Positions 1-64,000 of a DNA stretch of 64,000 nt are shown here, one piece after another. Source of the DNA: Naegleria gruberi (taxonomy: Eukaryota). The DNA lies in assembly GCA_000004985.1 (NCBI GenBank), contig GG738907.1. One strand, written 5' to 3'. A program made the translations under genes and the position numbers. The notes beneath the pieces were generated by a model. It did no database searches, was not told the origin of the DNA, and saw only the letters and a program-made list of their open reading frames with translations. Positions within the stretch are counted from its first letter, which is position 1; each line of letters opens with the position of its first letter.

Positions 1-167
1 CACAATTTATACATCACTACCTTTTTATCATCACCACAAGTATTTTTGACCATTATTGCAATACAGCTCTCTATTGTAAAGTATATTATCTCTTCCTCAT
101 CAAGAACCAATAGTAAAAAACGTGCTAAGAATATTTAGAGTAAATAATAATATATTTAATTTAAAAA

Positions 168-2324
168 ATGATAAGTGGAGGAAGCGCATCTAATTCCAAT
201 GTTGTTGGTCCAATTTCATCTTCCCTCCATACAACAACAACAACATCCAACTCAAGTGCTTCTAATGATAATAATAATAATAATAATACACAGATCCTTC
301 CACAACAACAGCAACATCAACAAGAAGCAAGTAGTTTGACCTCTTTCTTAACTTCACAACAAGGAGTAGGTAATAACAACAACAACAATAACAACACTAC
401 TCCAATAACAACAACAACAATATTAGCATCAGGAGGAGGGGAACAAATTTCCCAGCAACAATCTTCTCATCATGCTATTGTTATTGGTGGTGCAAATACT
501 AATACCTCACTTTTACCACCATTGGCTAAATCCACTCCAATCATGACTACAACAACACTTAATGGTACTAGCGCTGCTAATCAACCAAGTTCATCATCAA
601 CAACATCACAATTTGTGCCTATTGCCCCAGCAACGAGTAATCCACACAATAATTCACTAAGTGTACAACCAGCTCATTCCTCAGATCATGTAGCTGAACA
701 TCATACAAAGAGTGTTCCGTCAAATTCCTCCGTGAATGTATCCAATAACAATGTGCCATCTAATGTTTCTTCCTCACAACAAGCTAGAAGACCCAAACCT
801 GTTCAAATTGGTTTTATGCCACCAGTATCCTTGTGTGTTTTGATGGAACAAATGGCCTCTAAGATTCATCAACACTATCAACCTCAAAAACCACCTAGTT
901 CATCTAAGAAATCAGAATTATCCTCTCAAAAAAAGGATGTAGCAGGGGAATCATCTTCCACCCTTAATTCCAACAGTAGTGAAGATGCTAAGAAAACAGA
1001 AACAATGTTAACTGATGATAAGACTAACAATCAATCTAACGAAACAAATGCTAATGTAATATCTACTTCTAGGAATGTTTCATCAACTAGTCAAGGAAGA
1101 TCCAAGTCACCAGGGTCAACTCCATCTCTCTACGATATTTTAAATGAGGAATATCATTCCAACTATTCCAATTATCAAGAATTGATTCATGCAACAAATT
1201 TGATTGTTGAATTTTTATATGGAAATACTGATCTTAAAGAGAGATACCATCCATTTCATTCACAGTTTGCTAGTCAACAACATCCATCCTTTTCTTGGGT
1301 TTATATGGTACCACCTGACCAAACTCCTCCAGTTATGTACCCTAGTGCACCATCAACAATAGGTTCATCATCTTCACATTCTGGAGTTGCAATTCCAATT
1401 TCTACTCCTGTAAAATCTGGAAGAGGCACAAGATCTGACATTACGCCAACTTCTAATTTCAAATCTGCTTCAACGGGCAGTAGTTCAGCAGCAAGTTCAC
1501 ATGATACATTGGAAATTCCTCCTCCAGTTTTTGCCATGCCAAAACCAAATAATGGCAGTTCAGAGGCTTCAACTCCAATGAGAGTAAGAATTGCACCAAA
1601 TACTGGTGGCGGTACTGCCATGCTACCAATACCTGAACATCAACATATTTCACCATTCCCAATACGGGCCAAGGAAGAAGATTTGATGGAAGAAGATAAA
1701 AGAAAGAGAAGAATCAGCAAGAAACCAGAAACTGGAGAAGGAACAACTGGAAGTGATGAACAAGAGAATAAGTTCGTTTGTTATATTTGTGACAAATCTG
1801 TTATTGATAAGAGTACCAAATATACACTCACCTCAAGTAATTTTTCATCATTCCATGAAGTTTTCCCTCATTTAAAGACTCCACTTTTGGGTGAATCAAA
1901 GAGAATTTGTGCTAATTGCTATCACAAAAAGTATAGAAATTCTAGAAAAAAGAAGGCTGACGATAAGAAGGATGTAATTAGTCAAGGTTCTTCCAATGTC
2001 ATGTCAGTTGATGCACAATCTGAAAGTTATGAACCAACTTACTGTTGTTGTGTTTGTAAAAAGAATGGAAGTGATGAATTTACTGAAACTAACTTTGTAA
2101 ATGTACAAAATTATAGATCATATCTTACCTACTTCCCATTCATATCGGATACTCCAACTGCAGATAGACAAATACCTGTTTGTGATGCCTGTCATGCAAC
2201 ATATTTACAAGCAGAAAATCAAGAAAAGAAGAGAAAGTTCATGCATATGCCAAATATTCCAAATGCTGTTGACACCCTTGAATCCCTCAATAAGAAACTG
2301 AAACCAGATACAAGCCATCTGTAA
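168..2324 (+). CDS. Low-complexity N/Q/S/T-rich protein with two C-terminal Cys-x2-Cys...Cys-x2-Cys zinc-ribbon-like modules (hypothetical)
   Basis: A 718-aa ORF opens with ATG in an A-rich context (aaaaATGata). It has poly-N, poly-Q and poly-T tracts. The C-terminus holds CYICDKS...CANCYHKK and CCCVCKK...CDACHATY paired-Cys motifs. A polyA-like aataaa follows the stop. Confidence 0.5.
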   Translation: MISGGSASNSNVVGPISSSLHTTTTTSNSSASNDNNNNNNTQILPQQQQHQQEASSLTSFLTSQQGVGNNNNNNNNTTPITTTTILASGGGEQISQQQSSHHAIVIGGANTNTSLLPPLAKSTPIMTTTTLNGTSAANQPSSSSTTSQFVPIAPATSNPHNNSLSVQPAHSSDHVAEHHTKSVPSNSSVNVSNNNVPSNVSSSQQARRPKPVQIGFMPPVSLCVLMEQMASKIHQHYQPQKPPSSSKKSELSSQKKDVAGESSSTLNSNSSEDAKKTETMLTDDKTNNQSNETNANVISTSRNVSSTSQGRSKSPGSTPSLYDILNEEYHSNYSNYQELIHATNLIVEFLYGNTDLKERYHPFHSQFASQQHPSFSWVYMVPPDQTPPVMYPSAPSTIGSSSSHSGVAIPISTPVKSGRGTRSDITPTSNFKSASTGSSSAASSHDTLEIPPPVFAMPKPNNGSSEASTPMRVRIAPNTGGGTAMLPIPEHQHISPFPIRAKEEDLMEEDKRKRRISKKPETGEGTTGSDEQENKFVCYICDKSVIDKSTKYTLTSSNFSSFHEVFPHLKTPLLGESKRICANCYHKKYRNSRKKKADDKKDVISQGSSNVMSVDAQSESYEPTYCCCVCKKNGSDEFTETNFVNVQNYRSYLTYFPFISDTPTADRQIPVCDACHATYLQAENQEKKRKFMHMPNIPNAVDTLESLNKKLKPDTSHL

Positions 2325-4265
2325 TTGTAATAAATAACTGTAGACTAGTTTTGTAAAATATTATCTTTTAAACAGTTACTCAGGAGTGCTGCAGAATACC
2401 CAACAACTAATTTTGATGACTCAACATCCTCTTACGGACTGAAATTAGGCGAAATCAATCCTCACACAAAGGAGTGTTAACAAACATGTACGAGGAATTG
2501 CAAACAATCATGCATTTCTCAGTCTTTGAATACAATAAAGTGTGAGAACAGTTACAATCTTCCAAAATCATTACCATGTCATGATGGAATGGTTTCTAAC
2601 TTGCTAATGAGAAGGAAACAGTTCTATTTCATAGATTTTTAACTTTGATGCCCAAATCCAAGCAACCACTTAATTACTTAAGATTGTTATTAGCAGACAT
2701 TGTTAATAAATTCAAGTGCAAACCATTAAAATTGTTGACAATTGACGCTTTAACTGAAAACTAACCATGTTTATGCTCCGCCCACAGCCATGAAGAGAAA
2801 ATGTGGCAAGTGTAGCTTGTTTCGTTTTTGATTGTTTGGGAGATTTAATTTTCCACATCACTTTATCTGAGCAAGGTGGAAATCCTCACACAAACGCAAC
2901 TTCTACAAAGAGCAAGCACGTTTCTTCCACGGAAACACACAGCAAATAACAATGTAATCTTGATGAAGATAACAACAGTATTATGTTAGGACCACACCAA
3001 CTGTAACACTTTGTTAATATAATCAATGACATGCAGCTCTCTTGTGGAGGTAAACTGCACGAAACTTCAAACGAAAGAGAACGATCACGTGTGGAGATTG
3101 AATATCCTCCACAACCAAAATAAAATTCCCCACAACAGGCTATTTCTAAACAATTACTATCTTACAAAAAAACTCAAAGAACTCTGCGTCTCATCATCGT
3201 TTCTGACTCAATTAGAAAGGAAGACACACAAGCAACAGCTGCAGATATTTTCATCCTTCATCACCATTATCAAATAACCAACAAGAATCAACATCATCAC
3301 CCACACAGAAACAATATATTGTCCATTTCTTGAACAAATATATTCATCGTGGTGCACTTGCAAAAAAGACATAATAACAATTACAGTAGACACATTGCGA
3401 TCTTGTTATTAGGTTTTAAAAACATTGTTATAGAAGTGGAAGCGAAATTCTTCTTGCTGATTTTTCTCTATCTCTCTCTTGCTTACCAAGTAAGTTTTTC
3501 AAACTGTCTTGAATGTGCTAATACCCAAAAATGATTGCCAATTTTTACATGTGTACATATTTTACATACATCGTAATGTATTGGATCGATTTAATGTTCC
3601 ATCATTGAATCTACTTGCAAATTCCCAAATGTAATCATGTGTGTGTAATGATGTGGCTACTCGGTTTCATCCAAAATTATATTGTATGCTTGCTCTATTG
3701 ACTTTAAATGTTAACTTTTTGTTCAGCCTTAAACGAACATATTCATCAGAATAAGGTAGTACAGCACCAAAATAATTCGACTGGTCAATAACAAAAGAAC
3801 CGCTTAACTCTTTAAGGCATTTATTCAGCCTTATTTGAAGAACTTTAAGAAGCGAAATTCTTGGTTCCTTATTTTTAACTTGTTGCCCTTATTTTACTTT
3901 AACCTGTAGATTTCAAGTCAGCAAGAAAAACATTGTTTGACTCATTTCGCGAAACACTCTTTTCCAGAGAGAGAATTAGTATTTATTTCACGCTTAGATT
4001 CCTGCAGCAATACCTCAAGAGTTCGCGTTCCTCCTTAGAGAAGGGTCATCATCATCTCTCGCACTTTTTACCAAACTAAAATTCGAAGAGCCTCTTACCG
4101 CTGTAAACAGAGTTAGAAACACAGAACAACAAGAACTACCAAAACATCTTAAGAGGGATAAGTTTCAATCATTCAGAAACATTCCTTCGCCATATTCTTC
4201 AATAACACTCTCAAAAAAATTGCCTCTGCCTTAATAGAGTTCTCAGAACAGGTCATTAATAACTT

Positions 4266-6197
4266 ATGAATAGTCATCATCAAATTTTTGGTGCTGCTTC
4301 CTCTCATCATCAGATGCAACCACAACAGAAACCATTATCACCTACATCATTGTTAGCAGCCACCACTGCTAATACATCTACTCATACAAATATTGCAAAT
4401 AATACTACATCCAGTCATACTATGAATTCACAACAATTAAAACCTCTAAACATGGTTGTCCCACCAACAACACACTATAGTGAAATGAAATCTTCCATAT
4501 CCTCCTACCCTTTTAATCAACCATATTCCATGCCATCATCGACGACGACGACCACCAATAATTCAACATCCCCAAATCCAACTTTGCAATCATCCACTAA
4601 GATGTACAATAATTCAGATTCCTATCATGGTAGCAATTATCAGACTTCCCTTTATTCGAGTGCAGTTCAATCCAATAACCATCCATCATATACATCCAAT
4701 GCTACTGTCTCCAATGCTGCTAATACATATACATCCTCCATGTTACCTCAAAACACTAATCCATATCAACAAACCTACTATACATCTTCATCATTCCAAT
4801 CCTCTCCTCCTTCATCACACCACCACTATACTTCCTCTCAAGCACATGTGCCAAGTAATCCAAGCAGTAGACATAGCCCAAATAGTTATTCTACAAATCT
4901 TCAATCTACACCTTCCGTAACAGTAGCTACATCATCTTCTGTTCATTCCATGTGGTCTTCAGCACAGCAGCAACAAGAGAAACTTCCCAACATGAAGGAT
5001 ATATTTGGTAGTCCAAATAGTACATGGTCACCATCAACATCGAAACAACAATTACCAAGTTTTATGGATGAGTCAAAGAAGAGTGAATTACCATCCTACA
5101 ATAATTTTAATAATCAAAATTCTCATTCATCATCCACTTCAACTACGCATGTGTCTCCTATAAATTCTTCGGAACATGTTGCTACTGCATTCATGGAGGA
5201 ATTGCAACAAAAGTTGAGACACCAAGATGCAATCATTAAGAGATTGGAAAAGGAAAATATTAGATTGAAAAATGAATTGGATTCTTTCAATAGAAGTATT
5301 AATCAATATAGTAGTAGTGGTAATTCAAATAATATGAAAGCATCCTCTCCAAAGAAGAGAAAGATTGCAACAGATGCAACTGCTGGGACTTTGGAAATGA
5401 AATCACAATCATCTCATTCCTCAATCTCTTCTGACCAATATTCGAATAGTAATGAAGACATGAGTGATGCATTGGATGATGAAGACGATGCAGATGAATT
5501 TGAGGATGGAACAGATGGTAAATCCAAGAAGAGAAAACAACCATCCAATCTAGTTCGTTCTAAAAAAGCAAAGGATGAAATCAAGAAACAAAAGCCCTCC
5601 TCTTCAAGGAGTAGTGGCAGAAGAGATGCTACAGTTGGAGATTTGGAAAAGTATACAGTAACATGGAAGGGAGAAACCTATGTCTTGGTGAATGCATTCA
5701 AGAATAGAACTCAAATATTGAACTATTATGTTCCACTCTATCAGAATAATTTCCCAGAAAAGACATGTAAATTAGTATTATGCAATGACGAATATAAGGT
5801 TCTCTCTTCGGAAAATCCAAACACTGTTGAAAAGAAGAAGCATGCTTGGAGAGTTTCTGTCTTTACTATGGATTTTTATAACTTTGTTAAGAACTTTGAT
5901 AAGAGAACATTGAAGATTATTAATTCATCCTCTGGTTTCATTCCAAATGTAAACTTTGAAGGTGGATCAGTATCCTCTCCTTCTGTTCCAACATCCTCTC
6001 GTTCCAATCCAACTCAGAATGCACCTCCTTCATCAATGAACACTTCCAGTTCTACACCACTATTAATTGACAATAGACGTCCTTCTCTCCCTAATTTGCA
6101 ACCAACACTTTTGCCACCACCAATCCTTTCCTCTTCAACAGATGTAAATGCATTGGACATGGCACCAAAACCAATTTCTACCATTCACAATAAATAA
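4266..6197 (+). CDS. Hypothetical S/T/N-rich protein with central coiled coil and basic KKRK stretches
   Basis: A 643-aa ORF starting at ATG. The heptad-like segment EELQQKLRHQDAIIKRLEKENIRLKNELDSF is followed by nuclear-localisation-like basic runs and a conserved-looking C-terminal region. I recognise no family. Confidence 0.45.
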   Translation: MNSHHQIFGAASSHHQMQPQQKPLSPTSLLAATTANTSTHTNIANNTTSSHTMNSQQLKPLNMVVPPTTHYSEMKSSISSYPFNQPYSMPSSTTTTTNNSTSPNPTLQSSTKMYNNSDSYHGSNYQTSLYSSAVQSNNHPSYTSNATVSNAANTYTSSMLPQNTNPYQQTYYTSSSFQSSPPSSHHHYTSSQAHVPSNPSSRHSPNSYSTNLQSTPSVTVATSSSVHSMWSSAQQQQEKLPNMKDIFGSPNSTWSPSTSKQQLPSFMDESKKSELPSYNNFNNQNSHSSSTSTTHVSPINSSEHVATAFMEELQQKLRHQDAIIKRLEKENIRLKNELDSFNRSINQYSSSGNSNNMKASSPKKRKIATDATAGTLEMKSQSSHSSISSDQYSNSNEDMSDALDDEDDADEFEDGTDGKSKKRKQPSNLVRSKKAKDEIKKQKPSSSRSSGRRDATVGDLEKYTVTWKGETYVLVNAFKNRTQILNYYVPLYQNNFPEKTCKLVLCNDEYKVLSSENPNTVEKKKHAWRVSVFTMDFYNFVKNFDKRTLKIINSSSGFIPNVNFEGGSVSSPSVPTSSRSNPTQNAPPSSMNTSSSTPLLIDNRRPSLPNLQPTLLPPPILSSSTDVNALDMAPKPISTIHNK

Positions 6198-6938
6198 CTC
6201 TTAATCCTTTAAAGTATGTTATTAAGGCAAGTAAAGTTTTGACTCTTGGAGATTAAATTGGTTAGCCATATAAATAAATTTTACAGCTTAGCTCTAGTGT
6301 CTTTTATGGAAAAAATCATGGTACCTGACTAATAAGAGTTTTGTACTTATCTCAGCTTATTTAAACATGTTTGCAGTTCAAATTACTTGATATTACAATA
6401 AAAATCATTTTCTACATGTATGTAGCGGTTATTCCTTATCAAGATTTAAGGAATAATCATCACAAACATGCAGCAATTCCTTTCAATTCCAATCTTAAAT
6501 ATACAACTATTGTTTTCCAGTCCAATTAATATCTCTTCAATCTTATTGAATAATTACTGAAACTCATCTTAATATTTTTTGATTATTGAAAAGTATCAAT
6601 CAGCCAATTACCCTTGCAAGTCCAAAAACAAACCATTAACACTCGATATTGAGATGGAGAATCATGTCATGCATGGTTCATAATAATAATCATTATAAAT
6701 AATTGTAATCCCGAATGATAATGAAAATTTCATTTTCCCAACTGCGAAAAAAACCAATCATCATTCAGCAAAGAAAAGAGGGTTGTGTGTTTTTCGGATA
6801 ACCGCCACAAGAAGAGATTTTCATCATCATCATTAATAAATTGTGTGTGATTGGAAGGACGGGATTATCTGTTACTACTACTTTGCTTTGATTTAATAAT
6901 ATATTCATTCTAACTTTTACATATTTATATAAAAGATC

Positions 6939-9238
6939 ATGAGTAATATTGCACTTCGTTTAACGGATTATAAAATTGAGTATGATTCACAGCTGACGAA
7001 TAACAAACCACTCTATGTAAATTACTTTATTCGATGCTCGTACAAGGCTAAAACTTCATCATTATCCAATGAACAATCCTACACGGTGATAAAGAGGTAT
7101 TCCGAAATATTAGAGTTACACAAAAAGATTTTGAAACAATTGGGAAAGAGGCTAACATCAAATAATGAGAAAAAGTCGAATAGTAATATTGAGGAGGGAC
7201 TTAAATTTCCTGGAAAATTGTTATTTGGTAATTTTAAGGTAAATTAATTTTACATTAATTCATCATAAATTAATTACATAACATTTTACGTATTAATATC
7301 ACTTAATTGTATCATATATATATTTGATAATTTAAATAGGATGAAAATATAATGAAGAGAAAGGATGAATTGCAAAAGTATTTTGATCAAATTACCTCAA
7401 TGCCAATGATTACTCAGGATCCATTGGCTTGTCAAATTATTTATGCATTCTTCAGAAGAAGTTTGCAACGCATTTCACCAAGGAGTGTATTTGGAGATTA
7501 TTATGACAGAGTTTTGGAAAAGGTCAAGAAAATGTCTGTTACATCCGATGAGGATTTGAACATGTTCAATTCTGTTACTTCACAAGCTTCAAAAGGTACT
7601 TCTGATGTTGTTTTCCAAACCATCGATCAAATTAAGGGGTTGGATCAACTAGTTTACTTGAACATGGATGTTCCAAGTGTGAGTACTACTCACATGAAAA
7701 ATGAAGAAGATGACTTGGATGATTTGTATTATATTGTAAATAATTCACCAAAGGATAATTTCAATGAGGACAGAAGTGGAAATCATGGTAAAAAGAAGAA
7801 GAATACTCGAGAATTGAAATCAATGTGGTGCAACATGTTAATGGAAGATTGTATTCCAGCATTTGTATCTGAAGATTTGGATGTGTTAAATAATTTGGAT
7901 ACATCATCAGTTTTCAGCTTGGATTGGAATGGAATGATTACCAATCTGTGTCAAGTGATGAATAATTACAACAAGGCCATTCAATATCCTAGAATGATGA
8001 TGTATAAGGAATGTTGTGAAGTTTATGAAAAGTTAAAGCAAGAACGTGAGATTGCCCTCATTCTGATCTACAATAGAATGAAGAAACTGTTCGAAGATGA
8101 TAAGAAAAATCCAAGAACTACTGAACAAGGAAAGGCAGCCAAGAACTGTCTCTCCGCTTTGGCCCAAAACTGTGTCGATATGGCAGTAACTTTTGAAGAA
8201 ATTTCAGAGAGTTTTTCCTTATTGAAAAAGTACTTTTCTGAGCTTGCTAGTAATAATCCAATCACTCAAAGAGAGGAATTTATTTGTACTCTTGGCTATT
8301 TGAATGAAATTTTAACCATCCTAATTGAACAAGTCAAGAAGGGGCATCAAAAGAATGTTACACTCCGTCAAATTCTCAAGACCATGTTTGTTGTTTTTGA
8401 AGATATTGCCACAAGTAGAATGAAGCTATTCAAACAAAGTCAAACCTCTCAAACATCAAATAGTTCTGATGAAGAAAGCAAATCTAAAACATCTGAAAAT
8501 GAAGATCCAGACACTGATACCTATAATGTTCATTGCAGAGAATACTTGGAACATTTCTTGCTTCCATTTGCTTCTATCGGTTTCCTTTCAGAGTTGACTT
8601 TTATGGTTCCAGACTCGATGAAATATTTCATCATGTATAATTGTGCCTTAAAAGAAAAGAGAATCAAGGCAATCATTTCACAAAAATCAGAAAATGACAA
8701 TAATGTTGATATCCAAATGAGACAGTATGCTGAAAAATTCTTCACAGAGAAGATGCCACACTCAGATGAGACAAGAGAGGCCTTGGCTAGAGCATTCCAA
8801 TCTGAACTTCAAAGTTTAAGCAATAACGATATTGTCAATCCAGACAATTTGCTTTTTTGTATTCCCGAACCATTGCACAGAACATGTACATTATACTGTA
8901 TGCGTTTCTTGAGCTTTGTCAATGAATTACCAGAGATGGAAGGTATTCAATTTTGTAAATTAGTTCACCAACAATATTCCAGAACAACAATGCAAGAAAT
9001 TGATCAGTGGAATGTAATGATTCATGTATGTGAAAAGACACTGAACATTGTCAATCAGGTACACAAGAGCTACTTGCAAAATAATTCAGTAGATATTGCC
9101 AGTACTTCTGACTCGGTCAAGATTTCCATAACATACGAAACCAAATCCAGATTAGATTTAATTTCCAAACAATTTTCAGGCTATTCAGATAGATTACATT
9201 TCTATAATAACGAATCTAAACGTCTCAGATTACTTTAA
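6939..9238 (+). CDS. PX (phox homology) domain protein, 2 exons (6939..7238, 7340..9238; intron 101 nt)
   Basis: Exon 1 ends in GNFK followed by the donor gtaaat. Exon 2 starts in frame after the acceptor aatag. The joined N-terminus reads YTVIKRYSEILELHKKIL...FPGKLLFGNFK|DENIMKRKDELQKYFDQI. This fits the PX-domain pattern R-Y-S-D/E-F...LP-GK...R...L-Q-Y. Confidence 0.6.
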
Positions 9239-9621
9239 CTTTGTTAATTTATTAAAATAATCAATTCTAACAGGGTAAAAATTGTTCATGAAATCTTATT
9301 CTTCATATCCATATATTTCAATTCCGATCATGAACAATTTTAACAGTAAACTTTCAAAGTTTTATAATGTAATGACATCGTTGTTTTGGTGAATAATTGT
9401 TTTTCAATAAAATTAAAATTAACCTCCTTACCAAAAAAGACAAACAAAGATATTACATGAAGCATATGAAAATTCTGCATCCCATCATAATATTGTTAGT
9501 GGATTCAAAGAAGCTTGTGTTGTACCACTTGATACAAAGTCAGCACTTGCCAAAATTCAACATTCCAAAAATAGTAATCAAGAAATTTGGAAATTTATTA
9601 TCGGAATTAAATTATTTTGCC

Positions 9622-10377
9622 CTATTTACACATTTTACAACAACAAACACAACAGCAAACCAAGATTAAGATTATAAATCCTAAAATCATAGCTCCTCCA
9701 ACAACAACACCAGCAACAATTCCACTTGAGGCACTTCCAGGTGATTTGTAAACAAGTGCCAAATTGGTAACACCACTACTTGATTTCTGGCATGAAGGTG
9801 TGAAATTATCAACTGAGGAACACAAGATAAAATCAGAGGTGAATGCAATTTCACCTTCCTTAATATTGAAACAAATTGGAACACTATCGGAATTGTACTT
9901 TAGAATGGCATTGTACAAATTACTTAATGGTCTCTTAACAATAGTTCCAATTGAATAGGTAAACTTGACAATGTTATGAGAAACTTCAATACTGCTCGGT
10001 GTTGAATTCAACATGGTGAGTGGAATCATTTGTTGATTGCAATTTTCATCGTACAAGGTTAAATCACCTAATAACCAAGTTCCGGATGGGATTGTTGAGG
10101 ATTGACGAGTGTGTTTGTTGTTACTTTCGAGTTGGTTGATAAAGTTTTGGCGAGCTTCTTGGCTGTATCTTGTCTTGGCTGTTTGGATGAACGAGTTTAG
10201 TTTGGTTTCGACTTGGTTGAGCTTTTTGTTCCATGATGATCGGAAAGGATTGTCAATACAGTGGACACTGTTTACCATGAGCAAAGCTGCAAGAGAAAGC
10301 AATAGGAGAATTGGGAGAAGGAAATTTCTTCTCTTGTTAATGTTGCGAATTGTGTTATTCGAAACTTGTGACGACAT
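9622..10377 (-). CDS. Type I membrane protein with signal peptide, ~200-aa ectodomain, single TM and poly-cysteine tail (paralog A)
   Basis: A 251-aa ORF. It has an N-terminal hydrophobic signal (FLLPILLLLSLAALLMV) and a C-terminal TM (IVAGVVVGGAMILGFIILILV). The protein ends in CCCVCCCKMCK. It shares blocks with the neighbouring ORF: PLSNLYNAILKYNSDSVPICFNIKEGEIAFTSDFILCSSV against PFSTLYNGVLTYQKDSAPVCFDLKNGALSLSTDFLLCSSV. Confidence 0.5.
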   Translation of the reverse strand: MSSQVSNNTIRNINKRRNFLLPILLLLSLAALLMVNSVHCIDNPFRSSWNKKLNQVETKLNSFIQTAKTRYSQEARQNFINQLESNNKHTRQSSTIPSGTWLLGDLTLYDENCNQQMIPLTMLNSTPSSIEVSHNIVKFTYSIGTIVKRPLSNLYNAILKYNSDSVPICFNIKEGEIAFTSDFILCSSVDNFTPSCQKSSSGVTNLALVYKSPGSASSGIVAGVVVGGAMILGFIILILVCCCVCCCKMCK

Positions 10378-10697
10378 TTTTTTATCTTGTTAGAAGAGAA
10401 TCATGTAATTCATCTCCTTCCTTTTATTCTCCTTTCTCAATTAGTTTTTTTGGAATGGCCCTCTCACGCATTTCCTTACCACTTTGAATTGGCAACGATT
10501 CATCACCCAACGTCAGTTTCGACAAGTTTCTATCATTGATTTTTTCACACAAACATTCTAAAAGGAAAAGTCAACTACAGTATTCCATCTCATTCTCCTA
10601 AAATATTGAAACTCTTGTCAATTTTATTAATAGCGAACACTTGTTGTGGTAGTAGTATTGGGAACCGAACCATTGTGCGAGATGAGAAGAGTTTCGT

Positions 10698-11504
10698 TCA
10701 TTGAACCCATAGCCATTCTGTTTCTTCTTCTTCTTCTTCGGCCATGCAACAGCAACAACAGACACAACAAGCAATACAGAAAACAATTACCAAGACAATG
10801 ACAATGACAACACCAGCAATGGAAGCTGAAGTAATTGTTCCTGGACTATTGTAAGTAATTGTAACGGCATCTAATACGGATGAACAAGTTGGTTTTTCAT
10901 TCACTGAGCTACACAATAAGAAATCAGTTGATAATGATAAGGCACCATTCTTGAGATCGAAACAGACTGGAGCTGAATCCTTTTGGTAAGTTAAGACACC
11001 ATTATAGAGAGTGCTAAAAGGTCTTTGAACTACACTGTCAATTGTCAATAAGGAAACTCCAACAACTGAAACAGTAATGGAAGATCCAGTTGATTTCATT
11101 TGAATGAATGGATAGGTTTTAGTTTCACATCCTCCACCACCACCAGATTTGGCAGTATAGACAGACATATCACCTGTATACCAAGATCCAACTAACAGAG
11201 TTGTATCAAGAGCCTTTCTCTTAATGGATTCCCGAGCTAGTTGTGATGAAAAATCAACTCTCATCTCCTCTGAATACATTTCCTTAGATTTCTTAATCAA
11301 TTCTTCAATGGCTTGATAATTATTTTCGGAAGAGCCATAGGATGACCATTGCTTAATTCTATTATTTACAGTTTGATCTTGGACCGCTTGTTCCGAAACC
11401 CTCAATGATGATGATCCCTCCACTGCTACCTTCATCATTATCATCATCACAAAAACAAGCAACAATCCAAGCTTACTTGAGAGAGAAAAATTAACGTTCA
11501 TCAT
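10698..11504 (-). CDS. Paralog B of the poly-Cys-tailed type I membrane protein
   Basis: A 268-aa ORF with the same architecture as 9622..10377: signal peptide, a coiled-coil-like segment, the conserved ectodomain blocks, a TM, then CIACCVCCCCCM and an acidic tail. The two genes are tandem on the same strand, about 320 bp apart. Confidence 0.5.
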   Translation of the reverse strand: MMNVNFSLSSKLGLLLVFVMMIMMKVAVEGSSSLRVSEQAVQDQTVNNRIKQWSSYGSSENNYQAIEELIKKSKEMYSEEMRVDFSSQLARESIKRKALDTTLLVGSWYTGDMSVYTAKSGGGGGCETKTYPFIQMKSTGSSITVSVVGVSLLTIDSVVQRPFSTLYNGVLTYQKDSAPVCFDLKNGALSLSTDFLLCSSVNEKPTCSSVLDAVTITYNSPGTITSASIAGVVIVIVLVIVFCIACCVCCCCCMAEEEEEETEWLWVQ

Positions 11505-11653
11505 TTAAGATTTTTTTTTAAGGTTCAAATTTTCCGTGTTTTTGAGGAAATTTCCTGGATCATCCACAATTGGGAAGGATTATTGGATGTTGAGATGAAA
11601 TTTTGTTTATTTGGGAAGAATTGAGTTATATTGAGGAGAAAAATTGGCACATT

Positions 11654-12469
11654 TTATATGGAAATGAGTGGAACAGAAGGATCTCTATAATAATTCTTAT
11701 CAATTACTCTTTCAGAGAGGAAGGTAGTATCAATCTTTGTCCACAATGATCTGTTTGAGGAGAGATGTTCATGAATATCGACGTTTGGTGGTCGATTTGC
11801 AACTTTTTCCTTTTCAATGCAATGAATTCCACCACTTACATACTCCTCAATGCAATAACACTTGGAATCGGTCATGAGATATGGATTCACAACGTCATTA
11901 TTGCCAATTGGACAGTAGACAGCTTGAATTGGTTCATTAACTGTGAATTTTACAATACAAATTCCAAAGAACCAACATTCATTGGCAGATTGTGGAAATC
12001 TGAGTAATACACATGCTCCATTGTAATCTCCATTTTTAGAAGCATATGCTTCTCCATATTCTTCTCTAGTAGTATCAACTCCAATATAAATTTCGAATGG
12101 AGTTTCGTCTGCATTAAATTCCTTGATAAATGCCTTGAAATATGATTCAGATTCAATAATTGGATCTCTGTAATACATGCCATCACGAGAAATGACAGTT
12201 CCATTGTCCAATTCCATATCCTGATGGACCATGCACTCGGAAGTTTCCCTTCTTGCTTGCTTGTTAAAAGTATCTTCGAATATTTTCACAACTTTCTTAT
12301 CCTTTCGAACAAGAAAAACGAAAGAACGACCACCATTATCATGAGTAGCATAACAATCATAATCAGCAAATGATTGTTCGGTAAGATCGGTTTCCTTGAA
12401 GGAAGTAATTTGTGGTACGGTTGTTTGTGTTTGACATTTTTTTGAAGTATTTATTCTGTCAGCAGTCAA
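11654..12469 (-). CDS. Hypothetical Cys-containing protein (no recognised family); true start uncertain
   Basis: A 271-aa ORF whose first called codon is TTG. The first in-frame ATG is far inside (ECMVHQDM). A nearby aaaaaaATG lies in another frame. A short upstream exon or a downstream start is therefore possible. Confidence 0.35.
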   Translation of the reverse strand: MTADRINTSKKCQTQTTVPQITSFKETDLTEQSFADYDCYATHDNGGRSFVFLVRKDKKVVKIFEDTFNKQARRETSECMVHQDMELDNGTVISRDGMYYRDPIIESESYFKAFIKEFNADETPFEIYIGVDTTREEYGEAYASKNGDYNGACVLLRFPQSANECWFFGICIVKFTVNEPIQAVYCPIGNNDVVNPYLMTDSKCYCIEEYVSGGIHCIEKEKVANRPPNVDIHEHLSSNRSLWTKIDTTFLSERVIDKNYYRDPSVPLISI

Positions 12470-12664
12470 ATTTTTGTTTAAATTGCCGGTAAAGAATGTT
12501 ACTGTTTGGATTTTGAGACTGTTTCTAAAGAAAATTGAAAATAGTAACCTTCAGAAGGGTAATACTGTAAATTTTAAGTTACAAAATATTATGATCGTTG
12601 TTTCAACTTTTCTTCGAATGAACTAACACCCTTAGATGAACTTGATTTCCCATTACAAAAAAAA

Positions 12665-13483
12665 ATGCCGTTATCATCATCCTCATGGTTTGGGATGTCC
12701 CAATGCAATGATAGTGCAAATTCAGATGTTGATGAATTCTCCACCGAGAACCAACATGAAAGCAATCTCTTTTCCGATCAATTATCATCGGAAATTGTAA
12801 TTTTAATTGCCTCCTATTTGGATTTACGATCCTTGTATTGTTTTGCTAGAATTGATTCGTTCATGATTAAATTATTATTCAATATGGACAGGAATAGAGT
12901 GATGAAATTGGGTTATTTGAAAACTGTTATAAAAAAGCAGAAAAAGCAAGTGACACAGAATGAATTGATTCAATCAGATTCATTGATTGAGGAATACTCA
13001 AAAGAGGAAGATTGTAATTTTACAATGACACAAGAACAAGTTTGGAAAAATCTCGTCTGTTATTATTTTCCTCAATTTAAAAAGGATTTGACTGTAAAGA
13101 ATTGGATGCATATTATGAGGAGAAGAGTAGCTCATTTGAAATTATACGCTCCTGAACATTTACCTTTGGGAAATAGTATTCCAAGAGAGGTTTTCTCATT
13201 GGATTCTAAAAAGACGAGTAGAAATTTCATTGAGGGATGTGAATTTAATTACAAATGTCCACTTACGATTGAAATGACTGATAGTACGTATGATTGTACA
13301 GTTTGTAATAAGATTGTGTATTATGTTGACAATGAGATTTCATTCAAGACTCATGCTTCTCAAGGTCATTGTATCTATTATAAGAATATTGAAAACAATA
13401 TTGAATTTATGGGTGATATTTATGTACCTCCGGTTACTGGGCGTACCACTGGCATTAGCAATTTTTTTAATTTCCTAAATTAA
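12665..13483 (+). CDS. F-box domain protein
   Basis: A 272-aa ORF opening with ATG. The F-box-like motif is SEIVILIASYLDLRSLYCFARIDSFMIKLL. The C-terminal part is Cys/His-containing (CPLTIEMTDSTYDCTVCNKIVYY...HASQGHC). Confidence 0.5.
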   Translation: MPLSSSSWFGMSQCNDSANSDVDEFSTENQHESNLFSDQLSSEIVILIASYLDLRSLYCFARIDSFMIKLLFNMDRNRVMKLGYLKTVIKKQKKQVTQNELIQSDSLIEEYSKEEDCNFTMTQEQVWKNLVCYYFPQFKKDLTVKNWMHIMRRRVAHLKLYAPEHLPLGNSIPREVFSLDSKKTSRNFIEGCEFNYKCPLTIEMTDSTYDCTVCNKIVYYVDNEISFKTHASQGHCIYYKNIENNIEFMGDIYVPPVTGRTTGISNFFNFLN

Positions 13484-13519
13484 AACTAAGGAATTGAAAA
13501 TAGGTTACAAAAATTTAAG

Positions 13520-14480
13520 TTACAAAACATTGTGTAATTTTGAATCGTTGAATAATTTTCTTCCAAGTCTGATATTCATCTTGACCATTTCACTCTCCAA
13601 TTTTGATTCTGCACTCACAATTACCATAATAAAAGTATTCATTGTAAATTCCTCAAAGAATGCAGAAAAATCACTTTTCACTAGTTCCATACTTGAGAGT
13701 TGGGAATGAGCTTTGGAGCAGCTCAGTTTGAATTGTTTGGTAATGTTGGCAATCTTTTCAAATCTGTGATCATCTTGGGTGACTTTCTCATTGGACCATT
13801 GAGAAATTAGGAGAAAGGTAGATCTTTCGAATAGGACAACTTCTTCAGCTCCACAAATTTTTGCAAATTCTTCGAGTTTGGATTTGATTTCATTAATTTG
13901 AGGAATCAATGTATTGAGAATTGATCCCCAAGCTCTATACAATGACTCATCCCAAATTGAAGTCCTAAAACAAGTCAAATCAGTCAATTCAGCCACAGCC
14001 ATAATTTCCTTTTCCTTCCTTTGTAAAATCTTTTCTCTCTCACTTGGAATTAACACATCAGTCTTATGCAGCAAACAGAATACCTTTGTATTTGATGAAT
14101 TTTCCCCAAGAGCTTGCAAACTTTCATGAAAATCCCTCAAAACTTCCTCATCTCCATCCGTAGAAACATCAAACACATAGACAAGTGCATTCACTTGTGA
14201 AAATATCGATTCTCTCCGATTTTTGAAATAATTCAACATCATATTTTGCTGTCCTCCACAATCCCACAAATTAACCTTCATATTTTCCATCAATTTAATC
14301 GGAATGTATTCCACATCAATTGTCGGAGCTAATTTTCTGCACTCCATCGGAGATGTCATTGCAAATAATATGGAACGCATTGAAGTCTTTCCAGAGCCAT
14401 TCTATTAATTATTTTAATATTCATCAAATCTCTCTTTACACAATTAATTATCATACCTTTCCCATTAACAATAGTTTCAT
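13520..14480 (-). CDS. ragA: RagA/Gtr1-family small GTPase, 2 exons (14457..14480, 13520..14401; intron 55 nt)
   Basis: Exon 1 (MKLLLMGK) is joined across gtatga...aatag to [14 protein letters not shown]. This rebuilds the P-loop GKNGSGKTS. Downstream motifs are DCGGQ and LLHKTD, and the C-terminus is a Rag-type roadblock-like half. It matches the RagA/B pattern [23 protein letters not shown] and not RagC/D. Confidence 0.75.
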
Positions 14481-14570
14481 TTTTTTTAAAATGTGTAAAT
14501 TTAGAAAATGCACTTTATTGTAAAGTTATTTACAATGAATTTTGTAAAGGTTCAACCTTTGTCTCACTAA

Positions 14571-16076
14571 TTATTGATTAGTAAGACCTTCAATAGAATG
14601 TGTTGGGAAGGCAGAGTAGGAAATCAATCCAATGGCTATGAAAATTAGTAAATACGAAATGGCTATCAGAATCTTTTCTGCCAATTTAGTTCCTCTCAAT
14701 TCCAAGAAACACAATCCACAAATAATCGATGTCAAAATGGCAAAGAATGCATGAATGATAATTGGGAAATTACTTCTCCCTCCATATAAATGTTCTGCCA
14801 AGATTAACAGTAAAATGCTGCCATACCAAAATAATCCTTGGAAAATTGAGACAATGAGTCCTAAAATTCTGAAAACTCTGACATTCATACCACCTCCCAT
14901 GCAGACAAATCCACCAGAGCACAGGGCCATCTTTTTGATTGTTCTATTGTAGAGCAACAAGACGAAACATCCCATAAATACGAAAGGATACGAAATTGGG
15001 AATGAAATGCCAATAATAAAAACTCTAGCTCTAAAGAAATCAAATGGAGTATTAGCCAAATTATTTGGATCTACAGTTCTTTGTAACTTGTCAACCAAAG
15101 ATCCTGAACTGGTTGTCACCTTTGCAAGAAATGCAACTTCAAATAGGAAAAAGACAATCCCTGCCAAAGCTCCCAAAAACAATCCAATATAATACTTGAA
15201 GAGAACTCTCATTTTCAATGTTCGTGAAACATTTTTCTGACGTTCTGTCTCCTTCTTTACAACCTCAGTCCAATTAATTGTTTTTTCCATGTGTTCTCCT
15301 TCAGTTCGAGAAACAGTTTCGTCCTCCATTCTCTTCTCTCTCGTATTCTTCTCCACGAAAAAGTATCCCAGACACAGAAACAAAACTCCGAACACTATAA
15401 ATGGTAATGCCACACAAAACACAATTCCCTTCGAATTGGTAAAGATGTATTGAAGTGGATAGGCATAAATGGAAGAATTTGCACCATTCTCATAATCAAC
15501 ATCCTTTCCAGCAACCCAATATGTCATTATATTGAAGAATGAAGCAACTCCATAGACCATTATTCCACTCCATCCGAATCCAATGTATTCACTCGAGAGA
15601 GCCCACATTGAAAAGCCAAACACGACCCAAACAACGTGAGCTACCACCACACCAATCCAATCCTCGACTAGAAATAATCTAGACGAATCTAAACCATCCG
15701 AAACTTGTGAAAGATAGGTCGAATTAGTCGACGATTGATGAAAGTAATATTCCAGTGATGAGATTGGAACTAAACCCTGACAGAATAGCCCTACCAGTGG
15801 CCAAAACACCAAACCAAAGAACATACTAATCAACCAACTATTCTCAAATCTCCACAAAGTTTTCCTGTGAATTAGTTTAGTAAAGACTGGAGTGGGAACT
15901 AGGAAGAGAATGGAAAATATGCCACCAAATGCAGCACACAAGACACCTAGACCTGCGTTTTGTGCTGAGATAATGTCACTGGTAGATGTAGAGTTGGTGA
16001 TGGTGTCATTGACAAGTGACGTTGTGTTGTCTAGTAGTTGATAGATAAAGACATCATAAGATGATAAACTGGACAT
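14571..16076 (-). CDS. Multi-pass membrane protein, possible transporter (family not recognised)
   Basis: The ORF track gives 14571..16166 from a TTG start. The likely start is the ATG at 16076 (aaaaaaaATGtcc, MSSLSSYDV). There are about 10 predicted hydrophobic helices in two halves, separated by a charged loop (EKNTREKRMEDETVSRTEGEHMEK). Confidence 0.4.
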   Translation of the reverse strand: MSSLSSYDVFIYQLLDNTTSLVNDTITNSTSTSDIISAQNAGLGVLCAAFGGIFSILFLVPTPVFTKLIHRKTLWRFENSWLISMFFGLVFWPLVGLFCQGLVPISSLEYYFHQSSTNSTYLSQVSDGLDSSRLFLVEDWIGVVVAHVVWVVFGFSMWALSSEYIGFGWSGIMVYGVASFFNIMTYWVAGKDVDYENGANSSIYAYPLQYIFTNSKGIVFCVALPFIVFGVLFLCLGYFFVEKNTREKRMEDETVSRTEGEHMEKTINWTEVVKKETERQKNVSRTLKMRVLFKYYIGLFLGALAGIVFFLFEVAFLAKVTTSSGSLVDKLQRTVDPNNLANTPFDFFRARVFIIGISFPISYPFVFMGCFVLLLYNRTIKKMALCSGGFVCMGGGMNVRVFRILGLIVSIFQGLFWYGSILLLILAEHLYGGRSNFPIIIHAFFAILTSIICGLCFLELRGTKLAEKILIAISYLLIFIAIGLISYSAFPTHSIEGLTNQ

Positions 16077-16445
16077 TTTTTTTGTGTTGGTTATTTGGAC
16101 ATTTTGCAGTGACAATGTTGTGATGAATTTTTGCCAATAACGTTGATGGCTGACATATGGTGTCAAGTTTTTTCAAACATCATTAAAATTTAGGATGTAG
16201 GTGGCATTTTGGGAATTTCTTTGAGTTTCAGTGAATGTATTTAGGGTGAAGGCCTGTTTTTGTAATAAGGAAGTGATTCAAGTCAATTATTTTTCACACA
16301 AAGTTTACTTGAAAACTGTTAGAAAGTTCTTTAGAATTCAGTGATAATTCTTCAGTCATTCACATTCAAATATTCAAATATTTGTTGCTTTAGAGAATAT
16401 TACCTGATTATCTAACTCAATTCACTTTTTGTAAAGTTTTTATTT

Positions 16446-17237
16446 TCAACGATTGTTACACATGACAGCAATTATGATGATTCCTGTCAAGAAAGCAAAG
16501 AAGAATAGAACGGAGAAAACAATGCTAGCTGCTCCCCATCCAAGTAAATTCTTGTATAAATAGCTATATCTATTAGAAAAGAGAGTTTCTCCATTCGAAT
16601 TCGTATAACAATTCATATAGTCTCCTACTTGTTCTTGTTTCGAAACTTGAACCTTGTCGCTTACCTGCGATCTGAGTACTTTCTCTATCATTGTTAGAGA
16701 AAGTGAACTATTAAACGATGCTAAATTTGGATAATTTGAGCTTGTGAAAGAATTGGTCAACTCTGAATTTGTTCCATTTACAACATATTCAACCATAGCT
16801 CTACAATTAAAATCCAACCACAAATTTCTAGGATAATCCTCAGAGTAATATTCATATAAACTAACATTATTTGGATTAAAATAAAAAGGTGCATTAATTT
16901 CTTCTCTCTTTTCATATTTTTGCGTATCTGTTGTGAGTTTGTAATAAGCAGAATTCGATTTTTGAACTATTTCGATCAGATTTTGTAAATTTGATGGATA
17001 TTTGACAGTAGCTCTGCAAAATGTTGTTCCCCTGCTGCTCGTCTCACAATTTTGTAACGATGTAATTTGACAACAGTTGACCATCTTGAATTTCACAGCA
17101 TCAGGATCATTTACATAGTAATAATCAATATTAATACAGACAAAGGTAACGATAGTACTAATTAAAAAGAGTGCCATTCCAATAAATCCTCCAATCAAAC
17201 AGGAACTTCCCAATATTTTGTAAAATCCAAAAGACAT
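16446..17237 (-). CDS. Hypothetical two-TM membrane protein with Cys-containing extracellular loop
   Basis: The ORF 16446..17348 starts at TTG. The likely ATG is at 17237 (acaacATGtct). It has an N-terminal TM (LIGGFIGMALFLISTIVTFVCI) and a C-terminal TM (AASIVFSVLFFFAFLTGIIIIAVM), with a loop of about 200 aa between them. A tttttcag just upstream of the ATG suggests a 5' UTR intron. Confidence 0.35.
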   Translation of the reverse strand: MSFGFYKILGSSCLIGGFIGMALFLISTIVTFVCINIDYYYVNDPDAVKFKMVNCCQITSLQNCETSSRGTTFCRATVKYPSNLQNLIEIVQKSNSAYYKLTTDTQKYEKREEINAPFYFNPNNVSLYEYYSEDYPRNLWLDFNCRAMVEYVVNGTNSELTNSFTSSNYPNLASFNSSLSLTMIEKVLRSQVSDKVQVSKQEQVGDYMNCYTNSNGETLFSNRYSYLYKNLLGWGAASIVFSVLFFFAFLTGIIIIAVMCNNR

Positions 17238-17643
17238 GTTGTATTTATAATGGTAATAACTGAAAAAAGATGGTTGTGTGTGTTTTCTTTTTGTTTTGAA
17301 TTTTAATGTGGGGACTGGTGATTTTGATGCTGTTGTTGCTGGATGCAATTTCAGTGACTCACAGATGGGTGTGTTGGTTGAGATGTTGCGATGGTTTTAG
17401 AAACAGTTAACAAACAAGGCAATTAGATGGGATCATGAAACTTTTTGAGCTATGGGTCTTCTCATGGCCAGATGGAAGATAAGTTCAATGGGACTTGAGT
17501 AACTTTACCTTCCTAACCGAGTTCTTGGATTCTTGGCTAATGAAAAGCTGGTATCTTGGACTATTAGAAATGTTCAACCAGGTTTGTGCTCAAAAGTCAA
17601 CAAAGCTAATTGGAAGTAAACTATTCGTTTCGAATAATCTGTA

Positions 17644-18186
17644 TTATTTATTTTTGAGTCTTTTCTCAAGATCTTCTGCATCAGATGACATTACAGCATG
17701 CCAAGCAAATTTCAATAAATCCTTTCCATAATTCACAACAATATAATAAATGAGGAGAAGTTTCAAAATTAGTAAAATTGCAAAACGCAGGGCTGAAGAA
17801 AAGATTTCCTCCATCAATCCAGAGATAATTTCACGAATGTTTCCGATAAATGACAATTTTTCTTCTTTTTCTTCTTTTTCTTTAGGAATTTCTTTCTCTT
17901 GATCTGCTGGAATTTTCTTTTTGAAAAATTGGCGGGAAATTACATTATTTAATTGAAAATTATTTGTAGATTTAATTAATTGACCATGTGATGATGGCGA
18001 TGATAGGGGAAGCACTGATTTTGTAAATTTGCAATTCCACAACGGTTTTGTGTTAATGGAGGTAATAACTCGTTTCAACATTTTTTTTCTGAGCGGGAAT
18101 GAAATTTCAGCCAACTGGAAGGTTGCCACATAAAGGTCAATGGAGGATCTTGTTAAGTGTGAGAACACAAGACATAAAAAGAACAA
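17644..18186 (-). CDS. Hypothetical small protein with C-terminal hydrophobic anchor
   Basis: A 180-aa ORF. The alternative start in the aaaaaaaATGttg context is at 18081. The C-terminal segment ILLILKLLLIYYIVVNYG resembles a tail-anchor. Support is weak. Confidence 0.25.
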   Translation of the reverse strand: MFFLCLVFSHLTRSSIDLYVATFQLAEISFPLRKKMLKRVITSINTKPLWNCKFTKSVLPLSSPSSHGQLIKSTNNFQLNNVISRQFFKKKIPADQEKEIPKEKEEKEEKLSFIGNIREIISGLMEEIFSSALRFAILLILKLLLIYYIVVNYGKDLLKFAWHAVMSSDAEDLEKRLKNK

Positions 18187-18592
18187 AAAATGATATTGAT
18201 TTGTAGAAATGATGAGTTTAAGAGAGGATGTTTAGAAAGTTGAGAATTCCCAACTCTATTTGATATTGATTCAATCCCTTCAAATCAAATTCTTGGTATT
18301 TTGTAAAGTACAGAGAATCAAGACGCCATTTCGCTCGATTTATCTCTTAAATTACTGGTCATCTTTTAAAAATCACAAATTGGTTTATTTCAGATTTCAA
18401 TAATTAAATACAACTTTCACTCCATTTCATTGTATTATGAATTGTATATTTTGAATAGTGTTTCTTCAAAGTATTGTTGTTATTATTTTGGCGGGTTGTA
18501 GTTTTCAAAAATACACCATGTGTCACTTGACATTTAGAAAATTCCTTAAATACTGAACTGTTTTCGAGAAATGATTGAATCAAAACAAAAAA

Positions 18593-20473
18593 ATGAATCA
18601 AAACAATAGATTCCTAGTGTTTGCGCTTCTAGGTCTTACTTGCTTGATTAGCTTCATTCTTACTAGCTCTGTAGTTGAAGGTAGAAGAGCTGCAGTTGTG
18701 CGTAAAGTTGCAGCTGTCAAGAAGCAATTGACCTACAAGAAATGTGAATCTGTTGGTGACCCTCATTATCTTTCTTTCACTGGTCAACGTTTCGATCACA
18801 TGGGATTAGGTGATTATGTTCTTGCTCAATCATCTGACAATCAATTCACAGTCCATGTTAGAACTAGTAAGTGGGGAGGTGCTGCAGCTGTCAATTCCAA
18901 TGTTGCTGTCAGATTAGGTAAAGGCGAGGATGATACTTTCGAATATGATGTCGAACAAGATGTTTTTTACCTTTCTGGTGTTAAGGCAAGTTTGGGTGTC
19001 AATCAAAAGGTTTCTCTTGGAACTGGTGATGTTCAAAGAATCAACACAAACACTGCTGTAGTTTCTGGCTCAAATGGTATCAAGATGACCATGTCTTGGT
19101 ATCGTCATGCTGCTTGGAAGCAACAATTGGGTTCTGTTGGTTATATTTCAGTTGTCATTGATGCTCCAAGTGATATTACTTTCAATAAGGGTATGTGTCT
19201 TGGTGCTTCCGAAGCTTCTCAACAAGCCATTGATATTCTCCACAACCATGTCCAAAGAAGAATTGCTAGAAAGGCTGAACTCAAGAAGGCTACTCCAAAG
19301 AGATCTAGATCTGCTAGAAAGGTCTGTAAGAAGGCTGGTTTGAATAAGAAGCAAAATCCATTCGCTTGGAAGTCTTGTGTCAAGGATGCTATTCAATCTG
19401 GATCCAAGATTGGTTTGAAGATTGGTCAAAACATCAAGAAGGTCAAAGTTGCTGAAAAGAAGGTTTTGAAGAAGGAAATCAAGAAGAAGGCTAAGAAGAT
19501 TGTTCGTAAGGAAAAGAAGGCTATTGAAAAGGCAAAGAAGGAAGCTGACTTGTTGAAGAAGAAGGCCGATCAAGCTCAAAAGAAGGCAACTCAAAAGAGA
19601 GCCAAGTGTGCTAAACGTGCTTCAAGAAAGGCCAGACGTGCTGCTAGAAGAGCAAGACGTGCTGCCAAAAGACTTGCCAAGAAGAAGCAAATTCTCAAAA
19701 AGGTCAAGAAAACCATTAAGAGATCTGTTCGTACCAAGATTACTATTGTCAAGAACTGGAAGAAAATCATCAAGAAGGTTTTGAATGATAGAAAGAAGGC
19801 CCTCAGAGCTGCTAAGAAGGCAAGACAAGCTGCTAAGAAAGCTATTAAAGAAGCTTCAAGAAAGGCCAGAAAAATTGCTGAAGAAAAGAAGAGACAAGCT
19901 GAAGAATTGGCCAGAAAGCTCCAAAGAGATGCTGAAGCTGCTGCTAAGAAATTGAGAGATGCTGTTGAAGCTGCTGCTAGAAAGGCAAGAGAAGCTGCTG
20001 AAAGAGCTAGACAACAAGCTGAAAATGCTAAATTGGAAGCAACTCGTCGTGCTAGAGTAAAAGCTGCAAGATTGGCCAAGTTAGCTAGAGAAGCTGCTGA
20101 AAGAGCTGCCAAGCAACAAAGAGCTATCCTTGAACAAATCCAAAAGCTTGCTAAATTGGCTGCTATCAAAAAGGCTCAACAAGAAGCTGAAGCAAAGAAG
20201 AGAGCTGCTGAAGCATTGAGACTTGTTGAAGAAGCCAAGAGAAAGGCTGCTGAAGCTCTTGAACGTGCTAAGGCTGAAGCAACCAGAAGAGCCATTGAAA
20301 TTGCTGACAGATTAAGAAAGGCTGCTGAAAAGGCTGCTGAAGAAGCTGCTAAAAGAGTCAAGATGGTTGAAGAATTGAAGAAGAAAGCCCTTAAGGATGT
20401 TGAAAAGCAAGCTAGAAAGCTCCTTAATGGTGGTGTTTCCAAGGGAAAGACTGTATGTTTCAGACTTCCTTAA
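18593..20473 (+). CDS. Secreted protein: signal peptide + von Willebrand D-like domain with GDPH motif + ~430-aa Lys/Ala/Glu/Arg-rich helical repeat
   Basis: The ATG at 18593 gives MNQNNRFLVFALLGLTCLISFIL, a signal peptide. KCESVGDPHYLSFTGQRFDHMGLGDYVLAQSS matches the VWD start C-x-x-GDPHY-x-TFDG, the motif that flanks the autocatalytic Asp-Pro site in VWD/RGM proteins. From about 19380 to 20440 the sequence is an uninterrupted K/A/R/E-rich helical low-complexity region (KKAKKIVRKEKKAIEKAKKEADLLKKKADQAQKKA...). Confidence 0.6.
   Translation: MNQNNRFLVFALLGLTCLISFILTSSVVEGRRAAVVRKVAAVKKQLTYKKCESVGDPHYLSFTGQRFDHMGLGDYVLAQSSDNQFTVHVRTSKWGGAAAVNSNVAVRLGKGEDDTFEYDVEQDVFYLSGVKASLGVNQKVSLGTGDVQRINTNTAVVSGSNGIKMTMSWYRHAAWKQQLGSVGYISVVIDAPSDITFNKGMCLGASEASQQAIDILHNHVQRRIARKAELKKATPKRSRSARKVCKKAGLNKKQNPFAWKSCVKDAIQSGSKIGLKIGQNIKKVKVAEKKVLKKEIKKKAKKIVRKEKKAIEKAKKEADLLKKKADQAQKKATQKRAKCAKRASRKARRAARRARRAAKRLAKKKQILKKVKKTIKRSVRTKITIVKNWKKIIKKVLNDRKKALRAAKKARQAAKKAIKEASRKARKIAEEKKRQAEELARKLQRDAEAAAKKLRDAVEAAARKAREAAERARQQAENAKLEATRRARVKAARLAKLAREAAERAAKQQRAILEQIQKLAKLAAIKKAQQEAEAKKRAAEALRLVEEAKRKAAEALERAKAEATRRAIEIADRLRKAAEKAAEEAAKRVKMVEELKKKALKDVEKQARKLLNGGVSKGKTVCFRLP
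19380..20440 (+). repeat. Coding low-complexity repeat: ~1 kb of Lys/Ala/Arg/Glu codons (aag/gct/aga/gaa periodicity) inside the VWD gene
   Basis: Visible as reiterated aagaaggc, gctgctaagaa, gaagctgctg units. This creates spurious long ORFs in other frames on both strands. Confidence 0.7.
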
Positions 20474-20858
20474 TTGAAAGTTCTAAAACATTCCGAATGT
20501 TGGAAATGTAAATATTCAATTATTGTAAAATAAAATCATCTATAAAAATTAATGTAAAAAACAGTGAGTGAATAGGAAGTGTAAATATTAATAGAGTAGT
20601 GTATTTAAAATAATTAAATTGAATGAAATTTAAACAACATTTTTTTAACGATGGTCCAGTTAATAGTATTTTAAACAACAATTTTAAAAACAAAAAATTG
20701 GGCGGGAAATAGTTTTAAAAAATAAGGTGACATGAAACTCTCACAACACATCATCAACAATTAAAATACATCATTCTCAATTAATTTAAAATTAGTTGAA
20801 TCCGATTGTATAATGGATCCCGCCATTACATATTGTTTCCATTCATTAATCATAAAAA

Positions 20859-22378
20859 ATGTCTTTGAATATCAATAGTCATTCAGGATCAAGAAATCAC
20901 TCGCGTAATCCCTCACCAATGGTGCCACCAACTTCGATATTGAAGAAGGCTGTGATTCCTCCGAATAATTCGGCACAGAATAGTGTCACAATTAATATGT
21001 CAAAGAATGAAACAAAGAGTACAAGTTTTAAATGTTGTTGGTGCATGGATATTTTGAAAGAACCTATTCAATTATCGAGCACGTGTTCTCATTATGGATG
21101 TGCCAGATGTATCAATCTGTTATTGAATTTTGAAAAGTTGAAACGTTGTTGTGATAAATAGTTGAGAATAGGAAACCTTATGAGATACCATGTCCTTGTT
21201 GTCCCAATAGATTGTCATTGTTGTATGATAAGGTACATTCAGATCCTTCGGTATTTGAGCAGAACCAGGAGGGCTATTATTCTACATTTAACAGTGCTCG
21301 ATCAGATGGATTTGGCGGTGAAAAGATTAATCCTTACCTATTTACTCTTATTGATGAAGAGTTTAAATCACTCGCAGATGAGTATGGTAATACAGAATTG
21401 GAAGGTAGAATGTGTGCCAATTGCGAGACTACTCTAGCTACTTGCCAATGTGAAACATGTAAATTTATTCTTTGTGGTGAGTGTTTTGCCTCCATTCATG
21501 ACCAAAAGTTATTGAGCTCACACAAAAAGGCTGATCTAAGGCCTGGAAATTATATTCCTATTAATGAAAAATGTATGAAACATGGAAAGGATTTGGATTT
21601 ATTTTGTATGAACGATAATGAGAAAGTTTGCAGTTTATGTGCCATATCTGAAACTCACAAAAATCATCAGTGTATTCCTGTAAACGAGCATATTTCACAC
21701 TTACACGATGATTTGAGGGTTCAAGCTGAACATCTATTTGCAGATGATGATTCAGCCATTCATAATGAAATTAGTAATATTACCAGTTTTTTACAACATG
21801 CAAATGATTACTATGTACAGTCTAAGAATTTTATTGAGGAAAACTTTGGAAAAATTGAAGCAGCACTAAAAAAGAGAAAGGAAGGCTTGTTGAACACAGC
21901 TTTAAAAACTTACAAAAATCCCAACATGGAAGAAAAGGTTAAATTGCTGAAAACATTCTCCTTCTCTGGTTGGAGAGATTCTATTGCACGATTTTCACGA
22001 AAGCTCAATGAAGAAGACAAGATTAATCAAACATCTAAACGATTGGAATTCATTGAAAATCATCTCACCATTGATCACATGTTGAACTCGGGAGATATCA
22101 TACCTGGTAATAATTTGGAATCTAGTCAAGAAGATAATGCTTATTCCAGATCTCAAACACCAATGTTGGAGGATGGTATTGTTTCAGATATTATCAATAT
22201 GATTGAAATGATTACGATATCAAAAGATGAACATGCTCAAAATCAAGAAAATATCAAACATGATAAGAAATTCAAATCAATAATCGGAGACATGATGCAC
22301 CAAAATGAAAATTCAATACGAAAGTCCATTTCCATCACTTGTTTGAGCTCTAAAAAACGATTAGGATCTACGCAATAA
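20859..22378 (+). CDS. RING + B-box1 + B-box2 + coiled-coil (RBCC/TRIM-like) protein, 2 exons (20859..21118, 21172..22378; intron 53 nt)
   Basis: Exon 1 carries the first part of a RING (CCWC...STCSHYGCARC). A read-through stop at 21159 is avoided by the donor gttattg at 21119 and the acceptor aatag at 21170-71. The junction codon ct|g then restores CARCINL|KPYEIPCPCC, a complete C3HC4 RING. B-box1 is CANCETTLATCQCETCKFILCGECFASIH. B-box2 is CMKHGKDLDLFCMNDNEKVCSLCAISETHKNH. A coiled coil follows. Confidence 0.6.
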
Positions 22379-22486
22379 TCTCATTCAATCATTATTTGCA
22401 TTCTTTCAATAAAGTATAATATTAGGGATGTAAATTGATCTCCGATCCTTTATTTACAGAGATATCACAATAGTGATTCAAATTTT

Positions 22487-23196
22487 CTAATAAAAGTTTT
22501 GATCGATTTGAGTTCCACAAATGTTTGTTGTTCCTTGGAATTGCTTAATGCTTGGGTGACTAAAAGATTTGAATTGTAAAAATACGAATTAAATAAAAAG
22601 AATACTTACCTCCATCCTCCAAAAGATTGGAAGTTATCAAATGATGCATTGTTATCATAGTAAGCCCACCATAATTGCAAATTGGAGAAGGCAGTAGAAC
22701 CACAAGTAATTGGTTGCCATTGAGAATGAGAAGAATAGATGTGAACTGGATAACCTGTAGCTCTACCAGCATTAACCATTCTAGAGATAAAGTTAACATT
22801 GGTTTGACAATTATTAGTCCAGTATTGAGGACCTTCAATATCGAGCCAAATTTGACCAAAGGTTGCACCATTACTCTTGATAAAGTTGACAGTATTTTGA
22901 ACTTGAGCAGCAGCATCTTCATTAATATTTGGGAAGATGTAAATATCAACATATTTAATACCAGCAGCCTTGGCACGATTGATGTCATTAGCAACATATG
23001 GATTGACACGTCCAGTTGATAATTGAGCTTGAATAATAGCAAATTCACGTCCAGATTGCTTTAAACAATTCCAAGAACTTTGAGAAACATCTCCTTGGAA
23101 ATACGACAAATCAAGACCCAATGTAGCATTGGCAACAGAGGCAGCAAATGCCATCATCAAAACCAAACCAACAATCACAGAGCAGTATCTCTTCAT
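22487..23196 (-). CDS. GH25 (Chalaropsis/Entamoeba-type) lysozyme, secreted, 2 exons (22610..23196, 22487..22559; intron 50 nt)
   Basis: Signal peptide MKRYCSVIVGLVLMMAFAASVA. GLDLSYFQGDVSQSSWNCLKQSGREFAIIQA...AKAAGIKYVDIYIF matches the GH25 N-terminus GIDVSHWQG...DFAIIKA...AGI. The ORF stop is really a gtaagt donor (tgg ag|gtaagt). The downstream exon SHPSIKQFQGTTNICGTQIDQNFY resembles the GH25 C-terminus (ISGNVDLN-F). Confidence 0.7.
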
Positions 23197-23791
23197 TTTT
23201 TTTAATTGTTAGTTGTTTGATTTGTAACATCAGATGATTGCTTTATTGCTTTTCATAAGATGATTGCAATCATGTTATCTTCCTGATGAAGATCAGCTGG
23301 CTGCCTCCAACAGACAAAAATTCAACTCATTGGACAACGATGATGATCATAAAAGTTTAATGTGGCTTGTTTTGTGTGGCGTTTAATGTCCTATCGGAAT
23401 GAATCCATTTGGTAGACAATTATTTTCGTTATAGTAATCAGGAATGATGGTTCCTTTCTCTTTACAAAGTTGCTGTTGTTAGCAAAGAAATAGGATTGTT
23501 CAATTCATTGTTTGGAAATTTCCAAGTTGTATTATTAAACGTTTTTGTTCATGTAATTAGCGCCATATTGACCGTTACATATTTTTTAAATATTCAAATT
23601 TTTTTAAAAAAACAATTTCAAACAAATAGGATGAAAAGGAATAATTGTATTATTGGCAATTTTGGCGGATGATAATAGTGCATACCCGTGATACTTTTCA
23701 GGTCCATACAACAAGTGGTGCAAAATTGGTTTAGATAGTGAATAAGTGGTAAAGTAATGGCAAAAAATTGGTGGAATTTTCAGAAAACAAA

Positions 23792-26700
23792 ATGTTCAAA
23801 GGCTCATACTACGAGAAGGTTCTTGATGAAGAGGAGAGTTTCAAACCAACAACAACACCATCATCACCATCAGAACAACATGAAGATGTAGATAGTACTT
23901 CTTCGGAGGAAAATAATATACTTCCACCAATGATATCATCTCCAATGGAAAAGAAGGAAAATATAACGGTTGATCGAATGGAAACAAAGGCTTGTTCGAA
24001 GGCTTGTTGTTCTTCATCATCATCATCGAAGGCTGGTTGCTCAGAGGAAGAAGAACAACACGAACATTCGGCAGTTAATAGTACTCACAAACATAGTAAA
24101 AGAGGAACGAAATCAAAGTTGATGTATGGAAAGAAGAAGATCAAAATTAGTCAACTGCAACATTTGACAAAACAACATGATGAACATCATCACGAAGAAG
24201 AAACGACGTCAGAAACAACAAACATTTGCGAGAAGTCAAGCTCTTCTAATTGTTGTTCTTATGGTTCTTGCTCAAAGGAAAAACAAAAAGAACCAAACAA
24301 TGCAATTGTTTCAGATTGCTGTTCTTCAGGTTCCTGTTCCAAGAAAAGCAATGTTCCAGTTGAGAAGAAATCAACATGTACTTCTGGTTGTTGCCAGTCA
24401 GTATCAACTTCCACTGAGAGCAGAACAGAATTGAAATTGGATAATTTACTTCCTAATCACAAGTCTCTGCATTTGACTGTGAGAAATTTGCATTGTGCTG
24501 ATTGTGCCAATATGGTTGAGGGAGTTTTAATTAAGAAGAATGGTATTCTGAATGCCAGAGTGAATAGTATGACAGATTCAGCTCATGTAGTATATGACGA
24601 ATTAATTATACAAGAAACATTAATTGTAAAATCAATTCAAGACCTTGGATTTCCAACTAGTGTCTCTCTATTGAAAAACATTTCAAATTCTGATCAGGAA
24701 ACTCTTACAACCATGTTCGAATTCAAACAGGAGTTACAAACACACAAAGTAGATGAATTAGTTAAGAGCATTGAAAAAGGGGATGGCATTATTCATACGG
24801 CCTATGATACATCGAGTTGTCTCCTCCAAGTGGCTTACAATCCTGATATTACAGGTACAAGAGATATTAAGAAAATGATTGAAACCATCGATTCGAGCCA
24901 TATGTTTACAATTATGAGTGGTAGTAAAGCTAACGAGATTACCGATCAGAACAATAAGAATGAAATCAAAATATGGAGGAGAAACCTTATTGTTTCCTTC
25001 ATTCTTAGTATTCCAGTCATATTTACAGCATTCATCTTTCCAATGATCAAACCAGTTGATGAATTTTTGAAGAAGGAATTCTTACAAGGCCTCAATAGTT
25101 ATATTCTTATTGGATTTATTTTCTCAACACCAATCCAATTTTATTTTGGAAGACCATTGTACATGTCAGCTTACAGAGCTCTACGATATGCAAAAAAGCC
25201 AAACATGGATACACTTGTAATGCTGTCAACTACCACTGCTTATGTTTACTCGTTAGTGAGTACAATAATTGCAATGTTTGTTGAGACTTACAAGGCCGAA
25301 GCATTCTTTGAAACTTCGGCACTCTTGTTGACATTTATCATTTTGGGAAGGTAGGTTTTCTTACTTGTTATTAATTTTATTTATAATTACTATTAAGGTT
25401 TTTGGAAATACTTGCCAAAGGACAAACTTCGAGCATACTTACTTCCATTTTGAAACTCAGATGCACCAAAGCTTTTTTGATATTCAGAGGAAACTATGAA
25501 AGAATAACATGTCAAACCGAACTTGTAAATAATTCACATGCTGTAGAGGAAGAGGAGATTGATACTGATCTTGTTCAAAGAGGCGACATTTTAAAATGCC
25601 TTCCAGGTTCAAAAATTCCAACTGATGGAGTAGTGTTTTATGGCACTACATCGATTGATGAATCAATGATTAGGTAAGTTTTGAACCATAATTTAATTTG
25701 ACATTATTCAACCATAATAGTGGTGAATCTATTCCAGTTAACAAGGATGTTGGAGATTTTGTTTATGGCAGTACAATCAATCAATTTGGAACAATCTATA
25801 TCCGTGTAACAAAAACTAGTTCTGAAAATACTCTTTCTTCAATTGACAAATTAATTCACGAATCTCAAAATGCTAAAGTACCCATTCAAAGAATTGCTGA
25901 TAATGTTAGTGCAGTGTTTGTACCTGTAATTATTGGTATTTCCTTATTGGCTTTTATTATTTGGATCAGTTTGTGTTATGCTGGAGTTTTGGAAACTGAC
26001 CTGCATCCAATCACCTTTGCTTTACAGTTCTCTCTTGCAATTTTGGTAATTAGTTGTCCTTGTGCTATTAGTTTGGCAGCTCCAACAGCTGTGATGGTCG
26101 GTATCGCCAAAGGTGTTGAGTATGGTGTACTATTCAAGAATGGTGCTGTAATTGAGATGTGCCACAAGGTTAACACAGTCATATTTGACAAGACTGGTAC
26201 CTTAACCAATGGAAAACCAGTTGTTACAGACGTGTTGCTTTTTGAGGGAGATGATTTGAAGCAATTCAAAGCAATTATAGGTTCTGCAGAGTTGGGAAGT
26301 GAACACGTTATTGGAAAGGCTATTTCAACACACGTAGAAAAGGAGGGAATAGCTATAGAACAACCTGTTGATTATCAAGCAGTTCCAGGAAAAGGATTAA
26401 AATGTACAGTCTATGGAAAACAAGTGATTGCAGGTAATTGCACTTGGATGAAGGACAATTCAATTGAAATTTCAGAAACACAACAAGAACAAATTTTAAC
26501 TTTGGAGAATCAAGGAAAGACAATTGTTCACGTTGCAATCGATGGTTCTTTACATGGAATTGTTGCCCTCTCTGATACTCTCAAGGTGGAATCCAAACGA
26601 GTTATTGATGAATTGAAGAAGAAGAATGTGGAAATTTGGGTGGTTAGTGGAGACAACCAAGTCACAACTAGATATATCGCCAACCAATTAGGCATTGAGA

Positions 26701-27155
26701 ATGTAATGGCCAATGTCCTTCCAGCCTACAAGAGAGAAAAAGTGCTTGAATTGCAACAAGGTAAAACTTCCAATGGTAAAAAGAGAGTTGTTGCAATGAT
26801 TGGAGATGGTATCAATGATTCACCATCTCTAGCCCAAGCAGATGTTGGTTTTGCAATTGGATGTGGTTCAGATATTGCCTTAGAAACTGCGGATATCATT
26901 TTGGTAAAGAGTGATTTGAGAGATGTGCTTGTGGCTTTGGATTTGTCAAGGACTACTTTCAGAAGAATCAAACTCAACTTTTTATGGGCCTTCCTTTATA
27001 ATGCTGTTGGTATTCCATTATCTGCTGGAGCATTCTATCCAATCCTTGGTATTGCAATTCCACCAGCTATTGCAGGATTATCTGAGATTTTCTCTTCCAT
27101 TCCTGTAATTCTCTTCTCCTTACTTTTGAAATTCTACAAACCAAAGATTTATTAA
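23792..27155 (+). CDS. Copper-transporting P1B-type ATPase, 3 exons (23792..25350, 25398..25673, 25721..27155; two 47-nt introns)
   Basis: The N-terminus is Cys/His-rich, followed by an HMA-like domain (LTVRNLHCADCANMVEG). The CPC transport motif is ISCPCAISLAAP. Exon junctions restore ILGR|FLEILAKGQTS and DESMI|SGESIPV, the actuator (T/S)GES motif. Other motifs are DKTGTLT and GDGINDSPSLAQADVGFAIG. The first ATG is at 23792; the called ORF begins at an upstream TTG. Confidence 0.8.
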
Positions 27156-27306
27156 CAAAGAAATACAACACTTTTATTGTAAACTCACTGTCTGTTAAAG
27201 AGAATTGATCGCGCTAGGCTTAGTTGAGCTCAACTAACCTTTCTATTTTGATTGTAGTAATCTTGCGGTCCTGACATTGACTATTTGAAACGAAAAAAAC
27301 TAAACA

Positions 27307-28619
27307 ATGACCTCCACTATTTGTGAAGAAGAAACTAACCAAACGAATGTGGAGCAACAACTTTCAACTAGTAGTAGTATCAACAATACACCATTATCGG
27401 ATACTGTGGAAACAAATCAGGGTGCTAATATAGGAGAAACCAAAAAGATGGGAGAAACTAATCATGCAAACAAACGCAAGTCTCAAAATCAGCACAAAAG
27501 AGAAGAAACTCCAATAATATACAAGGTGAAAACACCGGAAATTATATTATTCAACTCTCCCAAGATGGTGCTGGAAAGGATGAAAGTAGATGGTATTCGA
27601 AAGTCCAAGCTAACGGTTGACCAAATAATAATCCTCTCCTTGTTTGCTGGTTTATTCATCGGATTGGCTTGTGCTATGGCCATATTGATTGGAGGAAACG
27701 TTCCAGACCTAGAAGAAAAAAACCCAGGTCTCCAGAAACTTCTCTCCGGTGCGTAAGTTTTTCACACTTTCATTTTCATTTCACACACGAGATTCGAATA
27801 GTGTTTTTCCTATTGGATTGATTCTTATAGCCATGACTGGTTCTGAATTGTTTACTGGTAACGTTTTGGTCTTGTTAGTTGCCTTGTTTTCAAGAAAATG
27901 GAGAGCCAAAAAGTTTCTTCTTCAGTAAGTGAAATAGTTTGAAATTAATAATTGAAATTTTCAAAGATATACACAATTTTCAAAGAATTTGTTCGTGAGC
28001 TACTTGTTCAATTGCTTGGGAGCATTTCTATTTGCCTACTTTTTCGTGTATTTACCACAACCTTGCTGCTCTGCTTATTGGATTAAATACATACAGAACA
28101 TGTCAGTTGCCAAAACGACAAAAACTTTTGGAAATTTAGTGTTATTGGCAATTATTTGTAACATGTTAGTGACTGTTTCTGTATTCTGCTGTAATGCAGC
28201 AACTACATTGGGAGGAAAATTTCTTGGCATTTGGTTTCCATTAATGACATTTGTTTGTTTAGGATTTGAACATAGCATTGCAAATGCTTTTTACATTCCT
28301 CTTGGCATGCTTGTAAGTAATTTTTCAATTAATTTATGAAAATTTATTGTAAACTCAATGTTAGTATGGAGCTAATGTAACAGGATATGATTTTCTTATT
28401 GGAAACTTACTACCTGTCACTATTGGAAATATAATTGGAGGAGCAATTATTAATGGATGTTTATTATATTATGTACATGATTTTAGAGTGAGACATCATA
28501 GAGCCATATTCAATTTTGCAGAGAAAATATGGGAAAAGATAAAGAAGAGGAAGGAAAATACAGAATCAAACACATCTTCATCTATTGAACTATCCGAAAG
28601 TAAAGAGAATATGGTCTAA
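27307..28619 (+). CDS. Formate/nitrite transporter (FNT) family channel, 4 exons (27307..27748, 27820..27913, 27967..28312, 28365..28619)
   Basis: Motifs MTGSELFTGN, LFVSYLFNCLGAFLFAYFF, GFEHSIANAF and GNLLPVTIGNIIGGA are FNT signatures. Introns of 71, 53 and 52 nt keep the frame. Exon 1 needs the donor g|gtgcgt at 27749, not the adjacent gtaagt, to stay in frame, so that boundary is less certain. Confidence 0.65.
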
Positions 28620-28831
28620 ATATTTGTACAATTTTGATTACAACAAGATTTTCAATTTTCATATGAAAGTTATTCAATAAACTTATCAATTTTGTCCACT
28701 AAATCTCTTATTTCAATTAAATCATTGAATATCTTCGAACAATCTATTGAATTCTTCAATGCCAAAATGTAAACTTCAACATTTGATCAACAATTTCAAT
28801 AAGCGATTTCGAATAACTTTTTCAAAAAAAA

Positions 28832-31273
28832 ATGTTACCTCCTCATCTCTTCAAATCTTCTGTTAATATCAAACCTGATCGTTCCAATTTTACATTGGAA
28901 AGGAATTATGATCTGATTCAGGAATCTCTGATGGAAAAACGTGAAATTTTAATTCCTGGCGAGGAAATTGAAATTGATTCACATGTTTATTGTGTTAATT
29001 TGTTTAAAGTAGCAAATTCGGGTGATGAAAATAAAGTAGTGGAAACAGTTGATGAAAAGATGAATTCGGGTGATGGAAAGGAATTGATTCGAAATAAGGA
29101 TCATTTGTTCTTGGTTGACCATTTGTTGCATCAGGAAGAGTGTAAAGAAATATTAAAGAAGGAAGAATCGTTGGGTTTCGAATCAATTACTTCTGAATAT
29201 CCGGTTGAGTATAGAAATAGCAAGAGAATTCTTTACAATGACAAGGAATTGGCTGCCAAGTTATGGAAAAGATTGAAAAAGTACATGATTGATTGTAATT
29301 TTATGAAACCTTATGGTTTAGACAGTGAAGGTTATTGGATTCCAATATCTGTAAACGAATGTATGAGATTGAGCAAGTATGAACCTGGAAATTATTTCAA
29401 ACCTCATACTGATGGTCAATTTGTGAGAAATGATGATGAGAGAAGTATTTACACATTGATCATCTATTTGAATGATGGATTTGTTGGTGGCGAAACTAAA
29501 TTCATGAGAAGAGTTGATCCTCTCGCTGAAAATGAAATGAAATTCAAGAATTTATGTGAAATTAGTCCCAAGATGGGAAGTGCATCTGTGTTTAATCATG
29601 ATTTGTATCATCAGGGATGTCTAGTAACAGAGGGTGTGAAATACATTTTAAGAACTGAAATAATGTTCAAGAGAATTGACTCAGCTGAGCAATTAGTGAC
29701 TAAACAAGATAATGATGAGATCTATAACAAAGTTATGGATCTTTTGCATGAAAGCGACCAACTGGAAAGGAAGGGGGACACTTACCAAGCAACCAAACGT
29801 TATATAAGTGCACAGGAATTATTGATCAAAAGTGGACATTCAACTTCAATGTTAATGAATCCAAAATTTCTTTCTAAAAGGAAAACTCTCAATGCTGAGA
29901 ATTATTCAATGAAGAGCTCAATTTCTCGATTACCAGATGAGATTATCTCACATATTTGCAAATTTTTGAATGACTGGGAAATTTGCAAGCTCATTCTTCC
30001 ACTCGACAGATATTTCAATGATATTGGACGAAACTCACCATTATGGGAATGGATGTATATGAAAAAATGGGGACATTCTATCACTAATTTACTGAAACAA
30101 TTTCACTCAAGAAATATTGAGGAGCTTAGAAATCTCAATTCACAAGACAATACAAGCTCACTTGAAGAAACACCAACTGAGGAGCAGGATTGGTTCCATA
30201 TTTATATCATGAAACGATATTTTGAAAAGGAGTTTGAACCAATTTGTGTGGATTTTGGTCCTGATATGTATTCCTTTACATATTTTGCAACCATTAATGG
30301 AGATATCGAAAGAGTTGTAACTAGACCCATAAAAGGGGCCACCAGACAGTAAGTAGAATATTTGTGAAACTTTCCAAGATCTTTTTGAAAATAGTGCAAC
30401 CATCACTAAATTTTGCAGTTATATCTTACCAGATTATCATAATCAAAACTCTCGATCTCTGGCTGGAGCAGTTAAAATTCATGATTTAAATAATGGTGGC
30501 TATTCGAAATATGTTCAACCATTCGTCAACTTGCTTTACAAAAAATTGAACAAGAGTTGTCAAAGGAATCCGATTATTATCAGTTGTGGATCGAGTGAAT
30601 TTATGAATTTCAATTCTTGGAAAGAAGTATTATTGGATTACATGGTAAGTATTTCACATTAGTTCATCAAATATATTCTGAAATCGTCTAGTTCAAGATT
30701 AAGATCCCAGCTGTTTGCGTGCTCCCAAGATGTTATCTATTAGCAATTTACTTTAATCTACCAACATGTCTAGTTATTGATGTTTTAAGTAATGCAGTTT
30801 ATGTACATGCCATCATTCAAAATGACAAGGATCAAATTAGAACTGTCTATAAACCCATCACATCTAACAGGAACGTGTATCCTATAAGGCCAGCAGAGGA
30901 TAAAAACTCATTCGAGGGGCCAATAATTAATGCCATTGACACCCTCTTGGATCAATTTTCAGATAATGCCAATCTGAAATCTCATTTAATGGAAAATATT
31001 ATACTTTCTGGAATTATTGTTGAAAATTCTTACGAATTTAATTTCAGAAATCTTGGTGAAGAACCAAAATCAAAAAGAAAAGATTTGGAACGTAACGATA
31101 TTCTCGAGGTATTCAACTCTCCAAATTCCAAATATCAAGTCAAATATCAAGCTAGTGGCGAAGAGGCCATTAAGGGAGCTCAACAATTTTCTAAAATTCC
31201 AAACTTTAAGGATTATTGCACTTATTGGTTCGATTGTGAGAAGTTTGTCAAGCAATTCGATGCATTTGAGTAA
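28832..31273 (+). CDS. Fusion-architecture protein: prolyl 4-hydroxylase-like 2OG-Fe(II) dioxygenase + F-box + compact actin-related (Arp-like) domain; 3 exons (28832..30348, 30419..30644, 30692..31273)
   Basis: The P4Hc motifs are YFKPHTDGQ (H-x-D), YTLIIYLNDGFVGGETKF, the second His in NHDLYHQG and the Lys in VKYILRT. The F-box is LPDEIISHICKFLNDWEICKLILPL...WEWMYMKKW. Then, in the same ORF, ICVDFGPDMYSFTYFATINGDIERVVTRPIKGATRQ resembles the actin N-terminus [33 protein letters not shown]. The joined exons give PIIISCGSSEFMNFNSWKEVLLDYM|FKIKIPAVCVLPRCYLLAIY, resembling [66 protein letters not shown] resembles [32 protein letters not shown] resembles NTVLSGGTTMYPG. The introns are 70 and 47 nt. 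Confidence 0.55.
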
Positions 31274-31297
31274 ATGATGAATTCATTAGTAAGGTAT

Positions 31298-32248
31298 TTA
31301 CACTTTATCGTCATGCTGCTGCTGCTGTGGTTGTGGAGGTGCTTGTGGTGAGGGAATATATATTGTGGTTGGTGCCTCATTATCACATGTTGATTTTCTA
31401 TAATTCATTGAGTATTGAATGGATTCGTTTGATTCGAATTGTTGATTGGAAATATTTGGATTGACCATTCCATGATTATTCGTCATTGCTAATTCAGATT
31501 CGTTGTGATTGTAATATTGTAAACTTGCATCTGATGTGTTGTTGGTACCAGCAACAATATTACTTTGAAAATTATTGTAATAGATGGGCTGTTGTTGATT
31601 AGGTGGAATGACAGTTGCATTATTTGGAGGATATTGATAATAATTCATCATCATTGGATTCGGTTGACTAAAATAATAACGGTTTACAAAACCTGTATTT
31701 TCAATAATCATAGGATGTTGCTGCACTGTTTCGCCTGTTTCTAATTGCATCACAGAAACATTTGCCAAACCAATTTCACTTCCAGTATTCATTGCAGCCA
31801 TCTTTCTTCTCTGAATAATCATTCGAATAGACAATAGAATAAACAAAACACCCATCACCAACAAAATACCAGCTGATGCACCCAGAGGAATCATAATCGA
31901 ATCATAAACTGGACAATTATCTTGTTTCGGTTGCTTTACACAAGTTGCCATCAAGACTCCCAACACCAAACATGCAATCAACTCTGCAATTGCAATCAAA
32001 CTGAAAACTCCACCCAAAATCAGAAGTGTTTTTGGATTATTTCTAGAACTGCCACCTGAAACTCGTAGAACTCCACCACTTGGCCTTCCAGTTGTGGTAT
32101 GGAGATTAGTTCTGTGGTTTCGTCTTGAGAATGCACTTCTTGAGGGAGTGTGGTGATGAGTTCTGTGTCCAACACCACCTGTCCTTCTGGCTCCGTGTGA
32201 TCTATTGCCTCCACTTCTGCCACTTCTGCCACTTCTTCCTTTGGCCAT
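31298..32248 (-). CDS. Hypothetical membrane protein with Arg/Gly/His-rich N-terminus and two TM helices
   Basis: A 316-aa ORF opening with ATG (aaaaaaATGgcc). The N-terminus is MAKGRSGRSGRSGGNRSHGARR...HRTHHHTP. Two hydrophobic helices follow (LLILGGVFSLIAIAELIACLVLGVLMA and GASAGILLVMGVLFILLSI), then a N/Q/Y/P-rich C-terminus. Confidence 0.4.
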   Translation of the reverse strand: MAKGRSGRSGRSGGNRSHGARRTGGVGHRTHHHTPSRSAFSRRNHRTNLHTTTGRPSGGVLRVSGGSSRNNPKTLLILGGVFSLIAIAELIACLVLGVLMATCVKQPKQDNCPVYDSIMIPLGASAGILLVMGVLFILLSIRMIIQRRKMAAMNTGSEIGLANVSVMQLETGETVQQHPMIIENTGFVNRYYFSQPNPMMMNYYQYPPNNATVIPPNQQQPIYYNNFQSNIVAGTNNTSDASLQYYNHNESELAMTNNHGMVNPNISNQQFESNESIQYSMNYRKSTCDNEAPTTIYIPSPQAPPQPQQQQHDDKV

Positions 32249-32522
32249 TTTTTTGATTTTGATTTTGACACAAAATATCTATTTTTCAAATGTCAACACT
32301 TTGATTACATGAGTTCTACTTGAACTTATGTTGTTTTTAGAGAAGTTTTTAATATTAAGACAACATATTAGATTCTGTGTTTGAGGACATGGTTGTTGGT
32401 TATTATTGTTCGAGCCAGAGCTCGAAGTCAAAAAGTTTGTTTTTCAGAACAAAAAAAAACTTGGAAAGAAGTATTGCAAATTTTCTCTTTGGATTTTCTA
32501 AACGGTTGTTTCAAAACTTAGA

Positions 32523-34733
32523 ATGTGCCAAATCATGATGAGGAGTACTAGTTTCGAAGAAGAAGAGGAAACATCTGATGAGGAACAACAAGAACATACC
32601 AGTCCTATTCATGCTGATGAAGAAGAAACTGCTGAACAAAGTTCCTCCGAAGATGAAGAAGAAGAAATTATGCTAGCAGAAGATGACGATTTATTAACCC
32701 AACAGAATAATCACCATCAGCATCACCCTAACGAAGAAGAAGAAGAAGAGGATTTAAATAATCAACAAGAAGAAGCAGCACCAATTATTGAAGAAGAACA
32801 GGAGGATGAAGATTCCGATTCAACTAAATTATCATCACCTGTTATTAGTACTCATCATAATAATCAACACAACACATCTACAGCTAATAGCAGTAGTGGT
32901 GCTGCTGAGGAATCCATTCAAATTGATGAAGATGATTTAGAGACGCTGAGAAGGGATGATCATATGGAAAATGGTCTTTTGGAATGCGATGAGGAGATGG
33001 ACTACTTGTTGAATGATGAGAAGATCATGATGCCACAAACACCTCTGCTCATTAATAATGATAATTTTACGACGCCAAATAGTGCTGGATCTGTAACTGT
33101 GGCTATGCCTTTTTTGGATGATGTGGATGGTTGTGTGGAATCAAAACCATTGAATGAGAACGAAATAGAGTGTAAATTAGAATGTAATATAGTAACAACA
33201 GAGGAAGTATCAGAGAAAGAAAATGTAGAATTGGCCACTGAGAGCTCAGTTCTACAGATGAATCAGCCAATTGCACATAACTCTGAGAGTTTAATCGAGA
33301 ATCGTCAAACAATTTCTATTGCAGATGAGCAAATGAATGTTTTAGTGATGGAAGATGATCAGATTGTTGTGAATCAAGAAGTAATAGAGAAACCATCTCT
33401 AATTCAACAACAGGAAACCCAACCAAATAACACAGATATCATCTCATCAATTAATTTGGATGAAGATTTAGATATTGAAATGATTAATGACTTCCTGCAA
33501 TCAGAAAAGGGAGCCGATTTGTGTGAAGAACATTCAAAGGAAAATTCCCCTCATGGAGACTCTATCAGTAATCAGAGTATGAATGATTCTTGGAATACCA
33601 ATTACACCACCGATAGTTTAGGTTCAACAATGCACCATCGACAACCAATGCAAGGTTGTACTCCATTGATATCGAGAAAGAACTTTAATCATCATGCTCA
33701 AAGTATTCCACTGGAAGACTTGCTGCAAAATTATGATCATCGAATTGAGTACTCTACATTGGAAATGCTTATTAAGGAGCTTGAGGGAATAGGTGTTTAT
33801 ACAGTCAATAGTTTACCGCTAGTGCCAAAGAAACATATAATGGCTCTTCCAGGTATGGATGATAGATTGTATGAAAATTTGATGGATTCTGCTCAAAGCT
33901 TGGATCCTTCTCAATCCTTTGGATTTTCCACAGCAACACAATTTCTGCACGAGTTTCACACCAAAAGATACAAGGTCACTACTGGATGCACTGCTTTTGA
34001 TGAGTTGATTGGTGGTGGTTTTGAATCCTCCTCAGTGAGTGAACTTTTTGGAGAGTCTAGCTGTGGTAAAACTCAAGTGTGTTTCACACTCTGTTTAACT
34101 GCACAACTACCACTAACTGAAGATGGTCCCTCTGGAAAGGTTTTGTACGTGGATACAATGGGAACATTTAATCCGAGTAGAATTCAGAGTATTGCAGAAA
34201 GATTTTCTAAAGATGATGAGAGAATGACCACCCTCTTCATGAATAATATTTTGAAAGAAAGAATTTATACATCAGATCAATTATTTTCAAATCTCAATAG
34301 AATTACAACTCTTTTGAAAAGTAATAAGGGAAAACCATTCAAATTGATTATTGTTGATAGTGCTGTCAGTGTTTTCAGGTCTGAATATAAGGGAAAGGAT
34401 GAAATCAACATTCGTCAACAATACTTGTTAAAATATTTGGATTCTCTGAACAAACTAGCTGAACAATTTAATATTGCCATAGTAATTACCAATCAAGTTA
34501 TGGACACATTCGATAAGCCACTAATGTACTCACCTTACAAACAAAATACTTCATCTACCATTAAACCAGTTGGAGGACATATTATGGGTCACACCATTCC
34601 AACAAGAATCCAACTTTGTAGAGAGAAGCAGAAGAGAATTGCCAAAGTATTTAAATCTTCAACCAGGCCAGAAGGTGTCTGCAACTTTTCAATACAAGCA
34701 ACAGGTATAACAGATTATGAAGATGTAGACTAG
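32523..34733 (+). CDS. Rad51 paralog (RecA-fold ATPase) with ~430-aa acidic N-terminal extension
   Basis: The C-terminal region TTGCTAFDELIGGGFESSSVSELFGESSCGKTQVCFTLCLTAQLP...GKVLYVDTMGTFNPSRIQSIAERF matches the Rad51 Walker A block [24 protein letters not shown]...GKAMYIDTEGTFRPERL..IAERF. A Walker B-like LIIVDSAVSVFR follows, and an HhH-like segment LEMLIKELEGIGVYTVNSL precedes. The N-terminal half is E/D-rich low complexity. Confidence 0.65.
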   Translation: MCQIMMRSTSFEEEEETSDEEQQEHTSPIHADEEETAEQSSSEDEEEEIMLAEDDDLLTQQNNHHQHHPNEEEEEEDLNNQQEEAAPIIEEEQEDEDSDSTKLSSPVISTHHNNQHNTSTANSSSGAAEESIQIDEDDLETLRRDDHMENGLLECDEEMDYLLNDEKIMMPQTPLLINNDNFTTPNSAGSVTVAMPFLDDVDGCVESKPLNENEIECKLECNIVTTEEVSEKENVELATESSVLQMNQPIAHNSESLIENRQTISIADEQMNVLVMEDDQIVVNQEVIEKPSLIQQQETQPNNTDIISSINLDEDLDIEMINDFLQSEKGADLCEEHSKENSPHGDSISNQSMNDSWNTNYTTDSLGSTMHHRQPMQGCTPLISRKNFNHHAQSIPLEDLLQNYDHRIEYSTLEMLIKELEGIGVYTVNSLPLVPKKHIMALPGMDDRLYENLMDSAQSLDPSQSFGFSTATQFLHEFHTKRYKVTTGCTAFDELIGGGFESSSVSELFGESSCGKTQVCFTLCLTAQLPLTEDGPSGKVLYVDTMGTFNPSRIQSIAERFSKDDERMTTLFMNNILKERIYTSDQLFSNLNRITTLLKSNKGKPFKLIIVDSAVSVFRSEYKGKDEINIRQQYLLKYLDSLNKLAEQFNIAIVITNQVMDTFDKPLMYSPYKQNTSSTIKPVGGHIMGHTIPTRIQLCREKQKRIAKVFKSSTRPEGVCNFSIQATGITDYEDVD

Positions 34734-35923
34734 ATTTATCTTTTGGTTATTGCCAATCTGAACTCAAAACCTTTTCTCCAAATAACCATACTTAATCTTT
34801 CTTAGATCACCTCTTGGGATCATCTTTGTTTTGATTAATCTTTGGAAGGTTATTCAAGTAAGCAACAATCTCTGGTACCAATTTTTCTAGTGCTTCCCCT
34901 CTAAATAAATTGCATTCTTTGAATAGATTTCTGATAAGTATTGGTCGCTGAGAAAGTAAGTGTTTAGAATATAGATAATCACTAATTCTGTCGGTAAAAA
35001 TGATTCGTCAAAAAACAGCATATTTTCCATAGTTATGGACTTCCTAACTTGACCATCTGAACTAGCTGATCATATCTAATTTTTTATTGAAATACAGCCC
35101 GGTAATGACACTCTTACATTTTTCTCTTCCAACGTCCTTAATAATGTATTTCTTTGCTTTTTAGGTAATTTTCCTCTGTTTTTCCTATTAGCTCAATATT
35201 AAAGCAATTTCAATAATATCCATTTTTCATTTCATTTGGCAAATAAGGATAACTTTTAGGATCCAAAGCAACCAACTTTTTAACAATTTTCTTATCTGAT
35301 AAAACCTCTCCAAAAAAGAGATCGTCTTTTTCAGGGTGTTGTTTAGCTCTGTTTCTTAATCCTCCATAGAGAATCGAACTTGTCACTCTCTATCACTATT
35401 GATCTCTTATCGATCGTCCAGTATGTAGTAATACCACTAACCATCACAGTCCTCGTTGTTTTAATTGCTGGCTTCCTGTGGGCTCTAATTATTCAATTAA
35501 TCAAATAATAATAATAAATTGTAAAAGAAAATAAAAATCAATTTAAAAAAAAATGTCTTCTTAGGGAACAAGGATTTTGTTGAAGATGCACACAAGTGGC
35601 AACAAATTATGGAAGTTGTAAAGGATATGCAGCTTCCATTCTAATGAATTATGTAAAATGAAACCTTCTAAAAACAATTCAATTTTTTAAATTCAAATAA
35701 TTATCAAAAAAATGATACGAAACGACAAGTATCTACCAATCGAGCTAGGTGATCCAATTTCCAAGTTATGGTTATTCAAACACAATTTAAAACTTTATGA
35801 TATTTGTCCCTTGTTGTTGGGATCAGAAAATGCCTTGACACACTCTCCGATCTTATTTTTCTGTAGAGGTTTGTTTCAAATGTTTAGAAGAAACTAACAA
35901 AATGTCATATTATAAAAGAAACC

Positions 35924-36868
35924 ATGTTTATTTTGAAATTATCGAGCGTGATAAACTCATGGAATAATGACAAATCAACACACTGTGAAATTGTAGAAGA
36001 ATTGATCTGGGAAGAAATCATTCCAAATAATGTAATGAAACCACCTGTGGACCAATACTCATCTTGCTATGACAAACTCTCTCAATTTATTTACTTATTG
36101 GGTGGAAGTGGCAACTTGTGGAAATTTGATTTGAAAACCAAGACATGGGCTAATATTGTAACTGTTAGGGAAATACCAATAAATCAAACTGGTCATTCAA
36201 TCATGTATACTAATGGAAAGTTGTATGTTTATGGAGGAAAGTATATGGGCTATTCATGTCTGAATGATTTTTATGAGCTAGATTTGCAGACTAAAGTGTG
36301 GAAAGAACTGAAATATGAAAGTGTTAAACGGTCAGGCTCTAGCATGAACTCTTATTTTTCTAACACTAATGGGTTTAGTATATATAATTTGGAGAAGAGG
36401 AAGTGGTCAGGATGTTTTCATATTTTTCACAACTTTAATTTCAATACTAGAATGTGGAATAGCAAATCATATCAATCATATAACTACTATGATCCAATTT
36501 GCATTTGTTGGCAAGATTCTACAAGATTCAACAATATATTGAACAATAGTTTTTACATTCTTTATCAGGATTCTGGATATTTTGATTCAGAAAACGAGGT
36601 CTATGTACATGGAGAGAACCAATATTTATATGAGTTTGATGGAGATAGGGAACAACTAATTACTCACCCAGTTTCGAAAGAATTGAATTATCGCTTGAAA
36701 GGAGGGGCATTTATGAAAATGTTCAATAATACCATAATTGTGATTGGTTCAAGTGAATTATATCTTTTAAAAGTTAAAGAGAAATCTACAAATAATTTGG
36801 ATTTTTTCCTTAATAATCTAAAAGCAAGAAAGAACTTTGTGGATTTGTCATTTATTTACACTCATTAA
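35924..36868 (+). CDS. Kelch-repeat-like protein (possible extra 5' exon 35712..35868 joined by a 50-nt intron)
   Basis: The kelch-like blade signatures are LGGSGNLWKFDLKTKTWANI and KLYVYGGKYMGYSCLNDFYELDLQTKVWKEL. The upstream ORF 35712..35897 could splice to this one (ag|gtttgt ... aaaag|aa) in frame. That link is unverified. Confidence 0.4.
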   Translation: MFILKLSSVINSWNNDKSTHCEIVEELIWEEIIPNNVMKPPVDQYSSCYDKLSQFIYLLGGSGNLWKFDLKTKTWANIVTVREIPINQTGHSIMYTNGKLYVYGGKYMGYSCLNDFYELDLQTKVWKELKYESVKRSGSSMNSYFSNTNGFSIYNLEKRKWSGCFHIFHNFNFNTRMWNSKSYQSYNYYDPICICWQDSTRFNNILNNSFYILYQDSGYFDSENEVYVHGENQYLYEFDGDREQLITHPVSKELNYRLKGGAFMKMFNNTIIVIGSSELYLLKVKEKSTNNLDFFLNNLKARKNFVDLSFIYTH

Positions 36869-37117
36869 TAAGGCAAAGGAAATGGGTTTCTACCACCGCT
36901 TCTCTCAACAACAATTTGAGGAACGAACTTGTTTGGTATAGTTTTCAGTTAGATCAAACTGAAAAAGTTTATTTGAAGAAAATGAACAACTGATCTAGAC
37001 AATAGAGCTCTTCCAAAAAATCCAAATTTTCATATCATCTTTGATTTCATTGTAATAGATTGATCTTTCCGTCATCATAAAAGAACAGAAAAAAAAATAT
37101 CAACAACAACCTATTAA

Positions 37118-37822
37118 ATGATCGTCTTTGATTTTATTGCCGATTTGATCTATGAAAAAGTCTTTCGATTTTTCTATTCAATTTATGATAATTTCCGACC
37201 ACAGAAAAAGTTTTATTGCTATTCTTTTGGAATGAAGGATACAACGCAAAGCCATTCGTATGATGGCAACTTAATTACGATAAAGGAAATAAGTCGTCTC
37301 CTCCACCGATCGAATGATATCATAGATAATCCTGATGATCCGAAGAATATCTATATCAACCAAATAGAATATAGGAATTTCTATTTGCAGGATTGTTGTG
37401 TTGATTATTTATCGAAACAATATTTGTATCCGTATTACATGAGAGGAACCGAAGGAATAATTATTGGTATTTCTTGTAACAAGAAAGAAGATATTGAAAA
37501 AACACTAACTACAAAACATCAGGTTTCATTGTTTGATATGGTGAAAATTGCAAAGTGTGACGATCGATTGCCCTTGCCATCTAATATGCATTTACTTTCA
37601 TGTTCTAGCGTACCTGAAAGGAAGAAGGATTTTAGACCAATATTGTTTTTCATTCATTCGGTAGAAAGAAAGGATGTAATTATACAGATCAAATCGATTA
37701 TTGAGAGAGTTATCGAGGATACTGGATATGAAACACATAATACCATGATAGTAGTTCATTCGGATGAGGAAAGTAATTTCTATGAGGGTTTGGAATGGCT
37801 TTTTGAAAAGAGATCTGATTAA
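37118..37822 (+). CDS. Degenerate small-GTPase-like protein (probable pseudo-GTPase)
   Basis: A 234-aa ORF opening with ATG. The segment NQIEYRNFYLQDCCVDYLSKQYLYPYYMRGTEGIIIGISCNKKED follows the Ras-superfamily switch II/G3 layout (IWDTAGQERF...YYRGA.GII.VYD.T). Here DTAGQE is replaced by QDCCVD. No P-loop GxxxxGK(S/T) is present and the NKxD box is degenerate (HSVERKD). Confidence 0.4.
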   Translation: MIVFDFIADLIYEKVFRFFYSIYDNFRPQKKFYCYSFGMKDTTQSHSYDGNLITIKEISRLLHRSNDIIDNPDDPKNIYINQIEYRNFYLQDCCVDYLSKQYLYPYYMRGTEGIIIGISCNKKEDIEKTLTTKHQVSLFDMVKIAKCDDRLPLPSNMHLLSCSSVPERKKDFRPILFFIHSVERKDVIIQIKSIIERVIEDTGYETHNTMIVVHSDEESNFYEGLEWLFEKRSD

Positions 37823-38015
37823 TTTTTTCAAAATCTAAAGATCAAATTCACTGTACTTGAGAAGGATATTGTGGCCTTTAGGTAGAATAGTTTGAGTGTT
37901 TCAACAAAGGAGTAAAGCTATTGAAAACAACCCAATATGACTCATCAATACATTAATTGAATAAATCATTATGTTTGCCCAACATATTTAGTTTATTTTC
38001 CTTTCCATTTAAAAA

Positions 38016-39206
38016 ATGTCTCAAATGCTAGAGGAAGATTTTACAGAGGAAGGAGGAGAATTAAATCTTCAACATGATGAGCTTCAAGAACACAATAATA
38101 ACGATACAATAATCAAACAATTATCACCATCATCCGAATATATTGATTTAAATACATCCACTCTAAAACCTCTTCATCGTTACCTTTTAATTGGCTTTGT
38201 TACATTTCTCGTCTTGATATTCTTCGGATCATTGATGGGAGTGATCATCAAGAATCGGAAGAAACTCAGACAAAGTGGTTTGACCTTTCCACAGCCTACC
38301 TATACTCCAAGTGATGATAAATTACATTTTCTAGTGATTGGAGATTTTGGTAGAGAAAACGATGCTCAGAGGAAGGTTGCCAATTCAATGGGTGAATATT
38401 GCAAGGAGAATGATGGTTGTGATTTTGTGGTTGGAGTTGGGGATAATATCTATCAGAGTGGAGTTGAGTCTATTTATGATGAACAGTTTAAAACCAAGTT
38501 TGAAGATATTTACAATCATAAAGCATTGGAAGATTTGGATTTTTACATGATTTTGGGTAATCATGATTATAGGAATGATGTAAAGGCACAGATTCTGTAT
38601 ACTCAATTGAGCAAAAGGTGGAAAATGTTGGATTTCTTCTATGAAATTAACAAAAAGTCGAGATTGGGAGGATTTGATCTCAATTTACTTTTCACAGATA
38701 CCAATCCATTCCACTTTTTATTCTTTTTGGATCCATTGACTAACAAGACTGTCATTAATGAACAGGCCAAGAGAATTCCAGAACAAATGGAATGGCTCAA
38801 GAGCAAGTTGAGAAAGCCAAAAGGAGACGATCAATGGACCATTGTGGCAGGTCATTCACCAGTTTATTCTGCCTCCCAACACTACGATTCTCAACCATTA
38901 ATCCAAAACTTTGAACCTCTATTTAGAGAATACAGAGTCCCACTCTATTTGTGTGGGCACGATCACCAGTTGGGTTGGATGGCAAATAGAGAAATAATCA
39001 ATTCAAGAGAGCAAACTCAATATATTATTTCAGGTGCTGCTGGTGGATCCATCTATAGAACAATCAAGTACAATCCCAACTTGTTTAATTATTATGTGGG
39101 AGAGGGTGGATTCTACTCTGTAGAAGTTCAACATGATTTCATCTTTGTAATAGCCCTTAATGAAAATGGAGAAGAGATTTACAAGTTCAGAATTGACAAA
39201 CAATGA
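38016..39206 (+). CDS. Tartrate-resistant (type 5) acid phosphatase-like metallophosphoesterase, N-terminal membrane anchor
   Basis: LHFLVIGDFGRENDAQRKVANSMGEYCKENDGCDFVVGVGDNIYQSGV...YMILGNHDYRNDVKAQILYTQLSKRWKM...AGHSPVYS...CGHDHQLGW is collinear with the ACP5 motifs GDWGG...GDNFY...GNHD...GHYPVWS...GHDH. The N-terminal TM is LLIGFVTFLVLIFFGSLMGVII. Confidence 0.75.
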   Translation: MSQMLEEDFTEEGGELNLQHDELQEHNNNDTIIKQLSPSSEYIDLNTSTLKPLHRYLLIGFVTFLVLIFFGSLMGVIIKNRKKLRQSGLTFPQPTYTPSDDKLHFLVIGDFGRENDAQRKVANSMGEYCKENDGCDFVVGVGDNIYQSGVESIYDEQFKTKFEDIYNHKALEDLDFYMILGNHDYRNDVKAQILYTQLSKRWKMLDFFYEINKKSRLGGFDLNLLFTDTNPFHFLFFLDPLTNKTVINEQAKRIPEQMEWLKSKLRKPKGDDQWTIVAGHSPVYSASQHYDSQPLIQNFEPLFREYRVPLYLCGHDHQLGWMANREIINSREQTQYIISGAAGGSIYRTIKYNPNLFNYYVGEGGFYSVEVQHDFIFVIALNENGEEIYKFRIDKQ

Positions 39207-39489
39207 GAGCAATTGAATTATTGTAATGAAACAATCTAGTCCGTAAGAATAATGATGAACTTGTTTACTCAAAACACTTTTTAAATGTTCTGGTTGACTT
39301 TAGTGATGGCAAGTTACCGACACTGGTCCACTCTCACTTGAGAATGGTTATCAGGTCAAGTTGGAGTTCAACGTTATTAAAGGAGGAGTAGGACTATTGG
39401 TTGGAGATAAGGGTGTCAATACCGGCATTCTCAAGATGGAATAAAGTATTTCAATTATTCCAAAATATTAAAAAACATTACAAAAAAAA

Positions 39490-41763
39490 ATGATTAAACA
39501 AACCTCTTTCTACGCTTGCGGAAAGGGTTTTTTTCAAGATTGTTTGCCCACTTGTTGTTCATCAAATACCACAAAACTACCAACAAGTGCAACATCGGGA
39601 ATTAGTGAATTGACCAAAATCAAACTTTTCGATCATTTGTTTCATGGTGACGAAGAATTGATCAAGATTGAAATTAAAGGCTTGAATATGATCATGCTCA
39701 CCAAGTCAGGCTCTGTCTATTTTACCAATTCCATGATTAGATATCCATCCCAATTCACTCTTCCGAATAATAATGATGAAAATCATGCTCGGATATTTAT
39801 TGATTGTTCTTTAGCAACGAGTCATGCATTGTTTTTGACGAGGGAAGGACACGTCTATTCATGGAATTTGAAAAAGAAGACTTTGGATGATTGGAGTGGC
39901 ATCAAGAAAGTGGAACATAGCTTTGATTGTAGGATTTTGAGAGTTTTGGCATTTGATAATGGTCAATCGTACTTTATTGGGTTGAATATGAAAGTTTATA
40001 TGAGTGAAGGTGGAGGATTACCAAAAATTATTGATATTCGAAAGATTCAACTGTGTGAAGAGAAGGCATTTGTGTTTGGCTGTGACAAAGAAGAGCAATA
40101 TTTCAAAAAGTTAGATAGAGTGAGAGTGACCAATTATCATGAGGTTGACCAGTCAGATGAGAATATTTTTCTGGTGGGAGAGGTTTATACTTACAGATAC
40201 GAAATGGGAAGTTTTGTTTGCTTCAATGTATCGAATGGTGAAAAAATTGTGGACATGTCATGTTCTAATAACCATATGATTATCGCAACAAATCAGAATA
40301 GACTTTTGGCCATGGGACATAATATATCAGGTCAACTAGGTGCCAAGCATTTTAATACCATGTTTTATAATGATAATTGTGAGATGATTCTGCCATTTGA
40401 AAGAGAGGAAGATGATAAGATTATATTGGCTACGGATGATAATATGACCTTGGTTGCTCATACACGGTTAGTTAAGAAGCAATACATGAATTATCCATCT
40501 CTTTTTAAAAATATTGAGAGCTTGACAGTTGGAAATTTCATTCCATTGATTGAGTTGATCTCCAAGGATTGCTCAAATTTGATTAAGAATGACAATTTTC
40601 AATCCTCTCTCAATGTGGAAGAAAAACAGTTATTTATCAAATTGTTGGAATTTTTTTCTTTCACATTGTTTGATTTTAATTCAATTGAAGATGAAAGCTT
40701 CACAGATTTATTACATGTAGATTTTAAAAAAGATATTAAGAGTACTATAACAACTCTCTTCCTTCTCAATGACATTTCAGATATTGGCAGCAGAATTAAG
40801 GAAACTCTATTCTTAATCTTTGTAGAACAAATTAGTTTGGAAAATGTATTGGATTCATTAGAACAAATATCAAAATATTTGAGTATGAAGGTCTTGACTA
40901 ATTCCAAGACTAGTGTACTAATGGTGGCAGTTAAAGCATGCTTTACATTTATGAAAAAGAATTATCAATCAGTTTCTGGATTGTACAAGAATAATCCACA
41001 TTTTCAAAAGATTGACACGAAAGTGCAACAATGCAAGAATTCCTCACTTTTAGAAATTTCAATTACTTGGATTGACCCATATGAATGTAATACCCCATCT
41101 GCTGAAGTTATTAACAATCTTTACAACAAGGGAGAGTTGTCATTTATTGTGGATCATTTAGGAGAAAGGATAGTCAAGGTACACAAATCAATAATTTCCT
41201 CTAGTCCTGTGCTTGGTACATTGACTGATGATGTTTTTGGAAATTCAGATTCTGATACTTATAACATTTTTGATTTTGTAAGAAATTCACAGGATTCTGA
41301 AGAGGAAATGGTATTAAAATCGAATGCCATTGAGTTTATCTTACAGGCATGTTACATGAACATGAAATCAATTGATAATTCTGATTTTAGACAATTGATT
41401 CATGTATTCCTCATAGCACACCAATTCCAAATTGAACACATTCTAAAATATTCTGTTCACAAGCTCTTAGACCAAATGAGTGTTGATAATTTTGAAAATC
41501 TCCTCTACATTGCCTCGATGGCCGAACAAGAGGAATGGAGTACTGATTTTCTGGACCGATTGACTGTAGAATATTTGAGAAATGTGGAACCTTTACAAGT
41601 GTCATTCCAAGCTGATACTGAATTTAAGAAAAAGCTCTTGGAATACAGCAAGAGTTTCTCCAAGACAGCATCCCTTTCTGTTGCATTACCAAAACCAACA
41701 CTAGACAAATTCCACTTCTCTAGGCAGGTATTTTTCACAGCTTGTAATCTCCAAAGTTTTTAA
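39490..41763 (+). CDS. RCC1-repeat + BTB/POZ domain protein
   Basis: The RCC1-like blades are HALFLTREGHVYSWN and HMIIATNQNRLLAMGHNISGQLG. A BTB-like core (SFIVDHLGERIVKVHKSIISSSPVLGTL) sits in the C-terminal half, followed by a BACK-like helical region. Confidence 0.55.
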   Translation: MIKQTSFYACGKGFFQDCLPTCCSSNTTKLPTSATSGISELTKIKLFDHLFHGDEELIKIEIKGLNMIMLTKSGSVYFTNSMIRYPSQFTLPNNNDENHARIFIDCSLATSHALFLTREGHVYSWNLKKKTLDDWSGIKKVEHSFDCRILRVLAFDNGQSYFIGLNMKVYMSEGGGLPKIIDIRKIQLCEEKAFVFGCDKEEQYFKKLDRVRVTNYHEVDQSDENIFLVGEVYTYRYEMGSFVCFNVSNGEKIVDMSCSNNHMIIATNQNRLLAMGHNISGQLGAKHFNTMFYNDNCEMILPFEREEDDKIILATDDNMTLVAHTRLVKKQYMNYPSLFKNIESLTVGNFIPLIELISKDCSNLIKNDNFQSSLNVEEKQLFIKLLEFFSFTLFDFNSIEDESFTDLLHVDFKKDIKSTITTLFLLNDISDIGSRIKETLFLIFVEQISLENVLDSLEQISKYLSMKVLTNSKTSVLMVAVKACFTFMKKNYQSVSGLYKNNPHFQKIDTKVQQCKNSSLLEISITWIDPYECNTPSAEVINNLYNKGELSFIVDHLGERIVKVHKSIISSSPVLGTLTDDVFGNSDSDTYNIFDFVRNSQDSEEEMVLKSNAIEFILQACYMNMKSIDNSDFRQLIHVFLIAHQFQIEHILKYSVHKLLDQMSVDNFENLLYIASMAEQEEWSTDFLDRLTVEYLRNVEPLQVSFQADTEFKKKLLEYSKSFSKTASLSVALPKPTLDKFHFSRQVFFTACNLQSF

Positions 41764-42100
41764 TGCATTGGATTAAGTGATAATCACTTTGTCCAATTGG
41801 ATGACTGTTAAACAGTAGCACTCAGTGCAAGAGAGTGTGAACTTTTAATGGTACTAACAAGAAGAAATTTCTTAGAGGGTAATGAAAGCAAGAATGAAGA
41901 GTGACGATTGGCAATTCTTATATTGTTCTCTCTTTGCTTTGTACTATTATTTTCTCAGAAATTCACAATTGTTCCGATATCTTTCAGTCAACAGCAAATT
42001 CTTCATCAAAAATTTTTCATCAAATATTTTGAATAACCTCAAAAAAACGATTTTCAAATAAAATTTAAAATTATAAAATTTGGATAAAAAAATTGAAAAA

Positions 42101-45100
42101 ATGTCTACGGCTACGACATCATCGAAAAAGAAGTCAAGATCCTCATCATCTTCGGGTGGTGTTGAACGTGGCAAGACCATCAAAAAGTCGAATTATTACT
42201 TGATGGGAGAGCGTGAACCAACCAGTGAAATGTTTCAAACTCATATGGACAAGTTGGTTCAACCTCATGTTTCATCATTCGATGCTTTTGGTAATGAAAT
42301 GATGGAAAATATTGCTAAATTTTTATTTCCACTTCACTTGTTCCCAATTAGAGTCGGAGGTAAGAAAACAGATGATAGTACTACTACTACTCCAAATACT
42401 ACAGCAGCAACAACAACAACCATAACCACAACAACAACTACTCTCAGATACTCAACATATATTGAATCAATGAGTTTATCAAAGCCTGTTGTTGGAGATA
42501 ATTTAGTAGACCAAACTGTTTTATCCGAGAAGAGAATGGATGATGAATCACAACAAACACTAGGTGCTTTTACTTCTTCACAAAAAAGAAAAGGCTTACG
42601 TAAGGAAATGTATCCAAAGGATGCTCGTATTGCTGGTGTTAACTATGGAGGAAGTTTAAAGGCAACAATTTTGTTAAAGAACGAAGAAACAGGAGCCATT
42701 GAACGTATTCCTGATATCCAACTTATGGAAGATTTCCCAGTTATGATTAATTCATCATTCTGTAACTTGCCTAAACTTTCTCCAAAACAAAAGATGTTGC
42801 AAGGTGAAGAAGAACACGAATCTGGTGGTTATTTCGTTGTTAGAGGAAGTGAAGTTGTCTATCGTCTCTTAACACAACAACGTGCCAATTTCCCATTTGC
42901 TATTACACGTCCTTCTTGGATGGGTTATAAGGAAGATTTTACTGATAAAGGTATTTTGGTGAGATGTAGACATCCAAAGACACTTATAACGAGATTGGTA
43001 AATATTCACTACAGAAGAGATGGTGTCGTTTTCATGAGAGCTGGTAATCCAGTGCCATTCTATATTAACATTGTTTTGGCATTGAAAGCTTTGAGAGAAT
43101 GTTCCGATAGAGATTTGTTCTTGCTACTTACTGCTGGTACCAAGAATAAGGTTACTTTGGATCGTGTTGTTGAACTTTTGGGTGATTTTAGAAAGACTTT
43201 CCCAACTGTTCAAACTCGTGAAGATGCCATCATTGCTTTGGGTACAATTTATGATCCACACGGATTGAGAAGATTGGAAGAACCAGTTGATAAGAACAAA
43301 TTAATCAAATCTGGTTATGAAGTTCTTAAAAATATCATTTTACCAATGTTTATTGATGAAGATGCGGATATGGAAACAAAGGAAGATTTGAGAATTACTC
43401 CAACTGCTTCAGAATGTCAAAAGAAATTCGATTTTTTGGTTTATTGTGTTCAAAAATTATACAAATTTGTCGATGGTGAAATTGCTGAGGAAAATTTGGA
43501 CGATTTTGATAACCACGAGCTGTTGACTGTTGGTGAAGTTCTTTCCAACGTTATTCCACTTATTATTTATAACAAGATTCAACTTGCACATGGTACTTGT
43601 GCCAAACTATTGATGAAATCGGCAACTACAATGCAACCAGATATGTTGGAACAAAAATATCTTGCTCTCTTTAGAGACAAGTGTAAGAGTATTCTTTCTA
43701 AGGCATGTCCAAATGATATTAACAGACTTTTCAGTGTTGGTGATGTTTCAGTTTCTGCTCCTTTCCGTCCAGAATTGTCTCAAACTCGTGCTCTCTTTAC
43801 CAAACTTGAAAGAATCAACTTTTTGAGAGTTATTTCTCACTTCCGTGCTACTCACAGAGGTATTGCCTTCTTGGATTCTAATTCAACACGTATGAGAAGA
43901 TTGACACCATCATTCTGGGGGTTCATTTGTCCTGTTCACTCTCCTGATGGTCACTTGTGCGGTCTCGTAAACCACTTGTCACAAACCACTGAAATTGTTA
44001 CACATCAAGCCAAACCAAAGGAATTGAGATCTGTTGTCGAAATGTGTTTGAAATTGGGTATGCTTCCTTCATCTACTGAAAAGTGTATTTCAGTTTCTAT
44101 TGAAGATGAAGCTCCGGTCATGCTCGATGGTGCCATTATTGGTAAGGTTTCACATGATAAATTGCAAAATCTTGCTGATCAATTGAGATATTGCAAGGTT
44201 TCTGGAAAGTATGGATTACCTAAATTCATGGAAATTGCTTGTCAACCAAAGTACTCTGCTATGGATATTCCATATTTGCCACAATTGAACATCTTTACCG
44301 ATATTGCCAGAGCTGTCAGACCAGTCAGATATTTACCAACAGGTCAAGATGAATGGATTGGTAGTGCTGAACAAGTTTTTATGAATATTGCTGTTACTGT
44401 TGAAGATATTAAGCCAAATACTACTCACATGGAAATTGATCCAACTAACTTTATGAGTTTCCTTGGTAATTTGACACCATTCTGTAACTTTAACCAATCT
44501 CCTCGTTGTATTTATCAGTGCCAAATGGCCAAACAATCTATGGCAGCAGTTTTCCACAGTGTTGACCATAGAGTTGATACCAAGTTGTTCGACATGAAAT
44601 TACCACAAAAACCACTCACCAGAACTAAGCATCAAACTGATTTACCTTTCGACGAATTTAACAATGGTTGTAACGCTGTTGTTGCTGTCATTTCTTATAC
44701 AGGTTACGATATGGAAGACGCTATGATTATGAACAAGACATCATATGAAAGAGGTATGATGCACGGTACTGTTTTCAAGACTGAAGATATAGATTTAACT
44801 GAAGGAACAGCTTTCCTTACAAATAGAGTTTTCGACAAGACTGAAATGGATTCTGATTATCAAGCTAAGGAATTTGAAGATTTGGATTATGATGGTCTCC
44901 CAGAAGTTGGTTTACCACTCGATGAAGGATCTATCTTTGCTAATTATTATGATCCTGAAAAGCAAAAATTCATGCCAATGAAATGGAAAGATGTTGACTC
45001 TGCTACTGTACACAGCGTTAAAGTTATTGCAACTGACCCATCTGACTACAAGAAGGTTAAACATGCTTCCATAACTTTCAGACTCAATCGTAACCCAATT

Positions 45101-45919
45101 ATTGGTGACAAGTTTTCATCTAGACACGGTCAAAAGGGTGTCTTGTCCATTTTGTGGCCTCAAGAAGATATGCCTTTCACTGATGGTGGTATTGTCCCTG
45201 ACATTGTTATTAACCCTCACGCTTTCCCTTCACGTATGACTATTGGTATGTTAGTCGAATCAATGTCCTCCAAAGCTGGTGCTTTGCATGGTTACTTCCC
45301 AGATGCTACACCATTCAGTTTCAGCGAAGAAAATACTGCTGTTGATCACTTTGGTGAACAATTAAAGAAGGCAGGTTACAATTATCATGGTAATGAAGTT
45401 ATGTACTCTGGAGCTTTGGGTACAACTTTGAAAGCTGATATTTATATGGGTGTTGTGTACTATCAAAGATTGCGTCACATGGTTTCTGACAAGTATCAAT
45501 GTCGTGTTGGTGGTCCAACTAATGCCATTACTCATCAACCTGTTAAGGGTAGAAAGAAGGCTGGTGGTGTAAGAATGGGTGAAATGGAACGTGATGCTCT
45601 CGTTGCTTATGGTGCTGCTGCTGTTGTTAAGGATCGTTTCTTTGATTGTACAGACTCTTCAACTGCAATTGTTTGTACATGTTGTAACCAAATGAATACC
45701 ATTGTTAAACCTGATATGGGAACTGGAAGTGGTCCAATTGTTAGTGGATCAGGAATTGGAGCTAATTTGGATGAACTGTTATGTTGTGTTTGTAAAACTA
45801 ATCAACATTTGCGAACAATTTACATTCCATACACAACCAAATATCTGCACAGTGAATTGGCTGCTATGGGAGTTAATTTGAAGATTTGTGTTGATGAACA
45901 CACTAGTAGGAATATGTAA
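42101..45919 (+). CDS. rpa2: DNA-directed RNA polymerase I second-largest subunit (RPA2/A135)
   Basis: The Rpb2-family motifs are NGCNAVVAVISYTGYDMEDAMIMNKTSYERG, SSRHGQKGVLSILWPQEDMPFTDGGIVPDIVINPHAFPSRMTIG, GGVRMGEMERDALVAYGAA and a C-terminal Cys4 zinc ribbon. The N-terminal blocks LVQPHVSSFDAF, GGYFVVRGSEVV and YPKDARIAGVNYGGSLKATI match yeast Rpa135 (AVQPHIGSFNAL, GGYFIVNGIDKL), not Rpb2 or Rpc2. The ATG is at 42101; the called ORF begins at an upstream TTG. Confidence 0.85.
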   Translation: MSTATTSSKKKSRSSSSSGGVERGKTIKKSNYYLMGEREPTSEMFQTHMDKLVQPHVSSFDAFGNEMMENIAKFLFPLHLFPIRVGGKKTDDSTTTTPNTTAATTTTITTTTTTLRYSTYIESMSLSKPVVGDNLVDQTVLSEKRMDDESQQTLGAFTSSQKRKGLRKEMYPKDARIAGVNYGGSLKATILLKNEETGAIERIPDIQLMEDFPVMINSSFCNLPKLSPKQKMLQGEEEHESGGYFVVRGSEVVYRLLTQQRANFPFAITRPSWMGYKEDFTDKGILVRCRHPKTLITRLVNIHYRRDGVVFMRAGNPVPFYINIVLALKALRECSDRDLFLLLTAGTKNKVTLDRVVELLGDFRKTFPTVQTREDAIIALGTIYDPHGLRRLEEPVDKNKLIKSGYEVLKNIILPMFIDEDADMETKEDLRITPTASECQKKFDFLVYCVQKLYKFVDGEIAEENLDDFDNHELLTVGEVLSNVIPLIIYNKIQLAHGTCAKLLMKSATTMQPDMLEQKYLALFRDKCKSILSKACPNDINRLFSVGDVSVSAPFRPELSQTRALFTKLERINFLRVISHFRATHRGIAFLDSNSTRMRRLTPSFWGFICPVHSPDGHLCGLVNHLSQTTEIVTHQAKPKELRSVVEMCLKLGMLPSSTEKCISVSIEDEAPVMLDGAIIGKVSHDKLQNLADQLRYCKVSGKYGLPKFMEIACQPKYSAMDIPYLPQLNIFTDIARAVRPVRYLPTGQDEWIGSAEQVFMNIAVTVEDIKPNTTHMEIDPTNFMSFLGNLTPFCNFNQSPRCIYQCQMAKQSMAAVFHSVDHRVDTKLFDMKLPQKPLTRTKHQTDLPFDEFNNGCNAVVAVISYTGYDMEDAMIMNKTSYERGMMHGTVFKTEDIDLTEGTAFLTNRVFDKTEMDSDYQAKEFEDLDYDGLPEVGLPLDEGSIFANYYDPEKQKFMPMKWKDVDSATVHSVKVIATDPSDYKKVKHASITFRLNRNPIIGDKFSSRHGQKGVLSILWPQEDMPFTDGGIVPDIVINPHAFPSRMTIGMLVESMSSKAGALHGYFPDATPFSFSEENTAVDHFGEQLKKAGYNYHGNEVMYSGALGTTLKADIYMGVVYYQRLRHMVSDKYQCRVGGPTNAITHQPVKGRKKAGGVRMGEMERDALVAYGAAAVVKDRFFDCTDSSTAIVCTCCNQMNTIVKPDMGTGSGPIVSGSGIGANLDELLCCVCKTNQHLRTIYIPYTTKYLHSELAAMGVNLKICVDEHTSRNM

Positions 45920-46535
45920 ATTTTCAATTTTATAAAATAATATGTTATCATTAAGAATGTTGCAAAATCCTTAATGTACTAAGGCAAAATACCAAATCCA
46001 TTTGCACGTGATTTCCTTTTCAAAGAAACTAAGAACACCAGAAGAATCGTATTATTGTGTTATCATCTCTTCCTTGTTTCGTCTTTACATTTATCTGTTA
46101 TCCTAATATTGACGATAGCATCACTGCTGAAAACAAAGCCTGAATATCCTTTAAGTCGTTCTTGCATTACCCCACTAATAAAGTAGAAAATTGATGGCTT
46201 TCAATTTTTTTTTAAAATTTATTTTTGAAAAAAATACAACAAGCGCGCGGACAAAATTTGCCTTCATTTTTTGGTCAATTCATCATCATTATTCATCAAG
46301 AGTGTGCGCTGTGGCCAAATTAGCATCATCATCGTCTATTGTTTTCAGTTCTCTTCGTTTTGGTTTTGGATAGTATTGGAGAGTTGAAGAATTGAGTTGA
46401 ACATTTAATATATTCGAAAGAGTTTCATTTTGTATTAATTGTTGTTGTTTGATAAGAAAAGTAAATTAATTGTCATCATCAATACGTGATCATCATCAAT
46501 TTAAAATAATATATAAATAATAACAAGAGAGAATA

Positions 46536-47735
46536 ATGGGAAATTGTTTCGGCGGTGATCAACCGGATAAAGGCAAACAAACACCAGTTGGTGACCCGAA
46601 TACTGTAAAGAAGAGTAATGGAAAACGATTATTGTTGGTGGGTGCAGGAGATTCAGGAAAAAGTACGTGATTGATATCTAGTTGAGTCTTTAACTATTTT
46701 ATTATTATTATAGGTACGATATTTAAACAATTGAAAAGATTATTCTCGCAAGGTTTCGCACCAGATGAACTGCAGAATCTGAGACCATATATTTTGGATA
46801 ATGTCAGTAGAAATATGATAAACCTGTGCTATGCCACACAACAATTAAATATTCCAATAGATCAGGAAAATATAGAGAGAAGAGATTTGTTTGCTGGTAT
46901 GTATGCAGATACGAGAGCATCGATGGCAAATGCTAAAAAGTGGAATGCAAATACAGCAAACGATTTTAAATTACTGTGGAAAGATAATGGGTAAGTGAAA
47001 AACAAATAATAATTATCGAATTAATTTGGAAATTCAATAGAATTAAAACAGCATTCAGACAATACAGAGGTACATATCAAATAGAAGATGGTGCACCTTA
47101 TTATTTCGATAAAATAGAAGAGTTAGCTAATCCTGAATGGGTACCACTTGAAGAGGATATTTTAAGAACAAGAATCAAGACAGTTGGTCTTGTGGAGCAG
47201 CAATTTGTTTGTGATGGAACCAATTTTTCAATTATTGATGTTGGTAAGTTTTGTAATATAATTCAGAATTTTGTAAAATATTGTAATCATAGGTGGTCAA
47301 AGAAATGAACGTAAAAAGTGGTTGCGTAACTTTGAGGATGTCGACGCAATTATATATGTCTGTAGTTTATCAGAGTTTGATCAATCGTGTTATGAAGATG
47401 GTATCACAAACAGAATGATAGAATCTCTATCATTATTTGACAGTTACATTTCATCAGATTATTTTAAAACATCACTGGTGTACTTGGTAATGAACAAACA
47501 AGATTTATTCGAAGACAAAATCAATCTCGGAATTAGATTGCAAAACACATTTTCAGATTACACTGGTAATGACGTAGCATCAGCAAAACAATTTATTGAA
47601 GAAAAATACAAAGTGTTAGATACTTTTGAGAGATTACGATCGGTAATGTATTTAACTGCTTTGGACACTGCAAAAATTAAGGAAATGTTAACTTTTATCA
47701 TAGGAGACATGAATCAAGCTGAAACTGAAATATAA
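46536..47735 (+). CDS. Heterotrimeric G protein alpha subunit, 4 exons (46536..46662, 46714..46990, 47041..47243, 47293..47735; introns 51, 50, 49 nt)
   Basis: MGNCFGG supplies a myristoyl-Gly and a palmitoyl-Cys. The splice junctions restore LLLVGAGDSGKS|TIFKQLKRL, ...KDNG|IKTAF, DILRTRIKTVGLVEQQF...IIDVG|GQRNERKKW, and then VMNKQDLFEDKI. These are the canonical G-alpha G1-G4 boxes. Confidence 0.8.
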
Positions 47736-47742
47736 TTATTTT

Positions 47743-50700
47743 CTACAAATCATCAAGATATGACAAGTCATCAAAATCTATTTCTGTTGGAGTATTCTTT
47801 TTTCCTTCATCTGTTTTAGTATTGTCCTGTGTCAATTTGATATCAGAGTTCATTTCACTAAAATTAATCGTTGGTTTAAGTGTTTGGATAGGTTCATTAA
47901 ATGATAAATCCTTTTCCAAGTTTGTTGAACTGGTATCTTTCTCAGGAGTCGGTGTCATGAACTCAAACTCTTCAATAATTTCCACTTCACTTCCTGTTGA
48001 AAGTTTTTTCTTTTTTGGAGTGTTATCTTGAGCTTGAATTTCCTCTTTTTCAGGTAGGGAAATTTGATCTATCTTTCGTTTAGAGCTACTACCCTCTTCC
48101 ATTTCTTTCATAATCTCATCAGCGGCATTAAAATCAACTTCTTCATCGCTGAATTCATACTCATTTTCTTCTTCCGTGGTGTTATTAATATTAGTGGTTG
48201 GCTCTTCAGGTGAACCTGATGGTTTGTTCTCTTCAAAGTCATATTCCATTTCATCTTCATCAACCTCAATTTTATGTTTGTGTCGAACAGCAGAGAGCTT
48301 TTCCAAGTGCTTGTTCTTTTCTTTTGGTTTTGAAACCAAAAGATCTTCACTCAGAATACTGTCATCAATATCATCGTCGTCCAATAAAAGTTGCTTACTA
48401 GGCTTATTGATAGGATGATAACAATGTTTAAACTTGCTTAAAAAGTCAAAATCGTTATTGGCCAAAATAATGTCGCTAAGCCAAATAGAACCTGGAATTT
48501 TTTGGGCATGTCCAATAACTTTGCTCCAATATGATCCTCTCAATAGAGTTTTCATTTTACCAACAATAACCAAGTGATTTCTTGCTCTAGAGAGTGCTAC
48601 ATTCAAACGTTGTTTTTGTTCAATGAAAGCCAATCCGTATTCACTTGTTCTTGATGTTGAAACAAAGACAATATTCTTTTCACCACCTTGGAAGGCATCA
48701 ACAGTACTCACTTTAACTGGCTTTAAATTGTTGGTAATGAATTGAGTTTTAAGGTATGTCTCTTGCGTCTTGTATAAGGCAATGACACCAATATCTTCGT
48801 GTGCAATACCATTTTGAAGCAAGAGTTGAATAAAGTGGATTATAGCCTTGGTTTCAAGTTCATTCTTATACGAGTTGTTTTCTAAAGTTTCAGTTCCATT
48901 TTCACAATCAATTACAAGTACAGGTGGCATTCCAGGAATGAGAGCCTCTCTGTCTTCTTCAGTTATACCATCCACCAGTTTTTTGTCATAGAATAGTTCA
49001 TTGGTAATTCTTGAAATTTTTGGATGGCAACGATATTGTGTTCTAAGCAAGTGAGGTTCACAACCAATATTTGACAATCTGATAAATATTGTCTTTTCAA
49101 GAGAATCTTCCTTATTTTCGCCACTTCTACTACCTGTAAGAGTTGGTGGAAGCTGCAAAGGATCACCAACAGCAACAAATTTCATGCAACTAAATCTAGC
49201 AAGTGGAAGTAAAGCAAGAGGTTCCAAACACTGAGAACTTTCGTCAAGAATGAGAATGGAGAACTTTTGATTTTTTAAAACTTCAAAACCAGTGGCTGCA
49301 CATGTAACTCCAACAACACGGGCATCCTTGATAGATTGCTTTCTGTTTTCATAGACACCACTTTTGAGATCCTTGATAGCTTGCTTGATACCAGCTTCTT
49401 CATCAGCATCAATGTCCTTATCCTTTAACATATCCTGAAGGGATTTGATTTGGTCTTTAACAGATGTGTTCTCAGTGCTAACAGTGTAGGGAAGGACCGA
49501 TTTGGCGATCTTCTTTTGACTACCAACTCTGACAAGATTTTTGTAATTTTCAGTGATAAGACCTTCCAGAATGTTATCTACGGCAACATTAGTAACTGAG
49601 GCAATGAGAATTCTTATTGAAGAGTTGTCTGCCTCATCCAATATTCTACACATAAATAATATGAGAACAATCAATAATGTGGTCTTTCCCGCACCAAAAA
49701 CACCATGAACTAGTTATTGTTAGAATAATCAATTAAAGGAAATTAAAAACATACCTAAACAAATTGGAGAAGAAACATCACCCTTCTCAAACCACTTGGC
49801 ACATCTGTAAATAAGATTACCCTGATCCTCATTAAGCTTGTATTCTTCTATAAATGATTTGGCAGTATTGTATATTTCGTCGTGATCCATTTCCAATTCA
49901 AAAGAAACAACTTGTTGATCGGATGCATCTTGTTTCTCTTCATTATCACCCTTGGATTCATCTTCGGTTGCAGTTTTTTCAATTGGTGGTTTAAATTTTG
50001 TTTTCAATCTCTTTCTGAACAATTCCAGTGATTCTTGTTCTGTTGTACCCAATATTTCAGTTAGGAGTGGTAACTTGAGTGGATCCAATTCTGTCAAGTT
50101 TTCAATCATTTCAAATTCAGTAGAAAAGTTTGGACCTCTAATAGCAAATAGTGTCTCTTGCTCTAAATTGACTCCAAGTCCACTAATAATTTCCAATTCA
50201 ACTTTACCATCCTTGTCAGGTCCATGGAAAACACTTTTGGCAAGTACCAAGTGGCCAGTTTTGTATTGGAAATCCTTAGACTTTGACAATATCCAAATGT
50301 CATCCTTGGCATAAACGGCACTCTTTTCCTTGTTTTCTATTTGTAAGAACCATTGAGTAATGGCAGTCTTCTTTCTTGAAGAACCAAAAGTTTGCTTTAC
50401 AAGATCACAACCAAAATAAAAATGAATTCCATTTCTTCTAAAGAAGGACATTCTATCAAAGTCTCCTGTCTTATTTTCCAAGAAACCATTTCTACTATTT
50501 GTAACAAAGGATGGATGAACATTGTTGGCCCAAGAAAAAAAGTTGCAGGTATCATTCATAGTTGACTTTCCGCATCCATAGAATGGTTTGCCCTTGTTTG
50601 GTCCATCTTTCTTGACAATCTTCAATTTGGCCTTGAGGCTACATTTGCAATTAGGAGCATTATCATTCTTTGGTGCTCCTGCCATTGATCCAGTCTGAGT

Positions 50701-52896
50701 AATCTTACGATAGGTTTTGTAAAAATTATTGGCCAGATTGAACATTTGTAAATTCATTTCCTCAAAGATGGCATCCAAAAAAACAGCCTTATAGTGTTCA
50801 ATAGTTGTGAATTTGTTTGGAACCTCAATAAATCGTTTTGGATGAGTATTGTTCTGTTCATAAAGATCATTCATTTCCATATCTGGAAAGATTATTTCAT
50901 GTTTGGTCCTCTTGAGTTTTTGTACCAATGATAGAATTGGAATATCGGTTGTATTGGAGTGAGATACTGATGATTCTTTTGGAGATTCTTTCTGACCCAT
51001 ACTCAATTGAGTTTGTTTAAATTTCTTATTAGGTGAAACTCTTGTTGGTGGAGCAAACTTTTGAGCGGGAAGAGAGTTTGGTGGAGTAGCATGTTGACAA
51101 GAGGAAGAGGATGATGCAGAAGAAGGAGAAGGAGGAATAAATCTTTGAGGAGGTGTGAAGGTAGTTGAACCACTAGACTTGTTACTGGACACTGATGATG
51201 GAGCTTGAGGAGTTGTGAAATTAGAGGAGCCAGTATCATCATCATCGTCGTCATCGTCCATTAAAAGTTGTCGCTTATGTGGTTGACTTGGTTTTGGTGT
51301 CGATTTCACTGGGGGTTTCACTGTTTGGGTTGGTGGATTAAATGTGGACTTTTTAACTTTTGGTGGACTATCCAATTTCAAATCCTCATCTGAATCTACA
51401 TCAAGATTTTCCAAACTGAGATCAAGTTGTGGGGTTGGTAGTTTTTGTTTTTGTACAATTCTCGAAGCTGACTGAAAGTTTGAGCTGGTATTTACATTAT
51501 TTACACTCGTAAAAGGAGTTGTCTTTTTAGGGATATTGGTTTGTGATTGAATGTTTGGTCTAGAATTTGATTTGGTTTCTGGAATGGAAATCAGACCATC
51601 TTGGAAGTCATCGTCATCCATAAGAAGATCAATTTTTGGTTTGTTGGCTTGGTTGTGAGAAGCTGGCTTACTCATTGATTGTCCTCCTACAGCTCTGTTT
51701 GATGAAGCACTCACGGGAGGGTGCTGTTGTGCCTTAGGTACTTGAATCTCGTCCTCTTCCTCTAATATGTAATCACTTTCATTGTACGGCACCTCCTTTT
51801 CCTCTTCTTCAAATGATGGAGGTCTGTACAGGGCTCTAGTAGGCTTATTTTGATTATTTTCAAATTTACTCTTTAGGAATGAAGCTGTTGAGGAGTGATT
51901 GGAAGTTTCCTTTTCAAACTCGAGTTCAGTAAAATCAAATGTTTCGTCATCCTCTTCGTCGTAGATCTGTGGAGTGGATGATGCCCCTCTTGCATAACTA
52001 GGTTGTTGTTGTTGAGGTGGATTATATCTATTATTTAAATTAGTATTTTGATTGGCAAGGTTTGAAACTTTTTGTTGGTTGACGACCTGCTTCGGAGTAG
52101 CTTGACTAGCACTCTTAAATGATGAAGTATTATTTGCTTGACCGTAACGACTAGTTGGTGTTGTTGTGGCAGAATCATTCTTGAAGAATTTACTTGTTAC
52201 AGCAGGTTTTGTTGATGGAATATCAACATCTCCAAAATCTATTTCACCATCCTCCAAGGAAAACTCATCATCCAAGTCTTGTTGTTGTTGAACAGCTCGT
52301 GCTGGAGGAAGCCTTGAAGTGTTAGTGGAAACAGCTGAAGGTTGTTGTTGTTGGAAAATTGGTGATGGAGTCAATCTGGAAGGCTTTGGATTGCCTTCTT
52401 GTTGATTTCCCTGTTGTTGCTGGTCGCTACCATAATTCTTCTTCCATGAATCATAATTCTCCTTTAGAGGAGGCTTGAATTTCTTGACTGATGTAGTAGT
52501 AGTAGTTGTTCTGGTTATTGTTGGAGTGGTCCGAGAAGGCTGCTGAGAAGATTGGGAAGGCCTTGATTGTTGTGAGGTTGATGTTATTGATGATATATTA
52601 CTATTATTATTATTGCTACTCGATGATGAAGCCTCTGATGATGATGAAATTTCGTCTTCAATTTGAATTTTCAGACTCTTTGTTGTAAATTCCTCTCCAT
52701 TCTCCACATTTGTTATGCCATCACAGTGAGACATGAAAGTTTGCTCCACCTTGTTATTCTTCTCATCGAGAATGATCAATGATTTAGTATCCACATTGTA
52801 CTTTAAAAATCCGTCCTTGTATGATGGAGCCTTCTTTCTCAATTGATTGGTGTAGAGAATTCGGAAGGTTTTAATATTATTAGTATTAGAAGACAT
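47743..52896 (-). CDS. ZGRF1-like protein: N-terminal DUF2439-like region + GRF zinc finger + C-terminal UPF1-like SF1 helicase; 2 exons (49755..52896, 47743..49709; intron 45 nt)
   Basis: N-terminus: FRILYTNQLRKKAPSYKDGFL. The GRF zinc finger is CKCSLKAKLKIVKKDGPNKGKPFYGCG...CNFFSW. Exon 1 ends ...PICL at a gtatgt donor. Exon 2 starts HGVFGAGKTT, which is Walker A. The remaining helicase motifs are ILILDESSQ (II), VAVGDPLQLPP (III), QYRCHPKI (IV), VDAFQGGEKNIVFVS (V) and NVALSRARNHLVIVG (VI). An acidic C-terminal tail follows. Confidence 0.7.
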
Positions 52897-53127
52897 TCAC
52901 AGAGAGATCGGAACCTTCTGTTAATTCCGATTAATGATGATGATAGCTGAAGCCTTCTCAACTAAAAGATTTGATGACTGGATAAGAGCAGAAAAACACA
53001 GCTTGAAATTTTTTGTTTTTTTTGTTTGTGGCAATTTTTATCGACTCTTCACTGGAATTTCGCAATACCAAAAAAACAAAGAAACTGGAGGCTTGATGGT
53101 GAATGAATTGACAAGTCTTTTAAAAAA

Positions 53128-54219
53128 ATGCATTGTTGTTTTGATTCAGTTGTCTCGTTGTGTGTATTGAGTTTTCTTCATCACAGAGACTGGCCAATCA
53201 CAAAGCCTTTCCTAATTTCCTACACTTTCCGCAAGGTATTCAATTCCGATCGTTTCACCAGAGAATTTTTACAAAGACAATTGAAATTGGAGGATTGTGA
53301 TAAATTGGAGGAGACAATTCACAACATGTACTACAAATTTAATTCATCAAATATTAAATGTTACAAAAGAGATCAAAACAAATACCAAATGATTACCAAG
53401 CCAGGTTCTTTGAGGGATGTTTTTCGAATTTATTTTATTTCATCTATTAATGGTGAAGAATCAATGCTCACTAATAAGATTGACACTATTATCAAAGTGT
53501 TTAACAAGGAACGAAATGCCAAATTGTTGGATACGGTTGTAGAACTTGTCAAGGATGTCAAAAATAGTGTAGCTACTTTAGATTCTTTTTATGACTTGAC
53601 AGAGAATGAAGATACTCACAGTACTGTTTATTATTACTTTGGAGTTGATGAGATATCATCTGAAATCTTTCCAAGAATATTCAAGAAATTGAAAGGAGTT
53701 TATTTCCTCAATCAAGAAGAAACAGACATTTATGATTGTGCAGCATTTAACACATCAGTCGTAGTATTCACAAATTCTGGCTATCCTCTACTTATTAAAA
53801 CAGAATACACAACTAACACGGATACTTATAGAGGCCGTATTGTTGAGGAGGAAAATTGTTCAATTTATTCAGATATGATATTCACACACTCGAAACATTT
53901 CGATCAACGTGGAGATTTTCGTCCTGAATTTGAATGTAGCAGATCTAAATTATTGAAAAGTATTCAACCTTTGATATTTAAAAAAGATAGTGCAATAACT
54001 TTGATGGATGAAGTTGAACATCCTGAAAACCAAGCGAAGGATGGCTTGATTTATGCATTCTTCCAATGTGCATTTGGAGTAAAGAAAAATTATTTTGCTC
54101 AAAATGTGAAGGATGATGATTGGGTACCTCTTTGCATAGTTAAAGATGGTAAATTCATTGAAAACCATGCAGATAGTTCAGATGACGAATTTCCTTCCAA
54201 AAAAAGAAAATACAAGTAA
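53128..54219 (+). CDS. Hypothetical protein (no recognised family); possible upstream exon
   Basis: A 363-aa ORF opening with ATG (aaaaaaATGcat) and ending in a basic KKRKYK tail. An upstream small ORF (52934..53170) and a ttgattcag acceptor-like motif suggest the 5' end may be spliced. Confidence 0.3.
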   Translation: MHCCFDSVVSLCVLSFLHHRDWPITKPFLISYTFRKVFNSDRFTREFLQRQLKLEDCDKLEETIHNMYYKFNSSNIKCYKRDQNKYQMITKPGSLRDVFRIYFISSINGEESMLTNKIDTIIKVFNKERNAKLLDTVVELVKDVKNSVATLDSFYDLTENEDTHSTVYYYFGVDEISSEIFPRIFKKLKGVYFLNQEETDIYDCAAFNTSVVVFTNSGYPLLIKTEYTTNTDTYRGRIVEEENCSIYSDMIFTHSKHFDQRGDFRPEFECSRSKLLKSIQPLIFKKDSAITLMDEVEHPENQAKDGLIYAFFQCAFGVKKNYFAQNVKDDDWVPLCIVKDGKFIENHADSSDDEFPSKKRKYK

Positions 54220-54315
54220 ACAACAAGTTGTTGTGGCAGAATGGCAAACAAACAAATCGAACAAATTTCGTTCAACTCAGAAATCTTCCCAGTTGTTGTT
54301 TATTTTAAACCTAGC

Positions 54316-57300
54316 TTAAACAGAAGAAACAGTTACTTTCTTTCGATGTGTCAAAAACCATAATCTCAGTCCAAATGCTATACATGCCACAAGTCCCATA
54401 CCTCCAACTATTGGAATACTAATTAAGGCAAATAAGGCATACATGCTATTATCATTGGATTGTGAACAAATATTACTTTTACATCCATCTCCACAATAAT
54501 TAGCTTGGCACTGATCACAATTTGATCCAGTCCAATAACCATCTGCAGAATTGGCTTTACACTGACATATGTTTTGTGAAATGCAAAGTCCGTGACCTCC
54601 ACAAACAGCAGAATTGGTTTTTGGAATTTCAAAACATGTCCAAGAATCTGAATTGCCTGGAGTTTTTGTGGAATTTTGTGTTGTTGATTGAGTAGTATTA
54701 TTTACAAGAGTGTTATTATTACTTGTCGTGGTAGTATTTACATTATTGCCTATAAGTGTATTATTATTTACAATTGTGTTATTTGAAGAGTTAGTATTTG
54801 TAATATTATTATTTGTTATATTGTTTACAGTAGAATTATTATTCAATGACACAGTCTCATTTGTATTCATTGTTGTATTATTCGAATTATTGACAGTAGT
54901 GTTATTTGTAATAGTATTATTTGTAACGGTAGAATTTGAATTAAGTGTTGAGTTTGAAATAGCGTCATTGCTTAATGTTCCATTATTGTTTGGAATTGAA
55001 TTATTGGTATTGGAATTATTCATCTCTAGAGTGGTAGTATTTACAATAATTGAGCAATCCAATCCCTTCCATCCAAATTGACAATCACACTTATTTACAG
55101 TTGAACAGTTTCCATTTCCGGAACACACTGAACTATCATTGGCAAAAATGTTAAAGCAAGAAGGGATGGAACAATCGAATCCAAACCATCCATTAAAGCA
55201 TTGACAAGAATCAGTTGCTGTGCAATTACCATTTCCAGAACAAACTGAGCTCTCATTGCTTACAATTCCAAAACAAGTGGACAATTCACAATTATTTCCA
55301 TAAAAACCAGGATTACAAATGCAAGTATTTGGTGAATTACAAACTCCTCTTGATGAACAAACTTTTGAAGAATTTGAAATAATTCCAAAACATTTAGAGA
55401 ATTCACAAAATTGACCACCGTATAAATCTCCACAATCACAAACATCAGGTGCAAAACAAACACCCAAGCCATTACAGACATTTGGATTGTTGGCAAAGGT
55501 TCCATTGCATGTACGAAGTGTGGATATTACTCTTAGTCGACTATTGTCAGAGTCAATTACAATTATTTCACCATTTCGTCTTAAAATTACTCCAGATGGA
55601 TTATTGATTTTTGAAGCGGAGGCAGTGGTTCCATCTTCACTGTAACCCAAATCACCAGTTCCTGTAATGGTGGTGATATTACCATTAGAGAGAACTCTTC
55701 TAATTCTATTATTGTACGAATCTGCAATCAAGAGTTCATCACCGTCAATGGCAATTCCTTGTGGATATTTGAGTTGTGCATTTGTTGCTTCGATTCCATC
55801 ACCGTTATAACCTAATGTGCCTGTTCCTGCAACAGTTATAATTGTTCCATTAGTAAACATCTTTCTTATTCTATTGTTATAAGTATCTATTTGAATTAGT
55901 TCATCAATTGAAGATTCTTATTTCACTTACCTGCAATGTACATGTTATTACTTGAATCAAATGCGATAGATTGTGGATAATTCAGCTTGGTATTGTTCGG
56001 TAAGAGATAATCACCATTAAAACCAACAGAGCCTCCAATAACTGTGGAAATATTTCCACTTGGTAATATTAGTCTAATTCTATGATTATACGTATCTGTA
56101 ATATAAACAAGATCATTTGAATCAACAGTTACTGAAACTGGGGAATTGAGTTTCGCATTTGTTGCTGGAATTCCATCGCCATTGTAGCCACCTAATCCAA
56201 CTCCAGCTATAGTAAGAATTGTACCATTTGTCAAAATTTTTCTAATTCTATTATTACCAGAATCTGGTAAAGTTTCAATACAAAAAATAATGGAAGATTA
56301 CTTACCTGCAATATAAATATTACCAATGGAATCAAATGCAATTCCTGTTGGTTTGTTAACTTGAGCACTTGTTGCCAAAATTCCATCTCCATTATAACCA
56401 AAAGATCCAGTACCTGCAATGGTTGTGATGGTCCCATCCAAGTACGAAATCTTTCTAACTCTGTGATTGCTTGTATCTGTGAAAATCATTGAAACCTTAA
56501 TAAATTTCACACAATCAACTGAAAACTTACCAGCAATGTAAATATTTCCCAATGAATCCAATGCAGCACCTTTAGGTTTACTCAATGCGCTCAATCTAGA
56601 ATCAACATTTTCACCACAATATGATGGAGAACCTTGTCCAGCTATTGTGGTAATAAATCCATTTGAAATCTTTCTAATTCTGTGATTTCCCTTATCAGCA
56701 ATATATAAATCACTTGTGTTCTTGGCAAAATTCATCAATTCAGGAGAGGCAAGAGTTGCCAAATTGACCGTAGTATTATCAGTAAAACCATACAAACTCG
56801 TTCCTGCAAATGTTGTAATGGTTCCATTGGTAGACACCTTTCTAATTCTATTAGAATCTGAAAAATAAACTTCGCCTAATGATGAAACTGCAACTCCATA
56901 AGGTGAATTAATTTTAGCTAAGGTTGCCAGGCCTCCATCTCCATAATAATCACCTGTTCCAGTACCGGCTATGGTTACAATAGTGCCATTCAATAATACT
57001 TTACGAATTCTGTTATTATTGGTGTCAGCAATATAAATATTGTCTTTCGTATCAACAGCAACACCAAAGGAAAGAAACAAAGTTGCACTCGTAGCTTTCA
57101 TGTTATCTCCATTGTAACCTGTGAAAAAGTAATAAATTAAAAAACAGTTCCGTTAAAATACATACCTTGAGAATTGCTTCCTGCCACTGTTATAATTGTT
57201 CCATTGTTGAACACTTGGCGAATTCTATTATTGTTCACGTCGGTAAAGAGTAATTCTTCCTTGCTATTTAATGTAAGGCCATAAGGATAATTAATAGCTG

Positions 57301-57790
57301 CATTTCTGGCCAATCCATTATCTCCAGAAAAGGAATCAACTCCAGTTCCGACAATGGTTATAATAGTACCATTGGTTAATATCTTTCTAATTCTATTGTT
57401 GCCATTATCACTGAACAACACCTCTCCCATAGAATTAACAACTACTGATACAGGATTTTTCAATTGAGCTCTAATTGCTTCAATTCCATCTCCGTTATAT
57501 CCTGAAAATCCAGTCCCTGCAATTGTTGTAATGGTGCCATTTGGAAATACTTGACGAATTCTGTGATTATTGCTATCTGCAATGAAGAGTGAACCATCTG
57601 GACCCAATGCTGATGATGCAGGATTTGCCAAAGAAGCCTTAATTGCCAAGCCACCATCACAAACACCTCCACCTGCAATTGTTGTGATTCTTCTCAATGA
57701 TGTAGTATTCTGTGCTTGAATTGTTGCAAGAGCGCTTGAAAGTAATAGGAAGACGCTGAGCCAGTAGAATGGATTTTGAGTATTGTACAT
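54316..57790 (-). CDS. Type I transmembrane receptor-like protein: signal peptide + ~14 NHL repeats + tenascin-type EGF repeats + Asn/Thr-rich stalk + TM; 4 exons (57166..57790, 56306..57118, 55931..56263, 54316..55886; introns 47, 42, 44 nt)
   Basis: Signal peptide MYNTQNPFYWLSVFLLLSSALA. The NHL-type repeat ...DSNNHRIRQVFPNGTITTIAGTG..GYNGDG... recurs. All three splice junctions fall within the repeat and restore it: NSQ|G YNGDN, IAG|D SGNNRIRKI, IAG|D TYNNRIRKM. The EGF repeats are CNGLGVCFAPDVCDCGDLYGGQFCE, CSSRGVCNSPNTCICNPGFYGNNCE and further copies. The N/T/S-rich stalk carries many NxT/S sites. The TM is LFALISIPIVGGMGLVACIAFGL, followed by a short basic tail. Confidence 0.65.
54640..55040 (-). 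repeat. Coding Asn/Thr-rich low-complexity tract (aat/act/aca/att repeats) forming the stalk of the NHL-EGF receptor
   Basis: The sequence is dominated by attatt / tgttatt / agtatt units. It translates to NNTITNNTTVNNSNNTTMNTNETVSLNNNSTVNNITNNNITNTNSSNNT. Confidence 0.6.
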
Positions 57791-58187
57791 GGTTTTGATG
57801 TCAACTGGGTTTTTTTCTTTTTGTTTTCCTGTTGCATATATGATTAATAAATGTTCTAGAGATGCAATGAAGTGTAAGAGCTCAAATTCTAGCTGCATCC
57901 AACCAAATTAAGCCCTTAATCATTTGATCTCTATTGGAATGATATATTTGGATTTCCATGGAGATCCTTGGGTTGTTGAGGAAGAGTTCAACACACAACT
58001 CGTCGAACAACATAAGAATCCAAAATTCCTTAGATATCCTACACTACACTCGATCTTATTAGAATTAATAAATAAATCTGTTGAGTTTCCACATGAGTTT
58101 CTCTAATTGTCAACAAATGTCATTGAATTACACAATCATTGCTAGACACATTCATATGATTTATTCAATTCCAAAACAACTTTGAAA

Positions 58188-58697
58188 TTAGACACTGCAA
58201 ATAAAATTAGTGTCAACCCAACCAATAGAGCTTCCAACCAAAACCTTTGTAACATAAATTCCTTGTTCAGTATAAATTGGATCAGACAATACATAACCGA
58301 ATTGACCTTGAACAAATGTGAAAGCAGGCTTTCCATAAAGCAATGGAGTTGAATACACATTCAATGAGCTTCCCTTACAAACAACTACTTTATCACCACC
58401 TCTAAACTCTGACTTGATTGCACACAAATTACTCAACAAGACATCTCCCTGAATGCCATAAACTGAAATTGGAAACATGAGTTTTTCTCTGCCACAGAAG
58501 AAACTTTGACCAATAATTTCGACACGAGTGTTGGCTGGAAGGAGGAGTGTGTAATTGTTGAGATTGCATTTATCATTGTTAATGATTGGTGCAAGTTCTT
58601 CTTTTGCTAAATTGCAAATTTCAACATAGATTGGCTTTCCAATAACTAGAAAACTCAATGCTAAGACGAAACAAGTGAATAGAATTGACTTGAACAT
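58188..58697 (-). CDS. Small secreted Cys-containing protein (hypothetical)
   Basis: A 169-aa ORF opening with ATG in an A-run. Signal peptide MFKSILFTCFVLALSFLVIG. There are 8 Cys. I recognise no family. Confidence 0.4.
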   Translation of the reverse strand: MFKSILFTCFVLALSFLVIGKPIYVEICNLAKEELAPIINNDKCNLNNYTLLLPANTRVEIIGQSFFCGREKLMFPISVYGIQGDVLLSNLCAIKSEFRGGDKVVVCKGSSLNVYSTPLLYGKPAFTFVQGQFGYVLSDPIYTEQGIYVTKVLVGSSIGWVDTNFICSV

Positions 58698-59579
58698 TTT
58701 TTTTTCAATAGGAGTTTGAATCTAGTTGGATATTCGAATGTTTTATAGTTTTGGATTGAATGTTAAAGCAAATTCTTAATAATCTTCAAGTAACATTTAT
58801 TTGAAAATCTTTGAATTGCTTTCATCCAATTTAGTTTGAATGTTACCGTGATTTTCACCGAAATGTCACTCTGAGTAGTTCAATTTTGATTCTACTAAAA
58901 GAAGAACATATGAAACACTTGAAATATGATTATATTCGAATCGTTTCACATGATTCTGCCCTCCAATAACATTACGGTAAACTAATAACCTCAATGTTAA
59001 TTTGAAACCAATCAGAAATTTATTTTTTACAACAAATATTATAAAGGTCAATAAGGAAACTTTATAAATTTTTGAGAATCAATACTACTAGTTTCGAATA
59101 GGTTCCGTTTGGAAATTTCTTGCACCTTTAGCAAGAGATAGCATTCGTCCTCAGCACAAACAAACATCACAACCCATCAAAAAAGTGTTTTCCCTCCATA
59201 AAAATAGAATTTACAGCTCTACCAAAAAAATTTGCAATCAAACTTTTCCTTGCCAACAACTTTCAATAGAAGAAGATAACCAAAATTGTTGTGTTGTGAG
59301 GCAAACCCTATATTCATCTATTCATCATCAAGAAGAAGAGAAGATTTATTCTGTAGTGTACCGTTCATTTGAATTATTGTCTCTTGATTGTGATCATCAT
59401 CAAGTCAACCCGGTTGTTCAAATCATCATTGTATAAAAAAACATCAAAACATCATTAGCATCATCATCAATATTATTAACGTTAAACTTTTAAAAGAAAC
59501 AAAATCATATAACAACAACAATAATAACAAATTTATAAATTTCTAAAGAGAAATCACAAGAAATAATAATAATAACAAT

Positions 59580-61047
59580 ATGGGATTAGGAAGTTCAACG
59601 CATGCAGGAGAGGAATTTAGTGCTCCCAAGAGACAATCATCTGCTTCATCATCAACTCAGAAAAAGCCTGAAGATGTTGTTTTGGAGAAGGTTTTAGCCA
59701 ATTCGATTATTAAACAAAAACTTGGTAACAATATTCAACAAATGAAGATGTTTGCTCAGCAGTTGGCCTATCCAGAAGAATTGAAGGAATCGTATTTACA
59801 CACTGATTGGGTACAAACAACAAAGTTGATATCAGACATTTCGACCAAAGTTAACGAAGATGTTTCTAATTTAAATGATGGCAGCAGTAGCCAAGATTTG
59901 ATTAGGAGAGGATCTCAATTACTTCAATCGACACAATCGGCCAATGATATGAAGATTATTGGCTCTTTTAATTCTACAATGAACTCACAAGAAGGAGATA
60001 ATTTTAATAGCGAGCTTGCTAAACAGCCTCCTCTCCAATTGAAGGACAAGATTAGAATTAAATTATTAGTAACCGAAACTGCAAGAAATAATACTGATAG
60101 AACTATTAGACAATTGTTGTCGCCTGTACTGAATCAATTTAATGTTCTACCAGAGATGGGTATGTTCCATACTGCTCTTATTGTAGGTCCATGGAAATTG
60201 GAGGTATGTTCTAATTAACTGACATTTAACTAACATTTAATTTTCTAATTATGTTCTTCATGGTGGACAATGAATATTAATCATCATCATCATTTAATAA
60301 TAATAATAATATGAACTATAGTTTAATGATTCGGGTATTGTAGTACCTAGAAAAATCATGTCACAAGCAGCTGTAGTTACTGCTGATATTGATTATATTT
60401 CGACTGTTGACAGATTGGAACAAGTTATCGACAGTCTTGCTAAAGTAATTTGTAAATGGAACGTGACAATGTATTATAAACAAACAGGTGGAGACAAGTC
60501 AAAATATGGAAATTGTCAAGATTTTGTGGATGACTGCATGGAAGCATTAGGAGTAAAATTAAACTTTGATGGAGCCTTGAAGAATTTCCTGACGCGTTTG
60601 AGAAAAACAGGAAATAGCAAACTTCAATTCGAAATGACCAGAGAATTTATTGAGACTTTTAATCTAGTTGAAATTTATCCATCACTTCAGCGAGCTTTAC
60701 AACAACACCAAGACAACTCGAGTAGTGGATCGAATAATTCTTCAGAGCAGGATGAAGATCCAGCTGGTGCTCTTATTTTTAATACCCATAAGGAACTCGA
60801 CAAGTTTGTTTGGATTTTGATGAATAAGGACTTTGAATTTCAAAATCATTACCCATGTGAATATCAACTTTTGAAATCATTTGATAGAGCTTTCTGGGTT
60901 AAGGCTATCACTTATCCAGACATGCAACAATTCCATCCACTCTATGAAGATGAGGAAAAGAATCAACCACCACCAAAGAATGAAGAAAGGAAACACAAGT
61001 GTCCTTTCGGAGATCCTTGTGCAGCATCATTCATTTATCTTCAATAA
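59580..61047 (+). CDS. PPPDE/DeSI-like (peptidase C97) domain protein with N-myristoylation motif; 2 exons (59580..60203, 60322..61047; intron 118 nt)
   Basis: MGLGSS is an N-myristoylation consensus. Splicing gives GMFHTALIVGPWKLE|FNDSGIVVP, matching the DeSI motif G.(F/Y)HTG(I/V).V.G.EY.FG..GI around the catalytic His. Downstream, KYGNCQDFVDDCMEALG matches the DeSI block NCNHFSDALCQFL around the catalytic Cys. Confidence 0.6.
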
Positions 61048-62804
61048 ATGTCACATTTTATTTCCAAATCACAAAAGAATCTCCTATCGATTCGAATATC
61101 TGAAATCGCCTCCTCCTTAATGTGGAAATAATTGGTAAAGTGTGCAACAGGTAACATTTCTGCTTTCATCAATTCAAAAGCATGATTATCAACCTTGGAT
61201 GAGGTAAGGAAAGTTTTCACAACAAAGCAATCCTGATTCTTACGAAATGGTCTGAAAGAATACATGCTTCTCTTATTGATTGTGAATTTTGGCATATTGA
61301 GTTTTTCCAATTCATTCCTAGTAAAGCCATTAATTTCTCCTCCATAATTAGTTAGGAAATGTCTTGGTTGTTGTTTCCTCTTCTTTGAAACGGCTGTGAA
61401 TCCATCTTCTAGCATTTCTTCGCTTCTAGTCTTGTAAACTGTTGGCCTAGTTTCAGTAAGTGTCTTTTTGGATAGATCCATAATTAACCATTTGGAATTT
61501 TCAAACAATTCCAAGAGAGTAATCTCTTCTGTATTGGTTCCATTATTTGCCCTTTCTAAAAGAATCAAATATTTTGATTCTGTTAATTTACAAACTTCTC
61601 CAATTTTTAAACCTTCCAAGTGTTTTGTTAAGCTTTCCGAAAGAATTTCATCCTTTTCCAAAGTAAAAGCTGATCCATTACTTCCAATAGAAAAAACATC
61701 AGAATTAGCAATCATGAACATGCCTTTGTGAGATGGTAATTCACAAGAAAGGAGCAGTTTCTTTGAGTTTTGAAGTAAACTAGGAAGAGGAAATAATCTC
61801 TTCTCAATTGTATCCAAATCGTACAATACCAACTGATTTTCATTGATTGTGAGAGTATTTGTAGACTTTCTATCTGGGAATATTCGATTCAAAGGAGTGA
61901 ATTTACCAGAAATTAATTCAGATTCTCTTTCAAATGGTGAACTCTTTACATACTTTTCAACCAAAACTCGCGTGTTTGCAATTTCCAATCTATCCATAAT
62001 TAATCTAAACTGTACATACATTCCTTCACTCAAGAATGTGAATTTCCCACTATTCACAATATGATTATCCTCATTCTCAATTTTCACGTCATTTTCAAAA
62101 GTAAACATGTAATGATTCCTCCTGGAAAAATCACCTTCCAATTCCAAATACTTTTTCATCTTGCCATCGATTTCCAAATCCAAGAATATGAAATCCTCCA
62201 AATCACTCACAATCCTAAACTTTCTCATATTTATGAGTGCAATCTTGTATTGAGATATTCCCTGAGTGAAATACTCTCCCTCCACACGTTCAGAATCATG
62301 ATGAAACAAACCACTCGTGTCCTTCCTAATCATCACCAACATGAAAGCATTCGTCATTGCACTCTTAAACCCCTCAAATTCTCTCAATTCCACGCCATTC
62401 TCCTCTACAAAACTAAAGTGCGCAGCCATCATTTTACTCTTAAACAATTGTCTTCTCTTTTCCTTCCGAGCATCCTTAGCATTCATCGTTGTATTTACAT
62501 TCTTATTATTTACATTATTTGATGATGATGAATTATTCCTTTTCAAAGCCTTTGATTTTGTATTATTATTATTATTATTATTAATTTTAATATTATTATT
62601 ATTCAAAGCCTTTGATGATGCGGAATTAATTGGCTTAAATGTTTCATGGCAAATCAAGCCTAAAGGAATGACCTCAGTGGAGGCGATGAAACTCTGTTGT
62701 GTTTCCTCTGGTTGATAATAGTAGTAATCATCGGTTTGGTAGAGATCGTTTTCATAGCCTAATAGACTGTTATATTTGATCGGAATGATACGATCGGCCA
62801 CCAT
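61041..62804 (-). CDS. Hypothetical 587-aa protein with poly-Asn tract (no recognised family)
   Basis: The ORF opens with ATG (atcatcATGgtg). An N-rich low-complexity insert (NNNNIKINNNNNNNTKSKALKRNNSSSS) is encoded by (att/tta)n DNA flanked by the direct repeat caaagcctttgat. The rest is well balanced in composition. The stop overlaps the convergent upstream gene's stop by 7 nt. Confidence 0.4.
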   Translation of the reverse strand: MVADRIIPIKYNSLLGYENDLYQTDDYYYYQPEETQQSFIASTEVIPLGLICHETFKPINSASSKALNNNNIKINNNNNNNTKSKALKRNNSSSSNNVNNKNVNTTMNAKDARKEKRRQLFKSKMMAAHFSFVEENGVELREFEGFKSAMTNAFMLVMIRKDTSGLFHHDSERVEGEYFTQGISQYKIALINMRKFRIVSDLEDFIFLDLEIDGKMKKYLELEGDFSRRNHYMFTFENDVKIENEDNHIVNSGKFTFLSEGMYVQFRLIMDRLEIANTRVLVEKYVKSSPFERESELISGKFTPLNRIFPDRKSTNTLTINENQLVLYDLDTIEKRLFPLPSLLQNSKKLLLSCELPSHKGMFMIANSDVFSIGSNGSAFTLEKDEILSESLTKHLEGLKIGEVCKLTESKYLILLERANNGTNTEEITLLELFENSKWLIMDLSKKTLTETRPTVYKTRSEEMLEDGFTAVSKKRKQQPRHFLTNYGGEINGFTRNELEKLNMPKFTINKRSMYSFRPFRKNQDCFVVKTFLTSSKVDNHAFELMKAEMLPVAHFTNYFHIKEEAISDIRIDRRFFCDLEIKCDIY

Positions 62805-62927
62805 GATGATCTTGTTTTGCTAATTTTTTTTTGTTAATTTTATATATAGAATTATTTTAAATACAGTTTACAATAATATTTTGTAAACTTTGAACTCTAA
62901 TTACCCTAAAAACATGTCCAAAAAAAA

Positions 62928-64000
62928 ATGTCGCAACTCAAACTGCTATTCTCTTTGATGCTGCTCATTTCCATCATCCTGGTCATGACGATGAATTTTC
63001 AAATTAATGGAAAAATCAATCATCACACATTGATGAATATTAATTCCTCCGATGTAGACAAGAAGAAGATGATGAATTATAATAATCAAAAGCGAGTCAG
63101 GGTAAAATCAAACTCTCAATGTGAATGTTCTTCCTATCCAAATTTAGAAATTCATGATGACGAAAAATTGTCTCAAATTTTGTTGGAGGCCAAAATGGAA
63201 TTTATGAAGGGTGTTGTGATGGAAAAATTCAATAGTTTGGATGTTACGTTGATGCTACCTGTCAATGGGACTAAGGTTTGGAGGAGAGGAAGTGTCAATC
63301 CTAGAAAATTGACCTATCCAGCAAGTTGTGTGAAATTGGCTTATTTATTTAGTTCATTCCATTGGTGTAAGAATGTGAAGAGGGAGAGAATTGTGGATTG
63401 TATTGATATTCATACTCATCCAATGATTACTTGGAGTGATAATTTGGAGACTGGATATGTTGTGGATGCCATCTCTGAACAATTGAATTTGTACGATTTG
63501 AATTCTGTCAATGATGCAAGATTTCATTCATGGTTAGAGAAGAGAAATTTCACAATGAAATATTTGGAGAGTAGAAATTTGATTGGAAATCAAATTTTCA
63601 TTGCCAAGACCTATCCAACCAATAGTGGACAAATGCCAATTGGAGCAGAGGCAGTTCAGAGATCTTTCACTGGACCTAATGCAATGGCTCCATGTTGTGC
63701 TGCTTCATTGGTATTGCAGACAATGTATGGACTCGAGAAGGAGGAAACTGATTATGCAAAGAAGTTGTTATTCCATAGAAGATTTGATGATTGGAGTGCT
63801 ATTGCTCCAGCTCTTCCACCTGGAAGTAAGTTTATTTTAATATTATTCGAAATTGACTACTTATTTGAAATGCTCATCAAATGAATGAATTTGTAATGCA
63901 GCTCTCTTACATAACAAGATTGGAAATGCCTATGATAATATTAATGACCTAGTTCATCTTGTTCTTCCAAATGGAAAGGAAGCAATTGTGGCCATCTTAT
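62928..64000 (+). CDS. Class A beta-lactamase-fold serine hydrolase-like protein with signal peptide (3' partial; exon 1 62928..63825, intron 76 nt, exon 2 from 63902 running past window end)
   Basis: Signal/TM MSQLKLLFSLMLLISIILVMTM. The S-x-x-K motif is PASCVKLAYL (compare STFKVLLC). The SDN motif is ITWSDNLETGYVV. ARFHSWLEKRN resembles LDRWEPELN. After the gtaagt...tgcag intron, HNKIGNAYDNINDLVHLVLPNGKEAIVAIL resembles DKTGAGERG...GPNNKAERIVVIY, but with KTG replaced by KIG. Confidence 0.55.

Follow-up and report, generated by a model that had tools for sequence, protein, structure and literature searches.

Among described proteins, the closest characterised relative of the gene studied here is PBP-A (Tll2115) from Thermosynechococcus elongatus (PDB 2J7V/2J8Y/2J9O). 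PBP-A is soluble and small, stands as sister to the class A beta-lactamases and works as a DD-carboxy/endopeptidase on muropeptides (PMC11189452). A second point of reference is LRA-5 (PDB 8EO5), an environmental protein of the class A fold that was named a 'class A beta-lactamase precursor' from a soil metagenome and that has insignificant beta-lactamase activity (PMC12777564). As for the C-terminal module described below, its nearest relatives bind xanthan or uronate-type glycans, not peptidoglycan (PMC11002231). In the paper on the Willaertia genome there is only a mention of 'multiple copies of beta-lactamase genes', and the literature on Naegleria and bdelloid beta-lactamases and horizontal gene transfer, and on Golvesin, yielded nothing specific to this family.

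The gene lies at the end of the window, by which we mean the whole 64,000-nucleotide stretch of Naegleria gruberi DNA that was analysed, and encodes a secreted serine hydrolase of the PBP/class A beta-lactamase fold joined to a sugar-binding domain. Its features, by position in the window, are as follows.

62805..62927, no strand: AT-rich intergenic region of 123 bp between the gene and the divergently transcribed NAEGRDRAFT_53056, presumed to be a bidirectional promoter
62928..63825, + strand: exon 1, aa 1-299 plus base 1 of codon 300; start ATG at 62928
62928..62996, + strand: hydrophobic N-terminus, aa 1-23; signal peptide or type II signal anchor
62997..63119, + strand: Asn/Lys-rich low-complexity linker, aa 24-64; N. 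gruberi-specific, weakly constrained, pLDDT 45-58
63120..63128, + strand: Cys-Glu-Cys (C-x-C motif), aa 65-67
63324..63335, + strand: SxxK box S133-C-V-K136, with the nucleophilic Ser and the general-base Lys
63435..63443, + strand: SxN box S170-D-N172, S and N invariant
63606..63650, + strand: loop K227-T-Y-P-T-N-S-G234...G239-x-E241, family-specific invariant columns in place of the class A omega loop
63826..63901, + strand: spliceosomal intron, 76 nt, GTAAGT...TGCAG (GT-AG), phase 1, within codon Thr300
63902..64000, + strand: first part of exon 2, aa 300-332, with strands beta3-beta4; the gene extends past the window end
63916..63924, + strand: KxG box K305-I-G307, on strand beta3

This gene model agrees with the orthologues N. 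fowleri FDP41_013034 (67-69% identity over the full length) and Willaertia magna ABK040_012965 (56% identity), which share the architecture and the KIG of the N. gruberi protein. In a tblastn search, the N. fowleri protein (P0002) matched the window with 68% identity across 63117-63827, and the spliced junction, PPG-T-LLHNKIG, is identical at every residue to that in the N. fowleri and Willaertia proteins, bearing out the short intron that a first-pass annotation of the sequence had placed before the C-terminal strand region. The intron has a GC content of 24% and occupies the identical codon position and phase in N. fowleri, whose gene has one intron more; the Willaertia gene is collinear over the junction and has no intron. 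The same annotation rightly had the gene running off the window end: the remainder is supplied by a 98.5%-identical contig (L001), in which the frame stays open to the stop of a 513-aa protein ending in ...KFSKYPNY. Its signal peptide stood in part, in that a hydrophobic stretch is present at aa 6-22 (Kyte-Doolittle window means of up to 2.7; a helix in the model) and may be either a signal peptide or a membrane anchor. The orthologues likewise begin with hydrophobic N-termini, that of Willaertia with a classical ...VTG/A site, and lack the linker of about 40 aa that follows the signal in N. gruberi. No second copy of the gene was found in the window by tblastn, a match at 48751-49050 (E 0.03) being judged noise.

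Searched directly, the window protein gave little information: phmmer found nothing in the PDB, the NCBIfam class A model gave no match (other NCBIfam matches were noise only), and the single Pfam match, to PF13354 Beta-lactamase2, scored 19.2 bits against a threshold of 22 (17.2 for the rebuilt full-length N. gruberi-type protein). A family profile was therefore needed. With it, the best PDB sequence match to the catalytic domain was PBP-A (E 4e-9; 1.9e-6 with a single bacterial member). Since the orthologues and the bacterial members exceed the PF13354 threshold (22.8-54.9 bits), the N. gruberi protein can be taken to belong to that Pfam family by transitive homology. The AlphaFold2 model of the N. 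fowleri orthologue (pLDDT 88.7, pTM 0.86) has the class A/PBP-A fold, that is, the two-domain alpha/beta plus all-alpha arrangement of the penicillin-recognising serine acyl-transferases, and the SxxK, S/YxN and K/H-T/S-G boxes of that superfamily occur in order, the third with a non-canonical middle residue (Ile). Foldseek with this model placed PBP-A at the top (1.4e-10). The catalytic-domain model is thus that of the orthologue; the model of the window's own exon 1 gave only weak Foldseek E-values (0.03-1). The identity to PBP-A, 16-17%, is remote, so the proteins form a separate subfamily and not PBP-A proper. Many homologues carry the JGI label 'protein phosphatase methylesterase 1', a mis-assignment, as Pfam finds no such domain; the N. 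fowleri orthologue, hypothetical protein FDP41_013034, is named Beta-lactamase class A catalytic domain-containing protein in UniProt.

Among 56 homologues, S133, K136, S170, N172 and G307 never vary, and 55 of them have K305. In the model, S133-C-V-K136 sits at the N-terminus of a long helix (135-151). The SDN context PMITWSDNLETG aligns to ELMITISDNTATN of PBP-A, and KIG is paired with K234-S-G236 of TEM-1 by hhalign and with the KTG of PBP-A by HMMER. The hhalign comparison of the family with TEM-1 aligned the KxG region alone, at a probability below 1%, and is therefore useless for placing Glu166. Because the three motifs are conserved, align to PBP-A and TEM-1, and belong to a protein whose orthologue is modelled with the class A/PBP-A fold, they are not chance matches; the SCVK, SDN and KIG of the first-pass annotation thus lie where it put them, in the order it gave. 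The spacing between SxxK and SDN is 37 aa.

The third box had also been described as a KTG replaced by KIG. As a change made in this gene or in eukaryotes this does not hold, as its middle residue varies throughout the family (I in 18 of the 56 homologues, V in 10, P in 9, T in 6, S in 5 and L in 5; the window protein has Ile306) and bacterial members have KIG more often than any other form. A hydrophobic residue here is, judging from the alignment, an old family trait. The Thr of KTG normally binds the carboxylate of the substrate or beta-lactam. A hydrophobic residue in its place suggests that recognition of the substrate carboxylate does without the Thr hydroxyl used for it in classical PBPs and beta-lactamases.

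The 'R-W/E-like loop' reported earlier fared no better. A single R..W.E string, R198-F-H-S-W202-L-E204, has class-A-like spacing; it is predicted to be helical, only 20 of the 56 homologues have E204, and the window protein contains neither an RWE nor an ExxLN motif. The Glu that does not vary is E241. Ten residues further on stands Asn251, likewise invariant, and the alignment places it at the end of the PBP-A omega loop; both models show a loop-then-helix layout around KTYPTNSG...G.E. E241 is a candidate for the deacylation base and a putative equivalent of E166.

Past the window end, and so outside the view of the first-pass annotation, lies what we regard as the most informative clue to function. 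With the family profile, this C-terminal domain was matched to that of xanthan lyase (6f2p, 2e-19) and to the CsxA CBM35 (2vzp, 2e-5), and the orthologue model shows an all-beta domain at residues 360-504. With the Golvesin_C model (PF25275, cut-off 31.6 bits), Willaertia scores 34.2 and bacterial members up to 197; the N. gruberi-type protein rebuilt from L001 scores 25.6, below that cut-off. The domain belongs with the Golvesin_C/CBM35-like modules, as a Golvesin_C beta-sandwich related to CBM35 and to the C-terminal module of Paenibacillus xanthan lyase.

We favour, at what we judge to be even chances, the reading that the protein is a glycan-tethered peptidoglycan peptidase in a bacterivore, a secretory-pathway protein with a PBP-A/class A catalytic domain; most likely, it would help the amoeba to digest bacterial walls rather than to destroy antibiotics. 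The protein is made up of a signal peptide or anchor, a linker, the catalytic domain and, past the window end, the C-terminal Golvesin_C, with all of the putative acyl-enzyme residues (Ser133, Lys136, Ser170, Asn172, Lys305 and Gly307) intact. Lys136 would activate Ser133 for attack on a substrate carbonyl, main-chain amides would stabilise the resulting acyl-enzyme at Ser133 and, in strand beta3, beyond Gly307, and Ser170 would relay the proton to the leaving group. A water molecule would then deacylate the enzyme, and Glu241, invariant in the omega-loop-like segment, may activate that water. The C-terminal module would keep the enzyme on a glycan polymer, its activity would be that of a DD-carboxypeptidase/endopeptidase on peptidoglycan peptide stems or cross-links, and delivery to the phagosome or the medium would lead to digestion of prey walls.

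The link to peptidoglycan is drawn because PBP-A, the closest characterised homologue, is a DD-carboxy/endopeptidase, because one family member (P0123, a single cluster) is fused to an AmiA-like MurNAc-L-Ala-amidase-like domain (1.8e-34), because dockerin, FN3 or Big_1 domains, all of them extracellular, occur in further members, and because the hosts are bacterivores. The peptidoglycan-directed hydrolase guessed at in the first-pass annotation agrees with this best explanation. The Ile at the KxG middle position, hydrophobic in most members, argues against a classical D-Ala-D-Ala carboxylate-binding site.

Around 43 bacterial loci (86 flanking ORFs), no conserved operon or peptidoglycan context was found. 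PALP/CBS and EamA come up repeatedly, although in no more than 6-8 of these ORFs, which we take to be local synteny among closely related genomes. Besides the Ile of KxG, counted against the peptidoglycan reading are the ligands of the C-terminal relatives, this absence of a conserved neighbourhood, the occurrence of the amidase fusion in one cluster and the weak Foldseek values of the exon-1 model.

Possible, if on balance unlikely, is that the enzyme is instead a carboxyl-esterase or amidase acting on a non-peptidoglycan glycoconjugate, such as the acyl or D-alanyl esters of teichoic acids, capsules or exopolysaccharides; on this view the polysaccharide would be the target of the CBM-like domain, and KxG would be hydrophobic because the substrate has no free carboxylate. 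The I, V, P or L found there in most members fits this proposal, as do the xanthan lyase module and CBM35 being the nearest solved relatives of the C-terminal domain and the presence of a dockerin on one member. Moreover, the KTYPTNSG loop is unique and invariant and SxxK and SDN are 37 aa apart rather than 60, and therefore the active-site surroundings have been remodelled. However, the closest characterised sequence relative is a DD-peptidase, one member bears the muramoyl-amidase-like fusion, and, of 81 family sequences aligned, 78 have a readable K-x-G box and 12 of these still show KTG, KSG or KNG, so the middle position is simply tolerant.

We consider it improbable that the protein is a true class A beta-lactamase hydrolysing beta-lactam antibiotics. 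The fold and the three boxes are present, the invariant E241 lies in the omega-loop region where class A has Glu166, and class A enzymes are among the best structural matches. Conversely, the curated class A equivalog (NCBIfam bla_class_A, NF033103; cut-off 200) scores only 15.8 bits for the N. fowleri orthologue and 19.4-29.5 for bacterial members, the N. gruberi protein stays below the Beta-lactamase2 cut-off, and the hydroxyl of Thr/Ser235 is missing, Ile306 being at the equivalent position. In addition, the nearest relatives, PBP-A and wild-type LRA-5, are without meaningful beta-lactamase activity (PMC11189452; PMC12777564), and the CBM fusion and secretory targeting in a host without peptidoglycan offer no rationale for antibiotic hydrolysis. 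By these scores the protein is not a class A beta-lactamase proper, as the first-pass annotation had suspected even while filing it under that name.

A decaying or non-catalytic relic, whether a pseudogene or a protein left with glycan binding and no hydrolysis, is very unlikely. No N. gruberi protein for this gene was among the database search matches, the Pfam scores are sub-threshold, and the first 60 residues are free to change (there, 6 differences between L001 and the window are nonsynonymous and none is synonymous). On the other hand, both exons can be read through in an open frame, which in L001 reaches its stop codon after 513 aa; the catalytic residues are all retained; aa 61-332 differ from L001 by 2 conservative nonsynonymous and 3 synonymous changes; and 67% identity to N. 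fowleri extends across 453 aa. Relative to L001, the intron differs at 6 of 76 positions and the coding sequence at 11 of 997, so that the intron changes at about 7 times the rate of the exons. The N. gruberi protein set seems to lack this gene, which would also slip past annotation based on Pfam thresholds.

That the locus is bacterial contamination or a mis-assembled bacterial fragment, as its mostly bacterial homologues might suggest, has practically no probability left and is refuted by the 123 bp that separate it on one sequence from an exact N. gruberi gene (ORF 61041-62804, - strand, protein XP_002671272.1), by the spliceosomal intron common to N. fowleri, by a GC3 of 36% against 67-92% in the bacterial homologues, and by orthologues that sit in N. 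fowleri and Willaertia chromosomal scaffolds. The first-pass annotation had read the gene as eukaryotic with host-like composition and had named introns and codon usage as the check, and both the conserved intron and the GC3 speak for it. No synteny with N. fowleri or Willaertia was detected within 10 kb of window and the 3-kb flanks of both loci. The gene is a genuine, vertically inherited N. gruberi gene of bacterial ancestry.

That ancestry, too, had been proposed, and the wider family supports it. The family comprises at least 278 clusters, with members in Sumerlaeota, Planctomycetota, Armatimonadota and Steroidobacteraceae; the 92 bacterial loci cover four or five phyla. The named eukaryotic holders are Heterolobosea (Naegleria, Willaertia) and bdelloid rotifers only. 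Naegleria, Willaertia and bdelloid rotifers are bacterivores. One eukaryote-type clade unites Heterolobosea, bdelloid rotifers and at least two further protist lineages, and a Cys-x-Cys occurs in every member of it and is absent from the bacterial homologues. In a neighbour-joining tree, which is distance-based and uncertain in its root, this clade is nested among bacterial sequences with bootstraps of 94-100/100; the tree included one wrong ORF (L038), a junk outgroup that leaves the reported unrooted splits unaffected. The gene is thus nested in a bacterial family, patchy in eukaryotes and integrated in the host genome, the last because of its introns, host-like GC3 and host neighbours. These results indicate that the gene is, on phylogenetic grounds, inherited from bacteria long ago. 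A more far-reaching proposal, which we put forward tentatively and hold to be doubtful as a whole, is that the eukaryote-type clade goes back to one transfer from a bacterium, after which the gene passed between unrelated bacterivorous eukaryotes, and that its product, a PBP-A-like DD-peptidase tethered by a CBM and marked by the hydrophobic KxG and the KTYPTNSG loop, represents a hitherto unrecognised digestive class of wall-degrading enzymes, a eukaryotic 'lysin' of the beta-lactamase fold.

Lysozymes and amidases are already known from phagotrophs. If the peptidase function favoured here holds, bacterivorous eukaryotes of very different lineages would have borrowed a PBP-like enzyme to dismantle peptidoglycan and would have added a peptide-cutting activity to that set. 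Since the catalytic core of a family of at least 278 clusters is conserved but atypical, one biochemical study would annotate hundreds of proteins, and work on the family could show how far the class A/PBP-A scaffold drifts from beta-lactam recognition. In resistome surveys, such genes should not be counted as eukaryotic 'beta-lactamases'.

Compared with known systems, the family shares with PBP-A the order SxxK, SDN, K-x-G, at a structural identity of 16-17%. The third box of PBP-A is KTG, whereas the middle residue in the family is variable and mostly hydrophobic; the serines of SxxK and SDN are 61 aa apart in PBP-A and 37 in the family; and from SDN to KxG the family is longer by about 30 residues, among them those of the invariant KTYPTNSG...G.E loop. 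PBP-A has no omega-loop Glu and no CBM-like C-terminal domain, whereas the family has an invariant Glu nearby. Against the class A beta-lactamases (TEM-1, BlaC, CTX-M, PER and TLA-1) and the class-A-like structural-genomics proteins 5TFQ, 4HES, 4EWF and 6V4W, KIG aligns with K234-S/T-G236, SDN is common to both, and an acidic residue lies in the omega-loop region; the window protein differs in lacking RWE/ExxLN, in its Ile at Thr/Ser235, in its other spacings, in its extra C-terminal domain and in its eukaryotic host. LRA-5, of marginal sequence similarity to the family (E 0.013-0.3), has Val instead of Glu166 and is a single-domain bacterial protein. Finally, Golvesin_C, the xanthan lyase module (6F2P) and the CBM35 of CsxA (2VZP), all matched by the C-terminal domain of the family, are beta-sandwich carbohydrate-binding modules on extracellular enzymes.

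The spliced product of the hydrolase gene, 332 aa as far as the window reaches, contains the motif boxes S133-C-V-K136, S170-D-N172, and K305-I-G307. The first-pass observation is therefore borne out at the coordinates it gave. Residues 6-22 are hydrophobic, with Kyte–Doolittle means of up to 2.7. The features of the locus are as follows:

61041-62804, minus strand: divergent neighbour ORF of 587 aa, identical to XP_002671272.1 (NAEGRDRAFT_53056) of Naegleria gruberi
62928, plus strand: ATG opening the hydrolase ORF (ORF scan)
62997-63119, plus strand: Asn/Lys-rich linker of 40 residues after the signal, aa 24-64 (spliced translation)
63120-63128, plus strand: Cys-Glu-Cys triplet, aa 65-67 (spliced translation)
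63826-63901, plus strand: 76-nt phase 1 intron within a Thr codon (GTAAGT ... TGCAG)
63902 onward, plus strand: exon 2, continuing beyond the window (splice reading)

The 123-bp gap between the hydrolase ATG and that of NAEGRDRAFT_53056 (62804) suggests that the two genes may share a bidirectional promoter. An ATT/AAT trinucleotide repeat run at 62540-62600 on the minus strand corresponds to a poly-Asn tract in the predicted NAEGRDRAFT_53056 protein.

Protein database searches returned no N. gruberi protein for the hydrolase locus, so the public N. gruberi protein set seems to lack this gene. The closest named homologues were FDP41_013034 of N. fowleri (69% identity) and then ABK040_012965 of Willaertia magna (56%). 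The gene runs off the window end, as had been noted at first pass, and was extended using L001, a metagenomic contig with 98.5% identity to window 62645-64000 that reaches 755 bases further. Spliced in the same way, L001 (281-1900) completes an N. gruberi-type protein of 513 aa with 67% identity to the N. fowleri protein over 453 residues. In the catalytic part (aa 61-332), three synonymous and two conservative nonsynonymous changes separate the window from L001. All six changes in the signal and linker (aa 1-60) are nonsynonymous, suggesting that this segment is either free to evolve or under diversifying pressure. The Asn/Lys-rich linker has no counterpart in the proteins of N. fowleri, Willaertia, or the rotifers.

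The hydrolase gene is host-like in composition (GC 36%), its GC3 of 36% being close to that of the neighbour (34%) and far from the 67-92% of the bacterial homologues. In addition, an intron interrupts the N. fowleri gene at the identical codon position and phase (CCTGGAA/GTAAGT ... AG/CTCTCTTACA, with slashes marking the junctions). The comparison with bacterial genes proposed at first pass thus came out on the side of a eukaryotic gene; bacterial contamination is ruled out by the GC3, the adjoining exact N. gruberi gene, and the intron common to N. fowleri. We also reject a pseudogene, on comparison with the N. fowleri orthologue and with L001, from which the window differs at 6 of 76 intron positions and 11 of 997 coding positions. 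The gene is older than the split between N. gruberi and N. fowleri, and probably older than that between Naegleria and Willaertia. The N. fowleri gene carries a second, upstream intron just before the KTYPTNSG codons (3667-3805 of locus L083), which N. gruberi lacks, and the Willaertia gene (3001-4425 of locus L084), which has no introns, runs collinearly through the junction. These differences point to intron gain or loss within Vahlkampfiidae after the gene's arrival.

A scan of one prokaryotic genome per species yielded 92 loci, all in uncultured genomes, from Sumerlaeota/BRC1, Phycisphaerae/Planctomycetota, Armatimonadota (Chthonomonas), one Gloeobacterales cyanobacterium, Steroidobacteraceae, and other Gammaproteobacteria. 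The profile search gave 278 protein clusters at E <=1e-20, in which the only named eukaryotes were Naegleria, Willaertia, and the bdelloid rotifers Adineta and Rotaria. In a distance-based neighbour-joining tree (81 sequences, 251 catalytic-domain columns), where compositional attraction between AT-rich genomes may play a part, Heterolobosea were monophyletic (100/100 bootstraps) and grouped with the rotifers and 12 metagenomic proteins (94/100). This eukaryote-type group was split from every named bacterial sequence (100/100) and nested among bacterial branches. The contigs of two metagenomic clade members carry eukaryote-type neighbours (Peptidase_S10, C2, and RecQ; KH, DUF1771/Smr, and Kelch/Ephrin_rec_like). 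A Cys-x-Cys triplet (CEC, CGC, CKC, CTC, or CPC) lies just before the catalytic domain in 21 of 22 members of the eukaryote clade, that is, in all with a complete N-terminus, including Naegleria, Willaertia, bdelloid rotifers, and protist-type metagenomic members; it was found in none of the bacterial homologues. This confinement independently supports a single eukaryote-type clade, and the triplet may have arisen after transfer as a metal site or a disulfide. The outcome of the analysis that we find most interesting is this eukaryotic clade, which spans several lineages and has a Cys-x-Cys signature of its own.

In homologues, Pfam places Beta-lactamase2 before Golvesin_C. The 513-aa protein fell under both gathering cut-offs (17.2 versus 22 bits and 25.6 versus 31.6 bits, respectively), and would be left blank by routine annotation. 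As no N. gruberi protein was returned either, the gene appears to have no annotation in the reference genome, or to be out of reach of routine pipelines. In UniProt, the proteins of N. fowleri and the rotifers already go under the name 'Beta-lactamase class A catalytic domain-containing protein'. Many metagenomic homologues bear the JGI label 'protein phosphatase methylesterase 1'; this appears to be an error passed on from record to record, as Beta-lactamase2 and Golvesin_C are the only domains that Pfam detects. The C-terminal part forms an all-beta domain (residues 360-504) in the AlphaFold2 model of the N. fowleri orthologue. The family profile matched 6F2P, the C-terminal module of a Paenibacillus xanthan lyase, at 2e-19, and at 2e-5 it matched 2VZP, which is the CBM35 of the exo-glucosaminidase CsxA. 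The xanthan-binding modules of Paenibacillus nanensis enzymes are CBM84, and the CsxA CBM35 ligand is a cell-wall surface polysaccharide (PMC11002231). From these matches, we infer that the hydrolase would be tethered to a glycan.

In a 56-sequence alignment, Y130, P131, S133, K136, S170, N172, K227, T228, P230, N232, S233, G234, G239, E241, N251, G307, and A309 were invariant, and K305 was kept in 55 sequences. The residue between K305 and G307 varied (I 18, V 10, P 9, T 6, S 5, L 5). Eukaryote-type sequences had KVG (10), KSG (6), KIG (3), KTG (1), or KPG (1), and the remaining sequences had KIG (22), KPG (10), KLG (7), KTG (7), or KAG (5). KIG, which the first-pass annotation had taken as a replacement of KTG, is commonest outside the eukaryote-type sequences; it is thus an inherited, common state and does not set this eukaryotic copy apart. 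Nor did its 'R-W/E-like loop' hold up: R198..W202.E204 lies in a predicted helix, and E204 is kept by no more than 20 of the 56 sequences. What the family has instead is an extended loop bearing the invariant K-T-Y/W-P-T/S-N-S-G, after which a short helix opens with G239-x-E241. E241, a candidate for the position of Glu166, precedes N251 by 10 residues, and N251 is aligned to the end of the PBP-A omega loop. C147 (63366-63368) is invariant, and C158 (63399-63401; 37/56), C134 inside SxxK (63327-63329; 32/56), and C257 (C256-C257 at 63693-63698; 28/56) are frequent. Such cysteines may form disulfides, as would fit an enzyme that works in a lumen or outside the cell.

The orthologue model, built from a 55-sequence alignment (pLDDT 88.7, pTM 0.86), matched PBP-A (Tll2115) best in Foldseek (1.4e-10), followed by many class A beta-lactamases. 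The window's exon-1 product (299 aa, lacking strands beta3-beta5; pLDDT 83.3) gave weak top matches to class A enzymes (E 0.03-1). By sequence, the family profile gave 4e-9 for PBP-A, and its class A matches were no better than 3e-5. On the curated class A model NF033103, the orthologue reached 15.8 bits, and no member tested exceeded 29.5, against a cut-off of 200. The assignment to a class-A-type fold therefore stands and that to class A proper does not; judged by sequence, the hydrolase is not to be listed among the class A beta-lactamases. It belongs to the PBP/beta-lactamase superfamily, in an uncharacterised subfamily nearest PBP-A.

The accessory domains of bacterial members are extracellular (FN3, Big_1, and, in one member, dockerin). 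Fusions occur in P0123, P0080, P0127, and loci L030 (2849-5170) and L033 (2876-5200); P0123 has a C-terminal AmiA-like N-acetylmuramoyl-L-alanine-amidase-like domain (1.8e-34), and gammaproteobacterial members have an N-terminal FA_hydroxylase (fatty-acid-hydroxylase/sterol-desaturase) membrane domain. No conserved operon was found in the flanking genes of 43 bacterial loci. The named eukaryotic holders are all bacterivorous. The signal/anchor, intact acyl-enzyme machinery, and PBP-A kinship, together with the CBM-like module, the amidase fusion, and the bacterivorous holders, lead us to favour, at about even confidence, a peptidoglycan DD-peptidase that is anchored to glycan, acts in the phagosome or after secretion, and helps to digest prey walls. 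The main rival, which we hold to be distinctly less probable, is an esterase or amidase with a different glycoconjugate as its substrate; in its favour are the hydrophobic residue of KxG and the fact that the CBM has relatives of xanthan/uronate type. That the enzyme is a true beta-lactamase is unlikely. The first-pass interpretation is thus supported in part: the eukaryotic gene, the fold, the bacterial origin, and the view that the protein is probably no true lactamase remain, without the KIG substitution or the R-W/E loop.

The hydrolase gene, which apparently lacks an annotation in N. gruberi, thus joins an uncharacterised subfamily of the PBP-A/class A beta-lactamase superfamily that is already known to databases. 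Its SDN context (PMITWSDNLETG) pairs with PBP-A ELMITISDNTATN and its KxG strand with the KTG strand in the family profile alignment, and hhalign places K305-I-G307 opposite K234-S-G236 of TEM-1. SxxK and SDN are 37 residues apart in place of about 60, and SDN and KxG 135 in place of 104; despite this spacing, which had raised concern at first pass, the fold still superposes over 225-237 residues at 2.4-2.8 A. LRA-5 is also among the family's close structural neighbours. PBP-A is a DD-carboxypeptidase/endopeptidase without the omega-loop Glu (PMC11189452), and wild-type LRA-5 has insignificant beta-lactamase activity because Glu166 is missing (PMC12777564).
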